Source of the DNA: Betaproteobacteria bacterium
GTDB lineage: Bacteria > Pseudomonadota > Gammaproteobacteria > Burkholderiales > Rhodocyclaceae
Assembly: GCA_009777925.1 (NCBI GenBank)
Contig: WRKX01000001.1
Coordinates: 216 to 64,215 of the forward strand
DNA: 64,000 nt
Direction of reading: 5' to 3'
Shown: in pieces, positions 1 through 64,000 of the stretch
Layout: each line of letters opens with the position of its first letter
Position numbering within the stretch: the first letter of the stretch is position 1
Notes under the pieces: generated by a model
Databases searched by the model: none
Told to the model about the DNA's origin: nothing
What the model saw: the letters and a program-made list of their open reading frames with translations, nothing else
Made by a program: the position numbers and the translations under genes

Positions 1-2273
1 AAGTCGTTTTTGACGCGCCCGGCGCGCAAGGACGCTTCGGCGTACATGCCGGTCGGAGCTTCATAACGACCCAGGACGCCGCCGCCGTAGTAGGACGTAT
101 CGCCCTTGCCCTTGACCGAGGGCGCGTTGTTGAAGCTGTTTCTGGAGTTGTAATTGCCCCATCCGGCTTCAAAGAACGCTCCGGCGACGATGGAGCCGGG
201 AGTCCGCCAGCCAAGGCCAACGAGCATGGATACGCCATCCACGTCAATGTGGGAGCCGGTCTTGTAGCGGGAGCTTCCCCCGCCTATCGCCGCGCCAAAG
301 GAGGCAAGTCCGTCCTTCTTCGTCGCCGAGAGAAGGCTCCACATGCCATGCCCCATGATCATGTCAGCGCCTTGGGATACAAAGGCAAGTCCGGCGGCGC
401 GGCCTTCGGACAGGGCTTTGAGCTGTTCGTTGTTCTGTGCGCTCGCCACTGTGGCAAAGAGCTTGTCGGCGTCTGTGGTCAGGTCGAATTCAAAGATTTT
501 GGCGATGCCTTGTAAGCCCTGGGCGCGGGTTCCGTCCTGGTCGGCGGTAAGACCACCCGTGGCGTCAATCAAGGTAATCTGGTCGCCGACGTTCAGAGCC
601 GAACTGCCGCCGTTGATGCCAACTCTGACCGCGCTGCCCGTAATATCCACCGCATCCGTCACGCTAAGCATGATATCGCCGTCAACGGTCGTTGTCGGAA
701 CAAAGAAATTCAGCGTATCGCCCGCTCCCATGCTTAAAGCGCCCGTCCAGGTTACCGCTCCCTTTACGTCAAGCTGGGAAAGGTCGCTTAAAGTCCCGCC
801 GGTGCGGTCAAACGTAACCCCGTCGTTCAGGATCAAGTGCGGAGAGGCAAGAGTTCCCGAAACCGCAAGAGTTCCGTCCAGCACCTCGGTCGCGCCCTCA
901 TAGGTGTTCGCGCCCGATAGCGTCAGGGTTCCCGCGCCGTCCTTGGTCAGCGAGCCTGTGCCGGAAATGATGCCCGACAGGGTTTGACCGACGGTCTGGT
1001 CAAAAACAAGCTCGCCCGCGTTGCTGATGTTTCCGGCATAAGAACCGCTCCCAAGGGTGCCGGTGACTGCCAGCGTTCCCGCCGTAACCGTCGTTGCGCC
1101 GGTGTAGGTGTTTGTGCCCTCAAGGGTCAGGGTTCCCGCGCCGGTCTTGGCGAAGCCGCCCGAGCCGGTAAGAATCCCGCTCATGGTGGCGGTGCCTGCC
1201 GTTTCGATGGCGTTGGTGCCCGCGCCAAGCGTCCAGCCTTTGGCATAAGAAGCCCCGGTCAATTGCAGGGTTCCGCCCGCCAGGGTGTTTGTTCCCGTGC
1301 CGATGTTGCTGTCGCTGCCGATACTGAGCGTTCCCGCGCTAACCGTGGTTGCGCCCGTATAGGTGTTGTTGCCGGTCAGCGTCAACGTTCCCGTACCCAG
1401 TTTCTCAATCCCGCCCGGCGTGGCGGGGGTGTCGGTGATGGTTCCGGTAAAGGTAACGTTGTTTGCGCCGGTATCAAGCTTAACCAGCGAACCGGCGGCA
1501 GCGCCGGTGGGAGATACGTTCAGCGTGGCTATATCCGCGTTCCCGCTGTAGCCGAAGTTGATAAACTCGAAGTTTTGCGCGGAGATTACTAAACTTGCGG
1601 CCGCGCTGTTAACGTTGAGCGTGTTGCCCGTCCATAAATCGCCCGCCGTGCCGCTGCCATCAAAATCACCGCCGTAGATACGGGCTCCGCTGAGGTTAGC
1701 CGCGCCGCCGATGGTCACGGTGTTGCCGGTCGCCGTGCCGGTGCCGTCAGTTGCTCCGACATATCCGCCGTAAATACGCGGGCTGATCGTGCCGCCGGTA
1801 ATAGTCACGGTATTGTTGTTGGCCGTGACGTCGCCGTCGTCGCTATAGGCGCTTCCGCCGGTAATCGCCCGGGTTGACGTGCTGTTGGTAATATTCACGG
1901 TATTGTCGTTGGCCGTGGCATCGCCAGCACCTGTTAGATAGACCTGTCCGCCATTGATATATCCGGCCGTACTGTCTTCGACGTTGACGATGTTGCCATT
2001 AGCCGTTCCGGTAGCGGTATCGTATAAGTACCCGCCGGAAATAGTCCAGTTTATATCTATTGAACTGCCGTCGATGAAGTTGACCGTGTTGCCGTTGGGG
2101 TCGCCCAGGGGGGGGACATCTGCGCCGTCGGGCGGCGTGCCGTTGCCGTAAACATGCGCCAAGCCGATTGCCCCGCCGCTAATAGTAATGGTCTGCTGAG
2201 CCAGCGCCGTTGTCGCGGTCAGCGCCAGCGCAAAAGCGACCGGAATTGCTCGTGTTGTGATAGTTTGTTTCAT
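1..2273 (-). CDS. Autotransporter outer-membrane protein/adhesin; C-terminal end runs off the window
   Basis: The reverse-strand ATG at 2271-2273 gives the signal peptide MKQTITTRAIPVAFALALTATTALAQQ. It is followed by degenerate Gly/Thr/Asn-rich passenger repeats (ANDNTVNIT, GNTVTIGG and similar). The frame stays open to base 1, where it reads ..YYGGGVLGRYEAPTGMYAEASLRAGRVKND, typical of an autotransporter beta-barrel. It is absent from the ORF track because no stop lies in the window. Confidence 0.85.
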   Translation of the reverse strand, partial: MKQTITTRAIPVAFALALTATTALAQQTITISGGAIGLAHVYGNGTPPDGADVPPLGDPNGNTVNFIDGSSIDINWTISGGYLYDTATGTANGNIVNVEDSTAGYINGGQVYLTGAGDATANDNTVNITNSTSTRAITGGSAYSDDGDVTANNNTVTITGGTISPRIYGGYVGATDGTGTATGNTVTIGGAANLSGARIYGGDFDGSGTAGDLWTGNTLNVNSAAASLVISAQNFEFINFGYSGNADIATLNVSPTGAAAGSLVKLDTGANNVTFTGTITDTPATPGGIEKLGTGTLTLTGNNTYTGATTVSAGTLSIGSDSNIGTGTNTLAGGTLQLTGASYAKGWTLGAGTNAIETAGTATMSGILTGSGGFAKTGAGTLTLEGTNTYTGATTVTAGTLAVTGTLGSGSYAGNISNAGELVFDQTVGQTLSGIISGTGSLTKDGAGTLTLSGANTYEGATEVLDGTLAVSGTLASPHLILNDGVTFDRTGGTLSDLSQLDVKGAVTWTGALSMGAGDTLNFFVPTTTVDGDIMLSVTDAVDITGSAVRVGINGGSSALNVGDQITLIDATGGLTADQDGTRAQGLQGIAKIFEFDLTTDADKLFATVASAQNNEQLKALSEGRAAGLAFVSQGADMIMGHGMWSLLSATKKDGLASFGAAIGGGSSRYKTGSHIDVDGVSMLVGLGWRTPGSIVAGAFFEAGWGNYNSRNSFNNAPSVKGKGDTSYYGGGVLGRYEAPTGMYAEASLRAGRVKND

Positions 2274-2727
2274 GGCTTTGTTCCTTTTGAAAAGAGGTTT
2301 GTTACCCTCTCCCACTTGCGGGAGAGGGGTCGGGGGAGAGGTGTGTTGCAGGGGCGAACCCGCGTGTTCGCCCGATGTTGGGCAGACACATAGGTCTGCC
2401 CCTACGGAGACAATGCGGCATTGGGCGGCAACACGGCATGGTTTTAGCCCCCTTTCTAAAGGGGGTGTCCCGTAGGGACGGGGGTTTGCAAACCGCAAGC
2501 GGGCGAGCGGGTGTTGTAGGGGCGAACCCGCGTGTTCGCCCGATGTCGGGGCGTGTTCGTGCTATGGGCAGACACATAGGTCTGCCCCTACGGCGATAAC
2601 GCGGCATTGGGCGGCAACACGGCGTTGACCCCGCCCGCTTCCTTTCGGACAACGAGGGATATGAAGGAAAGGCAAACGCAAAAAGCCGCCCCAAACCTGG
2701 GTTTGAGCGGTTTTGTATGACGTTAGC

Positions 2728-2773
<46 letters not shown>

Positions 2774-3083
2774 AAGAAGCGTACCAACACCGCCTTGAAT
2801 TTATCAAGGAGTTGGTATTTTTTGCCGCGACCGTTCCTGCGTTCATTGCCACAAACCTGTGTCACACAACAAGACGCAGAGCATACATGTTAAACATAAA
2901 AAACGCAACCATGATTTTTAACAAATTACAACGATGATGCAACAAACACAACGATGATGCCTGAAACGCCACAAACGCCTCCCCGCCTTCGCGGGGACAG
3001 GCATGCGGGAATGACGAATAGGCTATCACCTGTGCGAAACAGCGACCACGCCGCTGTAGGGGCGACCGTCCCCGGTCGCCCGT

Positions 3084-3165
3084 TCCCAAAGAGATAATCA
3101 CATGAATATGGTTTGGCATAACAACGTTACAATCAATTATGACGTTATTTCGGTTATGCGCAAAA
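3084..3165 (-). pseudogene. Remnant of an HUH (IS200/RAYT-like) transposase
   Basis: The minus-strand reading ..IIDCNVVMPNHIHVIISLG contains the MPNH(I/V)H HUH motif typical of IS200-like and REP-associated tyrosine transposases. The fragment is only ~25 codons long and is flanked on both sides by inverted gtaggggcgacc..ggtcgccc REPs. Confidence 0.35.
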
Positions 3166-3636
3166 TCGCTGTGCGGGCGACCGAGGACGGTCGCCCCTAC
3201 GGCGGCAACGCGGCATTGGTTTTAGCCCCCTTTATAAAAGGGGGTGGCGCGTTAGCGCCGGGGGTTTGCTTTCAGTCTGATAAACAGGCTGATAGATTGG
3301 CAGGTTGATAAGTTGGCAGATTGATAGATTGGAGTGAGCGCCGTTCTCTCCTCTCCCACGTCCAATCACTCGTCATTCCAGCGAAGGCGGGAATCCAGAC
3401 AAGCCTTTCCGTTCCTCTGGCATTTCTGTACAGAAATCTCGCTCCTGCCCTGTTCTGGAAACATGTTCCTGCTTCTGACGCCATACTGGATTCCCGCCTT
3501 CGCGGGAATGACGTGTGAATTGAGGTATGCGCGGTAGTGATGGACGGCTCTGTGCGAGCGCCTTTGCTCCCCTCTCCCGCTTGCGGGAGAGGGTGCGTAA
3601 AAAATATATTCGCATGAGCCGAAACTGCTCTGGTTC

Positions 3637-4221
3637 GTGTATCATGCGCCAATGGTCAAGAGTAATCCCCCCGCGCCCCTTAGCATTATCGCCTGGCTTT
3701 CCATAGCCATAGGCGGTCTGATGATTTTTTCCTCGCTCATGGCTTTGATGGCATCTTCATCAATTCCGCCCATGCCCGAAGACTTGATGTCGTCTGAGCA
3801 TATGGGTGTCATGGGATCAATTTTGTTGGGGATGTTCAAGTATTTCGATCTGGTTGCCTATGTGCAACTTGTGGTTGCCGCGATCATTGTCTGGGCTGGC
3901 GTTGATTTGTTGCGGCTACGAGTTTGGGCGCGCGCGGCCATTGAAGTGTTTTGCTGGCTTGCTATGGTTTTCCATGCGCTGCTTGCCGCGCTTTGGATTT
4001 GGATGTGTGTTACTGTTTTTTCGGAGTTTCAGAATATCCCTGATCATGATGCCATTCCTTTTTCAATTGATGGCATGATGTACGCAGGTATTGTCATAGG
4101 CGTGGTCGTGATAGCGGCTCTCACCGTTCCGCTGGTTCTGGTGCTGCGCTACCTGCGCGGGTCGGAGGCGCGCGCTGCGGTCGCCGGTCATTTAACACAA
4201 GCCGCGCGCGAAGGTTCCTGA
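3637..4221 (+). CDS. Hypothetical integral membrane protein (about 4-5 TM segments)
   Basis: A 194-aa ORF with hydrophobic segments (LSIIAWLSIAIGGLMIFSSLMALMA, VQLVVAAIIVWAGV, CWLAMVFHALLAALWIWMCV, IVIGVVVIAALTVPLVLVL). No family recognised. Confidence 0.5.
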   Translation: MYHAPMVKSNPPAPLSIIAWLSIAIGGLMIFSSLMALMASSSIPPMPEDLMSSEHMGVMGSILLGMFKYFDLVAYVQLVVAAIIVWAGVDLLRLRVWARAAIEVFCWLAMVFHALLAALWIWMCVTVFSEFQNIPDHDAIPFSIDGMMYAGIVIGVVVIAALTVPLVLVLRYLRGSEARAAVAGHLTQAAREGS

Positions 4222-4439
4222 TTTACATGCTGCGCCAATGCTGTTCGCGGGCGCGCCTTCCGCTTGACAGCCAGGAGCCGTTCCACATCGTGAATCATGT
4301 CGCCGCTATTCACCTTTAGATATAGCCACTTCCCATCATGGTAGGTCGTCGCCTGGTCGTAAGCCGACCGGGTTGCAAGCGATAATTTGGCGTGTATCTT
4401 TTTCACCCTGGCTCGTTCGTCGGCTCCGAATACGATCAC
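4188..4439 (-). CDS. DUF3788-like C-terminal fragment (probably a truncated gene)
   Basis: The 83-aa ORF MIVFGADERARV..YDQATTYHDGKWLYLKV..LLAVKRK resembles my recollection of the C-terminal half of DUF3788 proteins. The N-terminal half is missing. The ORF sits at the edge of the defence islet. Confidence 0.35.
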   Translation of the reverse strand: MIVFGADERARVKKIHAKLSLATRSAYDQATTYHDGKWLYLKVNSGDMIHDVERLLAVKRKARPRTALAQHVNQEPSRAACVK

Positions 4440-4485
4440 GATTACAAAACAATTCTTTTCTGGAACGAAGGTGCGGAACGACTTG

Positions 4486-4920
4486 CTATTTCAGTATTGT
4501 GTTTCGATAAGCATCCTCGACTATGTCAGCACACTTTGAAACATCAGCTTTGATATCGCTTTCCCATATTCTAATCACGTTCCATCCGTCATCTACCAAT
4601 CTCGCGGTATGCTCTTTATCGCGGCGGATGTTCCCAAGGATTTTTTCACGCCAGAACGGTGTGTACCCTTCTAATTCCTCTTCCAAAGATACCAAGCCAC
4701 GGATTGCCCAATTATGTCCATGCCAAAAGTCGCCGTCGCAAAAGACCACGATTTTAGCTCTCGTGAAAACCACGTCAGGCTTGCCTTTGAGCGATTTCAC
4801 GTTTACCCGATAGCGCAAGCCACGCGCCCAAAGTACGCGCCGAAGCGCAAGTTCCGGTCGTGTGTTCTTGGACTTCACGGCAGACATGATTTTATGGGTA
4901 ACTTCTGGAGCCCTCGCCAT
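4486..4920 (-). CDS. vsr: Very short patch repair endonuclease Vsr
   Basis: The 144-aa sequence ..SKNTRPELALRRVLWARGLRYRVN..KPDVVF..KIVVFCDGDFWHGHNW.. is a canonical Vsr sequence. It is the last gene of the dcm-containing operon. Confidence 0.92.
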   Translation of the reverse strand: MARAPEVTHKIMSAVKSKNTRPELALRRVLWARGLRYRVNVKSLKGKPDVVFTRAKIVVFCDGDFWHGHNWAIRGLVSLEEELEGYTPFWREKILGNIRRDKEHTARLVDDGWNVIRIWESDIKADVSKCADIVEDAYRNTILK

Positions 4921-4941
4921 AACCCCCCCCCAATCTTGAGG

Positions 4942-5523
4942 TCAATTGTCACAAAAAATCGCCTGCACGCCAACCGCCGCAAGCGCGGTCGTAATGTGTT
5001 TTTTGTCCGCTACAGTAAGACCATTATTGGTTGGAACAAGGTGAAGACATATTGATGGCGTCTTCCCCTCTATTGTGAGTCCGGGTACTCGTGCGATTAT
5101 CTCTAACGCCTTCCGTAAAGCGGTCTCCCACTTCAGTACGGTACCTCCGCTTAATACGAAAATACGACCGTCATCAGAGCGGGAAACCGACACCCTCGCC
5201 TCCTTACCTGTCCCTTGTTGAATAATCGATGATAATACACCATAAATTTGTTGAATCGCGTCGGTAGGAGATACTTCGTTAAGAGCATTCTTGGTGAACT
5301 GCTTTGCGTAGGCATTCAGGATTCCGTCCTTGATGTATGTGCGGACGTTTTCCTTTGGGTAGTATTCGCGCAGTACCCCCCCGATAGCTGCGTCTTCTAC
5401 AAGCGAGTCCAAGAATTGAGAGCTTTCAGGGCGGCTTAATGTCCTGTAACTCACATCATCGGCTCTGGCATAAATGAGCGCCTCTATCTGTGTTTTCTTT
5501 TTGCTTGGTAGTCTTTTTGGCAT
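4942..5523 (-). CDS. Hypothetical protein, component of the Dcm/GHKL/helicase operon
   Basis: A 193-aa ORF. Its start lies 1 nt after the stop of the upstream helicase gene. No motif recognised. Confidence 0.6.
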   Translation of the reverse strand: MPKRLPSKKKTQIEALIYARADDVSYRTLSRPESSQFLDSLVEDAAIGGVLREYYPKENVRTYIKDGILNAYAKQFTKNALNEVSPTDAIQQIYGVLSSIIQQGTGKEARVSVSRSDDGRIFVLSGGTVLKWETALRKALEIIARVPGLTIEGKTPSICLHLVPTNNGLTVADKKHITTALAAVGVQAIFCDN

Positions 5524-5524
5524 A

Positions 5525-7183
5525 TCAAAACCCCTCCGGAAATTTCAACTTGGTTTCGTCATCTAAAGTGCCTAAGTCCGCAACATCCTCAAGCCATACG
5601 TTAACGAAACTCTCCATTCTCGCGTCAGAGAAAGACACAAAACCCTCTTGAAGGTAAACAACCTCGTTTTCCGCGCCTTTTGCTTTACCCTCCCTGCTCA
5701 ACTCAATCATATCAGCCATACGGCGAATGTCCGACACAAAATCCAACACAATGACTTTTTCTTTGCCCTCTGACAAGCGCAGTCCACGTCCAAGTTGCTG
5801 AACAAAAATCCTGCGTGAATGTGTGGCTCGTAAGAAAACAAGTATGTTAACATCGGGTATGTCGATTCCCTCGTTCATAACATCAACCGCGCTGACCGCT
5901 TGGTAGGTTCCGGCCGCGAACGCAAGCAACCGCCGTCTTCGCTCCGCTTTATCTACTCTCGACAGAGCGGCACAAGGGACACCTGACGCGGAAAGCATAC
6001 CAGCGAAGCGATTGCTATGTTCAATGGATGGTGAGAATATAGCTATTTTCGGATTCTGGATGTCTTTTATAACCCGCCGGATTTCCGAGATGACCGCTTC
6101 ATCGCGTTGCGGTAGAAAAAGCCGTTTATTGAGGTCGCGGATTGATAGGCTCTGCCTGCTCATTCGCCCCATATTATCCCAGTCAACGTTATCGCACAGT
6201 ATTCGGTAATCCACTTTAGAGAGGTAACCCATCGACATTCCATCGACAAGCGACACTTTCTCAAGAGCCTCGCCAAAAACGGTTGTGAGACTCTGCCCAT
6301 CACCACGCCAAGGCGTAGCCGTCATGCCAATCAAAAACTTTGGCTTAAGGTGTTCAAGGCAGGTTCGGAAACCGTGCGCGAGGGCATGATGTGCCTCGTC
6401 AACAATCACTACATCGAACTGGTCAGGCTCAATCCCCGGAAGGTAACCATATAGGCTTTGATAAAGTCCAAAAGAGACACCCTCGGTATTGCGTGGCGGC
6501 AAGCCGTCAAAGAATACCGAAGTCGGCACCTCTTTTTTTATTTGCGGCCAGAATCCTTGCTCCAACTGGAGAGCCAAGTCTGTGGCGTGGCAAAGTACAA
6601 GGATGCGTCGACATCTCTTTTCCCATAGTTCACGAGCGACTGTCGCGGCGATGACTGTTTTTCCGAGTCCCGTCGCTACAATATAAAATGCCCGCTTGTT
6701 GCCGTCTTCATACGCCGCGAGAACTTTCTGAACAATTTTGTTTTGGTACTTTCGCAAACCCCGCCGACCTGCGTGGTCATCGGGCATCTGGCTAATTAGC
6801 GCTTGAATAAACGCTCCATTCCAAAGTTTTAGAGTGTACCCATTTTTCTCAAGCTGCTCTTGTCGCTGACGAGCGGTTTTCGTGAATTCCCCATTTGTAG
6901 CAACGGCGGCAACATTAGCATCGTAGTACGACAAAGCGTCAATAGCTTCTTTCAACGCTTGGGGACCAATATAGCGGTCACCTGAAACGGCCTTTGCCTG
7001 AACAACCCATGACCTAACCTGCTGGGTTTCTGGGCGGGTGGCGAGGATGTCACAGCCTTTGTCTCCAGCACCGCCAATGACAGTGGTGTCGTCCCATCCC
7101 AAATGCCCCATAAGGCGGGCGACTGCTCGTTCAAGTCCTTTCCAGTTGTACCCATCGGATATGTCGATTGTATAAAAACTCAT
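5525..7183 (-). CDS. Mrr-like PD-(D/E)xK nuclease domain fused to an SF2 (DEAH) helicase
   Basis: The N-terminal region GAGDKGCDILATRP..SWVVQAKA has the D..(Q/E)xK pattern of Mrr_cat. Helicase motifs follow: ATGLGKT (Walker A), VIVDEAHHA (DEAH), MTATPWR (III) and QQLGRGLR (VI). The start overlaps the stop of the GHKL gene (ATGA). Confidence 0.85.
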   Translation of the reverse strand: MSFYTIDISDGYNWKGLERAVARLMGHLGWDDTTVIGGAGDKGCDILATRPETQQVRSWVVQAKAVSGDRYIGPQALKEAIDALSYYDANVAAVATNGEFTKTARQRQEQLEKNGYTLKLWNGAFIQALISQMPDDHAGRRGLRKYQNKIVQKVLAAYEDGNKRAFYIVATGLGKTVIAATVARELWEKRCRRILVLCHATDLALQLEQGFWPQIKKEVPTSVFFDGLPPRNTEGVSFGLYQSLYGYLPGIEPDQFDVVIVDEAHHALAHGFRTCLEHLKPKFLIGMTATPWRGDGQSLTTVFGEALEKVSLVDGMSMGYLSKVDYRILCDNVDWDNMGRMSRQSLSIRDLNKRLFLPQRDEAVISEIRRVIKDIQNPKIAIFSPSIEHSNRFAGMLSASGVPCAALSRVDKAERRRRLLAFAAGTYQAVSAVDVMNEGIDIPDVNILVFLRATHSRRIFVQQLGRGLRLSEGKEKVIVLDFVSDIRRMADMIELSREGKAKGAENEVVYLQEGFVSFSDARMESFVNVWLEDVADLGTLDDETKLKFPEGF

Positions 7184-9606
7184 GCGTCCAACTCCTTAAG
7201 CAAGAAGTCCACACTCAACGACGCGCGCGCAAGTTCGTTTTTCTGAACACGCTGGCTGTAACCAGATATAACCCGTAGCGCATCTTTAATGAACGAAAGA
7301 GCGCGGTCTTTGGATTCATCGCGGGCGCGGCGGGTTGCGTTTTCGTCTTGCAAATTTATAGCCGTATAGGGTGTTTGAAGCACCTTTCCGTCAAATACAT
7401 CCTCTGGAAAGCGTTCAATTAGTCTATACAGAGTCTTGGGTGGCACAAAATCTATCGCGTCAAATCCACCCGCTGTTCCAGACTGGAAAGCTGTAAGCAA
7501 GGTGGTGTTTGATTGAATGAGGTTTGTGATTGTTTCCTCTATCTCGCCAGCGGACTCATGAATGCAGTTAACCACCTCAACGGCTCGGTCTTTAAGCGCG
7601 TTAGTCAGCCTTTCTCTTAACAATTCAAACGCGCTACTCGCTCTGTCCTGAAGCGACTGTCTATCGATTTTCGCTTCCTGCATCGTCGTTTCTACAAGTT
7701 CAGAATAAACCGATACCAAGTCAGGCAAACTATCGCGTGCCTTGAGTTTCTCAGATAAATACTGCAATAACAACATTTTGGCGGTAATCGGATATTGTGC
7801 AAGCAACGGGTGTGACGGGTCGTAGACAAAGTCGCAGTCGATACCATCAGACTGGAAAAAACACGGTCTTTTCTCGCCACGATAAAATATCAAACCACGG
7901 TTCAACTCATACGCCCGCACATTCAACGAGCCAGTATTACCGAACTTATAGTTGCGCCCGCTTAATTGGCTCACGAGAGTTGCCCGTTGTATTAACTCAT
8001 CCAGCTTCGATGTTTCCGGGGCGGTTGGCGCAGGAGTTGGAGCTGGCACCGACTCCGGTACGGGTTGAGTCGGTGTAACGGGCGGTGTGCTGGATACCCC
8101 ATAGGGTCGCTGTGGTTCATTAGTCTGGCTTGGAGGAGACGCAGTAACTGCACCACTGATGTATGCGCTAATATCATCAGATGGTGTTTCGCCTGTATTA
8201 ACAGCGGTAGTAGCCCTCGCTCCTCCCGTGCTTTGCTTTTGGTCTTCTTCTTGCGCGGCTTTCCACCAAAAAATGTCGTCAAGATAGTCACGCATACCTT
8301 TCCTGAATTCAGCAGCATATCTCTTTGCCACGTCGTTAGGCGCGAATAGGCACTTTGTGCCTTTGTCAACCCTGCGGAAAGCGTTCACAAGAATACAGAG
8401 TGGAGAGGGGTTTTGTTCGGGGAATCCCAAAGCTTTCCTTGATTTAGGCAAGAAGGAACCAACACCGCAAATCGCCTCCACAGTTTGCGCCCACGAGTTG
8501 TCGGAACGGTCAAAGTCGTTCTTCTGGTATGTTGGTAAAAGATAGTCAACGTGTAACTCGCCTACGATACGACCACCGATTGTCGTACCCAATTCAAGAG
8601 GGTATTGGAGTTCCTTTTGTCCCGTTATAGGGTTTTCGTATTGGAACAGCGACTTGTCGGAGATGAGAATTTTTCGCCCATTCCTTATGAAGTCTATACC
8701 AAAATCGTTCGGGTCGGCGTAGCGCTGTATGCCAAGCCAACCGGTTAACCGTTTTCCGCGCTCAACTATATGGGGTGGCAAATCGTGTCCCTCTTGCTGG
8801 TCAACATAGTATTGCTCTGCTTCAGCGGCTGTTAAATAGCAGTTACGGCTCAAATCGAATAGGGCATCACCGAGGTTTCGGTCTATTGTCACGCGCGCCG
8901 ACACGTTCTGGTCGTTGTATCGCACATAGCGAGACGCTGACCAAACGCAGTGATTATGCGGACGCAATTGTCTCCCTTTAACATATATCGCGATTTCCTG
9001 ATTGTTCAGGAGCGATGCGTAGACAGCCTCAAGACGATGCCTTATATCATTCTCTTTGTTCGGCAACTCTGCTCGTATGCCGGGACGAAGCCGCGAGATT
9101 GTTATCTTTGTTCCGCACTCCGTCGGGTCAGTTTTTGCCTTACGGATAATCGGCGCGTCAAAGCGCTTGGTTTCGATTAGTTTCTGGAAATCTATTTTGA
9201 TGCCAACCCAGTCGGCATCACCACTTCTCGTGGACATTATGGTCGTTACCTCGCCCAAACGCGCGGTCGATATGTTAAACCCCATACCGAAAAGACCTAA
9301 GGTGCCTATAGGGTCATTGCTTGAGTATCCGGCGCGAACGGCGTTCTGCAACTGCTCGATAGACATACCGCAAGCATTGTCAGTGACCTCAATGGTACGG
9401 TCATCAGCGGCAACCGAGTCGGAAGCCCAAGCCACGACAATTTTTCGCTCAAATTCTTCTGACTTAGCGGTTTTATCAGAGAGAAATGCGTCAATGGAGT
9501 TGTCGATCAGTTCAGCGATACATTGCCAAGTCTGAAATGGTATCTCGCCCAATGTCCACAAGATTCGCGGTGTCGGTGTGATATCCAGCGTGTTCATATT
9601 ACGCAT
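7180..9606 (-). CDS. MORC-like GHKL (HATPase_c_3) ATPase, 808 aa
   Basis: The N-terminal Bergerat fold is present: ELIDNSIDA (N box), VTDNACGMS (G1) and GLFGMGF (G2). The central and C-terminal regions are long and uncharacterised and include a Pro/Thr-rich linker (TPPVTPTQPVPESVPAPTPAPTAPE). It overlaps dcm by 8 nt. Confidence 0.8.
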   Translation of the reverse strand: MRNMNTLDITPTPRILWTLGEIPFQTWQCIAELIDNSIDAFLSDKTAKSEEFERKIVVAWASDSVAADDRTIEVTDNACGMSIEQLQNAVRAGYSSNDPIGTLGLFGMGFNISTARLGEVTTIMSTRSGDADWVGIKIDFQKLIETKRFDAPIIRKAKTDPTECGTKITISRLRPGIRAELPNKENDIRHRLEAVYASLLNNQEIAIYVKGRQLRPHNHCVWSASRYVRYNDQNVSARVTIDRNLGDALFDLSRNCYLTAAEAEQYYVDQQEGHDLPPHIVERGKRLTGWLGIQRYADPNDFGIDFIRNGRKILISDKSLFQYENPITGQKELQYPLELGTTIGGRIVGELHVDYLLPTYQKNDFDRSDNSWAQTVEAICGVGSFLPKSRKALGFPEQNPSPLCILVNAFRRVDKGTKCLFAPNDVAKRYAAEFRKGMRDYLDDIFWWKAAQEEDQKQSTGGARATTAVNTGETPSDDISAYISGAVTASPPSQTNEPQRPYGVSSTPPVTPTQPVPESVPAPTPAPTAPETSKLDELIQRATLVSQLSGRNYKFGNTGSLNVRAYELNRGLIFYRGEKRPCFFQSDGIDCDFVYDPSHPLLAQYPITAKMLLLQYLSEKLKARDSLPDLVSVYSELVETTMQEAKIDRQSLQDRASSAFELLRERLTNALKDRAVEVVNCIHESAGEIEETITNLIQSNTTLLTAFQSGTAGGFDAIDFVPPKTLYRLIERFPEDVFDGKVLQTPYTAINLQDENATRRARDESKDRALSFIKDALRVISGYSQRVQKNELARASLSVDFLLKELDA

Positions 9607-10591
9607 CTTTTTGCACCTCTTTCGCAGTTTCCAAATAATCCGCTATAGCTTTCGCTACTATATAAGCAAGCATCGGCGGCACCGCATTCCCTATCTGCGA
9701 GACGCTTGCTGTTTTCGCGTGAGCAAATTTGAAGTCATCGGGGAAAGTCTGGATCCTCGCGCACTCACGAACGGTCAACCGTCGGTCTAATGAATAGTGG
9801 AACTGAACTCTCGACTTCGGGTTTGCCCGTATAGTGTAGGCGGGCAGGTCTTTCTTATTACTCTCGTCGCCTTGGCCATTACCTTTTTTAGCGCGGGAGG
9901 CTCCGAAATATTGACTCTGGTTTGGCACACTATCGTCCGTCACCTCTACCAAATCACCGATAGCCCACTCAACACTCCTGTGTTTACCTACAAATTCAGG
10001 CTTTGGCATTTCGGGAAATCCGTGACGCCCATAAATGTCGTTCCTCACGCAGATTATGAATAATCTTGTTCTCCTTTGTGGAACGCCATAATCAGGCGCG
10101 AACATCTTCCAAACCTCGACTTTATACCCAGTTTTAGCGAGGTCAGTTTTAATGGTTTTCAAGACCTCGCCGTTTTCCATGCGTTCAAGGTTGATGACGT
10201 TTTCGCCAATAACAATAGCTGGTTTGTGCTTTTTCATGTATGTGATAAGCGTTTGATACAATCTCCCACGCTCAGACTCCAGACCGCCCAAGGGTCCGCA
10301 AGACGAGAATTCCTGACAAGGAAACCCGCCAATAAGCACCTCTGCCTTTGGAACGGTATTCAAGGCAACTGTAGCGAGTTCTTGGACGATAGCGTGTCCC
10401 TCTCCAAAATAACCGTTATAAGTTTCAACGCATTGCGGCTCATTGTCATATGCAGCTTGGATTGCGAATGGTAGTCGTTTGTAGTCTTCATCGTGGTATC
10501 TAAAGTCACCGCGGAAGCCCAAATCGAAACCACCACATCCGCAAAAGTACGAAACCACGGAATATGCCGGTTTCTGTTTGTTCGTAGCCAT
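9599..10591 (-). CDS. dcm: DNA (cytosine-5)-methyltransferase
   Basis: m5C methyltransferase motifs are present: FCGCGGFDLGF (I), GGFPCQEFS (IV), GENV (VI), QRRTRLFI (VIII) and GNAVPP (X). Confidence 0.93.
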   Translation of the reverse strand: MATNKQKPAYSVVSYFCGCGGFDLGFRGDFRYHDEDYKRLPFAIQAAYDNEPQCVETYNGYFGEGHAIVQELATVALNTVPKAEVLIGGFPCQEFSSCGPLGGLESERGRLYQTLITYMKKHKPAIVIGENVINLERMENGEVLKTIKTDLAKTGYKVEVWKMFAPDYGVPQRRTRLFIICVRNDIYGRHGFPEMPKPEFVGKHRSVEWAIGDLVEVTDDSVPNQSQYFGASRAKKGNGQGDESNKKDLPAYTIRANPKSRVQFHYSLDRRLTVRECARIQTFPDDFKFAHAKTASVSQIGNAVPPMLAYIVAKAIADYLETAKEVQKDA

Positions 10592-10634
10592 ACTGATACC
10601 TCAATTTCTCAATATCCTTCGCATACTATCGCCA

Positions 10635-12029
10635 TCACCCAAGCTTCGGCAGTTTTGCCAACGATTTTTCCACCGCTTCCGCCGGGTATTCGTAGTCTTC
10701 CAGTTTGCCGGAAAAATAACGCTCGAATGAACTCATGTCGAAATGCCCGTGTCCGGTAAGGTTGAAGAGAATGACCTTCTCCTCGCCGGTCTCCTTGCAC
10801 TTCAACGCTTCATCAATGGCTACGCGAATGGCGTGACAGGCTTCCGGCGCGGGGATAATTCCCTCGCAACGCGCAAACTGCGTTCCGGCCTCGAAGGTTG
10901 TCAGTTGCGACACGGCGACCGCTTCAATCAATCCCGCGTTATAGAGTTGCGACACATGCTGCGAAGCGCCGTGATAACGCAACCCCCCCGCGTGAATGCC
11001 GGCAGGCACAAAATCGTGTCCAAGGGTGTACATCTTCACCAGGGGCGTAAAGCCGGAAGCGTCGCCAAAGTCGTAGGTATAACGTCCCTTGGTGAGGCTG
11101 GGGCAGGAACTCGGCTCAACCGCGATTGCGCGAAGATTTGACGCTCGCTTGTCACCCGCCGCCTTGTCGCCCAGAAACGGCAAGGCAATGCCGCCAAAAC
11201 TGGAACCGCCGCCGCATGGCGCAATCACGATGTCCGGGTAAAGCCCGATCTTGTCGAGTTGCTTTTTCGCCTCCAACCCGATAATGCTTTGGTGCACAAC
11301 GACATGGCTCAACACGGAACCAAGCGAGTAATTGGTATCGGCTCTCCCCGCCGCTTCCTCCACCGCCTCGGAAATGGCGATGCCGAGCGATCCCGGCGTA
11401 TCCGGCATTTCGGCCAATATCCTGCGTCCGCATTCGGTCAGGGAGGAAGGACTGGCAAAGACTTCCGCCCCCCAGGTTTGCATCGTCATCCGCCGGTATG
11501 GTTTTTGTTCGTAGCTGACCTTGACCATGTAGATACGCACTTCCAGTCCGAACATCTGTCCGGCCAGCGCCAACGACGAACCCCACTGCCCTGCTCCCGT
11601 CTCCGTAGTCAATCGCTTGATGCCCGCCTCGCGGTTGTAATAAGCCTGCGGTATGGCGGAATTTGGCTTGTGCGAGCCGGTGGGCGACACCCCTTCGTAC
11701 TTGAAGAAAATTTTTGCGGGCGTACCCAGCGCATTTTCCAGACGCACGGCGCGCACCAGCGGACTGGGACGCCAAAGACGGAAAATCTCGCGCACTTCAT
11801 ACGGAATTTCGATCCAGCGTTCCCTGCTCATCTCCTGCTCGATAATCGCGGGAGGAAAAATCGCGCCGAGCTGTTCAGGCCGCGCGGGAGAACCGTCGGG
11901 CAGGAGCGGCGGCGCGGGCGGCGTGGGCAGATCAGCAGCGATGTTGTACCAATGCGTGGGAATTTCGTGGGCTTCAAGCAAAATGCGGGTGGATTCCATA
12001 CAATCACCTTTCAAGGATAGACTACACAA
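10635..12029 (-). CDS. trpB: TrpB-like PLP-dependent enzyme (tryptophan synthase beta chain, TrpB2 type)
   Basis: The sequence ..[17 protein letters not shown].. contains the PLP lysine motif. Further matches: [25 protein letters not shown]. The more likely start is Met11 ([14 protein letters not shown].., base 11999). Confidence 0.85.
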
Positions 12030-12289
12030 AACCGCAATATTATCCCTGTTCAGACAAAAATTTGCTGCTTTATTATACGCGAGTACGGAGGGATTCAGTC
12101 AAAGTCAAGTTCGTAGTGGGAACAGAGGCGAATTAGGCGCAATATGTCTTTGCCTTATTTTTGGCAAAGCAGAACAAGGTCAGGGCGGGTTTGGCAGTCG
12201 CGCAATCCTTTCTTGTCGCTAGTCAGCGCATGATCGCAGTACTTGGTTTCAAGCAAAAAGTACTATCGCTTCATCATTCTAACTCGTTA

Positions 12290-12535
12290 TTTGCGGAAAG
12301 CTATCCAGCAGGAGTTGACTAGCGGCGCGGGGATTGACTTGGTGCGCGGGGATTGACTCGCGCGGCATAGGGGTTAAAAATTTTTAACCCCTACAGCGGC
12401 GAAGCTGGGGTTAGCCACCTTTTCAAAGGGGGTGGCGCGCAGCGCCGGGGGTTTGCAGGTAGCAAGGATTAACTCGCAGCATAGGGGTTGACTAGCAGCG
12501 CAGCCACTCGCGGCGAAGCCAAAAGGATTATTTGC
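12290..12535. repeat. REP cluster between trpB2 and the MmeI-like gene
   Basis: Contains ggggattgac x2, the palindrome ataggggttaaaaatttttaacccctac, and the ttagccaccttttcaaagggggtggcgcgcagcgccgggggtttgc family element. Confidence 0.8.
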
Positions 12536-12540
12536 AGGAA

Positions 12541-15500
12541 TTATCGTTCAACGAGCTTTTTATAACGCTCCATCAATGCCGCAACTATCTCGGCCTCGGT
12601 CATGTCTTTGGCGAAGCCGTAGAGTTTCATCACGGCGCGGTCAAGGTTGTTATGGGCTTTGAGAAGATTCGGCGGCATGGTCAATGGGTCGTAGAGATCG
12701 GCAAGACTGCTGTCAGGAAACAACGCCCTTGCGTCAAGAATTGCCTGCGCCAGCTTTTCAATGTTCGCCTTTTGCTCATTACTCGCATCCGGCCAGGGGA
12801 AATTGTTGTAGACAATATCCTTTGAATAGCGATAACGCATTTCCAAACGCCCGCAAACCGCCCGCATCCAGGCCATATGAACGCCGCCGGTGAGAATGGC
12901 GAAATGGTACAAAGTTGATTCGGGTATCAAGAAAAGCAGGTCGCTGGCAATGGTTGTCGCTGAAACAAAGCCTATCGGGACATAGCTACGACGTTCCGAT
13001 GAAACCTTCGGCACGACAATATAATCCAGCTTGGATGTTGCCTGCTCCCGAAACAACATAGGCGTTGCCGCAAGTTTTCGTCTGCCTGCGTCCGGGCTGT
13101 TTTCACGGTCTTTTTTGCAGGCCGCGATTCGCTTCATGACCTCCGGCATACGCCGCAAATCTTCCGGCGGAACTCCCAGAAGCCATAAACACCAGCGCTT
13201 CTTGTTGTTGATGAATTCCTCCGAACCCATAAACCTGCGGATGTGCTTTTCAGACAGAGGATCAGCCTTGATGAAATTCGCCAAATCCTCGTCCTCAATG
13301 ATTAGATGACCGCCATCGGCAGGACGATTGCCCGTCAGCATCGGCGGTATATCGCAAAGCGGCGTCTTTCGGCTCTCCACAAAAATATCCGGCGCGTCCA
13401 AAAGATACGGATTGATGTTTCGCGCGGGAATTCTTGTCCCGTCGCTGTCGTAAATCACGCGGTCGCGGTCAGTCGGCGAACCCTTGGCTGCTGCGTAAGA
13501 GCCTGACAAATCCTTGGCTGCCCCGTCAAAGTCTGGCAAACCCCCGACGGCATCATTAGAACCGGACAAACCCCCGACGGCTTCGCCGCCACCCCCTTTG
13601 AAAAGGGGGCTTAAGACCGCCGCCTCTCTGAAGTCGCCGCGTTGCGCGGAATGTGAGATGGGGCTTGAAACCTTCTCTCCCTTGGCTGCGTTGCGTTGCG
13701 TGGAATGTGAGAGTAGGCTTGGGCTGAATCCCACAATCACGCAATGGACAGCGGCTTTGCCCTTGGCTTCATTGCTCCATTTGAAAGTCCTATAGCAGAA
13801 GTCAATCCGCACGCCAAACATCTCAAACAGCGGCTTCCACACAGCCGCGACCTGCTCCCCCTGGGTAATGGAATTCGTGGAGACAAACGCGGCTCGAATC
13901 GCCCCCATTTGGCTCAAACCATTAGCCTCAAAGCTGGCGGGGGTTTCGCCCCCTTTCAAAAGGGGGTGGCGCGTAGCGGCGGGGGTTTGTCGGTCTGCGG
14001 CATTATCGCCGTTTGCAAGTCTGCCAGGAGTTCGCCCGACCATATACTCCGCCGCCTTGTAATACCAGGCCGCGACATAATCTATCTTTCCGGCATTTTT
14101 GAACGGTTTACCGCTTCCATCCACATAAACCGACAAAATATCAGCCTTCTGCTCCTCGCTCTGATTAGAATAACCAACAAACGGCGGATTACCCAGAATG
14201 TAAGACAACTCATGTTTCGGCACGACTTCCTCCCAATCAATCCGCAAGGCGTTGCCATGAACAATCGTCGCGCTCTGCGTCAAGGGCAGCCTGGCGTAGT
14301 ACTGCCCAAACTGCTCGGATACACGCAAATTCATCTGGTGATCCATAAGCCACATCCCCACCTCTGCTATCTGACAAGGAAAATCCTCACTCTCAATCCC
14401 ATAAAACTGCCCGACATTCACCTTCAGCATGGAGGCAATATCCAACACCTTTTGCCCGCCCGCCTTCATCCGTAAAACCTCAAGCTCAAGACGACGCAAC
14501 TCCCGATACGCGATAATCAAAAAATTACCGCACCCGCAAGCAGGGTCAAGAAACTTCAATCCGGCTATCCTCTCATGAAAACCCTCAAGCAAAATCGGAC
14601 TGGCCTTCACCCGCTCAAACTCCAACCATAAATCATCCATGAACAACGGCTTGATGAGCTTCAGGATATTCTCCTCGCTCGTATAGTGCGCCCCCAACTC
14701 CCGCCGCTGGCCTTCGTCCATCACCCCCTGAAACATCGCGCCAAAAATGGCGGGGGAAATTCCCCCCCAATCAAAACGACAACACTCAAGCAAGATCGCC
14801 CGCATCTTCGCGTTAAACTCAGCCATCGGCAACGTCGCGGAAAACAAACCGCCATTGACATAACAAAACGCCTTCAAGTCTTCCGACAACAATCCCCGCT
14901 TCGCCCGCGTCCCATCCCCCATGTTTAGAACGTCAAACAGCTTGCCTATCCTGGCGGATAAGTCGCTGCCGTCCGGCTTCGAATTCTCCACATAATCCAG
15001 AAATTTCTGACGCGGAAAAATCCCCGTATCATCAGCAAACAGACAAAACAACAAACGGACAAGATATACCTCCAAATCATGCCCTTCATAACCATACGAT
15101 TTCAAAGCGTCATGCAGCTTCGCCATCTTGCCGGCGGCGACTACATTTACGGCTTCCTGATCCTCAATATCGCGGGACGCCTCATACCCGGCAAGAGCGG
15201 CAAAACGGCGAACATGCCTGTGCAAATCTTTCGTCCTGAACTGCTTTTTCTCCCCGGTGGCGCGACGATATAAAAGTATGGTCTCAAAATCAGAAACCAT
15301 GATGAGATCAGGAATCTTGTCGGCATCCAGATGAATCACATAATCCTTGGCTTGCGCCAGGGCTTCCGCCAGATTCCTGCCCCGGCTCTTCATCTCGACG
15401 GCTATTTTCTTCGCCCAGAAATAATCCATGAAACCACGCCCGCCCTCGCGTCGGGCGCGCTCCTCAAAACGCCCCACAGAAGCGGCATCCTCAATGCCAA

Positions 15501-15618
15501 ATACCGCCAGAAAATCCCGCACAAAACTCTGCGCTTCAGACTTTTCGTCCCATCCATCCCGCCAACGCTTCGCAAAAGCAAGCGCGTTCGCCTGTATCAC
15601 CTCCCAGCCTGGCCGCAT
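12541..15618 (-). CDS. Type IIL (MmeI-like) bifunctional restriction endonuclease / N6-adenine DNA methyltransferase
   Basis: 1025 aa. The MmeI-type N-terminus is present (MRPGWEVIQANALAFAKRWRDGWDEKSEAQSFVRDFLAVFGI) with a D..ExK nuclease motif (MDYFWAKKIAVEMKSRG). Methyltransferase motif I is LDPACGCGNFLI and motif IV is GNPPFVG. The conserved AAFVSTNSITQGEQV and KGKAAVHCVIVGF blocks are also present. It contains two REP-derived in-frame inserts (see findings). Confidence 0.85.
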   Translation of the reverse strand: MRPGWEVIQANALAFAKRWRDGWDEKSEAQSFVRDFLAVFGIEDAASVGRFEERARREGGRGFMDYFWAKKIAVEMKSRGRNLAEALAQAKDYVIHLDADKIPDLIMVSDFETILLYRRATGEKKQFRTKDLHRHVRRFAALAGYEASRDIEDQEAVNVVAAGKMAKLHDALKSYGYEGHDLEVYLVRLLFCLFADDTGIFPRQKFLDYVENSKPDGSDLSARIGKLFDVLNMGDGTRAKRGLLSEDLKAFCYVNGGLFSATLPMAEFNAKMRAILLECCRFDWGGISPAIFGAMFQGVMDEGQRRELGAHYTSEENILKLIKPLFMDDLWLEFERVKASPILLEGFHERIAGLKFLDPACGCGNFLIIAYRELRRLELEVLRMKAGGQKVLDIASMLKVNVGQFYGIESEDFPCQIAEVGMWLMDHQMNLRVSEQFGQYYARLPLTQSATIVHGNALRIDWEEVVPKHELSYILGNPPFVGYSNQSEEQKADILSVYVDGSGKPFKNAGKIDYVAAWYYKAAEYMVGRTPGRLANGDNAADRQTPAATRHPLLKGGETPASFEANGLSQMGAIRAAFVSTNSITQGEQVAAVWKPLFEMFGVRIDFCYRTFKWSNEAKGKAAVHCVIVGFSPSLLSHSTQRNAAKGEKVSSPISHSAQRGDFREAAVLSPLFKGGGGEAVGGLSGSNDAVGGLPDFDGAAKDLSGSYAAAKGSPTDRDRVIYDSDGTRIPARNINPYLLDAPDIFVESRKTPLCDIPPMLTGNRPADGGHLIIEDEDLANFIKADPLSEKHIRRFMGSEEFINNKKRWCLWLLGVPPEDLRRMPEVMKRIAACKKDRENSPDAGRRKLAATPMLFREQATSKLDYIVVPKVSSERRSYVPIGFVSATTIASDLLFLIPESTLYHFAILTGGVHMAWMRAVCGRLEMRYRYSKDIVYNNFPWPDASNEQKANIEKLAQAILDARALFPDSSLADLYDPLTMPPNLLKAHNNLDRAVMKLYGFAKDMTEAEIVAALMERYKKLVER

Positions 15619-16454
15619 CGATCATCCTCCTTGCAAGATTCCCCATTGTCCGCCACAGACCGCAATATATCAAGCCCTGTTTTTCGTTTGGGCGACACCA
15701 ACATCTCCTGACACGCCGTCAGAAAACCGCGCAGGATATTGATCTCATCCTTTTCCAGATCGGCGCGGGCAAAAAGGCGGCGAAGTTTGGGCATGAGGCG
15801 TCTTGGTCGTTCGGGATGGATAAAGCCAGTCTCGCGCATGACGCTCTCCAGATGCCCGAAAAAATCCTCCTTCTCCCTCTGGGTCGCGGGCAAGGACGAA
15901 AACGGCGTAACGACAGAAGCCGCTTCCGGCAGCATCGCCTCCGCGGCTTGCCGCATTTCATAAGCCATAATCTGAACGGCGGCGGCAAGATTGAGCGAAC
16001 TATATTCGGGATTGGCGGGAATAGTGGCGATTCGCTGACAACGCTGCAAGTCGTTATTGGAAAGCCCCGCCGCCTCGTTGCCAAATAAAAGCATTGCCTC
16101 TCCGCCTCTCGCAACGTGCGCCATGATTTCTTCGGCGGCGGCGCGAGCCGTCAGGATCGGCGGCCCCAAATCCCGCGCGCGGGCGGAGACGGCAACGCAA
16201 AAGGTGGATTCAGCCAGGGCTTCGTCCAGACTCATGCAAACCCTCGCCGTCAGAAGCAGGTCTGCCGCGCCGGAAGCGAGAGCCTCCGCCTCCGTTGAAG
16301 GAAAGTGTTTCGGCTCGATCAGGGTCAGACGACCAAACCCCATCGTTTTCAGGGCGCGCGCCGCCGAGCCGATATTGCCGGGATGGCTGGTTCGGGAAAG
16401 GGCGACGGTTACACGGTCAAGCACGGTATTCCGGTTCATATTAAAATGCCGCAT
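15597..16454 (-). CDS. trmJ: tRNA (cytidine/uridine-2'-O)-methyltransferase TrmJ (SpoU family)
   Basis: Contains ..LSRTSHPGNIGSAARALKTMGF.. and ..LLFGNEAAGLSN..IPANPEYSSLNLAAAV... It is divergent from suhB, as in E. coli. Its 3' tail overlaps the MmeI-like start by 22 nt. Confidence 0.85.
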   Translation of the reverse strand: MRHFNMNRNTVLDRVTVALSRTSHPGNIGSAARALKTMGFGRLTLIEPKHFPSTEAEALASGAADLLLTARVCMSLDEALAESTFCVAVSARARDLGPPILTARAAAEEIMAHVARGGEAMLLFGNEAAGLSNNDLQRCQRIATIPANPEYSSLNLAAAVQIMAYEMRQAAEAMLPEAASVVTPFSSLPATQREKEDFFGHLESVMRETGFIHPERPRRLMPKLRRLFARADLEKDEINILRGFLTACQEMLVSPKRKTGLDILRSVADNGESCKEDDRCGQAGR

Positions 16455-16508
16455 CCGGCGCTAGCGCCAATTTTGCAAGGTTTGACTTTCAAGGTCTAAC
16501 GATACCCT

Positions 16509-17330
16509 ATGAATCATCGCATCCTCAACATTGCCACTCTCAACATTGCGGTCAAGGCGGCTCGTCGCGCAAGCCAGATTATCAACCGCGCCTCAATGAA
16601 CATCCCGCATCTGGAAGTCGCCAACAAACAGGTACACGATTACGTAACAGAGGTCGACCGCGAGGCGGAAGCGGCCATTATCAGGATTCTTACGGAATCA
16701 TGCCCGGATTTCGGCATTCTCGCCGAAGAATCCGGCGAACATAATACCGGCAAGAGCGAATTTCGCTGGATTATTGACCCTCTGGACGGCACGACAAATT
16801 TTATCCACGGCTTTCCGCAATATGCTGTTTCCATCGCGCTTGCCAAGGGAAACCAGATAGAACTGGGGGTTGTATTCGACCCGACCCGAAACGAGCTTTT
16901 CACTGCCGCGCGCGGACAAGGCGCGTACCTGAACGACAAACGCATTCGCGTTTCCAGCCGTATCAGACTGGACGAGGCTCTGCTCGGAACTGGCTTTCCT
17001 TTCAGGGATTTCACCCATATGGATTCCTATCTCGCCATTTTGCGCGAACTGGCAGAGAAGACTTCCGGCCTTCGCCGTCCCGGCGCGGCTTCGCTTGATC
17101 TTGCCTATGTCGCGGCAGGCAGGCTGGACGGCTTCTGGGAATTTGGCCTTGCGCCCTGGGACATGGCGGCGGGCAGTATCCTGATTACCGAAGCGGGCGG
17201 CCTGGTATGCGATTTTTCCGGCGAGGCTAATTATCTGACCGACGGCAATGTTGTAGCAGGCACGCCGAGAATTTTTCATTCCCTGCTGCAAATCGTGCAG
17301 AATCATCGCCCGAAAACCTTGCAGGCTTGA
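16509..17330 (+). CDS. suhB: Inositol monophosphatase family protein SuhB
   Basis: Contains ..ILAEESG..WIIDPLDGTTNF..HGFPQYAVSIAL.. and ..GAASLDLAYVAAGRLDGFWE.., which are IMPase signature motifs. Confidence 0.9.
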   Translation: MNHRILNIATLNIAVKAARRASQIINRASMNIPHLEVANKQVHDYVTEVDREAEAAIIRILTESCPDFGILAEESGEHNTGKSEFRWIIDPLDGTTNFIHGFPQYAVSIALAKGNQIELGVVFDPTRNELFTAARGQGAYLNDKRIRVSSRIRLDEALLGTGFPFRDFTHMDSYLAILRELAEKTSGLRRPGAASLDLAYVAAGRLDGFWEFGLAPWDMAAGSILITEAGGLVCDFSGEANYLTDGNVVAGTPRIFHSLLQIVQNHRPKTLQA

Positions 17331-17337
17331 TGCGTGT

Positions 17338-17652
17338 TCAGGCTACGGCGTTAAACCCTGTCTTTTTAAGCAGCCGCTGTTTTTCGTCAAGGTCAAGCAT
17401 GGCAAGCTCTTTAGCCAGACGCGAGCGCAGAATTTTCTTTCCCTTGTTTTCCTTCTTTCCCTTGCTGCCATTAAACCATATCAGACGGGACGAGCGGAAC
17501 GCAGCCATCAACTGCTCATGCAGCGAGGGGCTGCCGTCAGGATTGACATCATCGGGCGGCGTAATCCGGCCTGGCTCGACACGCTGAACGGAACGTCGCC
17601 TGTCAATCCATCCCGGCCTGATGCCAAGAGAAACTCTGGAAGTGAGAGCCAT
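17338..17652 (-). CDS. Hypothetical small basic protein
   Basis: A 104-aa ORF convergent with suhB. No recognisable family. Confidence 0.4.
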   Translation of the reverse strand: MALTSRVSLGIRPGWIDRRRSVQRVEPGRITPPDDVNPDGSPSLHEQLMAAFRSSRLIWFNGSKGKKENKGKKILRSRLAKELAMLDLDEKQRLLKKTGFNAVA

Positions 17653-17921
17653 GACGCATAACCTTGTAAACTTGTCTCCTTACATTATGTTATCGGCAAA
17701 ATAACGCAAAACTTTAGCCAAACGGCGTTTTTAGAGCGGTTTTGATTCAAGCGCACACACTTTTTCCCCAAGGGTAAAGTTGTCAAAGCGCGGCAAGCCC
17801 TCTCCCCCGCCCCTCTCCCACTTGTTCCGCTTGCGGCGCAGACAAATGCCGGGAAAGGGTATGTAAAATGTAAGCGCCTTACCCAAAACCGCTCTAACCA
17901 ATTCATTCGCGTTTTCCGCCC

Positions 17922-18401
17922 ATGTTCGCCATCGTCCTTTTCGAGCCGGAAATTCCTCCCAATACCGGCAACATCATCCGTCTGGCCGCCAATACCGGCT
18001 GCGAGCTGCATCTGATCCAGCCGCTCGGGTTTTCGCTGGAAGATAAACAACTTCGCCGCGCCGGACTGGATTACCGTGAATATGCCGAAACAAGGGTTCA
18101 TTCCGATTGGGCTGCCTTACGCGCCGCGCTTTCGGGACGACGCTTTTTCGCCTTGAGCAGCAAGGCCGGACGGCTCTACGACACGGTCGCCTTTCTACCC
18201 GGCGATGTGTTCGTCTTCGGGTCGGAAACGCGAGGATTGCCGCCTGATGTAATGGCGGAAATTCCCCTGCCCCAACGCCTGACGCTTCCCATGCTTCCGG
18301 GAAACCGCAGTCTCAACCTTTCCAACGCCGTAGCCGCCACCGTCTTTGAAGCCTGGCGACAACAAGGGTTTACCGGCTGTCGCGCCTTGAACGATCCTTG
18401 A
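17922..18401 (+). CDS. trmL: tRNA (cytidine34-2'-O)-methyltransferase TrmL (YibK family)
   Basis: The sequence MFAIVLFEPEIPPNTGNIIRLAANTGCELHLIQPLGF..DKQLRRAGLDY.. is typical of the SpoU-TrmD class TrmL. Confidence 0.88.
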   Translation: MFAIVLFEPEIPPNTGNIIRLAANTGCELHLIQPLGFSLEDKQLRRAGLDYREYAETRVHSDWAALRAALSGRRFFALSSKAGRLYDTVAFLPGDVFVFGSETRGLPPDVMAEIPLPQRLTLPMLPGNRSLNLSNAVAATVFEAWRQQGFTGCRALNDP

Positions 18402-18485
18402 TCAAGCCTTGAATTAGCAATTTATTAGCACTCTCCCGCGAAGAGTGCTAAAATGGGGGCTTGTAGTTCATTTCAGGAGTAGCGC

Positions 18486-19355
18486 ATGACCAGTCAAGCC
18501 TTGACTTTCCCTGTTACAACCGCTGTCGGCAACATTGACGCCTATATTCAGTCGGCGCAGCGCGTGCCGATGTTGAGCGAGGAAGAAGAAAACCGGCTTG
18601 CCCGCAGTTTCCGTGAAGACGGCGATGTAGAGGCCGCGCGCAAGCTGGTGCTCTCGCATTTGCGGCTGGTTATTTCCGTGGCGCGTGGCTATCTTGGCTA
18701 CGGCCTGCCCCATGCCGACCTGATTCAGGAAGGGAACATCGGTCTGATGAAGGCGGTAAAACGCTTTGATCCAGCCCGTGGCGTGCGTCTGGTATCGTTT
18801 GCGATTCATTGGATCAAGGCGGAAATTCACGAATTCATCCTGAAAAACTGGCGACTGGTCAAGGTGGCGACAACCAAGGCGCAGCGAAAACTGTTCTTCA
18901 ATCTTCGTAGTCTGAAAAACAAGATGGAGCAGGAGCAGGGATATGGCGAGGCGCATCTGACGCAGCGGCAAATCACGCATATTGCCAAACAGCTTAACGT
19001 CAAGCCGGAAGAAGTGGCGGAAATGGAAAGCCGGATGCACGGGCGCGATCTGGCGCTGGAAGGCGAAGACGATGATGATCGCTACGCGCCGATTGACTAT
19101 CTGGCTGACGCTGCCTATGAACCTGTTCAGGTCATAACCAGACGCGAGCATGAGCGCCTGCAAACGGAAGGACTGGAAGCCGCGCTTAAAGTCCTTGATC
19201 CGCGCAGCCGCCGCATTATCGAAGCCCGCTGGCTGGCGGAAGGAGAAGCATCGACCTTGCACGAACTGGCCGCCGAATTTCAGGTTTCCGCCGAACGCAT
19301 CCGCCAGATTGAAGTCAAGGCGCTGCAAAAAATGCGCGCGCAATTCGCAGCGTAA
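18486..19355 (+). CDS. rpoH: RNA polymerase sigma-32 factor RpoH
   Basis: Contains the RpoH box ..HWIKAEIHEFILKNWRLVKVATTKAQRKLFFNLR... Sigma-70 region 2 (DLIQEGNIGLMKAVKRFDP) and region 4 (LAAEFQVSAERIRQIE) are also present. Confidence 0.93.
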   Translation: MTSQALTFPVTTAVGNIDAYIQSAQRVPMLSEEEENRLARSFREDGDVEAARKLVLSHLRLVISVARGYLGYGLPHADLIQEGNIGLMKAVKRFDPARGVRLVSFAIHWIKAEIHEFILKNWRLVKVATTKAQRKLFFNLRSLKNKMEQEQGYGEAHLTQRQITHIAKQLNVKPEEVAEMESRMHGRDLALEGEDDDDRYAPIDYLADAAYEPVQVITRREHERLQTEGLEAALKVLDPRSRRIIEARWLAEGEASTLHELAAEFQVSAERIRQIEVKALQKMRAQFAA

Positions 19356-19358
19356 TCC

Positions 19359-19530
19359 AGCAAGAAATTAGCGACAGGCATTCATGCCTGTCGCTCAAAA
19401 CGAACAAGGGAGGGGTTTGCATATCCCCTCCCTTGTTGCTACGGTCGAAACCCCGGCCTTCAGGCCGGGGGTCCAACCTCTGCGCCGCCCTGAAGGGCGG
19501 GGTCTCAAACCAGAGTTAGTTTTACGATGA
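19359..19530. repeat. Composite multi-hairpin repeat, copy 1 (inverted partner at 49547-49717; partial copy at 20655-20704)
   Basis: Consecutive hairpins are gcgacaggcattcatgcctgtcgc, caagggaggggtttgcatatcccctcccttg, ccccggccttcaggccgggg and cgccctgaagggcg, ending in ..gttagttttacgatga. The reverse complement of 49547-49717 is near-identical over ~172 bp. Confidence 0.9.
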
Positions 19531-19630
19531 ATTATGCGTTGACGAATTGCGTTATGGTCAACAAAAAGTTATTCTTGTAGGTGTGATTTTTTCATACCTT
19601 TTTTCTTTCCCCTAATCAGAGAGGTTCACC

Positions 19631-19945
19631 ATGACGCAAACTGCCCTTGTTGCCAATAAAGACAAGCTCGTTGCCGACCTTAAAGCGGTCGTCTCCGACG
19701 CTGAGGAAATTTTGAGAAGCACTGCCGATATCGCCGGAGAGAAGGTGTCCGGTCTCCGCACAAAAATCGAGGCTCGCCTGAAAGACGCAAAAATCAGACT
19801 GGAAGAGGTCGAAGTCGTGCTGATTGACAAGACCAAAGCCTGCGCCCGCGCGACTGACGATTTCGTCCACGAGCAGCCTTGGAAGGCTGTCGGCATTGCC
19901 GCCCTTTTAGGCTTGGCCTGCGGCGTTCTGATCGGTCGTCGCTGA
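19631..19945 (+). CDS. ElaB/YqjD/DUF883 family membrane-anchored ribosome-associated protein
   Basis: 104 aa. It has a coiled N-terminal part and the C-terminal anchor ..VHEQPWKAVGIAALLGLACGVLIGRR, characteristic of DUF883. Confidence 0.8.
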   Translation: MTQTALVANKDKLVADLKAVVSDAEEILRSTADIAGEKVSGLRTKIEARLKDAKIRLEEVEVVLIDKTKACARATDDFVHEQPWKAVGIAALLGLACGVLIGRR

Positions 19946-19953
19946 TAAGCGGG

Positions 19954-20346
19954 ATGTCCGGGAAAAGCGGTATTTTCCATAGCCTCAGACATTTGTGGGG
20001 CGATTTGGCGGAGGCGGCGCATGACCGTCTCCGTCTGTTCGCCAATGAAGCCGAAGAGGCGCGTATCAGGCTTATGGGCGCTTTGACCAGCGCCCTGCTC
20101 GCGCTTTTTTGCTTGATGATGGCGCTTTTCCTGTCTGTGGTCTTTTTGCTGCTTCTCTTCCCGGAACATCAGTTGGCGCTTGCTGCCGTGCTTGCCGTAG
20201 TTTTTTTCCTTGCGGCGTTACTGCTGTGGTCGGTAAGCCGCGCGAATTTCTCGCGTGAAAAGCTTTTTTCAGCTTCCATCGCGGAATTGAAAGAAGATGT
20301 CCGCGCCTTGCGCGGCGCGAACACTCCCCCTTCCGATGCACCATAA
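19954..20346 (+). CDS. YqjE-like (DUF1469 / phage-holin-family) membrane protein
   Basis: The internal start is ATG 19954 (MSGKSGIFHSLRHLWGDLAEAAHDRLRLFANEAEE..). Two TM segments follow. The gene order matches yqjD-yqjE-yqjK. Confidence 0.65.
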   Translation: MSGKSGIFHSLRHLWGDLAEAAHDRLRLFANEAEEARIRLMGALTSALLALFCLMMALFLSVVFLLLLFPEHQLALAAVLAVVFFLAALLLWSVSRANFSREKLFSASIAELKEDVRALRGANTPPSDAP

Positions 20347-20650
20347 GCTCCCGCTCATCTTTGAGGAGCGTGGTTTTATCCGCGCCCGCATAGCCGCGCA
20401 GCGCAAAACCCTGGCCGGACACGGCAAGGCTATCGAGCGCCTCTCCGCTGCCGGAGATTCCGTTTGTTCGGCGACTCGCTGGGCAAGACGGCATTTCATT
20501 GAGCTTGGGCTTATCGGCTGCGTGGCGATTATCCTGCGCCCCAAAGGTTTGCCTCGCGTGTTTCGTTTTGGAAAACGCGCTTTCTTCCTGTGGCGGATAG
20601 GAAAAAAAATCATTTCCCGCATATCTTCCCTGCGCTTTTTCTTCGGCTGA
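20336..20650 (+). CDS. YqjK-like protein
   Basis: The start ATG at 20336 overlaps the yqjE-like stop. The product is MHHKLPLIFEERGFIRARIAAQRKTLAGH.. and the gene is third in the operon. Confidence 0.5.
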   Translation: MHHKLPLIFEERGFIRARIAAQRKTLAGHGKAIERLSAAGDSVCSATRWARRHFIELGLIGCVAIILRPKGLPRVFRFGKRAFFLWRIGKKIISRISSLRFFFG

Positions 20651-20700
20651 CCTTCGCTCCGCCCTGAAGGGCGGGGTTTCAAACCGGAGTTAGTTTTACG

Positions 20701-21171
20701 ATGAAGAAAATCTCGTCCAGTCTGTTCTTCTACAAGAAAATACTTCCACTCTTTTGGTTTGGATCCCTGGCGTACTTTGTCATCGCAGGGTTCATGTATG
20801 GCGCTTTCGAGGAAGAACCAGTAGCTCTTGTTGTGCCATGCTTCATCATGGCTGCCTTTGGCTTTTTTCTCATGAAGAGGGTCGTTTGGGATCTCGTTGA
20901 CGAAGTCTACGACTGCGGTGATTCACTCCTTGTCAAGAACAGAGGAATAGAAGAAAGAGTAGCGCTGGCGAATATCATGAATGTCAGTTCTTCAACGAAC
21001 GTGAATCCTTCCAGAATCACACTTCGCCTGGTAAAACCGGGAAAGCTTGGCTCGGAGATTTCATTTTCTCCCGCTGCGCCATTTACCATCAATCCATTTG
21101 CGAAAATTCCGGTGGCAGAAGACTTGATTGTCCGCGTAGATAAAGCAAGGGGGCAACGTGCGCCCTGGTAA
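20701..21171 (+). CDS. Hypothetical membrane protein (2 N-terminal TM segments), low GC
   Basis: A 156-aa ORF. Its ATG is the last triplet of a partial copy of the composite repeat (..gttagttttacgATG). Confidence 0.5.
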   Translation: MKKISSSLFFYKKILPLFWFGSLAYFVIAGFMYGAFEEEPVALVVPCFIMAAFGFFLMKRVVWDLVDEVYDCGDSLLVKNRGIEERVALANIMNVSSSTNVNPSRITLRLVKPGKLGSEISFSPAAPFTINPFAKIPVAEDLIVRVDKARGQRAPW

Positions 21172-21288
21172 CACTTTTTCTCCGCTCCAGAACGTAGGCG
21201 AAGCGCAGCGAACCCCAACCTACAGCCTGAAGCAACATTATTTGCGGAAGCCCCCATATATGGCCTTCCCTTTTAAGCAGGACATGCC

Positions 21289-23055
21289 GTGAACAAACCT
21301 ACAACCTCTCCTCCAGCCGCCAATTTCATCCGCAATATCATCGAGGCCGACCTTGCCGCCGGAAAGCACGCAACGCGGCGCTGGGGCGGCAGGCCGGGTC
21401 TGGCTACCGTCCATGCTGCGGGGCAACCAGACCAGGCAAAAATCCGCACCCGTTTTCCGCCGGAACCGAACGGCTATTTGCACTTCGGCCACGCCAAATC
21501 CATCTGCCTTAATTTCGGTCTGGCGCGACAGTATGAAGGACGCTGCCATCTGCGTTTTGACGACACCAATCCGGAAAAGGAAGAAGCGGAATACGTCCAG
21601 TCCATCATTGACGCCGTGCGCTGGCTGGGCTTTGATTGGCAGAATGAAACGGAAAACAATCTTTACTACGCTTCCGACTATTTCGAGGCCATGCTTGCCT
21701 GCGCCGAATATCTGATTTCTGCCGGACATGCCTATGTGGATAGTCAGACTGCGGATGAAATGCGCGCCAATCGCGGCACCTTGACCGAGCCAGGCAAAAA
21801 CAGCCCTTATCGTGACCGCCCCGCCGCCGAGAGCATGGAGCTTTTCAGGCGGATGCAGGCGGGCGAATTTCCGGACGGAGCGCATGTATTACGCGCAAAA
21901 GTTGACATGGCATCCCCAAACATCAACATGCGCGACCCCGCCATTTACCGCATTCGCCATGCCGCTCATCATAATACCGGCGAGCGTTTCTGCGTCTATC
22001 CGATGTACACCTTCGCGCACCCTATCGAAGACGCGCTGGAAAACATCACCCATTCCATATGCACGTTGGAATTTGAGGATCAGCGCCCCTTTTATGATTG
22101 GCTTCTGGAACGCCTGGCGGAAGGCGGACTGTTGCTTCGCCCTTTGCCTTATCAGTATGAATTTTCCCGCCTCAATCTGACTTACGTCGTTCTTTCCAAG
22201 CGCAAGCTCATTCAACTGGTGGAAGAAGGCCATGTTTGCGGCTGGGACGATCCGCGTATGCCTACCCTCGTCGGAGCGCGTCGTCGTGGATATGCGCCGG
22301 AGGGTTTTCGTCTGATGATGGAGCGGATCGGCATCTCCAAATCCGATTCGCTGATTGACTACACCCTGCTTGAAGATTGTATGCGCGAGGTGATGAACGA
22401 CTTGGACGAACGTCGGGTCGCAGTGCTCGATCCGATAAAACTCATCATTACCAACTACCCGGAAGGCCAGACGGAAACCTGTCACGCGCCCAATCATCCT
22501 CTTAAACCGGAATTGGGCAAACGCGAGCTGCCCTTCTCCCGCGAACTCTGGATTGAGCGGGAAGATTTTCGTGAGATTCCGGAAAAAGGCTATCACCGCC
22601 TTTATCCCGATGGTTTGGCGCGGTTGCGACACGCTTATGTGGTGCGCTGTGTCGGTTGCGAAAAAGACGAAAACGGTCAGGTTACTGCCGTGCTCTGTGA
22701 ATACCTGCCGGAGACTCGTTCCGGCACGCCCGGCGCGGATAGCGTCAAGGTCAAGGGGACATTGCACTGGCTATCCATAGCCCATGCCCATGCCGCCGAA
22801 ATTCGTCTTTATGATCGCTTGTTCAAGACTACCGCCCCCGGCGCAGAAAGCGGAGATTTTCTTGCCGATCTGAATCCCGATTCCTGCCGGACGCTTAACA
22901 CATGGCTTGAGCCTTCCCTGAAAGACGCCCGTCCTGAAGAACGCTTCCAGTTCGAGCGACATGGTTATTTTGTCGTGGATTCCGACTCCCGCCCCAACGC
23001 TCCGGTATTCAACCGCGCCGTGTCGCTCAGGGATTCATGGGGGAAGTCTGGATGA
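21289..23055 (+). CDS. glnS: Glutamine--tRNA ligase
   Basis: GTG start. Contains the class I HIGH motif (PEPNGYLHFGHAKSI) and a KMSKS-like motif (VLSKRKL). The GlnRS C-terminal anticodon-binding region is present. Confidence 0.93.
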   Translation: MNKPTTSPPAANFIRNIIEADLAAGKHATRRWGGRPGLATVHAAGQPDQAKIRTRFPPEPNGYLHFGHAKSICLNFGLARQYEGRCHLRFDDTNPEKEEAEYVQSIIDAVRWLGFDWQNETENNLYYASDYFEAMLACAEYLISAGHAYVDSQTADEMRANRGTLTEPGKNSPYRDRPAAESMELFRRMQAGEFPDGAHVLRAKVDMASPNINMRDPAIYRIRHAAHHNTGERFCVYPMYTFAHPIEDALENITHSICTLEFEDQRPFYDWLLERLAEGGLLLRPLPYQYEFSRLNLTYVVLSKRKLIQLVEEGHVCGWDDPRMPTLVGARRRGYAPEGFRLMMERIGISKSDSLIDYTLLEDCMREVMNDLDERRVAVLDPIKLIITNYPEGQTETCHAPNHPLKPELGKRELPFSRELWIEREDFREIPEKGYHRLYPDGLARLRHAYVVRCVGCEKDENGQVTAVLCEYLPETRSGTPGADSVKVKGTLHWLSIAHAHAAEIRLYDRLFKTTAPGAESGDFLADLNPDSCRTLNTWLEPSLKDARPEERFQFERHGYFVVDSDSRPNAPVFNRAVSLRDSWGKSG

Positions 23056-23061
23056 TTCAGG

Positions 23062-23225
23062 CATGAATTGCGGGGTCGGAAAGACTTGCGGTTAAGCCGG
23101 AAATACTTAAAGTGATGCTTTAAGTTTATGTTATATCTTGTTGATTTTTATGGATTTTATGCTCATGATTTATCTAAACGAAAAGCTGTCCTGACAGCAT
23201 TTACAAGTTAGGCTATACTGCCATT
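23062..23225. repeat. AT-rich dispersed element, copy A (full length, ~165 bp)
   Basis: It aligns with 24515-24680 over its full length. The core ctttaagtttatgttatatcttgttgattttta also aligns with 27425-27487, 42261-42297 (rc), 55041-55072 (rc) and 63541-63590. Confidence 0.85.
23191..23219 (+). promoter_or_regulatory. Sigma-70-type promoter inside repeat copy A (CTGACA-17 nt-TATACT), facing the phzF-family gene
   Basis: The -35 box ctgaca is at 23191-23196 and the -10 box tatact is at 23214-23219, with a 17-nt spacer. It lies 29 nt upstream of the ORF start at 23248. Confidence 0.55.
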
Positions 23226-23247
23226 TTATGATATTGGTGGTTAGGTC

Positions 23248-24141
23248 ATGCTCTCATCACCTCGTTCCTTCGCCCAAATCGATGTTTTCACCGCCCAGTC
23301 AGGCATGGGTAATCCGGTTGCCGTGGTGCTCGATAGCGCCGATCTGGATGACGTTACCATGCAACGCTTTGCGCGCTGGACTAACCTGTCGGAAACCACT
23401 TTCGTGCTACCGCCCACCGATCCGCGCGCCGACTATCGGTTGCGTATCTTCACGCCCGACAGCGAGATACCGTTTGCCGGTCATCCCACGCTCGGCTCGT
23501 GTCATGCTTGGCTGGCGGCTGGCGGCACGCCGAAGTCACTCGGACGCATCGTGCAGCAGTGCGCCAAGGGATTGATTGATATTCGGAAGGATGGCAAACG
23601 GCTGGCCTTTGCCGCACCGCCCTGCCAGCACAGCGAACCTTTACCCGCCGTGCTGACACAGGTAGCCCAAGCCATCGGCGTAAACGCCGCACAAGTGTTG
23701 CGTGCGCTGGTGCTCGACAACGGCCCTGTCTTCATAACGCTGCAACTGGACAGTGCCAGCACTGTGCTAGCGCTGGAACCCGACTACGCGCAGTTGACTC
23801 GGCTGAGGCAAAATGTGGGTGTGGTTGGACGGTATTCATACGGACAAACCCGGTTGCCGCCTGCCCAATCGAACCGCGCGGCGGACGCTGGCGAGCCGCT
23901 GGTCGAGGTGCGCGCCTTTGCCCCGTTGATGGGCATCAACGAAGACCCGATCACCGGCAGCCTGAATGCCAGCCTGGCGCAATGGCTGATTGAGTCTGGC
24001 GAACTGCCCGACCGCTACGTTGCCGCTCAAGGCTCCGCGCTAGGCCGCGCGGGGCGGGTACACGTCGAGCGTGACGCGCAGGGTCAAGTGTGGGTTGGCG
24101 GCAATAGCGTGACCGTGATACGCGGCGAGGCGATGTTATGA
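23248..24141 (+). CDS. PhzF-family isomerase
   Basis: The sequence ..FAQIDVFTAQSGMGNPVAVVLD..WTNLSETTFVLPP..RIFTPDSEIPFAGHPTLGS.. is the canonical PhzF/YddE fold. Confidence 0.85.
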   Translation: MLSSPRSFAQIDVFTAQSGMGNPVAVVLDSADLDDVTMQRFARWTNLSETTFVLPPTDPRADYRLRIFTPDSEIPFAGHPTLGSCHAWLAAGGTPKSLGRIVQQCAKGLIDIRKDGKRLAFAAPPCQHSEPLPAVLTQVAQAIGVNAAQVLRALVLDNGPVFITLQLDSASTVLALEPDYAQLTRLRQNVGVVGRYSYGQTRLPPAQSNRAADAGEPLVEVRAFAPLMGINEDPITGSLNASLAQWLIESGELPDRYVAAQGSALGRAGRVHVERDAQGQVWVGGNSVTVIRGEAML

Positions 24142-24266
24142 CGATGCCAGCGCGGTAGGCTGGAGTGAGCCAAAGGCAAACCCCTACGTTGTAGTGGGTA
24201 TAACGCAAACCGCGACGACCACCTTTGAATACGCCGCGAGTCTCCCCTCTCCCACTCGCGGCGCAG

Positions 24267-24434
24267 TCATTCTTTCGCACAGACTCCAACCCACCCGTCA
24301 TTCCCGCGAAGGCGGGAATCCAGTACGGCGTTGAAAGTCACGACAACTTTCCAGAACAGGACAGGAGCGGCATTCCCCAAACACCAACGGAGCGGAAAGG
24401 CTGCTCTGGATTCCCGCCTTCGCGGGAATGACGA
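24267..24434. repeat. MITE-like element bounded by inverted REPs (gtcattcccgcgaaggcgggaatccag ... ctggattcccgccttcgcgggaatgac)
   Basis: It has the same architecture and internal sequence as 49213-49415 and 3365-3515. Its left end (cattctttcgcacagact..) is shared with 52141-52177. Confidence 0.8.
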
Positions 24435-24514
24435 GTGATTGAGCGTGGGAGAGATGAGCCAAGCCCCTAACCGTCACTTCGCCGAAATTCGCCTTTACGA
24501 AGTCCGGCTGATTC

Positions 24515-24680
24515 TGTCATGAATGGCAGGGTCGGCAAGGCGAGTTCTTCGGATCGAAAACCTAAAGCAATACTTTAGATTTATCGTATATCTCATTGAT
24601 TTTCATGGGTTTTGTGCTCATGATTTGTCTAAACGAAAAGCTGCTCTGACAGCATTTACAAGTTAGATTATACTGTCCTC
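24515..24680. repeat. AT-rich dispersed element, copy B (full length)
   Basis: See copy A. It carries the same promoter: ctgaca at 24646-24651, a 17-nt spacer, and tatact at 24669-24674, upstream of the ORF at 24714. Confidence 0.85.
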
Positions 24681-24713
24681 AAGACAATTTGTCTATACTT
24701 ATGTAGCAGTCAT

Positions 24714-25121
24714 ATGCCAGACTTCCTCACCTCAATCATTGATGAGCTTGCCAACCCAAAATCAGCCAATTTCTGGGCTGTTTGGCTATTTGCAATCGGT
24801 GGCATTTTCTCGTTCATTAAATGGCTAGGCAATTCCCGTGCAGCCAAAATAGAGCGAATCCTTACCTTTGCTTTAGTTGATGATTATGAAACCTGGGTGA
24901 AAGCACGTAGCAAATCTCAGCAATTTGATATTGATACTCTGGGCGAATGGCTTTCTAGTGGGAAAATAGCGTTGCTTGGACATGACTACTCAGTGTTCAA
25001 AAATTTCATGAAGCGTATGCAAAAAAATGGGAGAGCAATCAGTATCCCTGATGAGGATTGGTTCTTGGCAAGTTCCGAACAATACAAGTCAGCTCCAAAA
25101 TGGAGTAGAGTAGAGTGGTGA
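24714..25121 (+). CDS. Hypothetical protein with one N-terminal TM segment (low GC)
   Basis: A 135-aa ORF with the TM segment FWAVWLFAIGGIFSFIKWL. It ends 43 nt upstream of the PLD-nuclease gene and was probably co-transcribed from the copy-B promoter. Confidence 0.55.
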   Translation: MPDFLTSIIDELANPKSANFWAVWLFAIGGIFSFIKWLGNSRAAKIERILTFALVDDYETWVKARSKSQQFDIDTLGEWLSSGKIALLGHDYSVFKNFMKRMQKNGRAISIPDEDWFLASSEQYKSAPKWSRVEW

Positions 25122-25164
25122 TTAGCTGCTACAATTCAATCAACCAACATCATACGGAGTCACG

Positions 25165-25860
25165 ATGGCAAAGTTTCTGAACACAAGCGCGACGAATTAC
25201 TTCCTTGAAGAACTAATCAAGAGCGCCAAGGATAGGCTCATCCTCATCAGTCCATTTCTTCGCCTTAATGACAGAATCAAGGAACTCCTTGAAGACAAGA
25301 ACCGCCTCAAGATTGATGTGCGCGTCGTTTATGGCAAGAGCGAGCTACAGCCCGAAGAAATCAACTGGTTGAAAGAGCTTACCTTTCTCAGGACGAGTTT
25401 CTGCAAGAATCTCCACGCAAAATGTTACATGAACGAAGAGCTTTGCATCATCACGAGCCTGAACCTCTACGAGTTCAGCCAAGTGAACAATAATGAAATG
25501 GGGGTTCTCATTCGCCGCTCGGAAGACCATGAGCTTTACAAAGAATCTTACGAAGAAGCGCAACGCATTATTCGCGTCAGCGATGAAATCCGCATTTCCG
25601 TGGAAACCGTCGAGAAGGAAGCTGAGTCCTCCGTCGAAGGGGAAGACTTAGCGCCCGACAAACTGACCACATCAAAATTAGCCCAGAAGCTCGGGGTCAA
25701 GACCAATGAACTGATTGAACGACTGGTGAAGTTTGGCTATCTTGAAGCAAGGGATGGCAAGAACTACATTACTGCCAAAGGAAAAGAAGCTGGCGGTGAA
25801 TTTCGCACGAGTCCAAAGTTTGGCCCGTACTTCTTGTGGCCTGCGAATTTTCGGCCATGA
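25165..25860 (+). CDS. Phospholipase-D-family (HKD) nuclease-like protein with a C-terminal putative DNA-binding domain
   Basis: It has a single HKD-like motif, NLHAKCYMNEELCIITSLNL (H-x-K...S-x-N), as in Nuc/BfiI-type PLD nucleases. The C-terminal region TTSKLAQKLGVKTNELIERLVKFGYLEARDGKNYITAKG looks wHTH-like. Confidence 0.65.
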   Translation: MAKFLNTSATNYFLEELIKSAKDRLILISPFLRLNDRIKELLEDKNRLKIDVRVVYGKSELQPEEINWLKELTFLRTSFCKNLHAKCYMNEELCIITSLNLYEFSQVNNNEMGVLIRRSEDHELYKESYEEAQRIIRVSDEIRISVETVEKEAESSVEGEDLAPDKLTTSKLAQKLGVKTNELIERLVKFGYLEARDGKNYITAKGKEAGGEFRTSPKFGPYFLWPANFRP

Positions 25861-25935
25861 AGGCTAACCCATTGCGCCTAAGCGGATGGCCTGCGGTCGC
25901 CGCTTACCTTCCATGTTAACCTGTCGGGAAATTTT

Positions 25936-26421
25936 ATGCCGTTCACCCCAATTCATCTCGGCCCGGGTTTAGTCTGCAAGGCAATTGGGGGCAGGCATTT
26001 CAGCTTTATGGTATTTGGCGGAGCGCAAGTATTAATGGACATCGAGCCGCTTATTGGCATTCTGCGCGGCTGGGATGTCTTGCATGGTTACACGCATACC
26101 GTCCTTGGCACGCTGGTCATTGGCGCTATCGCGGGCTTCATTGGCAAACCTGTCAGTTCTTTTGTCCTCAAACGACTGCAAATCCCGCATTATCAGTTCA
26201 CATGGTCGGCGTCTTTTCTTGGCGCTTTTATCGGCACGTTTTCCCACGTCCTGCTTGATGCAATCATGCACTGGGATATGTCGCCTTGGCGGCCAATCAC
26301 CTCTGGCAATAAATTGCTTGGCGTCATTTCAATGGATGCGCTTCATTTGTCGTGCATAATTGCGGCAGTAATTGGCGCTATTGTCTGCATCATCCGTTTC
26401 AAGACACGAGGCAGGGTATAA
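25936..26421 (+). CDS. Membrane-bound metal-dependent hydrolase-like protein (YdjM/DUF4184-like)
   Basis: Contains MPFTPIHLGPG.., ..HGYTHTVLG.. and ..SHVLLDAIMH.., which are His-rich motifs, plus 4 TM segments. Confidence 0.55.
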   Translation: MPFTPIHLGPGLVCKAIGGRHFSFMVFGGAQVLMDIEPLIGILRGWDVLHGYTHTVLGTLVIGAIAGFIGKPVSSFVLKRLQIPHYQFTWSASFLGAFIGTFSHVLLDAIMHWDMSPWRPITSGNKLLGVISMDALHLSCIIAAVIGAIVCIIRFKTRGRV

Positions 26422-26478
26422 TCCTGCGCTCAAGCGGATGGTCTTCGCCGCTGCTTACCTTGTACATCAGGCCGCAAC

Positions 26479-26883
26479 ATGCCCTTTCTTCGATTCGTCA
26501 TTACCAAGGTAAACCCGGACTCTGAAGTTGAGGATGGACTCTTCAATACAGCATATGCTTTGCGAAAAGCGTCCATGCCGGAACAAGTCCGCCTTGAACT
26601 GGAAGAGCATCTGACTTGGTTCAACAAGAATCTGGCAGTCCCGCGCCGCTTCAATCGTTCAAAATCCAAAGGCTACTTCCATAGGCGCAAAACAAAGGGG
26701 ATTTCGTGGTTTCGTGATACTGCTGTGGATCACGTCGCGCGAATGCATCGTCTAAAGCGCATAGTGGAGTCGAATGGTTATCATGTCTCAATCATCAGGG
26801 AAGATCGCGTGGGTTACATCGTGTATGAAGACGAATATCAGGTGGTGGCAGAGCCGTTCGCGGACACCAAAACCAGCTCGTGA
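26479..26883 (+). CDS. Hypothetical protein (cassette ORF)
   Basis: A 134-aa ORF in the same orientation as its neighbours. No family recognised. Confidence 0.45.
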   Translation: MPFLRFVITKVNPDSEVEDGLFNTAYALRKASMPEQVRLELEEHLTWFNKNLAVPRRFNRSKSKGYFHRRKTKGISWFRDTAVDHVARMHRLKRIVESNGYHVSIIREDRVGYIVYEDEYQVVAEPFADTKTSS

Positions 26884-27052
26884 ATGTGTTATGCTTCAGG
26901 CATTCAGTTTGGCTTTGCGCTTACGTGGATGGCCTTCGGCTCACCTTAAGCGTTAAGTATGCGCTGAAACTTTCCTAACAATTCGTTCAACTCGGACGTG
27001 CTAAAATGCGCCGGTTAATTTTTACATTTGGCTTCATAATGCCGCACTCCGA

Positions 27053-27424
27053 ATGCAAATTGAGAAGAGGAAACTTGCCAAGGGCTTGAGCTACCCGCTC
27101 CGAGCCTCCGTATTGGAGGCAGCCCTGTCCGCTTTCACCATTGACGCACATCTTATTCAAGGCGGCGGGAGGCGCAATGTACTATTTGAGTGTTTCTTCT
27201 GGCCTCACAATCCCAATGTGTCCCACGAGCGCCTGTACATTCGCACAACCGCTGTTCCGGTAGCCAACGCACATGAAGCCCGCACATTCATCGAAAACTC
27301 AGTTATCCCTGAATTGTCCACTTGGGTTCAAGGCATCCTGGCGTTAGCGCCAAACTCAACTGTTCGCCGCGAGGAACAATACTTTGAGCGTTCTCTTGCA
27401 AGATATGCGATCAGTCAAAAATAG
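27053..27424 (+). CDS. Hypothetical protein (cassette ORF)
   Basis: A 123-aa ORF with no family recognised. AT-rich repeat copy C follows it directly. Confidence 0.45.
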   Translation: MQIEKRKLAKGLSYPLRASVLEAALSAFTIDAHLIQGGGRRNVLFECFFWPHNPNVSHERLYIRTTAVPVANAHEARTFIENSVIPELSTWVQGILALAPNSTVRREEQYFERSLARYAISQK

Positions 27425-27606
27425 TTAAGGTAACACTTTAAGTTTATATTATATCTTATTGATTTTCATATGATTTATGCTCATTACAACTTCAGTCATG
27501 GCGTATTTGCCCAATGTGCGCGGATAAAAGGCAAACATTACAACCTGTTTCCTGATTCCGAACATTGACCGATAATGCGCCTTTTTCCTGCGTACTGGTG
27601 ACTGGT

Positions 27607-29637
27607 ATGTCCTCTCTTTTCCATAATGTTCCCGCGTTTCTGCAAAATCCTGCCACTGGCGCGCTGCGCGCGCTTGCCATTGATGCTATCCAAAAGGCCA
27701 ACTCCGGGCATCCCGGCGCGCCGCTCGGCATGGCGGAAATCGCCGAAGTCCTCTGGCGGCGCAATCTGAAACACAATCCCGCCAATCCCGATTGGCCGGA
27801 TCGCGACCGCTTCGTCCTCTCCAACGGACACGGCTCCATGCTCATCTACGCCCTGCTCCACCTCACGGGCTACGATCTCACGATCCACGATCTCAAAGAT
27901 TTCCGCCAGTTCAACTCCAAAACCGCCGGACACCCGGAGACAGGCCACACGCCCGGCGTGGAAACCACTACCGGCCCGCTGGGACAAGGCATAGCCAACG
28001 CCGTCGGCTTCGCGCTCGCGGAAAAACTGCTTGCCGCCGAATTCAACCGCCCCGGCCACACCATCGTCGACCATTCCACCTACGCCTTCGCGGGCGACGG
28101 TTGCCTGATGGAAGGCGTCTCCCACGAAGCCTGCTCCCTCGCGGGCACACTCGGCCTTGGCAAGCTGATCGTCTTTTATGACGACAATGGAATATCCATT
28201 GACGGCCATGTTGAAGGCTGGTTTACCGACGACACCCCCAAACGCTTTGAATCCTACGGCTGGCAAGTTATCCCGGATGTTTCCGGTCACGACTCCCAGG
28301 CAATCGAGGCCGCCCTTGCAAGAGCGCGGGCGGACACCCAAAAGCCCTCGCTCATCTGCTGCAAGACCGTCATTGGCATGGGTTCCCCCAACAAGGCGGG
28401 GAGCCACGATTGCCACGGCGCACCGTTGGGCGCGGATGAAGTCGCCGCCACGCGAGAGGCCATTGGTTGGCCGCATCCTCCGTTTGAAATTCCCGCCGAC
28501 GTCTACGCCGCCTGGGATGCCCGGCAAAAAGGAAAATCGCTCGAAGCCGACTGGCAACAGCGGTTCGATGCTTATCGCGCCGCCTTTCCTGAGCTTGCCG
28601 CCGAATTCGAGCGTCGTGTCATCCGTCGGGAGCTTCCGGCCGACTGGCCTCGAATTGCGGCGCAGGTTATCGCCGCCTTCGGGGAAAAAGCGGACAACAT
28701 CGCCACCCGCAAGGCCAGTCAGAACGCGATTGCCGCCCTGCTTCCCTGCCTGCCGGAACTCTTCGGCGGCTCCGCCGACCTTGCTGGTTCCAACCTTACT
28801 TTCGTGCAGGGAAGCCGGGGCGTAACGGCTCTTGAGGGCGGCAACTACTGTTACTACGGGGTGCGCGAATTCGGCATGACCGCCATTGCCAACGGGCTGG
28901 CGCTCCACGGCGGCCTGATTCCCTATACTGCTACTTTCCTCGTTTTCTCCGACTATGCCCGAAACGCCATCCGCATGGCCGCGCTCACGCGTCAGCGGCA
29001 GATTTTGGTCTACACCCACGACTCCATAGGTCTGGGCGAAGACGGCCCCACGCATCAACCCGTCGAGCACATCCCCAGCCTGCGCCTGATTCCCAACCTC
29101 GATGTCTGGCGACCATGCGACGCTGTGGAGACGGCGGTAGCGTGGATTGCCGGTATCGAACGCATGGACGGCCCCACCCTGCTTGCCCTCTCCCGCCAGA
29201 ATCTACCCACCGTCACCAGCGACATTGGCGCGGAGAATATCAGAAAAGGCGGTTACATCCTTGCTGATGCCGACGTTGGAACCCCCCAGGTTGTACTCAT
29301 CGCCACCGGCTCCGAAGTCAAACTGGCGCTCGATGCCAAAACCGTGCTGGAAAAGGACGGCATCCCCACCCGCGTCGTCTCCATGCCCTCCACCAACGTC
29401 TTCGACCGCCAAAGTCTGGAATACCGGCTCGGAGTCCTCGGCCAGCATACCCGCCGCATTGCCATTGAAGCCGCGCATGGTGATTTTTGGCGCAAGTATG
29501 TCGGGCTGAATGGCGGGGTCGTCAGCATTGATACCTTTGGCGCGTCAGCCCCGGCCGGGGAATTGTTTGAGCATTTCGGGTTCACCGTTCAGCGTGTGGT
29601 GGATGTGGTGAAGGATGTAATAGGCACACAACCGTAA
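27607..29637 (+). CDS. tkt: Transketolase
   Basis: Contains ..[31 protein letters not shown].., the ThDP motifs [13 protein letters not shown] and ..[15 protein letters not shown]... The preferred start is ATG 27607 rather than the longer ORF-track start at 27565. Confidence 0.93.
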
Positions 29638-29660
29638 CCCAAAGCAATAAATATGATGCT

Positions 29661-29766
29661 AAAATGAAACAACCCGGCAGGTTTCCCTGCCGGGTTGCTG
29701 GATACGAATTGCGTTGAAAACGCAATTCTTATTGTAGCAACGGCTCTCACCCCGGTTAGCCACAAT
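29661..29766 (-). ncRNA. tracrRNA (type II-C, Neisseria-like)
   Basis: The minus strand reads AUUGUGGCUAACCGGGGUGAGAGCCGUUGCUACAAUAAGAAUUGCGUUUUCAACGCAAUUCGUAUCCAGCAACCCGGCAGGGAAACCUGCCGGGUUGUUUCAUUUU. The 36-nt anti-repeat (29731-29766) pairs with the crRNA repeat, including a perfect 14-bp CUCUCACCCCGGUU/AACCGGGGUGAGAG segment and a GUUGUAGC/GCUACAAU segment. CCGUUGCUACAAUAAG is identical to the N. meningitidis tracrRNA/sgRNA scaffold as I recall it. Two hairpins follow, the last being a GC-rich stem plus a U-tract terminator. Confidence 0.8.
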
Positions 29767-29790
29767 ACCGGGAGTGTAAAGGAGAAAAAC

Positions 29791-32700
29791 ATGTCTGACA
29801 AGTCTACTGAACAACTTACTTTTGGCTTCGACATCGGCATTGCTTCGGTCGGCTGGTGCGTGCTTGGCGAAAAACACATCGTTGATCTCGGTGTGCGTTG
29901 TTTTGACAAGGCGGAAAACGCCAAGGATGGCGAGTCGCTCAACCTCGCCCGCCGTAGCGCCCGCCTCATGCGTCGGCGTCTGCGTCGCCGCGCATGGCGA
30001 TTGGTCAAACTGACGCGACTGTTGAAGCGCGAAGGGCTAATCAACAGCATTTAATCAATACGCCAGCCTGCCACGGAGTCACCCTGGCAACTTCGTGTGG
30101 ACGGGCTGGAGCGAAAACTCGCCCCGGAAGAATGGGCGCGCGTTCTTTACCACCTCTGCAAGCATCGTGGTTTTCACTGGATCAGTCGCGCGGAAGAGAA
30201 AAATGCAGAGGCAGACAGCAAGGGAGAAGGCGGCAAGGTCAAGAAAGGACTCTCGGATACCAAGCGGCGCATGAATGAAAAAAGCTACCGAAGCGCGGCT
30301 GAAATGGTGTTGAAGGAATTTCCAGAAGCGCAGCGCAACAAGCAGGGCGAGTACGCCAAGGCGCTCTCCCGCCTGCTGCTCGCTGAAGAACTTGCCTTGC
30401 TGTTTGAGCGGCAACGTGAATTGGGTAATCTTCATGCAACGCCCGAACTTGAGATGCGTATTGCCGGGTGCGGCGATCGCAAAAGCGGTCTGTTCTGGGA
30501 ACAGAAGCCGCCCCTGACCGGGGAAGGGCTTCTGAAAATGCTGGGACGCTGTACGTTCGAGAAAACCGAATATCGCGCCCCCAAAGCCAGTTTTACTGCC
30601 GAGCGCCATGTCTGGCTGACCCGCCTCAACAATCTGCGGATAGTCGTCGCAGGAAATGTTCGTCCGCTCAATGAAGCCGAACGCCGCATTGCCCTGCCCC
30701 TACCCTATCAGCAGGCCAGCGACCTCACCTACAAGCAACTGAAAAACGCCCTGGTCAAAGCCGGTTTGCTACCCGAAAACGTCAAATTTTCCGGGTTGGA
30801 TTATCCAACGCAGCAAGCCGAAGATAAAGTCAAAGACCCTGAATCCGAACGGCTGGTCAAACTTCCTGCCTGGCAGGCGCTACGCAAAACCCTCAAGGAA
30901 AAAGGGCTTGAAACCGAATGGAGAGGCATCGCCGGAGCCGCAACCGGAGGGCAACCAGAACTGCTAGACAGAATCGCCTGGACGCTCAGCGTATTCAAGG
31001 ACGGTGATGAGATCGAACAAGAGTTACGCAAACTCTCCCTGCCAGGCGGAGAAAAAATGGTTGATGCACTCAGCGAACTCAGCTTCGATAAATTTCACAA
31101 CCTGTCTCTCAAGGCGCTTGGCAAAATCGTTCCTCACATGGAAGTCGGGCTGCGCTATGACGAGGCATGTGCAAAAGCCGGTTATCACCACAGTCAACTA
31201 TCCAAGACAGGAGACGGTCAGCATAAATACCTGCCGCCTTTTTACTCCGGGCGAGATAAAGGCGGCCGCATGGTATTTGATGAGGAAAAGGATATTCCGC
31301 GTAATCCGGTTGTACTCCGTTCACTCAATCAGGCGCGCAAGGTGCTGAATGCGCTGGTAAGTCGTTATGGCTCGCCTTCCGTCGTGCATATTGAAATGGC
31401 GCGTGACTTATCACGCCCAATGGATGAACGAAACAAAATCAAAAAAGCTCAGGAAGAATTTCGTGACAAGAATGAAAAAGCCAAAGCAGATTTTGAGGCA
31501 AAATTCAATATGCCCGCAAAAAACCGGGAAGTTGAAAAATACCTGCTTTATAGCGAACAACATGGTAAGTGCGCCTACTCGCTGAAACCGCTCGATCTTG
31601 ACCGGGTATTGCATGACCAGGGTTATGCCGAAGTCGACCATGCCCTTCCCTGGTCGCGCAGTTACGACGATAGCAAAAATAACAAGGTTTTGGCGCTTAC
31701 CAGCGAGAATCGCAACAAGGGCAATCGTACGCCTTATGAATATCTGACTTCGTTTGCAGGAGGCGAAAATGGGGAACGCTGGCGCAACTTCGCAGCCTTC
31801 GTTGAAGGCAACAAGTCTTACCGGCTTGCCAAACGTAGCCGCTTGTTACGCAAGCATTTCGGCAAGGAAGAGTCCGAAGGATTCAAGGAGCGCAACCTCA
31901 ACGATACGCGCTACATCTGCAAATTTTTCAAGAATTATGTTGAGTGTTATCTGAAACTGGCCGAGGGTGGCGACAGCAAGCGTTGCGTCGTACTTAGCGG
32001 ACAACTCACGGCATTCCTGCGTGCCCGCTGGGGATTGCACAAAGTACGTAGCGACAATGATCGCCATCACGCGCTTGATGCTGTAGTTGTTGCCGCATGT
32101 AGCCACTCTCTCGTCAAACGTCTGTCTGACTATTCCAGGCGCAAGGAACTGGAGCAGGCCGGAAATGTTATTGACATGGAAACAGGAGAAATTCGTGACC
32201 CGGAATTGTTGTCAAAACTGGAACGACATTTTCCGAAACCTTGGGAGTATTTCCGGGAAGAACTTTTGCTGCGCTTGAATACAGACGATCCCGCTTTGCT
32301 CAAAAGAGAAGCGGAACGTCACGGCTATCCGTCGGCAACGCTGGAAAACCTGCGTCCCCTGTTCGTCTCCCGCGCGCCGAAACGTCGTAATAGTGGCGCG
32401 GCGCACATGGAAACCATCTATTCCCAGCCGGAACGCCTGAAAAGCACAGGAAGCGTTACGCAGAAAGTTTCTTTAACGAGCTTGACGCTCAAGGACATAG
32501 ATAATCTGATCGACCCGCACCGTAATGAAAAACTTTACGCGGCAATACGCACCCGACTGGAAGCACACAATGGCAAAGGTGACAAAGCTTTTCCTTCGGA
32601 TAACCCGTTACGCAAACCCGACCGTGACGGTAATCCAACCGGCCCTTTTGTCCGTAGCGTTACGATGCTCATTGACAAACTTTCCGGCATTCCGGTTCGC

Positions 32701-33141
32701 GGCGGCATTGCCAAAAACGACACCATGCTGCGTGTGGATGTGTTCAGGCATAAAAAAGACAGGAAATATCATCTTGTCCCCGTGTATGTGCACCATGCGG
32801 TAGCAAAGGAATTGCCAAATCGGGCAGTTGTGGCTTTCAAGGATGAAAATGAATGGACACTCATTGATGAAGAGAATTTCGATTTCTGTTTTTCTCTTTA
32901 TCCCAACGACCTGGTTAAAATCAGCCTAAAAAAAGGAGGAATCCTTGGGTATTACGCCGGTTGTAATCGTGCTACAGGCGCAATCGACCTTTGGACTCAC
33001 GATAGAAATCGGGCTATCGGGAAAGACGGACTGATTCAGAGTATCGGCGTTAAAACGGCTTTGTGTGTAGAAAAATTCCACGTCGACACCTTGGGCAATA
33101 TCTACCCTGCCCCGCCGGAGGAGCGCCGTGGGCTGGCGTAG
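29791..33141 (+). CDS. cas9: Type II-C Cas9, interrupted by a single in-frame TAA at 30052-30054 (possible pseudogene or split gene)
   Basis: AAGGAG lies 6 nt before ATG 29791. The N-terminus MSDKSTEQLTFGFDIGIASVGW is RuvC-I, followed by the Arg-rich bridge helix RRSARLMRRRLRRRAW. After the stop the same frame continues with homology (SPWQLRVDGLERKLAPEEWARVLYHLCKHRGF). The HNH domain is DHALPWSRSYDDSKNNKVL..NRNKGNRTPYEY and RuvC-III is DRHHALDAVVVA. The ORF track shows the two same-frame pieces 29695..30054 and 30097..33141. Confidence 0.9.
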
Positions 33142-34033
33142 TGTTATGATCTCCCGCCCGGCGCGTCTGCGGCGGGAGCATTATTCGCTGGCCATTGATC
33201 AGGAAGAAACGGCTTTCGTGCCTTTCGAGGACATTGCCGTGATTGTCCTCGATCATCGGGAAATCACGTTGACTCATCCGGTACTTTCGGCCTGTGCCGA
33301 GTACGGCATCAGTCTTTATGCTACCGGTAGCAATCACCAGCCCGCTGGCGTTTTTCTGCCGTTTCTTTCGCATTCGCGCGCCACGCGCATGATGCGAAAG
33401 CAGTTGGGCATCACCCGCCCGATGGTCAAGCGTCTCTGGGCAGATATTGTTCGCCGCAAGATCGAAAATCAGGCCGCCTGCCTTACCCTGTGCGGCAAAA
33501 AAGGCGTGGAAAGGCTGGAAACCTGTGCACAGCGCGTCCGCTCCGGCGATCCGAACAATCTGGAAGGACAGGCAGCCGCGATCTACTTTGCAGAGTTGTA
33601 CGGCGCTAATTTTTATCGCGAGGACAAAACGCGCTGGACAAATGCCGCGCTCAATTATGGTTATGCAGTCTTGCGGGGCGCTATCGCGCGAGGCTTGGTA
33701 GCGCACGGGTTTCATCCTTCCATCGGGTTGTTTCACGACAGTGAGCAGAATGCGTTCAATCTGGCCGATGATCTGATCGAGCCTTTCCGCCCATTGGTCG
33801 ACCTGTATGTCGCCCAATGCCCGGCCCCGAAGGAAGCTGAACTGATGCCGAAGGATAAACAAGCTCTGGTCGCCCTGTTGAATGTGGATGTCGGCATGCC
33901 GCAGGGAAAAATGTCGGCGCTCTCTGCCGTCGAGTACGCCGTTGAGAGTCTGGCGCGGACTTTTGAATCCGGTCATGTTGAACTTGACCTGCCTCGTCTA
34001 ATCGGTCTGCAAGCGCACAGGCTGGAGTATTGA
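33128..34033 (+). CDS. cas1: CRISPR-associated endonuclease Cas1 (type II)
   Basis: A GTG start overlaps the cas9 stop. The N-terminus MGWRSVMISRPARLRREHYSLAIDQEE.. is Nme-like. Also present: ..NLEGQAAAIYF.., ..NAALNYGYAVLR.., ..GLFHDSEQNAFNLADDLIEPFRPLVD... Confidence 0.92.
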   Translation: MGWRSVMISRPARLRREHYSLAIDQEETAFVPFEDIAVIVLDHREITLTHPVLSACAEYGISLYATGSNHQPAGVFLPFLSHSRATRMMRKQLGITRPMVKRLWADIVRRKIENQAACLTLCGKKGVERLETCAQRVRSGDPNNLEGQAAAIYFAELYGANFYREDKTRWTNAALNYGYAVLRGAIARGLVAHGFHPSIGLFHDSEQNAFNLADDLIEPFRPLVDLYVAQCPAPKEAELMPKDKQALVALLNVDVGMPQGKMSALSAVEYAVESLARTFESGHVELDLPRLIGLQAHRLEY

Positions 34034-34034
34034 T

Positions 34035-34367
34035 GTGGGCACAGAGACGAGGCGCTATATGCGATTGATCGTCTTTTTTGACCTGCCAATGGTAACCAAG
34101 GCTGAAAAACGCGCCTATGTGCAGTTCCGCCGCTTTCTCTTGAACGACGGCTACGACATGATCCAATGGTCGGTTTACGGACGCCTCTTGAACGGCAGGG
34201 ATGCTGAAATCAAGCATCTCGCCCGCCTGACGAATAACCTGCCTCCCGCAGGCTCTGTGCGCTGCATGACCGTCACCGAAAAACAATTCGCAGGCATCAA
34301 GTTGTTGGTCGGTATGCCTCTTTTTCAGGAAAAAAAGGTACAGGCATCCCAGATTCTGCTCTTTTGA
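34035..34367 (+). CDS. cas2: CRISPR-associated endoribonuclease Cas2
   Basis: The sequence ..YMRLIVFFDLPMVTKAEKRAYVQFRRFLLNDGYDMIQWSVYGR.. is typical of a type II Cas2. The gene follows 1 nt after cas1. Confidence 0.9.
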   Translation: MGTETRRYMRLIVFFDLPMVTKAEKRAYVQFRRFLLNDGYDMIQWSVYGRLLNGRDAEIKHLARLTNNLPPAGSVRCMTVTEKQFAGIKLLVGMPLFQEKKVQASQILLF

Positions 34368-34390
34368 CCTGAAAATTTAATGAAAGAAAT

Positions 34391-34415
34391 CCCCGCCAGG
34401 CCATGCCTGGCGGGG
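34391..34415. terminator. Bidirectional stem-loop terminator between cas2 and the array
   Basis: The stem-loop is ccccgccagg-ccatg-cctggcgggg. On the minus strand it is followed by atttctttcattaaatttt (U-rich). It is therefore well placed to stop minus-strand array read-through. Confidence 0.6.
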
Positions 34416-34430
34416 ACTTGAGGCAAGTAG

Positions 34431-37400
34431 ATTGTAGCAAACCGGGGTGAGAGAGGGAGCTACAACCGATAGCCCTCGACTGTGGTGTTTTGAAGTATTG
34501 TAGCAAACCGGGGTGAGAGAGGGAGCTACAACCCAGAGGCGGCGCGGACGATTTATGACCTAATTGTAGCAAACCGGGGTGAGAGAGGGAGCTACAACTG
34601 AAAAAATTGATTTTGAAAATGAAAATCGATTGTAGCAAACCGGGGTGAGAGAGGGAGCTACAACATTAGCCATCGTCATCTATCCATGCGTTTTATTGTA
34701 GCAAACCGGGGTGAGAGAGGGAGCTACAACATCCCATCCGCTTCAAGCCGTGTCGCTTTTATTGTAGCAAACCGGGGTGAGAGAGGGAGCTACAACCAGA
34801 TAAACCGGCTTGTCGACCCATTGCCAATTGTAGCAAACCGGGGTGAGAGAGGGAGCTACAACTCATATCCTCGTGCCATATTTGCAGCACAAATTGTAGC
34901 AAACCGGGGTGAGAGAGGGAGCTACAACGCGGCCTGAAGTTCCGCCTCGTTATACTGGATTGTAGCAAACCGGGGTGAGAGAGGGAGCTACAACCCTTCC
35001 GGCTGTTGCTGCCGTTGTCTACGCATTGTAGCAAACCGGGGTGAGAGAGGGAGCTACAACAGGCAGGGTTGAATACGGCGAGGGCACAGAATTGTAGCAA
35101 ACCGGGGTGAGAGAGGGAGCTACAACTCAATACGCGGGCTTGCGCTTGTCGTATTCATTGTAGCAAACCGGGGTGAGAGAGGGAGCTACAACGCGGGAGG
35201 CGCAGTCGAGTATGAAGGACGCATTGTAGCAAACCGGGGTGAGAGAGGGAGCTACAACCGCGTTCTTCGCAAAACCTACAAGCGCGTCATTGTAGCAAAC
35301 CGGGGTGAGAGAGGGAGCTACAACTGTTCTGCGTAGACCCCGGTCATAAGGAATATTGTAGCAAACCGGGGTGAGAGAGGGAGCTACAACCGGGCGGATA
35401 CCGGAAAATGACGGCGTGGAATTGTAGCAAACCGGGGTGAGAGAGGGAGCTACAACCCAGATGCCCGACTTCAACGCCCTGAATATATTGTAGCAAACCG
35501 GGGTGAGAGAGGGAGCTACAACGTTTTATTGCTTGTTGTGTTCATGGTGCCAATTGTAGCAAACCGGGGTGAGAGAGGGAGCTACAACACTTTGCAAAAG
35601 GTGATGGTTTGTGTTTTGATTGTAGCAAACCGGGGTGAGAGAGGGAGCTACAACTCGGAAAAGATGGGGCTATCAACCAAAGGGGATTGTAGCAAACCGG
35701 GGTGAGAGAGGGAGCTACAACATGCGTGTACAGAACCTGATTCTGATGGTGATTGTAGCAAACCGGGGTGAGAGAGGGAGCTACAACCGGCGGCACAAGC
35801 CGGATGGACTGCCGAAATTGTAGCAAACCGGGGTGAGAGAGGGAGCTACAACAACCGCCGGATAATCACGCGAAAACGCAACATTGTAGCAAACCGGGGT
35901 GAGAGAGGGAGCTACAACGCTTGTGAAATGACTAAAACCCCTGACTTTATTGTAGCAAACCGGGGTGAGAGAGGGAGCTACAACGCGCGGGTCTGAAGAT
36001 GCAAGAGCGCGAACATTGTAGCAAACCGGGGTGAGAGAGGGAGCTACAACAGACTGGAACGCGCCTGTTACGGAATTACGATTGTAGCAAACCGGGGTGA
36101 GAGAGGGAGCTACAACACTGCATCTACCATCGGCGCGGGTGGCCTGATTGTAGCAAACCGGGGTGAGAGAGGGAGCTACAACTGTCGGGCTAGGACAGGG
36201 AATGTCTAGTTTATTGTAGCAAACCGGGGTGAGAGAGGGAGCTACAACGCTTGGCGCAGGCTTTTCTTCAGACAAAACATTGTAGCAAACCGGGGTGAGA
36301 GAGGGAGCTACAACATATACGATAAGCATCCGCCCACTCTGATAATTGTAGCAAACCGGGGTGAGAGAGGGAGCTACAACCGACCGGCTATATTCATAGC
36401 AAGATATGTATTGTAGCAAACCGGGGTGAGAGAGGGAGCTACAACGCTATCAAATCAACGCGCCCTGTTAGCTGGATTGTAGCAAACCGGGGTGAGAGAG
36501 GGAGCTACAACATGAGTTATGTCGACCCACCCTCGGCAAAAATTGTAGCAAACCGGGGTGAGAGAGGGAGCTACAACCAAGGTTACGAACCCCTTTTTCC
36601 TGCGCGGATTGTAGCAAACCGGGGTGAGAGAGGGAGCTACAACATCCTCGACGCGCCATGCCGTGACATTTGGATTGTAGCAAACCGGGGTGAGAGAGGG
36701 AGCTACAACGCGGGCTTTTCCCACCGCAAAACACGATAGATTGTAGCAAACCGGGGTGAGAGAGGGAGCTACAACGCAACCACGCGGCGGGAGTGTGTAT
36801 GACCTATTGTAGCAAACCGGGGTGAGAGAGGGAGCTACAACAGTTTAATGTCGCTAGGGAATCTGGGCGAATTGTAGCAAACCGGGGTGAGAGAGGGAGC
36901 TACAACTCACCGTGCGAAAGTTCAAAGTCATTGTCAATTGTAGCAAACCGGGGTGAGAGAGGGAGCTACAACTGTCCCGCTTATATTTCTCCCTTGGTGT
37001 TGATTGTAGCAAACCGGGGTGAGAGAGGGAGCTACAACAAACAGGCATTTTCCCTCTTTTTCCTTAACATTGTAGCAAACCGGGGTGAGAGAGGGAGCTA
37101 CAACCGGGATGCTTGCGCGTGTTGCGAGCAGGCGATTGTAGCAAACCGGGGTGAGAGAGGGAGCTACAACATTTCAAACGGAATACCAAGCCCCATGCCA
37201 ATTGTAGCAAACCGGGGTGAGAGAGGGAGCTACAACGATAATGGCGCAGGAAAGTCCAGTGTCGCGATTGTAGCAAACCGGGGTGAGAGAGGGAGCTACA
37301 ACACTCTGGTGCAGACGACATACAAAACATCCATTGTAGCAAACCGGGGTGAGAGAGGGAGCTACAACGCATTTGATAGCGGCGTAGTATCCGGCATAAT

Positions 37401-40400
37401 TGTAGCAAACCGGGGTGAGAGAGGGAGCTACAACACCCGCCTTGCAAGCTGCTACGGTACGATTATTGTAGCAAACCGGGGTGAGAGAGGGAGCTACAAC
37501 CCTGCAAAAGCGCACCATGCTATTAGGTGAATTGTAGCAAACCGGGGTGAGAGAGGGAGCTACAACATACTGTATAATGCAGTTACAGGCGCGACAATTG
37601 TAGCAAACCGGGGTGAGAGAGGGAGCTACAACAGAATGGAAAAGATTCTGCCGGTACAACTGATTGTAGCAAACCGGGGTGAGAGAGGGAGCTACAACAT
37701 TTTTGTTAATACTTCGTTCACGACTTCGATTGTAGCAAACCGGGGTGAGAGAGGGAGCTACAACAGTATTTCACGTCCACCAGTATCCCGTAGAATTGTA
37801 GCAAACCGGGGTGAGAGAGGGAGCTACAACTCGCATTCACGCCACTCGGTAATAACCAGAATTGTAGCAAACCGGGGTGAGAGAGGGAGCTACAACAGCT
37901 CCGGCGATAATTCAACCGTCGGCCACATTGTAGCAAACCGGGGTGAGAGAGGGAGCTACAACTTCAAATAGTAATCGCCATTGTCTCGGCGAATTGTAGC
38001 AAACCGGGGTGAGAGAGGGAGCTACAACTTCAGGGGTTCTTCCGTTCTGCGTCTCCATATTGTAGCAAACCGGGGTGAGAGAGGGAGCTACAACCCCGCT
38101 GTCAAGGCTTGTCTTGGCAAGTCCATTGTAGCAAACCGGGGTGAGAGAGGGAGCTACAACACAATCCGGCGGACATCTCCACCATGCGATATTGTAGCAA
38201 ACCGGGGTGAGAGAGGGAGCTACAACGGGCGGCGATGGCGGACATATGCGCGGAAAATTGTAGCAAACCGGGGTGAGAGAGGGAGCTACAACGGGCAGGG
38301 TGGAGCTGCCTGAATTCCTGCATTGTAGCAAACCGGGGTGAGAGAGGGAGCTACAACGCGGGCGGCGCAGTCGAGTATGAAGGACGCATTGTAGCAAACC
38401 GGGGTGAGAGAGGGAGCTACAACAATTTCCGATAGCTGGTCGTCATTCCATTGATTGTAGCAAACCGGGGTGAGAGAGGGAGCTACAACCCGGCACGCCT
38501 TTCGTTGTAGCACGCGAAGATTGTAGCAAACCGGGGTGAGAGAGGGAGCTACAACGGGCTGGAGCAGGCCGGATAACGGAAGTGAATTGTAGCAAACCGG
38601 GGTGAGAGAGGGAGCTACAACGGTTTAATGTCGCTAGGGAATCTGGGCGAGATTGTAGCAAACCGGGGTGAGAGAGGGAGCTACAACCTTCAAGGCGCAA
38701 TAACACGCCCTCGAAAGATTGTAGCAAACCGGGGTGAGAGAGGGAGCTACAACTGGCGGGTACTTGCCCCAGGCGGCTAACGTATTGTAGCAAACCGGGG
38801 TGAGAGAGGGAGCTACAACTGGCGGGTACTTGCCCCAGGCGGCTAACGTATTGTAGCAAACCGGGGTGAGAGAGGGAGCTACAACAGAGGCGGGACAAGC
38901 CCGCCCCCTGTTTTCATTGTAGCAAACCGGGGTGAGAGAGGGAGCTACAACTGAGTTCATGACGATGCACTAGGATAAACAATTGTAGCAAACCGGGGTG
39001 AGAGAGGGAGCTACAACTCACAAATCGCGTTGATTTGTTCAGCAAGGATTGTAGCAAACCGGGGTGAGAGAGGGAGCTACAACGCGACGAGCTGCCCATG
39101 CACGACAAGACCGATTGTAGCAAACCGGGGTGAGAGAGGGAGCTACAACCTATCTGGAGTTCCGTCCAGCATACCAGCATTGTAGCAAACCGGGGTGAGA
39201 GAGGGAGCTACAACCGGGCGACGGTCGCGGGTCACGCAAGCATAATTGTAGCAAACCGGGGTGAGAGAGGGAGCTACAACCAAATATGGCACGAGGATAT
39301 GATGCAGTTAATTGTAGCAAACCGGGGTGAGAGAGGGAGCTACAACGTAATTGCTTGTGTCATGATGGTTCCTTCTATTGTAGCAAACCGGGGTGAGAGA
39401 GGGAGCTACAACACACGCCCCTACATACCCCTGCAACCTCAAATTGTAGCAAACCGGGGTGAGAGAGGGAGCTACAACGATTTATCCAATACTTGACGAA
39501 CCAGAAGAATTGTAGCAAACCGGGGTGAGAGAGGGAGCTACAACTGAACATGCGCTTCCACTTCCGATGCTTTATTGTAGCAAACCGGGGTGAGAGAGGG
39601 AGCTACAACCTGTTCAATACCGGCCTGCCGCGCTGCATAATTGTAGCAAACCGGGGTGAGAGAGGGAGCTACAACCCTGCAAAAGCGCACCATGCTATTA
39701 GGTGAATTGTAGCAAACCGGGGTGAGAGAGGGAGCTACAACCGGTTCATATTTATGAATCGTGCGAACAATATTGTAGCAAACCGGGGTGAGAGAGGGAG
39801 CTACAACACGGCTTGATAGCCATTGCAAAGCTGGAAGATTGTAGCAAACCGGGGTGAGAGAGGGAGCTACAACGCGGATAGCAAGTGAGCCAGCCTGTGT
39901 TATATTGTAGCAAACCGGGGTGAGAGAGGGAGCTACAACTCAATACGCGGGCTTGCGCTTGTCGTATTCATTGTAGCAAACCGGGGTGAGAGAGGGAGCT
40001 ACAACGCGGGAGGCGCAGTCGAGTATGAAGGACGCATTGTAGCAAACCGGGGTGAGAGAGGGAGCTACAACCGCGTTCTTCGCAAAACCTACAAGCGCGT
40101 CATTGTAGCAAACCGGGGTGAGAGAGGGAGCTACAACTGTTCTGCGTAGACCCCGGTCATAAGGAATATTGTAGCAAACCGGGGTGAGAGAGGGAGCTAC
40201 AACCGGGCGGATACCGGAAAATGACGGCGTGGAATTGTAGCAAACCGGGGTGAGAGAGGGAGCTACAACCCAGATGCCCGACTTCAACGCCCTGAATATA
40301 TTGTAGCAAACCGGGGTGAGAGAGGGAGCTACAACGTTTTATTGCTTGTTGTGTTCATGGTGCCAATTGTAGCAAACCGGGGTGAGAGAGGGAGCTACAA

Positions 40401-42184
40401 CACTTTGCAAAAGGTGATGGTTTGTGTTTTGATTGTAGCAAACCGGGGTGAGAGAGGGAGCTACAACTCGGAAAAGATGGGGCTATCAACCAAAGGGGAT
40501 TGTAGCAAACCGGGGTGAGAGAGGGAGCTACAACATGCGTGTACAGAACCTGATTCTGATGGTGATTGTAGCAAACCGGGGTGAGAGAGGGAGCTACAAC
40601 CGGCGGCACAAGCCGGATGGACTGCCGAAATTGTAGCAAACCGGGGTGAGAGAGGGAGCTACAACAACCGCCGGATAATCACGCGAAAACGCAACATTGT
40701 AGCAAACCGGGGTGAGAGAGGGAGCTACAACGCTTGTGAAATGACTAAAACCCCTGACTTTATTGTAGCAAACCGGGGTGAGAGAGGGAGCTACAACGCG
40801 CGGGTCTGAAGATGCAAGAGCGCGAACATTGTAGCAAACCGGGGTGAGAGAGGGAGCTACAACCGGGCGGAGCAATCAGATGGGGCGCGGCTGATTGTAG
40901 CAAACCGGGGTGAGAGAGGGAGCTACAACATAAGCGGCGATGATTCCGTCCCGAGCCTTATTGTAGCAAACCGGGGTGAGAGAGGGAGCTACAACGAACT
41001 GGTAGGTGGCACGGGCAGAGATTCGATTGTAGCAAACCGGGGTGAGAGAGGGAGCTACAACAAACGCCGTGGCTGCTGATAGCGCGACATCATTGTAGCA
41101 AACCGGGGTGAGAGAGGGAGCTACAACCGCGACATTGATGGCCTGACCGTCGAAATTAATTGTAGCAAACCGGGGTGAGAGAGGGAGCTACAACTATCTG
41201 GCGGAGCTAGGTTACTCACCTGTAATTGTAGCAAACCGGGGTGAGAGAGGGAGCTACAACAGCTCCGGCGATAATTCAACCGTCGGCCACATTGTAGCAA
41301 ACCGGGGTGAGAGAGGGAGCTACAACTCTTCTGCGTCGCTTGCTTTTTCGCAGCCGATTGTAGCAAACCGGGGTGAGAGAGGGAGCTACAACAGACCGGA
41401 CTCGAAAGATCATATGATTCCCATTGTAGCAAACCGGGGTGAGAGAGGGAGCTACAACTGTTCTGCGTAGACCCCGGTCATAAGGAATATTGTAGCAAAC
41501 CGGGGTGAGAGAGGGAGCTACAACGGCTTGCCTGAGGGCGCGGCGTTGCTCCGCATTGTAGCAAACCGGGGTGAGAGAGGGAGCTACAACGGTCATGGCT
41601 TAATCCTCCTGAACGAAATTATTGTAGCAAACCGGGGTGAGAGAGGGAGCTACAACTAGAACGTCTAGCGGCGTGTCGCTGGCTATATTGTAGCAAACCG
41701 GGGTGAGAGAGGGAGCTACAACATACGACAAGGCCGTACAGCTTGGGTTACGATTGTAGCAAACCGGGGTGAGAGATGGAGCTACAACGTTGGGCAATGC
41801 ACTTCCCGTCCCATGCCGATTGTAGCAAACCGGGGTGAGAGAGGGAGCTACAACCCTAATCTGCCTGAATCCGTAGGGGCGAACATTGTAGCAAACCGGG
41901 GTGAGAGAGGGAGCTACAACATGAGAGTTAAGCAAACCACCGTCTGAAGAATTGTAGCAAACCGGGGTGAGAGAGGGAGCTACAACGAAAGCCGTGAGAT
42001 TCGTTAGTTTCGTGCTATTGTAGCAAACCGGGGTGAGAGAGGGAGCTACAACCGCGTCTGAATCGCGCCCCAGAATTCCAAGATTGTAGCAAACCGGGGT
42101 GAGAGAGGGAGCTACAACACCAGCGTGAAAGTCCTGCCACATATTCCGATTGTAGCAAACCGGGGTGAGAGAGGGAGCTACAAC
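34431..42184 (-). CRISPR. Type II-C CRISPR array: 118 repeats of 36 bp, 117 spacers of 29-31 bp
   Basis: The plus-strand repeat is ATTGTAGCAAACCGGGGTGAGAGAGGGAGCTACAAC. Its reverse complement GTTGTAGCTCCCTCTCTCACCCCGGTTTGCTACAAT matches the N. meningitidis repeat (GTTGTAGCTCCCTTTCTCATTTCGCAGTGCTACAAT, from memory) at both ends, so the crRNA strand is inferred to be minus. I counted the spacers by hand. One variant repeat (G>T at 41777) is present. The many VVAPSLTPVCYN, CSSLSHPGLLQ and IVANRGERGSYN ORFs are translation artefacts of the repeat. Confidence 0.98.
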
Positions 42185-42300
42185 CATGAGGCCAAAAGTG
42201 ACAAGACGAGGCGCAGCATAATTAGTAAAAGATCGTTATCAAACCGAACTATAATCAATTAAAATCAATAAGATATAGTATAAACTTAAAGTATTACATT
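42185..42300 (-). promoter_or_regulatory. AT-rich flank at the cas-distal end of the array (putative leader); contains copy D of the dispersed AT-rich element
   Basis: ~115 bp of roughly 30% GC directly abuts the last repeat. The reverse complement of 42261-42297 is gtaatactttaagtttatactatatcttattgatttt, the core of the repeat also seen at 23.1, 24.6, 27.4, 55.0 and 63.5 kb. The leader assignment follows from the inferred minus-strand crRNA direction. Confidence 0.45.
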
Positions 42301-42549
42301 AGATCAGTTTAGCTTTAAGCGCGCACACTTTTTCTCCAAAGGTAAAGCAGTCACGGCGCGCTAAACCCCTCCCCCGACCCATCTCCCGCTTGCGGGAGAT
42401 GGGAGTAAAGCGCACTCCCAACTGTCTCGTTATCGTGTAATCGTTTCAGTTTGAAAAGCGCCAATTATGCTTTCAGCCCTTCTCCCGCAAGGAGAAAGGC
42501 TGAAAGGTCAGGGACAGGCGAAAAGGAAGGCGGGCTGAAACCGCTACCG

Positions 42550-42906
42550 CTACTTGCCGTTGCACTGCTCCTTATTGAGCAGGCCGCAGACCGTGTAGGC
42601 CACGGTGGTTGTGGTGATGTAGCCAAATCCGAACAGCACGGTAATCAGCCAGAAGTCTATGGGGCCTCCGGCATCCGTAAAGCCGGAGGATGAGGCAAGG
42701 GTAATCAGGATCACAAACAATACCCCGCCTGACACGCCGATTGCCTTAACGCGAGCCGAGGCTTGCCACATCCAGTTACGGTTGCGAAACGACTGGACGA
42801 CAAAAGCGACGCTGACGATAACCGCGAACAGAAACAAGGGCCAGAACCACCCTCCCAGCATCTCCTGAAACAGGAAGAAGAACGCGGACAACTCCATATC
42901 TTTCAT
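42550..42906 (-). CDS. Hypothetical membrane protein (3-4 TM), downstream of the FAD oxidoreductase
   Basis: A 118-aa hydrophobic ORF, 16 nt after the upstream gene's stop. Confidence 0.5.
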   Translation of the reverse strand: MKDMELSAFFFLFQEMLGGWFWPLFLFAVIVSVAFVVQSFRNRNWMWQASARVKAIGVSGGVLFVILITLASSSGFTDAGGPIDFWLITVLFGFGYITTTTVAYTVCGLLNKEQCNGK

Positions 42907-42921
42907 GTGTATTTCTCCGTT

Positions 42922-44265
42922 TCAGGCGCGCCCGCGCAACATGCTGAGATAGGTCGGCTTCAGACCCATCGTTTTGATGACCCATGTCGCCCACAACTCT
43001 TCCAGCGGCGCAATGATGCCGGGAAAAGAAGGCACGAGATTGTTATCGTAATCGAATTCCACCAGCATGGCGCGTCCCAGTCGGGTAATCAGGGGACAGG
43101 AGGTGTAACCATTATAGATTGCATCCGAAGTCTTGCCTCTGATGTCGGCCAGCAGATGATCAACGATCACAGGAACCTGCCATTTGACGCTGGCGGCGGT
43201 CTTCCCTTTGGAAACCCCGGCCACATCGCCCACCGCGAAAACTTCCGGGTAGCGAGGATGGCGCAAAGTAGCCTTGTCGACCTCGACCCAGCCTTCAGTC
43301 GCCCACTGACCCGTTTTCCATGACAAGGGGCTTTCCTTGACGGATTTGGGCGCGTGCATGGGAGGAACGACATTGATGAAGTCGTAGCTCTCGGTCTCCA
43401 TGCCTTCGGGAGTCTGAAAGGTGGCGACGCGCTTGCCGAGGTCAATGCTGATGAGCACCCGATCATAGTGTACGTCAATGCCGCGATCCAGAAAGAGCAT
43501 CCGCACCTTTTCGGAAACGATAGGCACGGAAAAGAGCGTTTGGTTTTGCGCCTTGTAAATCAGCCTGGCCTTGTCGCGTGTGCCGTTGCGGCGAAGGCGG
43601 TCATCGGTAATGAAAGCGTATTTGAGCGGAGCGCCCGCGCATTTCATCTCGGTGGCTGGACGCAGGAAAAGCCCTGTGCCGCCCTGCTCCATGAAACCCG
43701 TAAGGGCTTGCCAGGTGGCTGCCGCAGCTTCAGGCGAGTGGTAAATGCTGCCCATGCCGTTCCTGCCTATCATGCTGGTATCCATTCCGTCTATCAGGCC
43801 ATATTCGAGGGATAGCCCCGTAGCCACGATAAGATAGTCGTAGGATACGCGCTGGCCTTTATCGGTTACGACTGCTTTGGCGTCCGGGTCGAATTCCGCG
43901 ACGGAAGAAGAAATGAGCGAGGCGCCTTTGGGCAGGTAATCAGACGTGCGCGAAATTACGTAGTCCTTTGACTTGATACCGGCAGCAACCAGAGTGAATC
44001 CCGGCTGGTAATAGTGCTCGGCGCGGCTGTCAATCAGGGTGATTTCCGCTCCGTCAAGTCTTTGAAGCAGCCTTGATGCCGTACTCAGCCCGGCTGCCCC
44101 TGCGCCCACAATGACGATGCGCGCCTTGGACGCCGTTTTTTCCGCCGCGTACAGAGGTTCTGCGGATAGTCCCAGAATCCCTGCCGCGCCTGCCGCTCCT
44201 ACAGACAAAAGGAAATCACGGCGGCGCAAGTTGGGCGCATCGTCAGAAACAAAAGAAGCTGGCAT
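42922..44265 (-). CDS. FAD-dependent pyridine nucleotide-disulfide oxidoreductase, sulfide:quinone oxidoreductase / FccB-like, with a Tat signal
   Basis: The preferred start is ATG 44265: MPASFVSDDAPNLRRRDFLLSVGAAGAAGILG (twin-arginine motif). It is followed by the Rossmann motif RIVIVGAGAAGLSTA. The gene context is ArsR-type regulator, AhpD-like and DUF2892. Confidence 0.7.
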   Translation of the reverse strand: MPASFVSDDAPNLRRRDFLLSVGAAGAAGILGLSAEPLYAAEKTASKARIVIVGAGAAGLSTASRLLQRLDGAEITLIDSRAEHYYQPGFTLVAAGIKSKDYVISRTSDYLPKGASLISSSVAEFDPDAKAVVTDKGQRVSYDYLIVATGLSLEYGLIDGMDTSMIGRNGMGSIYHSPEAAAATWQALTGFMEQGGTGLFLRPATEMKCAGAPLKYAFITDDRLRRNGTRDKARLIYKAQNQTLFSVPIVSEKVRMLFLDRGIDVHYDRVLISIDLGKRVATFQTPEGMETESYDFINVVPPMHAPKSVKESPLSWKTGQWATEGWVEVDKATLRHPRYPEVFAVGDVAGVSKGKTAASVKWQVPVIVDHLLADIRGKTSDAIYNGYTSCPLITRLGRAMLVEFDYDNNLVPSFPGIIAPLEELWATWVIKTMGLKPTYLSMLRGRA

Positions 44266-44279
44266 GTCAGATTCCTCTG

Positions 44280-44489
44280 CTATTCTTTTTTCAGGGCGCA
44301 ACTGTCCGCTGAGCAGGCTTTGAAGCCCAGCAGGGTGTAGAGAGGACAAAAACGGATCAGTCCGGTAGCCAATGGAATGATACCCAGCCATCCCCACCAG
44401 CCTACGATACCGGTAGCGGCCAGGCCGACAAGCGCCAAGCCAAGGACGACGCGAAGAATGCGGTCAATGCCGCCAATGTTTGCTTTCAT
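44280..44489 (-). CDS. DUF2892 (YgaP-like) small membrane protein
   Basis: MKANIGGIDRILRVVLGLALVGLAATGIVGWWGWLGIIPLATGLIRFCPLY.. is the typical DUF2892 sequence. Confidence 0.75.
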   Translation of the reverse strand: MKANIGGIDRILRVVLGLALVGLAATGIVGWWGWLGIIPLATGLIRFCPLYTLLGFKACSADSCALKKE

Positions 44490-44513
44490 GGTATTTCTCC
44501 TTTGGATTCAGGG

Positions 44514-44912
44514 TTATTCGGAAATAAATTCGTCGAAGGCGCTCAAGGCTTCCGCCGCCCACATCATGGAAGGACCGCCGCCCATGAGCACAGCCATGCC
44601 CAGGGTATCGCCCACCTCTTCCCTCGTCGCGCCAAGTTTGGCAAGCGCCTGCGCGTGAAAGGCGACGCAGCCTTCGCAACGGGCGGCTACGCCCAGGGCA
44701 AGAGCTATCAATTCCTTGGTTTTGGCATCCAGCGCGCCGGACGCAGTGACCGTCTGTTGCAGGTCATGAAAACCTTTCATGGTCTCCGGCATGATCCCGC
44801 GCAAGCTCTTCAGTTTGACTCCGAGCGCCTTGGCGGCATCTCGGTATTGTTGGGGTGAATGACTCATTGTGACTCCTTTACAAAGCGCAGACCAGGCTGC
44901 TTTGGTAAACAA
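44514..44912 (-). CDS. Carboxymuconolactone decarboxylase / AhpD-like family protein
   Basis: ..KTKELIALALGVAARCEGCVAFHAQALAKLGATREEVGDTLGMAVLMGGGP.. contains the CxxC AhpD-core motif. Confidence 0.8.
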   Translation of the reverse strand: MFTKAAWSALCKGVTMSHSPQQYRDAAKALGVKLKSLRGIMPETMKGFHDLQQTVTASGALDAKTKELIALALGVAARCEGCVAFHAQALAKLGATREEVGDTLGMAVLMGGGPSMMWAAEALSAFDEFISE

Positions 44913-44945
44913 ACATCAGGCGTTGTCCGCCCGACAAGCAAAAAC

Positions 44946-45269
44946 TCATGAAGCGCAATAGATTTCGCAGAGCGCGCTGATGACGCGAACAGTATGTCCC
45001 TCCCGTACCCGGTAGTACACATACTTGCCCTTCTTTTCTGTCTCTACTATCCCTTCATGGCGCAAAACGCCCAGTTGCTGTGAAAGGGTCGGCTGAGTGA
45101 TGCCGGTCAACGCCTCCAGCTCGCCCACGTTTTTTTGCGTATCGCCCAAAGCGCAAAGCAACAAAAGACGGTCTTCGTTAGCCAGCGTTTTCAGGAGGGC
45201 GCACGCCTCGCGGGCATGAGCGCGTAGCAATTCTCCATCAAGAGCGTGTTGAGATGCGAAATCAGACAT
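44946..45269 (-). CDS. ArsR/SmtB-family transcriptional regulator (BigR-like context)
   Basis: ..LKTLANEDRLLLLCALGDTQKNVGELEALTGITQPTLSQQLGVLRHEGIV.. is a wHTH of the ArsR family. Confidence 0.85.
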   Translation of the reverse strand: MSDFASQHALDGELLRAHAREACALLKTLANEDRLLLLCALGDTQKNVGELEALTGITQPTLSQQLGVLRHEGIVETEKKGKYVYYRVREGHTVRVISALCEIYCAS

Positions 45270-45482
45270 AGTGCGGTATCCAACAGTTTCAACAAATATA
45301 TTATATTTTTTTATATAAAGTCAACAACAAATTTGTAACAGACTTGCAACTTGCCGCCCCCCACACAGCCGGTTGTACGAAAACTTTCGCCGGAAAACCC
45401 ACCGCCTCCCTAGCAGGCACAGTAATACTCACCATCTTTGCAGGCATCGCAGAATTTGAACTCTCCCCTGAGCGGCTTTGGT

Positions 45483-45698
45483 TTAATCTTGTGCAGAATA
45501 CAGAGATTTTTGCTGGATTACCGTTTCATCGGGAATCACGAACGGAAAAGATGTATCAGAGTGAGTAGCAGGAGCATGACTATGGCAGAAAAAACACGAC
45601 CACACTTCGGTTGGCTCTCCCGTTATTGCTGACCTGTCCTCACTGCAACCCAGCAAACCTAAAGAGATCATGATACACAATACAAGAAACTTGCTCAT
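45483..45698 (-). CDS. Small lipoprotein (T4SS-associated Eex/VirB7-like position)
   Basis: MSKFLVLCIMISLGLLGCSE.. contains a lipobox (LLGC). Its ATG overlaps the TAA of the VirB5-like fragment (TAATG). Confidence 0.45.
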   Translation of the reverse strand: MSKFLVLCIMISLGLLGCSEDRSAITGEPTEVWSCFFCHSHAPATHSDTSFPFVIPDETVIQQKSLYSAQD

Positions 45699-45983
45699 TA
45701 CACACCTCGCCGCTCTTCCGGCAGGTAGTGATGATACCCAGGATCGTTCATGACGCTGCCCATGCCCCGAACTTCGGTCATAGCCTTGTACGTATTTTCC
45801 AACTGTTCAAGCTGCGCCATGAACATTTCATAATCCTTGATCATCTGCGCGATCTGCTGCGCGGAATTTTACACGGTTGTTCCGATGTGCGCCCAATCTA
45901 TCACCAGAATCCAACCGGCACGTCCAATTGCAGAGAATACCGCTAAAACAGCAACAAAAGCAAGTCTGGAAAGAGTTTTATGT
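45698..45983 (-). pseudogene. VirB5/TrbJ-like type IV secretion protein remnant (truncated, with an in-frame stop)
   Basis: The minus-strand frame reads ..LSRLAFVAVLAVFSAIGRAGWILVIDWAHIGTTV*NSAQQIAQMIKDYEMFMAQLEQLENTYKAMTEVRGMGSVMND... It has a signal-like segment, an (I/P)V(I)D motif and a Q/E-rich coiled segment ending in ..RG.G, resembling my recollection of VirB5-family N-termini. There is no start codon, an internal TAA is present, and the protein is cut to ~95 codons. Confidence 0.35.
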
Positions 45984-46124
45984 CAGTATCCCAAAAAGTA
46001 TGCAAAACAACAACAATCATCTCATGGCGTAATGGTTCTTTAATTTGACACCATCTTTCGACCCGTGTAGGCTATGCGCCGTTCTGTCCTGTTCTACGAT
46101 TTTCCGTAATGCGGGGCGGAACAA

Positions 46125-46315
46125 AATTTTCGCAATCTGGTGCCGCTGGCCTTTCTGGTCGGTGGTTAAACGGGAAAGCGGTGCGCGTCCTGGACGCAAT
46201 GCCGCTGCTGCCCCCGCAACGGTAAGCGAGTGAGGATTCGCCTTCATGCCACTGGGCGTTTTTGCCTGGGAAGGCGGCGAATCAAGACTTGCAAGCCCGG
46301 ATACCGGCCCGATGC
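46125..46315 (+). promoter_or_regulatory. Cobalamin (B12) riboswitch upstream of btuB
   Basis: Conserved core elements are present: GGTGCC..GGTTAAACGGGAAAGCGGTGCG..CCGCTGCTGCCCCCGCAACGGTAAGC..GCCACTGGG..CTGGGAAGGCGGCG. The B12 box AAGCCCGGATACCGGCC is at 46292-46309. Confidence 0.85.
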
Positions 46316-46446
46316 GAACCGATGGAAGTGTCGCGGGGCGCGGCGCTCCGGTTCTCATGGCCGGGGCGTTGTTCAATCCACGCGGTATCTCCCTTTTTCA
46401 CCATAAATTCCGGTTTGCGGGGACGCAAGACCGGATGGAGATTGCC

Positions 46447-48402
46447 ATGCCCAAGCGTAAACATCCGCTGGTCGCCTTGTGCCTGCCAGCCGTTATTTTT
46501 TTCCTCTCTCCCCTGCCCTCGCTTGCCCAGGATTCGCCTGTGTCAGAAGCGCATGAACTTGTACCTGTGGTCGTAACCGCGACAAGGCAGGAAATGCGTG
46601 TAAGCGAAGCGCTTGCCGATGTCACCGTGATTGACCGCGAAGAAATCGAACGAGCCGGACAGGAGACAGTAATTGAACTCCTATCCCGTCAACCGGGCGT
46701 GCAGACCATACAACAAGGCGGGTCGGGGACGGCTTCCAGTATTTATCTGCGCGGCGCGAATTACAACCAGACCAAGGTTCTGATTGACGGCATCGAGATC
46801 AACTCTCTCGACGGTTCCGGTTCGATTTTGCGCTTTGTGCCGCTCGCCGATGTCGAGCGTATTGAAATACTGCGCGGCCCGGCTTCCTCGCTCTACGGCG
46901 CGAACACTATCGGCGGCGTCATCCAGATTATCACCCGCCGCGCCCAGTCGGGATTCCGGGGCGACGCCTTCGTGGGCTACGGCAGTCACAACACGGGCAG
47001 GATAAACGCCTCGGTTTCCGGCGGTAACGAGAAATGGCGCTTTCGGGCGGAAGGCAACCATTTCGAGACAGATGGCATTTCCGCTCGCAGGGACGGCATC
47101 AACAAGGACGCAGACAAGGACTTCTTTCGCAACACGGGCGGCGCGGCTGCGCTATCCTTTCTGCCCGCCAAGGGGCATGAATTCGGTATCTCCTACCGGA
47201 ATAATCGGGGTGTAGCCCATTACGACGGCGGCCCGCAGGACTGGAGCAAACTCACGCCTTCGGATGGCGATTACGATTACCGCGAACGCTTTGACATCGG
47301 ACAATGGCGGATATTTGCCCGCAACCGCATAATGGATTCATGGGAGAGCGAACTTTCCTATGCCGAGGCCGAAGACAAGCGCGACGATTACAACACCTGG
47401 AATGTGCCGACCGGAGGCGTCACCCGCACACGGACGAAAAACCGGCAATGGACATGGCAGAACAATGTCGACCTGCCGCTGGGGCGCGCGTTATTGGCCG
47501 TCGAACACCTGAAACAGACAACCGGACCGCGCACCGATCCAACCGCGTGGGAGCCGGTTCTGTATGACCGCGACCCGAAGTTTCACAATACTTCCGCGCT
47601 TGCCGGATGGACGGCGAATTACGGATATCACCTCTGGCAACTCAACATCCGACGCGACAGGCATTCAGAATTCGGCGGCAAAACCACCTTCGGCATGTCT
47701 TACGGCCACTTGTTGACCGAGACCTTGCGGGCGCATATCGGCTATGGCACGGCCTTTCGCGCTCCGACTATCGTTGATCTCTATCGTCCCGGATGGGGCG
47801 GCAATCCCGAGCTGAAACCGGAAGAAGCGAAAAACGCCGAGGCAGGCTTGACATGGGAGCAAGGCGCGCATCTCATCTCCGCCACTTACTACCATAATCG
47901 TGTAAAAGATCTGATTATCTGGCAGCCTGCTCCCTACCCTTACGGGCGCAATGAAAACGTCGGCAAGGCGCTTCTGGAAGGCGTAACGCTGAACTGGCAG
48001 AGTACTTTCGGCGCATGGCGGATGAACGTAGGCTATGACTGGCTGAACGCGCAAAACCGGAGCAAAGACCCTGTCGACGGTACTGGTTACGAGCGCCTCG
48101 GACGCCGCGCCCGCGACAAGGCGACATTCGGGGTAAACTATGTCCAGGGCAATCTGAATGCAGGCATTGAGCAGATAATTGTGGGACGCCGCTATGACGG
48201 AAACTACAAGAAGAACGCCGCCGACAAGGAAGAACTCGGCGGCTTCGGACTTACCAATCTCACGGTCGGTTATGCGCTCACGCCTGAACTGCGTCTTGAA
48301 GCCCGCCTGAATAACCTGTTCGACAAGAAGTATGAAATGGCGCGTTACTACAGCACCCACGGCTTCAACGCCTTCATCGGCCTGCGCTACTCGCCGCGTT
48401 GA
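46447..48402 (+). CDS. btuB: TonB-dependent outer-membrane receptor (vitamin B12 transporter BtuB-like)
   Basis: The preferred start is ATG 46447: MPKRKHPLVALCLPAVIFFLSPLPSLAQ (signal peptide). The TonB box/plug region is ELVPVVVTATR..DVTVIDREEIER. The C-terminal residues ..FIGLRYSPR end the beta-barrel. The gene sits behind a B12 riboswitch. Confidence 0.88.
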   Translation: MPKRKHPLVALCLPAVIFFLSPLPSLAQDSPVSEAHELVPVVVTATRQEMRVSEALADVTVIDREEIERAGQETVIELLSRQPGVQTIQQGGSGTASSIYLRGANYNQTKVLIDGIEINSLDGSGSILRFVPLADVERIEILRGPASSLYGANTIGGVIQIITRRAQSGFRGDAFVGYGSHNTGRINASVSGGNEKWRFRAEGNHFETDGISARRDGINKDADKDFFRNTGGAAALSFLPAKGHEFGISYRNNRGVAHYDGGPQDWSKLTPSDGDYDYRERFDIGQWRIFARNRIMDSWESELSYAEAEDKRDDYNTWNVPTGGVTRTRTKNRQWTWQNNVDLPLGRALLAVEHLKQTTGPRTDPTAWEPVLYDRDPKFHNTSALAGWTANYGYHLWQLNIRRDRHSEFGGKTTFGMSYGHLLTETLRAHIGYGTAFRAPTIVDLYRPGWGGNPELKPEEAKNAEAGLTWEQGAHLISATYYHNRVKDLIIWQPAPYPYGRNENVGKALLEGVTLNWQSTFGAWRMNVGYDWLNAQNRSKDPVDGTGYERLGRRARDKATFGVNYVQGNLNAGIEQIIVGRRYDGNYKKNAADKEELGGFGLTNLTVGYALTPELRLEARLNNLFDKKYEMARYYSTHGFNAFIGLRYSPR

Positions 48403-48409
48403 TTGACCC

Positions 48410-49201
48410 ATGAAAGGCGCAATCGCCCTCCTCGCCTTCCTTATCGCGCCGGTGGCCTTTTCAGAGGCTCCGGCGCCTGAACGCATCGTCTCGCTTGATT
48501 TATGCACGGACTGGATGCTGACCCTGCATGTCGAGCGGGAACGCATCGCGGCTCTCTCCCCGATGCAGCGCCTTTCAAAATCATTTCACCCCGCCCCCTG
48601 GATGCAGGACAGGAGCTACTGGCCTTCCCATGACGGGAGTCTGGAGAGCATCGCGCTTTTCAAGCCCGACCTCATCCTGGTCGGTCAATACTCTGCCATA
48701 CCCCTGCGCGAACAATTGCGCCGCCTGGGGTTCAGGGTTGAAATTCTGCCGCTGGCGACCACTCTCGAAGAAGTGCGCGACTACGAGCGGCAATTCTTCG
48801 CTCATGCTGGATTGCCGTTCAATCGCCCCATTGACATGCCGCCCGAACGCCCCCCTGGCAAAAAACGTCTGCTGCTCCTTGGCGCGAACGCCATAGGAAC
48901 CGGGCGCGGCGCTTTTGAAGACGACATAATAGCCCGCTCCGGCTGGCGTAATTACCTGAATGATCGCGGCCTTGTCCGGCTTGACCTTGAACGAATCGCC
49001 CTTGATCCACCGGATGCCGTGCTCTGGGCAGCCCCTTCTGGCGCGGCGCTGGCAAATTCTTTTGCCGAACATCCCATCTGGCGCTCGCTCACCCCCCCGC
49101 CGCTACGGCTCGACACCGACTACTGGCGCTGGCAATGCCCCGGCCCCTGGAGTTGGGAACTTATACAGGAACTCGATGACCTTCTCCGACAATACAAATA
49201 G
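48410..49201 (+). CDS. btuF: Periplasmic substrate-binding protein of a cobalamin/siderophore-type ABC transporter (BtuF-like)
   Basis: It has the signal peptide MKGAIALLAFLIAPVAFSE, then ..RIVSLDLCTDWML.. and ..PDLILVG.., typical of PF01497-type binding proteins. Operon context supports the call. Confidence 0.7.
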   Translation: MKGAIALLAFLIAPVAFSEAPAPERIVSLDLCTDWMLTLHVERERIAALSPMQRLSKSFHPAPWMQDRSYWPSHDGSLESIALFKPDLILVGQYSAIPLREQLRRLGFRVEILPLATTLEEVRDYERQFFAHAGLPFNRPIDMPPERPPGKKRLLLLGANAIGTGRGAFEDDIIARSGWRNYLNDRGLVRLDLERIALDPPDAVLWAAPSGAALANSFAEHPIWRSLTPPPLRLDTDYWRWQCPGPWSWELIQELDDLLRQYK

Positions 49202-49212
49202 GTGCGATCATT

Positions 49213-49415
49213 CTTTCGCACTGGCTTTAACTTACTCGTCATTCCCGCGAAGGCGGGAATCCAGTACAGAGTTGAAAGCTATGACAGGTTTCCAGAAAAG
49301 GAACGACATTCCCATGCGGAAGGGCAAGAGGAGCGGCATTCCCGCTTTGCGTCATACTGAACACAAGTCACAAATTTTGATGCATTACTGGATTCCCGCC
49401 TTCGCGGGAATGACA
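49213..49415. repeat. MITE-like element bounded by inverted REPs (same family as 24267-24434)
   Basis: cattctttcgcac..gtcattcccgcgaaggcgggaatccagtacagagttgaaagc ... ctggattcccgccttcgcgggaatgac. Confidence 0.8.
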
Positions 49416-49546
49416 AGTAATTTGGCATATGAGCAAGGCTCTTCCTCTCCTGCGCACTCTGCGAACACAATGATTTACGGGAATGACTATAATGCGACGG
49501 TCAAGCCCGTAGGCTATATCGACAGGACAGGTAATGTGCAGCCTTG

Positions 49547-49717
49547 TTCATCGTAAAACTAACTCTGGTTTGAGACCCCGCCTTTTAGGGCGGCGCGAAG
49601 GTTGGAACCCCGGCCTGAAGGCCGGGGTTTCGACCGTAGCGACAAGGGAGGGGATGCAAACCCCTTCCTTGTTTGTTTTGAACGACAGGCATGAATGCCT
49701 GTCGCTAATTTCTTGCT
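49547..49717. repeat. Composite multi-hairpin repeat, copy 3 (inverted relative to 19359-19530)
   Basis: The reverse complement aligns with copy 1 over ~172 bp with a handful of substitutions. It lies between btuF and btuC. Confidence 0.9.
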
Positions 49718-49730
49718 AATTGCTTGCGTC

Positions 49731-50729
49731 ATGCGAAACGGCAAAATCTCACCTAAGAGCGCCCTACTCTTCCTTGGTCTGCTGGCGGCTTTTTTTCTGT
49801 CGCTCTCAATCGGCTCCGCGCCTGTGCCGGTGCTGGCCGGATTGTTCGACTGGCTGACCGGTCAGCCGGGCATCAACGCCCTTGTCATGGGAGAGATTCG
49901 CCTGCCGCGCACCCTGCTTGCCATCTGCGTCGGCGCGGCTCTGGGACTATCCGGCGCGGCGCTGCAAGGGTTGCTGCGTAATCCATTGGCCGACCCCAGT
50001 CTTACCGGCGCAAGTCAGGGCGCGGCATTGGGAGCCGCCACCGTTTTTTATTTCGCTCTCCTGCCGGGTCTGGGCGTATTTGCCCCTCTCATGGCCGGAT
50101 TAGTCGGGGCGGGACTTGCGCTTCTTCTCGTCCTCTGGCTTGCCGGATCGGGGCGCCCCGCGCTGCTGTTACTCGCGGGACTTGCCGTAGCTTCCCTCTC
50201 CGGCGCGGCGCTTGCCGCCGTGCTCAACTTCGCCCCTAACCCATTCGCCATGCAAGAACTCGTCTTTTGGCTGCTAGGCTCGGTCTCAGAACGTGGCATG
50301 GCGCATCTTGCCTTTCTCCTGCCTGCCCTCATCATCGGCGGCGCGCTCGTCTGGCGACAACGCCCGCTGCTTGCCGCCCTGTCCCTGGGCGAGCAGGTCG
50401 CCGCCAGTCTGGGACTGAATGTGCGCCGAGGCGGACGCATTATCGTCCTCGGAGCCGCGATTCTGGTCGGGTCTGCTGTGGCAACTGCCGGAAATATCGG
50501 CTTCGTCGGCTTAATCGCTCCCCATCTGGCAAGGCCATTGGCGCAAAACCGCCCGGATCGCCTGCTCTGGCCTGCCGCCGCAATCGGCGCGACGCTCGTG
50601 CTGCTTGCGGACATCATCGTCCGCCTGATGCCGCCGGGGCGTGAAATTCGCCTGGGCGTGCTCACCGCCTTGATCGGCGCGCCCTTATTCATCCGCATAA
50701 TCTGGAAAGAGCGCAAAGCATGGTTCTGA
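49731..50729 (+). CDS. btuC: FecCD-family ABC transporter permease (BtuC-like)
   Basis: The preferred start is ATG 49731 (MRNGKISPKS..). Contains ..IRLPRTLLAICVGAALGLSGAALQGLLRNPLADP.. and ..GNIGFVGLIAPHLAR.., which are FecCD signature sequences. Confidence 0.85.
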   Translation: MRNGKISPKSALLFLGLLAAFFLSLSIGSAPVPVLAGLFDWLTGQPGINALVMGEIRLPRTLLAICVGAALGLSGAALQGLLRNPLADPSLTGASQGAALGAATVFYFALLPGLGVFAPLMAGLVGAGLALLLVLWLAGSGRPALLLLAGLAVASLSGAALAAVLNFAPNPFAMQELVFWLLGSVSERGMAHLAFLLPALIIGGALVWRQRPLLAALSLGEQVAASLGLNVRRGGRIIVLGAAILVGSAVATAGNIGFVGLIAPHLARPLAQNRPDRLLWPAAAIGATLVLLADIIVRLMPPGREIRLGVLTALIGAPLFIRIIWKERKAWF

Positions 50730-51448
50730 TCGAAGCCCGCGACCTTGCGCTCCCGAACCGCCTCGCGGGAATTTCCCTCACCCTTCGAGCAGGCGAGATG
50801 CTTGGAGTAATCGGGCCGAACGGCGCGGGCAAGTCATCCCTGCTCCAGAGCCTTGCCGGACTTCTCCCCCATGATGGCGAAATCCGCCTTGCTGGCATCC
50901 CCCTGCCCACTCTGGCAAGTCACGACCGGGCGCGCAAAATCGGCTATCTGCCGCAATTCTGCGATAGCGCCTGGGAGCTTGCCGTCGAGGAAATCGTGGC
51001 CTTGGGAAGGCTGCCCTGGCGCGACTGTAATGAAGCCGTCATTTGGAAAGCCATGCGGGAAACCGGCATTGAGGCGCTGGCGAAAAAACAGGTCAATCGT
51101 CTTTCCGGCGGCGAGCAGGCGCGGGTCTGGCTGGCAAGGGTGCTGGCGGGCGCGCCAAATCTCATTCTTGCCGACGAACCCGCTGCCAGTCTTGATCTTT
51201 ACTATCAGGCAAAAATCATGGATACCCTGCGAAAACACGCCAACGGGACGAATGGCGTTATCCTTGCCATTCACGATCTCGCGCTGGCCGCCCGCTATTG
51301 CGATCGCTTCTGCCTCTTGAAACAGGGTAACATCCACGCTTTCGGTACGCCTGAAGTTGTCCTCGCCGAAGCTGTCCTGTCGGATGCTTTTGGCGTTCCC
51401 ATCCATGTTGATCTGAACCACTCCCCGCCAATCATTCTGCCCGCCTGA
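50720..51448 (+). CDS. btuD: ABC transporter ATP-binding protein (BtuD-like)
   Basis: Walker A GPNGAGKSSLL, signature LSGGEQ and Walker B LILADEP are present. It overlaps the permease gene by 10 nt. Confidence 0.85.
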   Translation: MVLIEARDLALPNRLAGISLTLRAGEMLGVIGPNGAGKSSLLQSLAGLLPHDGEIRLAGIPLPTLASHDRARKIGYLPQFCDSAWELAVEEIVALGRLPWRDCNEAVIWKAMRETGIEALAKKQVNRLSGGEQARVWLARVLAGAPNLILADEPAASLDLYYQAKIMDTLRKHANGTNGVILAIHDLALAARYCDRFCLLKQGNIHAFGTPEVVLAEAVLSDAFGVPIHVDLNHSPPIILPA

Positions 51449-51464
51449 ACCCAAGAGCATATTC

Positions 51465-52079
51465 ATGAAACTAGGCAAAAACCGTTCCGAACTCTGTTAT
51501 ACCTACATCTTTGATCCCTCGTGGCTTTGCGATTACGAGGTGTTGACCGATGAACTCTCCGCTCAGCTAGGCATGGCGCTCTCCGCCGCCGAGACGGATG
51601 CCGCCCTGGTTGATCTCGTGCCCGATCTTGATCGTCTCCAGACGCTTGCCCTGCATGCCAACGGCTCCATTCGGGGAAAGCCTGCTATTACCGAAGCAGA
51701 CCTTGACTGGCTGCATCTATGCTATGACCATTTTCGGCAGGAAATTGAAGCCAAAGAGCCGGATCGCCTTAAAAACTTCGTTCTCCCTCGCGGCCTTGCT
51801 CCTGTGCCGGAATTGCATCAGGCGCGATCCACCGCCAAGAAGGCGCTGCGTTGCCTCGTGCGCCTGGAAAGAGAGGCGGAAAACCGTCGGGAGATTCCGG
51901 CGGAAATCCCCCGCTTCCTGAACCTTGCGTGCAACTTCTGCTTTTTGCTTACCGCGCTAATCAACCAACGCCGGGGTATTACCGAGCCTCATTTCATCAG
52001 CAAAAGTTACGCGGTATCAGGAGATGCAATCAGGGGGAAGGGATCAAGGTATAAGCGTGTAGGCTGGATTGAGGCGTAG
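51465..52079 (+). CDS. PduO-type ATP:cob(I)alamin adenosyltransferase-like protein (divergent)
   Basis: ..YEVLTDELSAQLGMAL.. and ..LKNFVLPRGLAPVPELHQARSTAKKALRCLVRL.. plus ..RFLNLACNFCFLLT.. parallel the GTLDELN and FILPGG..LHVARTVCRRAER / LNRLSDLLF blocks of the Cob_adeno_trans family. It is the last gene of the B12-uptake operon. Confidence 0.5.
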   Translation: MKLGKNRSELCYTYIFDPSWLCDYEVLTDELSAQLGMALSAAETDAALVDLVPDLDRLQTLALHANGSIRGKPAITEADLDWLHLCYDHFRQEIEAKEPDRLKNFVLPRGLAPVPELHQARSTAKKALRCLVRLEREAENRREIPAEIPRFLNLACNFCFLLTALINQRRGITEPHFISKSYAVSGDAIRGKGSRYKRVGWIEA

Positions 52080-52177
52080 CCCAACGTTGCGGCGGTATTT
52101 ATAATGCTTTTCGCAAATAAAACGACTATCAGGTGCGGTTATTCTTTCGCACAGACTATAATCCACCAGTCATTCCC

Positions 52178-52411
52178 GCATGCCTGTCCCCGCGAAGGCG
52201 GGGAGCGGGAATCTTGGCAGTTGTCATATGCTTTGTGTTGCCGGCATGCCTGTCCCCGCGAAGGCGGGGAGCGGGAATCACCCTGCGGCGAATGCCGATC
52301 CGCCAGTTGGCATGCCTGTCCCCGCGAAGGCGGGGAGCGGGAATCTTTAGGGTATCCAGCGCCTCCGGCGCGCCAGCATGCCTGTCCCCGCGAAGGCGGG
52401 GAGCGGGAATC
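52178..52411. CRISPR. Orphan CRISPR-like mini-array: 4 x 36-bp repeats, 3 x 30-bp unique spacers; the repeat is a REP-family palindrome
   Basis: The repeat is GCATGCCTGTCCCCGCGAAGGCGGGGAGCGGGAATC, at 52178-52213, 52244-52279, 52310-52345 and 52376-52411, all identical. The spacers are at 52214-52243, 52280-52309 and 52346-52375, each exactly 30 nt and mutually unrelated. There are no adjacent cas genes. Confidence 0.7.
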
Positions 52412-52570
52412 CAGTACAGCATAGCAGCAACGACAGGTTACCCCATAACAGGGCAGTAGCGGCGTTCCCATACGGAAACAGCTGAAACACTACCCATTTT
52501 GTTGTGCACTGCCGCAAAAGGCAAAATAAGGCGTAAAATGCCTGGCTTTGCAACTGAAGGTGTTTTTTCC

Positions 52571-53041
52571 ATGAAATTTTTCGCTTCTCTGCCGCCCATT
52601 CCTGAATTTCATCCGCCCATGTTCATCAAGCGGCTGAATCAACGTTTGCCCCAATGGCCACATGCCGCTTCCCTCTGCCTTGCCCTGAACGCGGCGGTAA
52701 GTTTCAAGCTGCTGCCGGAAGAAGTCTTGCAGCTTTGTTCCGGGCGGCGAATTCTTGTCGCGGTCAACGACACCGGAACCCGCGCCTTGTTTACCTGCCT
52801 GAACGGCATATTTCAGCCTGTATGGCGGGAGACTGCCAGCGCCGATGTCCGGTTTCACGGCGACATGCACGCTTATATGAAACTCTTTTTTCGTCAGGAA
52901 GACCCGGATACCCTGTTCTTCAACCGCCTGCTTACCATCGAGGGCGATACCGAGTTGGGGCTGGCGATCAAGAATCTCCTGGATTCCATTGAATCGCCGC
53001 AGCAAGTTTTCCGGCGATTCTTCGGCTTTGGCGAGGCGTAA
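52571..53041 (+). CDS. SCP2 sterol-binding-domain protein (UbiT/YhbT-like)
   Basis: The preferred start is ATG 52571 (MKFFASLPPIPEF..). The C-terminal motif ..FFNRLLTIEGDTELGLAIKNLLDSI.. is typical of the SCP2 domain. The overlapping minus-strand 227-aa ORF is rejected. Confidence 0.7.
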   Translation: MKFFASLPPIPEFHPPMFIKRLNQRLPQWPHAASLCLALNAAVSFKLLPEEVLQLCSGRRILVAVNDTGTRALFTCLNGIFQPVWRETASADVRFHGDMHAYMKLFFRQEDPDTLFFNRLLTIEGDTELGLAIKNLLDSIESPQQVFRRFFGFGEA

Positions 53042-53061
53042 CCGCCGCCGCCACTTTTCCC

Positions 53062-55005
53062 GTGCGCGCGATATTTTCCCCGGAAGGCCCCTTGGCGGCA
53101 GACATTCCGGGCTTTCGGACACGGACGCAACAAATCGAAATGGCCGAGCGGATTGCCGCCGCCGTTGAAACATTGCAAATCCTGATTGCGGAAGCAGGCA
53201 CGGGCACGGGCAAAACTTTTGCCTATCTCGTGCCCGCCCTGCAATCAGGCGGCAAGGTAATCATTTCTACCGGCACAAAAACCTTGCAGGATCAGCTTTT
53301 CAACAAAGACCTGCCGCTGGTGCAAAAGGCGCTGGGCATTCCGACGCAAACCGCGTTGCTTAAAGGACGCGCCAATTATATCTGTCATTATCAGTTTGAT
53401 CGCGCCGTATCGGGCGGGCGTTTTCGCAGCCGGGAAGAAGTGAGCCATCTGGCAAAAATCCAGCGTTTTTTCAAGCAGACGAAAACCGGCGACATAGCCC
53501 GTTGCGGCGACGTGCCGGAATCATCCCCGGTGTGGATGCATGTCACTTCCAGTCGGGAAAACTGTCTGGGGCATGAATGCCCAGATCATAACGAATGTTT
53601 TGTGCTTGCCGCCCGCAAGGCGGCGATGGATGCGGATTTGGTCGTGGTAAACCACCATCTTTTCTTCGCGGATGTGATGCTGCGCGACGAAGGATTGGCG
53701 GAACTTCTGCCCGCCTGCAATACGGTCATTTTCGACGAAGCGCACCAACTGCCGGAAGTCGCTTCCCTGTTTTTTGGCGAGAGCGTATCCACCTCGCAAT
53801 TCCTTGATCTGGCGCGGGATGCGCGATCGGAAGGATTGGCGGCGGCGCGGGATTGTATCGCCCTGCAAACGGCCCTGCCCGCGCTGGAGAAGGCCGCGCG
53901 CGATCTTCGCCTGTCCATCGGCATTGATGCAGGGCGCTTTGCTGCCCGACAAATGGAAATCATGCCGGATTTTTTGCCCGCCCTGGAAACCTTGCTGACC
54001 CGTTGTCGGGAAGCGGAGGAAATTCTGAAAACCCAGGCCGAGCGTTCCGAAGGTCTGAAAAAATGCTGGCAAAGGCTTCTGGAACTTGAAGCGCGGCTTC
54101 TCGCCTGGAAATCCGAGAGCGATGCGGACAACGCGAAAAACGCGGGCAAGGTGCGCTGGGGCGAAGCCTTCAATCATTCCTTGCAACTCTCGATCACTCC
54201 GCTCTCAATCGCGGATATTTTTCCCCGTCAGTTGGAGGCGGGACATCCTCGCGCCTGGATTTTCACTTCCGCTACTCTGGCTGTGCAGGGATGTTTTTCG
54301 CACTATCAGACGGAACTAGGTTTGGAAAAGGCGGAGACAGGCTATTGGGAAAGTCCCTTTGATTATGGGCAACAGGCCATTTTGTACGCGCCTTCCGGCC
54401 TGCCGGAACCGAACAGCAAAAATTACACGGACGCCATGTTTGCCGCCGCCTGGCCGCTTATCAAGGCCGCCACAGCATCAAATGGCGGGGCGTTTTTTCT
54501 TTGTACCAGTTTAAGGGCCATGCGGCGCGTTCATGAATTGTTGCAGGAAAAAATCGAACAGGAAGCCCTTGAAATTCCGGTTTTCCTGCAAGGCGAGAGC
54601 GGCAAAAACGAGCTTCTGGAACGGTTTCGACTGGCGGGCAACGGTGTTCTGGTCGGCAGCCAGAGTTTTTGGGAAGGCGTGGATGTGCGGGGCGAGGCGC
54701 TTTCTCTGGTCATTATGGACAAGATACCCTTTACCCCGCCTGATGATCCGGTGCTTGCCGCCCGGATCGAGGCAATGAAGCGGGCGGGGAAAAACGCCTT
54801 TCTGGATTATCAGCTTCCACGCGCAGTCATAAATGTCAAGCAGGGCGCGGGACGCCTGATTCGTACCGAAACCGACCGGGGGATGTTGATGATCTGCGAT
54901 CCGCGCATGTTGGGCAAGCCTTACGGCTATCGTATCTGGCGAAGTCTCCCCCCAATGCGCCGCACAAGGGATTTCAACGAAGCTCTGGCGTTTTTTGCGA
55001 AGTGA
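53062..55005 (+). CDS. DinG-family ATP-dependent DNA helicase (YoaA-like)
   Basis: Contains AEAGTGTGKTFAYLVPAL (Walker A), VIFDEAHQLPE (DEAH box), Cys residues in the Fe-S region (C..C..C..C between motifs I and II), and ..QGAGRLIRTETDRG.. (motif VI). Confidence 0.88.
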   Translation: MRAIFSPEGPLAADIPGFRTRTQQIEMAERIAAAVETLQILIAEAGTGTGKTFAYLVPALQSGGKVIISTGTKTLQDQLFNKDLPLVQKALGIPTQTALLKGRANYICHYQFDRAVSGGRFRSREEVSHLAKIQRFFKQTKTGDIARCGDVPESSPVWMHVTSSRENCLGHECPDHNECFVLAARKAAMDADLVVVNHHLFFADVMLRDEGLAELLPACNTVIFDEAHQLPEVASLFFGESVSTSQFLDLARDARSEGLAAARDCIALQTALPALEKAARDLRLSIGIDAGRFAARQMEIMPDFLPALETLLTRCREAEEILKTQAERSEGLKKCWQRLLELEARLLAWKSESDADNAKNAGKVRWGEAFNHSLQLSITPLSIADIFPRQLEAGHPRAWIFTSATLAVQGCFSHYQTELGLEKAETGYWESPFDYGQQAILYAPSGLPEPNSKNYTDAMFAAAWPLIKAATASNGGAFFLCTSLRAMRRVHELLQEKIEQEALEIPVFLQGESGKNELLERFRLAGNGVLVGSQSFWEGVDVRGEALSLVIMDKIPFTPPDDPVLAARIEAMKRAGKNAFLDYQLPRAVINVKQGAGRLIRTETDRGMLMICDPRMLGKPYGYRIWRSLPPMRRTRDFNEALAFFAK

Positions 55006-55464
55006 CACGCAGGGAGCGTTTTCCCTGAGCGATCGAGGCAATGTATAAAAATCAATAAGATATATCAAACTCAGGGAGCTAACCTCGCCGTTTGTAGGGG
55101 CGAATAATTATTCGCCCCTACAAGCGAAAACCCTCCCCCGCCCCCTGTTGCCGTCTGTAAGACCGCTTGGGGTTTGGCGGCGGGGTAACCGAGGGTTTGT
55201 ACCCCCTTTTGGCTTCGCCGCAAGTCAAAGGGGGTGGCTTGTTGCGCCGGGGGTTTGCCGGATAGCTACCGCTCGCGGGAGGGCAGTATCAAGTCTGCAT
55301 TGCAGGGGGATAAGTTTTTATGGCGACTCCTACAGATAAAGCGCAGAATTATTTTTCGCATCGCTATTGACATTTTGGTATCATGTGTGTTATTATGATA
55401 ACGTATGCCGTCTGGTGATAATATGTCAGGCGGAAAATCGTTTCTGCCCAAGGAGATTTATTTC

Positions 55465-56241
55465 ATGGCTACACAGCAAATTACTGGATCGGTAGGATTT
55501 TGTGGTAAGAACTCTCCGGCAGATGTAGGCAAGGTACAAACCCTGCTTAAGAGCAAAGGCTTGTATACTGGAAGAGTCGACAATATATGCGGATCCAAAA
55601 CGATTGCCGCAATCAAAGACTTTCAAGCTAACTTCATGGGAACCCCAGACGGTCGGATTGATCCTAACGGTGTTACGTGGAAAAAGCTAACAGGAAAATT
55701 GCCGATGGTAGTGATTCAGCCCGCACGATCCGCGCTTGGAACCATTCCTGATTTCAGTTTTCCGCTTTCATTCAAACCTATAAGCTGGCATGAAGGTTCT
55801 CGTAAGTTCGGGTCAGGACGAATAGGCACAACAAGGTTGCATGGCGGATGTGACCTTTATGCGCCGTTCAGAGAGCCAATTTATGCAGTCGCAGACGGAG
55901 TTTTGGCGCGAGGGCCTTATGATTTTGAGGTTGTTAAAGATGATCCATCTCAAGTACAAGCACTTGAGATCAGACACGGTGATTTGCTTGTCCGCTATTG
56001 TGAAATAAGACCAACCAGTTTCACTGGGACAATAAAAAAAGGGCAAAAACTTGCAGAGGTGGGGTTAATAAAATTTCCTTCAGGACGTATACTCCACATG
56101 CTTCACATTGAGATTTATACGAATGTAAGGCTAACTGGGCCTTTATCGGTTAAGGGCGCAGGTCTATATGGAAGACGTGTTGATGTCACAAATCCAGCAC
56201 CATACCTTGACGTATGGGTTAATAACTTGCCACAACCTTAA
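55465..56241 (+). CDS. Peptidoglycan-binding-domain protein fused to an M23/LytM-like metallopeptidase; no signal peptide
   Basis: AAGGAG lies 9 nt before ATG 55465. The PG_binding_1-like segment is VGKVQTLLKSKGLYTGRVDNICGSKTIAAIKDFQ. The M23 motifs are LHGGCDL (HxxxD) and LHMLHIEIY (H-x-H-like region). The gene has low GC. Confidence 0.6.
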   Translation: MATQQITGSVGFCGKNSPADVGKVQTLLKSKGLYTGRVDNICGSKTIAAIKDFQANFMGTPDGRIDPNGVTWKKLTGKLPMVVIQPARSALGTIPDFSFPLSFKPISWHEGSRKFGSGRIGTTRLHGGCDLYAPFREPIYAVADGVLARGPYDFEVVKDDPSQVQALEIRHGDLLVRYCEIRPTSFTGTIKKGQKLAEVGLIKFPSGRILHMLHIEIYTNVRLTGPLSVKGAGLYGRRVDVTNPAPYLDVWVNNLPQP

Positions 56242-56244
56242 GAA

Positions 56245-56733
56245 ATGAAAAACACAATGATAAACAAATTTTTGATTATTCTAGCTCTGTTTTCAGTTGT
56301 CTGCACTAATGCTGCTGCGGTTGAGCCTGACGCACTAGGACTTTACCCGTTAACAGAGTCAGGAATTCCGTCGCAGGCGGGGGATTGTGCTTATCAATTG
56401 AAAGGAACAAAAAGCCCAAAACACGAACATTTTGTTCAAACAGCCATTTGTCCGAAACGTCGTTTTTTTAATGCGAGCGATTGCGTTCCCGTATCAATCA
56501 TAAACATAAACAATAATCAAATTGTTTTACGCAACATTTCGACAAATATAATTAATAATGAAGGTTCATCTCTATATAAAAATGACGAATATGTAGTAGA
56601 AATTCGAGTAAAAGAAGATTGTACAAAAGTTTCTTGTGATCTATTTTATCTTGATGCTGCGCTGACTGTGAAAAGAGGCTCTTTGCAGCAAATTTTTGAG
56701 ATGCAAGGTAATTGTGACATGGGTGAGAATTAA
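56245..56733 (+). CDS. Secreted small Cys-containing protein (candidate immunity protein)
   Basis: It has the signal peptide MKNTMINKFLIILALFSVVCTNAAAVEP. It starts 4 nt after the hydrolase stop, is very AT-rich, and has no recognised family. Confidence 0.5.
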   Translation: MKNTMINKFLIILALFSVVCTNAAAVEPDALGLYPLTESGIPSQAGDCAYQLKGTKSPKHEHFVQTAICPKRRFFNASDCVPVSIININNNQIVLRNISTNIINNEGSSLYKNDEYVVEIRVKEDCTKVSCDLFYLDAALTVKRGSLQQIFEMQGNCDMGEN

Positions 56734-56747
56734 AAAAGAGAACCAAA

Positions 56748-56837
56748 ATGCTGCATAAAACTCTCGTTATTCTTGCTCTATTTGCAGTTGCCTACACTCA
56801 TGCTACGGCGGTCGAAAAAATTGACGACATGTATTAA
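56748..56837 (+). pseudogene. Truncated paralogue of the preceding secreted protein (signal peptide only)
   Basis: The 29 codons MLHKTLVILALFAVAYTHATAVEKIDDMY* align with the N-terminus ..KFLIILALFSVVCTNAAAVEPD.. of the upstream ORF. Confidence 0.4.
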
Positions 56838-56954
56838 TACTCGTTGCTGAATAAATGTCCTTTTATTTGTACGAACTACCATACGTTTGACTGGCATCCA
56901 GCAACCTGGAGACGGATAGACCCATTGGTTCTGGAATGTCAGACATCATAAAAA

Positions 56955-57209
56955 TCAATCCTTCCAATCTCCCCAATTTTGTTTATCGGGCGGCAAATGC
57001 CCATCGTGCTCGGCATAATGTACCGCCAAGCGATAGCAGTATAAAACACATTTGCATGACATATTGCCAACTCCCTTAAGCAAGCAATGTTTTGTATAAA
57101 TCTCCTCCGGGTTTTGCCCTTTGAGAGATTCGATATTTGGATAACCGGCGTTAATTAAGTGCTGTGCCATCTTTTTGCCGATGCCGGGGATTTTGGTTAA
57201 ATCGGTCAT
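56955..57209 (-). CDS. Helix-hairpin-helix domain protein (Cdd1 / pathogenicity-locus family)
   Basis: MTDLTKIPGIGKKMAQHLINAGYPNIESLKGQNPEEIY.. contains an HhH motif. Confidence 0.65.
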   Translation of the reverse strand: MTDLTKIPGIGKKMAQHLINAGYPNIESLKGQNPEEIYTKHCLLKGVGNMSCKCVLYCYRLAVHYAEHDGHLPPDKQNWGDWKD

Positions 57210-57328
57210 ATTGTCCGCCTTTCTACTTCGTTTTCACTTGTATATCCTATTCCACTACATTGAAGTTCGCAAGCCAACCCCGACATTGCAACCGCTATGT
57301 GGCGTTCACTCGCTCACGCTGCGCGGAT

Positions 57329-59509
57329 TCAACGCTTTTTCCCCGGTTGCCAGCGGCGCAGGAGCAGGGAACTGCCGACAACGGACACCGAGGAAGCGGC
57401 CATTGCCGCGCCCGCAATGACCGGATTCAAAAGACCGCTTGCCGCAAGCGGAATGCTGACAATGTTATAAACGAACGCCAGAAAAAGATTCTGGCGAATT
57501 TTGCCAAGCGTGGCGCTGGAAAGGGATATAGCGTCGACTATCGCTTCCGGGTCATTTCGCATCAGGACAATATCCGCAGCATGAATGGCGGCATCCGAAC
57601 CTGCGCCCATTGCAAAACTGACATCGGAAGCCGCAAGCGCAGGCGCATCGTTGATGCCGTCGCCCGCCATCCCCACCAATCCCCGCCCTGCCTGTTTCAG
57701 TTCGTTAATGGCAGACGCCTTGTCAACCGGCAGAATTTCCGCCCGAAATTCTTCCATGCCGAGCTTGAAAGCAAGGTCGGCGGCGACAGCGCGATTATCG
57801 CCGGTAAGCATAAGGCAGCGAACGCCCGCGTTTTTCAGGCGATTAATCACGTCGGCCATGCCGGGTCTTATCTGGTCGGTCAGGGTAAACAGCCCTAACG
57901 CCCGTTCTCCGTCCGGCGTGACTTCCGCCAACAACGCCATTGTTTTGCCTTGATCGCTCCCCTGCTCCGCAGCAAACGAGAGAGGGGAGAAAGGCTCTCC
58001 CAATGCCCAGCGCGGCGCGCCCAACCGCAGCAATAAACCTTCCGCCTCGCCTTCCACACCCAAGCCGGGATACGCCCGAAAAGCGGCGACGGTCGGAATG
58101 GCGGCCTCGTCCTTGCACAAGGCGTAAATGGCGCGGGCAAGCGGATGTTCAGACCCACGCTCCAAAGCGGCAGCCAACAGAACAAGACGCTCGCGGCTCA
58201 TGTCCTCTGCAAACGGCATAATTTCTGATACTTCCGGCTTGCCCAAAGTCAGCGTGCCGGTCTTGTCGAACGCGAGCGTTTGCAGCTTTTCCACGCGCTC
58301 CAATACTTCGGCGTTGCGAATCAGAATGCCGGTCTCGCTGCCACGCCCTATACCTACCATCAGGGCGGTGGGCGTAGCCAATCCCAAAGCGCAGGGACAG
58401 GCGATAACCAGCACGGAAACCGCAGCAATCAACGCGGTCGCAAAATCGTTGCCGAATGTCAGATGCAGACCGAAGGCAATGATGGCAATGACAAGGACAA
58501 CAGGCACGAAAATGCCTGCAACCCGATCAACCAGTCGTTCGACCGGCGCTTTGGAGCCTTGCGCTTCCGCGACCATACGGATGATATTGGCAAGCATGGT
58601 CGCCTCGCCCACGCCCGTGGCGCGACAACGCAGCATTCCGTCATGATTGCGGGTGGCGGCAAAAACGCGATTGCCAGCTTCTTTCAAGACAGGCTTGCTT
58701 TCTCCGGTCAGCATGGCCTCATCAAGCGTCGAGACGCCTTCCAGCACCTCGCCATCTACCGGAACGGCATCGCCAGGACGAACCAGAAAAATATCGTCCG
58801 GCAGGAGCGCCTCCACCGGCACTTCTTTTATCTCGCCGTTTTCCTCAATAGAGGCATAGCGAGGTTGCAGACGGATCAGGGATTCCAGCGCCCCGGCGGC
58901 GCGGGCTTTGGCTCGGGATTCCATGATTTTGCCAAGCAGCACCAGGGTTATGATCGCCGCGCTGCCTTCAAAATAAACATGTTGATCATGCAGTCCCGCT
59001 ATGGTGACAAAGGCGGAAAACCCCCAAGCGGCGGATGTGCCCAACGCGACCAATACATCCATGTTCGTGCTGCCGTGGCGTAAAGACTGCCATGCGCCCC
59101 GATAAAACCTTGCGCCGATCCAGAACTGCACGGGCGTGGCAAGCAAAAGCTGCAACAATCGCGGCAATTCGCGGTGCGAGCCGTCCAGCATGAACAGCAT
59201 TTGCCCCATGAGAGGCAGGGTGAGGATTAACGCGATGCAAAACAGGCGTAATTCCGCGCGCCAGAGATTTTTTCGTCTTTCATCTTCCGTATTTTTTTCC
59301 GGCAGACTTGCCGAAAAACCCGCTTCTTCAATGGCTGCCATGATTTGCGCGGCATCCGCCAGACCCGGCGTCCACCGCGCCCTCGCCTTTTCGGTAGCGA
59401 AGTTGACGCTTGCGGTCACACCCGGCAGCTCGTTCAAGGCTTTTTCCAGCCGACTCGCGCAGGCGGCGCAACTCATGCCGGAGACAGGCAGGATCAGGGT
59501 TTCGTCCAT
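57329..59509 (-). CDS. copA: Copper-translocating P1B-type ATPase
   Basis: The HMA domain is GMSCAACASRLE. The transmembrane motif is CPC (ACPCALGLATP), the phosphorylation site is FDKTGTLT, and the hinge is GDGINDAPAL. Confidence 0.92.
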   Translation of the reverse strand: MDETLILPVSGMSCAACASRLEKALNELPGVTASVNFATEKARARWTPGLADAAQIMAAIEEAGFSASLPEKNTEDERRKNLWRAELRLFCIALILTLPLMGQMLFMLDGSHRELPRLLQLLLATPVQFWIGARFYRGAWQSLRHGSTNMDVLVALGTSAAWGFSAFVTIAGLHDQHVYFEGSAAIITLVLLGKIMESRAKARAAGALESLIRLQPRYASIEENGEIKEVPVEALLPDDIFLVRPGDAVPVDGEVLEGVSTLDEAMLTGESKPVLKEAGNRVFAATRNHDGMLRCRATGVGEATMLANIIRMVAEAQGSKAPVERLVDRVAGIFVPVVLVIAIIAFGLHLTFGNDFATALIAAVSVLVIACPCALGLATPTALMVGIGRGSETGILIRNAEVLERVEKLQTLAFDKTGTLTLGKPEVSEIMPFAEDMSRERLVLLAAALERGSEHPLARAIYALCKDEAAIPTVAAFRAYPGLGVEGEAEGLLLRLGAPRWALGEPFSPLSFAAEQGSDQGKTMALLAEVTPDGERALGLFTLTDQIRPGMADVINRLKNAGVRCLMLTGDNRAVAADLAFKLGMEEFRAEILPVDKASAINELKQAGRGLVGMAGDGINDAPALAASDVSFAMGAGSDAAIHAADIVLMRNDPEAIVDAISLSSATLGKIRQNLFLAFVYNIVSIPLAASGLLNPVIAGAAMAASSVSVVGSSLLLRRWQPGKKR

Positions 59510-59629
59510 CGCGTAAAAATGTTGGGGAAGATGAGGGAAAAGGTGATTCTAGCGGTTATTCGCCGTCCCACACGCTCAATCAGACAAACCTGAAACCGGC
59601 GGATAGAACGGCAGGCCGGGTTACGCTCG

Positions 59630-61006
59630 TCATCCCTTGAAGCACTGGGTCAGCACATGCAGGTCGTGGTTCAGCGTATTGTCCTGCGCCTTGATTTCCT
59701 CGATTGTTCTGAAGGCGTGGATGACAGTCGTATGGTCGCGTCCACCAAATGCTTCTCCGATCATAGGGTAACTACAGGAAGTCACTTCCTTGCAAAGCCA
59801 CATCGCCACCTGCCGGGGACGGGCAATGGAACGGGAACGCTTGCGGGAAAGCAGGTCGGCCAGCTTGATCTTGTAATAACCGGCAACAGTTTTCTGGATT
59901 TCCTCGATGCTGATGTTGCGCGTCGAATTGATTAGCTCTTTCAGGGCTTCCCGCGCCAGTTCAAGGGTAATGGGCGAGTTGCGGAAATTCGCATAGGCAA
60001 TCACCTTCTTTAACGCACCTTCCAACTCGCGCACATTGGCGCGGAGACTCCTGGCAATGAAAAAAGAAACATCGTTGGAAAGTGCAAAACCCTCCGCTTC
60101 CGCCTTCTTTTGCAGAATTGCCACCCGCATTTCGGTTTCCGGCGGCTCAATCTGCACGGTAAGCCCCCAGTCAAACCTGCTTACCAGACGCCCGTCCAGA
60201 CCGTTAATATCTTTCGGGTAGGTGTCGCAGGTAATGACAATTTGCTTGCCTGCTTCCACCAACGCATTGAAAACAAAGAAAAATTCTTCCTTGGTGCGGG
60301 ATTTGTCGCCGACCCCGAAGAATTGCACATCGTCCAGCAGCAGCACATCCAGACTGCGGTAATAATTCTTCATATCGACAAAAGCGCCCTGCCGATAGGC
60401 TCGCATCACATCGTTGCAGTAGTCCTCGGCATGGACATAACGCACAACCTTGTCGGAAAACTGCTGGATGATCCGGTTGCCGACGGCATGTAACAGGTGA
60501 GTCTTGCCAAGACCGGGGCCGCCATAGATAAAGAGCGGGTTGTAGAGACTACCGCCCGGCTTTTCCGCAACATTCTCCGCTGCGGCATAGGCAAGGTTGT
60601 TGGCCTTGCCGATCACCAGATTTTCAAAAAACTGGTTCTGATTAAGACGGGTACGCTCGTAAAACGCCTTTTGCTCGTCCTGTTCCCGCGCTGGCGGCTT
60701 AGGCGGCGCGGTTTTCTCCTGTTTTCCGGGTTTTTCGGCCTGCCCTGCCTTCTCCTTATCCGGTTGGCGTATTTCCAGCCGCACGGCAATCGGCCTGCCG
60801 TAAAAATCAGCCGCAAAATCCTGGATAAACTCCAGATAATGCTGGCGTACCCAGTTGCAGATGAAATTGCTGGGCGCGACCAGACAAAGCCCTTCGTCCG
60901 GCGTGTTCTCGCCATCCACGTAGAGCTGGGAAATCCAGACGGCAAACCTTTTTGGCGGCAATTTCTCTCTCAACCCGCCAAGGCAGGCATCCCAAAAACC
61001 AGACAT
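59630..61006 (-). CDS. dnaA: Chromosomal replication initiator protein DnaA
   Basis: Domain I is MSGFWDACLGGLREKLPPKRFAVWISQLYV. The AAA+ domain has GGPGLGKTHLLHAVGN and LLLDDVQF. Domain IV is ..RPRQVAMWLCKEVT..SYPMIGEAFGGRDHTTVIHA... Confidence 0.93.
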   Translation of the reverse strand: MSGFWDACLGGLREKLPPKRFAVWISQLYVDGENTPDEGLCLVAPSNFICNWVRQHYLEFIQDFAADFYGRPIAVRLEIRQPDKEKAGQAEKPGKQEKTAPPKPPAREQDEQKAFYERTRLNQNQFFENLVIGKANNLAYAAAENVAEKPGGSLYNPLFIYGGPGLGKTHLLHAVGNRIIQQFSDKVVRYVHAEDYCNDVMRAYRQGAFVDMKNYYRSLDVLLLDDVQFFGVGDKSRTKEEFFFVFNALVEAGKQIVITCDTYPKDINGLDGRLVSRFDWGLTVQIEPPETEMRVAILQKKAEAEGFALSNDVSFFIARSLRANVRELEGALKKVIAYANFRNSPITLELAREALKELINSTRNISIEEIQKTVAGYYKIKLADLLSRKRSRSIARPRQVAMWLCKEVTSCSYPMIGEAFGGRDHTTVIHAFRTIEEIKAQDNTLNHDLHVLTQCFKG

Positions 61007-61130
61007 TCAGCGATTCTCACAAAAGGGGTTAAGGCGTTTCAGCCATGAATCATCGCATTCTACCAAAACGCGCGCAAAATCACTCCCCACAAAATCGTAT
61101 TCAGCCAAAATCGCTCGTATAATTTGCCAT

Positions 61131-61222
61131 TCCTTCCGAGGAGCGTTGCGAGAGTGCCAACTCCCAGGCTCGGAAGGCGTCGCCCATAACGGTAGACAGC
61201 ATCAACGGCGCTCGCCTTCCAC
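61131..61222 (+). promoter_or_regulatory. SAH (S-adenosylhomocysteine) riboswitch in the ahcY leader
   Basis: CCGAGGAGCGUUGCGA..AGGCUCGGAAGG..CAACGGCGCUCGCC matches the conserved pseudoknot core of the SAH element (CCGAGGAGCGCUGCGAC..AGGCUCGG..AACGGCGCUC). A TATAAT box lies at 61118-61123 just upstream. Confidence 0.75.
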
Positions 61223-61294
61223 AATCCCGCTGAATGCGGGGCGGCGAGCGCATAGCGCCCTTCCCTCTTTCAGCCTAGCGCAGAGGACTTATCC

Positions 61295-62695
61295 ATGACC
61301 GCACAACACGATTACGTCATCGCCGATCCCGGCCTTGACGACTGGGGAAAGAAGGAAATCGCCATTGCCGAAACCGAAATGCCGGGGCTTATGAGCATCC
61401 GCGAGGAATTCGCCAAAAGCCAGCCGTTACAGGGCGCGCGCATTACCGGATCGCTGCACATGACCATCCAGACCGCCGTGCTTATCGAGACGCTCGTCGC
61501 TCTGGGAGCGGAAGTGCGCTGGGCATCCTGCAACATCTACTCCACCCAGGATCATGCCGCCGCCGCCATCGCCTGTCAGGGCATTTCCGTATTCGCCGTC
61601 AAGGGGGAAACTCTGGCGGATTACTGGGACTACACCCACCGCATTTTCGAGTGGCCTGACGGCGGCTATTCCAACATGATTCTGGACGACGGCGGAGACG
61701 CCACCTTGCTGCTGCATCTGGGCGTGAAGGCGGAAAAAGACATCTCCGTGCTATCGGTTCCAACCTGCGAGGAAGAAACCGCCCTCTTCGCCGCCATCCG
61801 GTCAAAACTGCAAGCCGACCCGGCCTGGTATTCCACGCGCATTGCCCATATCCGGGGCGTGACTGAAGAAACCACTACCGGCGTGCACCGTCTCTACCAG
61901 ATGCACGCGAGAGGCGAGCTTTATTTTCCCGCCATCAACGTGAACGACTCTGTTACTAAATCAAAGTTCGACAATCTCTACGGCTGCCGTGAATCGTTGG
62001 TCGACGGCATCAAACGCGCCACCGACGTGATGATCGCGGGCAAGATTGCCGTCGTGCTCGGCTACGGCGATGTCGGCAAGGGCTGCGCCCAATCGCTCAA
62101 GGGGCTTGGCGCGACGGTCTGGATTACCGAGATTGATCCCATTTGCGCCCTGCAAGCCGCGATGGAAGGCTATCGCGTGGTCAACATGGATGAGGCGGCA
62201 AGTCAGGCCGACATTTTCATCACCGCCACCGGCAATGTGAACGTCATCACCCATGAACACATGCAGGCGATGAAGATGAACAGCATCGTCTGCAACATCG
62301 GTCACTTCGACTCCGAAATTGACGTGGCGAGCCTGCGCCAATACCAATGGGAGAACATCAAGCAGCAGGTCGACCACATCATTTTCCCGGACGGCAAGCG
62401 CATCATTCTGCTTGCCGAAGGACGGCTTGTGAATCTGGGCTGCGCCACCGGACATCCGAGTTTCGTGATGAGCAATTCCTTTGCCAATCAAACGCTGGCG
62501 CAGATCGAGCTTTTCACCAAGACGGCGGAATACCCGATCAACGTATACACCCTGCCCAAGAAGCTGGACGAAATGGTCGCCCGCCTGCATCTGAAGAAGA
62601 TCGGCGCATACCTGACCCAACTGAGGCCGGATCAATCCGTGTACATCGGCGTGCCGGTCGAGGGTCCGTACAAGGCGGAGCATTATCGGTATTGA
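61295..62695 (+). CDS. ahcY: Adenosylhomocysteinase
   Basis: Contains ..[24 protein letters not shown].., ..[28 protein letters not shown].. (NAD site) and ..IGHFDSEID... Confidence 0.93.
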
Positions 62696-62699
62696 CGCT

Positions 62700-63540
62700 A
62701 TTTCACCCTTTCTCCCCTCTCCCACTTATGGTGTCTTGCAGACGGCAATTGGGGCGGGGAGGAGGGAGTCGGGGTCAAGAGATTCAGGAAGCGTAAATTT
62801 CAACCTGAACGCTGCCCTCTCCCGGCCTGCGACCACCCTCTCCCACTCGCGGCGTAGTCACAAGCGGGAGAGGGGAGAAAACAATTGCCGCATGTTGAGG
62901 TTTGCGCCAAGCCTTCTAATTATCGCCGTTACGTTGGGGTTCGCGTTGCTCACCCCAACCTACAAAACTACCCACAAAACTAATGGGAGAGCAAGTAGGG
63001 GCGAACCTGTGTGTTCGCCAGCATTTGGGCAGACACGCAGGTCTGCCCCTACGGTCTTGCGGAAATGACCATATGCCCTCCCGTATTTCAGCCCTGTAGG
63101 TTGGGGTGAGCGGTACGCGAACCCCAACATTGAAGCTACCGCAAACACCTTTCTCCCCTCTCCCGCTTGTGTATATGCCGCAAACGGAAGATGGGAGAAA
63201 CTGTGCGGGCGACCGAGGACGGTCGCCCATACGGCGGCAATGCGGCATTGGTTTTAGCCCCCTTTATAAAAAGGGGTGGCGCGTTAGCGCCGGGGGTTTG
63301 CTTTCCGTCTGATAGATTGGAGCAAGCGCCTTTCCCCCCTCTCCCTCTCCCGCTCCCCGCCTTCGCGGGGACAGGCATGCTGGAATGACGGATGGGTTAT
63401 AATCTGTGCGAAATCACCTGTGCGAAATAGCGACCGCGCCACTGTAGGGGCGAATAATTATTCGCCCCTACGCCGCAAGCAGGAGCTATCCGGCAAAACC
63501 CCGGCGGCTTCGCGCCACCCCCTTTTAAAAGAGGATTGCT
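62700..63540. repeat. 0.85-kb REP mosaic (the same families as 2280-3640)
   Basis: Contains ctctcccacttatgg.., the gttggggttcgcgttgctcaccccaacctac pair, gtaggggcgaacctgtgtgttcgcc, gggcagacacgcaggtctgcccctacgg, ttagccccctttataaaaaggggtggcgcgttagcgccgggggtttgc, and gtaggggcgaataattattcgcccctac. Confidence 0.9.
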
Positions 63541-63602
63541 CACTTTATATTGATTGTGGTATTATGTTATATATCTGTTTAATCTGAATGAGGAGGAATC
63601 GT

Positions 63603-64000
63603 ATGCAATGCACCCACTGCGGTAGCGTGAGCTACGTCAAGAATGGTTCTTACAAAGGTTCCCAACGATATCTCTGCAAAGAGTGTCGCCGGGCTTTCAG
63701 CGACAAGGTTCGCAAGTTTACTTACGCCGATAAGGAGAGATTCCTGCAGATGTATCTGAATAATGTGGGCATTCGCAAAAGCGCGATTTTCATGGGTTGC
63801 TCTTCGTCAATGCCTAACCGGTGGATACGGGAATTTGCGCAGAATCTGCGGCGGCAGTTACAGAATGCAGAAACCCTGCTGGAGGGCGGTGAAATACCAG
63901 AAATCATAGAGATGGACGAGCTTTATACACGTGTAAAAAAAGGGGCTCAAGAATTCAAGTATGGCTTGCTTATTCTAGAAGGGCGGGCAAGGTTATTGCT
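63603..64000 (+). mobile_element. IS1-family transposase gene, 5' part (runs off the window)
   Basis: GGAGG lies 8 nt before ATG 63603. The N-terminus MQCTHCGSVSYVKNGSYKGSQRYLCKECRRAFSD has a CxxC..CxxC zinc finger like InsA. It is followed by an HTH-like segment and ..IIEMDELYT.. (start of the DDE domain, cf. IS1 InsB). The frame is open to the window end. Confidence 0.7.

Follow-up and report, generated by a model that had tools for sequence, protein, structure and literature searches.

Orphan CRISPR-like arrays in a dRS3-type host palindrome: probable scars of ectopic integration by a resident type II-C Cas1-Cas2

New CRISPR arrays can arise from errors of the spacer integrase. In E. coli, type I-E "neo-CRISPR" arrays reportedly form through off-target integration by Cas1-Cas2 (Nivala, Shipman & Church, 2018, Nat Microbiol 3:310); natural evidence for such events has so far been circumstantial only and comes from two other species (bioRxiv 10.1101/148544). 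In vitro, integration occurs beside cruciform-prone inverted repeats on plasmids that carry no CRISPR locus (PMC5389526), and off-target full-site integration takes place at repeat-length spacing (PMC6698737); type II-A integrases depend strongly on the leader-repeat junction (PMC6895254). Host palindromes are the other thread of this story: the dRS3-type inverted repeat, ATTCCC-N8-GGGAAT, was defined for the NIMEs of Neisseria (PMC1797815). The two threads meet in the locus described here, which lies at 52178-52411 of the window, the whole 64,000-nucleotide stretch of DNA that was analysed. The host is a termite-gut bacterium whose closest relatives are MAGs labelled Azoarcus or Zoogloeaceae. 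The locus and the element around it are composed of the following parts:

52100-52177, + strand: conserved left arm of a MITE-like element, ending ...gtcATTCCC
52178-52213, + strand: orphan repeat 1, 36 bp
52214-52243, + strand: insert S1, 30 bp, unique
52244-52279, + strand: orphan repeat 2, with no ATTCCC arm on its left
52280-52309, + strand: insert S2, 30 bp, unique
52310-52345, + strand: orphan repeat 3
52346-52375, + strand: insert S3, 30 bp, unique
52376-52411, + strand: orphan repeat 4, then CAGTAC, the right flank that is usual in the family
52412-52480 (right limit approximate), + strand: remnant of the MITE interior, from a by-eye comparison

The reading made earlier from the sequence alone (hereafter, the sequence-only reading) had described four identical 36-bp repeats separated by three unrelated 30-bp spacers, and copies and boundaries alike were found to be exact. 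The repeat, GCATGCCTGTCCCCGCGAAGGCGGGGAGCGGGAATC, is present in four exact copies on the + strand (starts 52178, 52244, 52310 and 52376) with a start-to-start period of 66 bp; the repeat search returned no match in any of 100 shuffled controls. Inserts S1-S3 are exactly 30 bp each, are mutually unrelated and match nothing else in the window. The bases preceding copies 1-4 are C, G, G and A, and those following them are T, A, T and C; because these flanking bases differ, the repeated unit is 36 bp, neither 35 nor 37. The left arm (52100-52177) is 96-99% identical to the ends of other MITE-like copies in two of the compared stretches (L006 and L004). The ATTCCC that precedes repeat 1 is the left arm of a palindrome and lies outside the duplicated unit: it is found only at copy 1, and copies 2-4 start directly where an insert ends. 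The remnant at 52412-52480 resembles 24320-24400 and lacks the terminal inverted palindrome.

The same four-repeat array, identical throughout, is present on a JGI contig (JGI24701J34945_10000470) and on an ENA contig (ERZ27257348 k141_3339106); since these are two independently named metagenome contigs, the array is not an error of a single assembly. It lies between cobalamin-uptake genes and an SCP2 gene, its immediate neighbours being the genes for cob(I)alamin adenosyltransferase and SCP2, and neither a cas gene nor a leader nor an anti-repeat adjoins it, as the earlier reading had said. With at least three near-identical direct repeats of 23-47 bp and unique spacers of similar length, it has the form that array finders look for. 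A protein-coding repeat was considered and rejected: the period of 66 bp is a whole number of codons (22), which alone keeps four frames open, and none of the ORFs matches Pfam.

What is the repeat? The sequence-only reading assigned it to a host REP family. A host palindrome it is, although of a kind that can be named more precisely, an expanded palindrome of the dRS3/NIME type, with the organization ATTCCCGC-ATGCCTGT-CCCCGCGAAGGCGGGG-A-GCGGGAAT. The full palindrome of 41 bp has a folding energy of -16.6 kcal/mol as single-stranded DNA (z = -4.3). At gathering score, no Rfam family matches the orphan repeat (52178-52411). At the position of the orphan repeat, the other two copies of the MITE-like element in the window (24267-24434 and 49213-49415) have gtcATTCCCGCGAAGGCGGGAATccagtac, the canonical dRS3-type inverted repeat; the flanks had been called MITE-like, with a short palindrome in both other copies, and a 20-bp palindrome indeed occupies this position in each. 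Single copies of the repeat had also been reported on the opposite strand, at 2976-3010 and 63347-63383; they exist, at slightly shifted coordinates. The related sites in the window are:

2972-3006, - strand: partial single copy of the orphan repeat, right end diverged, unoccupied
24300-24319 with 24410-24429: canonical 20-bp palindrome ATTCCCGCGAAGGCGGGAAT in a MITE-like copy
49241-49260 with 49392-49411: the same 20-bp palindrome in the other MITE-like copy
63345-63380, - strand: single copy of the orphan repeat, three mismatches at the GGGAATC end, unoccupied

Beyond the window, the 36-mer is rare. An exact scan of 185,579 species, one genome each, found it in one MAG only, Th196P3bin67 (WRMF01), which carries it at four loci and never more than twice at any one of them; the metagenome scan yielded six stretches, adding only one further copy from the window's own sample and one short contig from another sample, and an exact scan of IMG/VR gave no match. 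This MAG and the window's sample are 100% identical across 5.5 kb at one locus and differ at another, locus C, by 1 SNP in 7176 bp, with the same insert; on this sequence comparison, they appear to belong to the same near-clonal population.

These copies include both empty and occupied sites. The earlier reading had proposed a search for other copies with 66-bp periodicity. Two further loci of the same population do have a 36-bp duplication around a unique 30-bp insert. Locus B (L005/L010), next to ccmABC and an autotransporter-like gene, consists of the 36-mer, tgtttgtcgcccgcctcaaacgcggcagcg (30 bp) and the 36-mer again. Locus C (L004/L009/L018/L019), next to an ATP-grasp gene and a radical-SAM gene, consists of the 36-mer, tcgccgatacaggcatagcggcgcttggag (30 bp) and a 35-mer with a one-base deletion in a G run; a 54-aa ORF overlies it. 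Unoccupied single 36-mers are present in L003 (one) and L006 (one at each end of a single MITE), flanked as gtcATTCCC / 36-mer / CAG, and a fourth was found in L008, which comes from a different metagenome. When the seven sites are aligned, this flank-repeat-flank arrangement is common to all: four (L003, both element ends of L006, and L008) are single, three are expanded by n x 66 bp, and the differences are whole 66-bp units only. The five inserts at the three loci are all exactly 30 bp long and do not match one another, and in 236 kb of compared DNA none of them recurs, as a part of the REP or MITE family might be expected to do. In the same 236 kb, 36-bp duplications with a period of 60-72 are confined to the resident CRISPR array and the orphan-type loci. 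No cas gene lies next to any of the three occupied loci, and no array of more than four orphan repeats was seen in any collection searched. Among the five inserts, T is the first base in four and G the last base in four, and the resident spacers differ in this respect; with only five inserts, this bias may be due to chance.

The resident array just mentioned belongs to a type II-C system, whose parts in the window are:

29661-29766, - strand: candidate tracrRNA, with anti-repeat at 29731-29766 and terminator hairpin at 29671-29696
29791-33141, + strand: cas9, with an in-frame TAA at 30052-30054 (codon 88)
33128-34033, + strand: cas1, reading frame intact, the proposed integrase
34035-34367, + strand: cas2, reading frame intact
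34368-34430, + strand: probable leader, containing the hairpin CCCCGCCAGGCCATGCCTGGCGGGG, placed by analogy with N. meningitidis (PMC12477760)
34431-42184, - strand: type II-C array, 118 repeats of 36 bp and 117 spacers

On the + strand, the cas genes immediately precede the array, and the candidate tracrRNA anti-repeat matches the CRISPR repeat, which Rfam identifies as CRISPR-DR34 on the minus strand. The position of the leader is presumed from the layout of the N. meningitidis locus. An array of the same 66-bp unit about 10 kb away had been pointed out in the sequence-only reading, correctly: the resident array ends 9994 bp upstream of the orphan array, its repeats are 36 bp long (117 of 118 identical), and its spacers are mostly 30 bp (107, or 91%; seven are of 29 bp and three of 31 bp). 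In a second assembly, it has 44 repeats, a subset of the 118 in the window with nothing new at either end. The intact cas1 and cas2 frames, together with the length and uniformity of the array, suggest that Cas1-Cas2 is potentially active. cas9 is a different matter, as the stop at codon 88 is present in both assemblies. In N. meningitidis, acquisition drops sharply and PAM choice is lost when cas9 is deleted, and stable expression fails in a mutant without RuvC-I and the bridge helix (PMC12477760); the integrations may predate the cas9 stop or may reflect a residual activity that does not need Cas9. In a cell that lacks interference, spacers that are self-derived or useless would be cost-free.

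How could a host palindrome have acquired CRISPR geometry? The orphan arrays are probably the products of leader-independent ectopic integration by the resident II-C Cas1-Cas2. The target would be one copy of the host palindrome, the expanded dRS3-type inverted repeat that ends the MITE-like element. The integrase would (i) make staggered cuts 36 bp apart, a distance set by its repeat-length ruler; and (ii) join a 30-bp prespacer to both ends of the cut target; gap repair would then duplicate the 36-bp segment. Three successive off-target integrations would yield the array at 52178-52411, and one integration each would account for the two other occupied palindrome copies of the same genome. 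What attracts the integrase is most likely the strong tendency of the 41-bp palindrome to form a hairpin or cruciform, and not any leader-like sequence; of the two borders, we infer, one is fixed by anchoring and the ruler places the other.

The borders of the duplicated unit carry much of this argument. The left cut falls inside the left palindrome arm (ATTCCC|GC) and the right cut one base past the right arm (GGGAATC|). The duplicated segment is thus offset from the palindrome axis, as it would be if a fixed-length staggered cut were made in a palindrome of 41 bp with a ruler of 36 bp; this offset argues against recombination between complete palindromes, and the absence of the ATTCCC arm from the internal repeats likewise indicates that a fixed 36-bp segment was duplicated, as by a staggered cut. 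The duplicated unit is 36 bp with identical boundaries at all three loci, and both lengths, of repeat and of insert, are those of the resident array. Both cut sites are at G on the attacked strand; G is the base that a type II-A integrase prefers for off-target integration (PMC6895254). By a rough estimate, an unrelated mechanism that duplicates 10-60 bp and inserts 10-100 bp would match both lengths by chance about 2 times in 10,000, and with the variable lengths of NIME-like RS elements the chance of a length match would be far lower.

Ectopic integration by Cas1-Cas2 into a REP palindrome had been the central proposal of the sequence-only reading. It gains support from the 36/30 geometry, the two additional loci and the empty paralogous sites; a resemblance between target and leader is absent. 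In local alignments, the target and its flanks matched neither the resident repeat nor the probable leader-repeat junction significantly better than shuffled sequences did (p = 0.08-1.0). CATGCCTG and GCGGGGAC, which are shared between the leader hairpin and the orphan repeat, were set aside as coincidence: their positions do not map onto the cut sites.

Could the host have built these loci without Cas proteins? A mosaic of the NIME type, in which a dRS3-specific recombinase or homologous recombination stacks palindromes and RS segments, is an improbable account. Flanks and palindrome are of the Neisseria dRS3 type (gtcATTCCC...GGGAATccag), NIME arrays are made up of several dRS3 with differing RS elements of 19-214 bp between them (PMC1797815), and related palindromes do cluster in L008 and L027; yet the internal orphan units are incomplete palindromes that lack the ATTCCC arm, the five inserts are all 30 bp where RS elements range over 19-214 bp, these inserts belong to no recurring family in the 236 kb of compared DNA, and all copies are direct and identical, with a match to the 36/30 of the resident array that would have to be a coincidence. 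An ordinary cluster of related palindromes looks different: in L027, and likewise in L008, the units are complete, of mixed orientation and roughly 70-150 bp apart. Nor do the orphan copies form a REP/BIME cluster, since all are direct, their linkers are unique and their orientation does not alternate. It is similarly doubtful that an unknown mechanism linked to the element itself, be it a MITE/REP transposase or an enzyme of the RAYT, IS110 or Piv type, captured and duplicated fragments of fixed length. The confinement of all events to one palindrome variant that ends one family of mobile elements speaks for such a mechanism, as does the lack of sequence resemblance to a CRISPR leader or repeat. 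We know of no transposase or site-specific recombinase that duplicates 36 bp of its target around a unique insert of 30 bp, however; no gene for either was seen beside any of the three loci, and the exact match to the two rulers of the resident integrase would be left unaccounted for.

That the loci are genuine small arrays of a second CRISPR system, lost or unassembled, or functional satellite arrays, is very unlikely. Identical 36-bp repeats with unique spacers of equal length do satisfy array finders, and the MAG may be incomplete; but the repeat also occurs singly, as the terminal palindrome of a MITE whose other copies carry the 20-bp dRS3 there, and it has no Rfam CRISPR-repeat match, promoter-like site or anti-repeat match. 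Another cas locus using this repeat would have made the array an ordinary satellite; the one genome that carries the 36-mer has at most two copies per locus, and the collections searched hold no cas-linked array and none longer than four repeats. Least credible of all is an assembly artefact, or an ordinary tandem duplication whose copies later diverged. Repeats can be joined wrongly in metagenome assemblies, and the length of the resident array does differ between assemblies, but the four-repeat array is identical in the window, the JGI contig and the ENA contig, and locus C has an identical insert in two different samples. Tandem duplication would have copied the inserts too, an objection raised in the sequence-only reading that holds: they share no similarity, and the repeats are 100% identical.

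If integration by the resident Cas1-Cas2 created these arrays, do they work as arrays? Probably not: we take them to be inert, neutral scars of integrase activity and not a second immune memory. Transcription of type II-C crRNAs starts from promoters that lie within the repeats (PMC12477760). At its end, the resident repeat carries TGCTACAAT, which we read as an extended -10 box; by eye, the orphan repeat has no counterpart of it. Neither a sigma-70 promoter-like nor a terminator-like site was found in the region 51900-52700, and the repeat search gave no orphan-repeat match in the tracrRNA stretch with the anti-repeat (29731-29766). The arrays are probably inert because they lack a promoter-like site, the TGCTACAAT box and an anti-repeat match, and because cas9 is interrupted. 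As canonical CRISPR loci they would not qualify, judged by their sequence features: they are without cas genes or a leader, belong to no known repeat family and show no sign of expression. The idea that the array is a snapshot of array birth, put forward at the outset, goes beyond the data, in which the arrays look like non-functional integration scars.

Searches for the origin and history of the inserts gave little. No protospacer for any of the five was found in phage, plasmid or IMG/VR collections; BLAST against INPHARED phages and PLSDB plasmids returned chance-level matches only (E >= 0.5). The two terminal resident spacers, which served as controls, also found no exact match in IMG/VR, so that the absence of protospacers is uninformative: the collections hardly cover the mobile elements of this organism. 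Of the 117 resident spacers (99 distinct), just two had matches, both weak and both to capsid genes of microviruses. Between the two samples, which are near-clonal (1 SNP in 7176 bp at locus C), no insert was seen to be gained or lost. In relatives, the homologues of the flanking adenosyltransferase (78-86% identity, n = 6) either keep synteny, with a 75-bp spacer and no element, or have different neighbours. The orthologous locus offers no intermediate state, the whole element being absent where synteny is kept; an identical sequence at this locus in distant relatives, which would have argued against new integrations, is not what these genomes hold: relatives whose flanking protein is 80-86% identical are without the element altogether.

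The window and its sister loci present a natural series within one palindrome family, from empty sites through sites with one insert to one site with three, in which both rulers of the resident integrase can be read. More broadly, we lean towards the view that a host palindrome of the dRS3/REP type is a recurrent, leader-independent landing site for type II-C Cas1-Cas2 in nature, with three independent proto-arrays of 1-3 spacers to its record. If this is true, new CRISPR repeat families can be seeded from palindromic repeat elements of the host, and full-site integration by a type II system can be guided by the structure of the DNA instead of by a leader sequence. If confirmed, the palindrome would provide a concrete sequence with which to study leader-free recognition by type II-C Cas1-Cas2, would support a convergent origin of CRISPR repeats from host palindromes, and would turn a class of "false CRISPRs" in the output of array finders into records of integrase activity. 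A repeat-length duplication around a spacer-length insert suggests itself as a signature for genome-wide searches.

How do these loci compare with the systems already described? As is reported for the E. coli neo-CRISPR arrays, a stretch of non-CRISPR DNA as long as a repeat is duplicated around an insert as long as a spacer, and repeated events build a small array away from the cas genes; unlike those arrays, which were reportedly induced by over-expression, the ones described here are natural, belong to a type II-C setting and occupy three copies of a single host palindrome family. The off-target products obtained in vitro (P. furiosus, PMC6698737; S. thermophilus II-A, PMC6895254; E. coli, PMC5389526) share with them the paired attacks one repeat-length apart, the G at the attacked position and the preference for inverted repeats. 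By contrast, the in vitro work used plasmid assays, and II-A off-targets are mostly half-sites that resemble the leader-repeat junction, which is not so here. With the NIMEs (PMC1797815), the orphan arrays have in common a dRS3-type palindrome as a seed, the ATTCCC/GGGAAT arms, the gtc/ccag flanks and the character of an intergenic mosaic of repeats; but a NIME combines complete 20-bp palindromes with members of RS families of 19-214 bp, whereas here truncated 36-bp direct copies alternate with unique 30-bp inserts, and the host of NIMEs is Neisseria, whereas the closest relatives here are the MAGs labelled Azoarcus or Zoogloeaceae. Array neogenesis in the N. meningitidis II-C system (PMC12477760) concerns the same subtype, has the same 36/30 geometry and likewise starts from one repeat. 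There, a genuine, leader-flanked CRISPR repeat is used and Cas9 is needed for efficiency; the arrays described here were seeded in a foreign palindrome that has no leader, in a genome whose cas9 is interrupted. The founding of arrays by off-target integration has already been shown experimentally; what these loci would add is a natural, type II-C example, seeded by a dRS3-type palindrome and found at three loci, with the empty sites kept.

The cas9 gene of the resident type II-C system is interrupted, and a candidate tracrRNA lies upstream of it:

29791-33141, cas9, with an in-frame TAA at 30052-30054 (codon 88)
29661-29766, candidate tracrRNA (minus strand)

The stop divides the reading frame into an 87-aa piece, which carries both the RuvC-I motif and the arginine-rich bridge helix, and a subsequent 1014-aa ORF; the identical split is present in an ENA assembly of the CRISPR locus. 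The gene is probably a pseudogene; despite the stop, cas1, cas2, and the 118-repeat array have been kept. In the candidate tracrRNA, positions 29731-29766 form an anti-repeat of almost full length, and a T-run follows the terminator hairpin at 29671-29696.

The resident array (34431-42184) holds only 99 distinct sequences among its 117 spacers because 17 of them are present more than once. In a second assembly of the locus (L026, 11304-14178) the array has 44 repeats and corresponds to spacers 1-10, 84-94, and 96-117 of the window; either the array has collapsed during assembly, or the deletions are true variants. For two resident spacers (~35457-35486 and ~40270-40299) there are weak matches, 27-34 nt long at 82-96% identity (E 0.06-0.7), to genes for the major capsid protein of gut-associated Microviridae.

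How do the five orphan inserts, the proposed off-target Cas1-Cas2 integrations, compare with this array? The elements concerned are:

52214-52375, three orphan inserts in the window
2378-2407 of L005, a further locus, one insert
6522-6551 of L004, another such locus, one insert
34390-34416, hairpin CCCCGCCAGGCCATGCCTGGCGGGG in the probable CRISPR leader

The inserts begin with T in four of five cases and end with G in four of five, versus 19% T at position 1 and 29% G at position 30 among resident spacers, a bias that may be due to chance. The leader hairpin and the orphan repeat have CATGCCTG and GCGGGGAC in common; tested by shuffling, this resemblance falls short of significance (p = 0.08), and the common stretches do not coincide with the cut sites.

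The orphan array lies where an operon preceded by a cobalamin riboswitch (46121-46326) and encoding a TonB-dependent receptor, FecCD, an ABC transporter, and cob(I)alamin adenosyltransferase terminates. About 7 kb downstream is a dnaA-family gene (~59630-61006, minus strand, L001 annotation); the replication origin may therefore be close to both the orphan array and the CRISPR locus. An SAH riboswitch (61132-61220) precedes the adenosylhomocysteinase gene. One partial palindrome copy is adjoined by both a 90-bp tandem repeat (2.3 copies, 1714-1917) and a perfect (TG)22 microsatellite (2729-2772).

Palindromes of the Neisseria dRS3 type and NIME-like mosaic elements occur at several places:

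24267-24434, 49213-49415, and ~3381-3513 in the window
L008 and L027, stretches with related palindrome clusters

The form found here is ATTCCC-N8-GGGAAT with gtc/ccag flanks. According to the 2007 FAM18 genome paper, such dRS3/NIME arrays had not been seen outside Neisseria; the MAG that carries the present palindromes and mosaics has its closest relatives among MAGs labelled Azoarcus or Zoogloeaceae.
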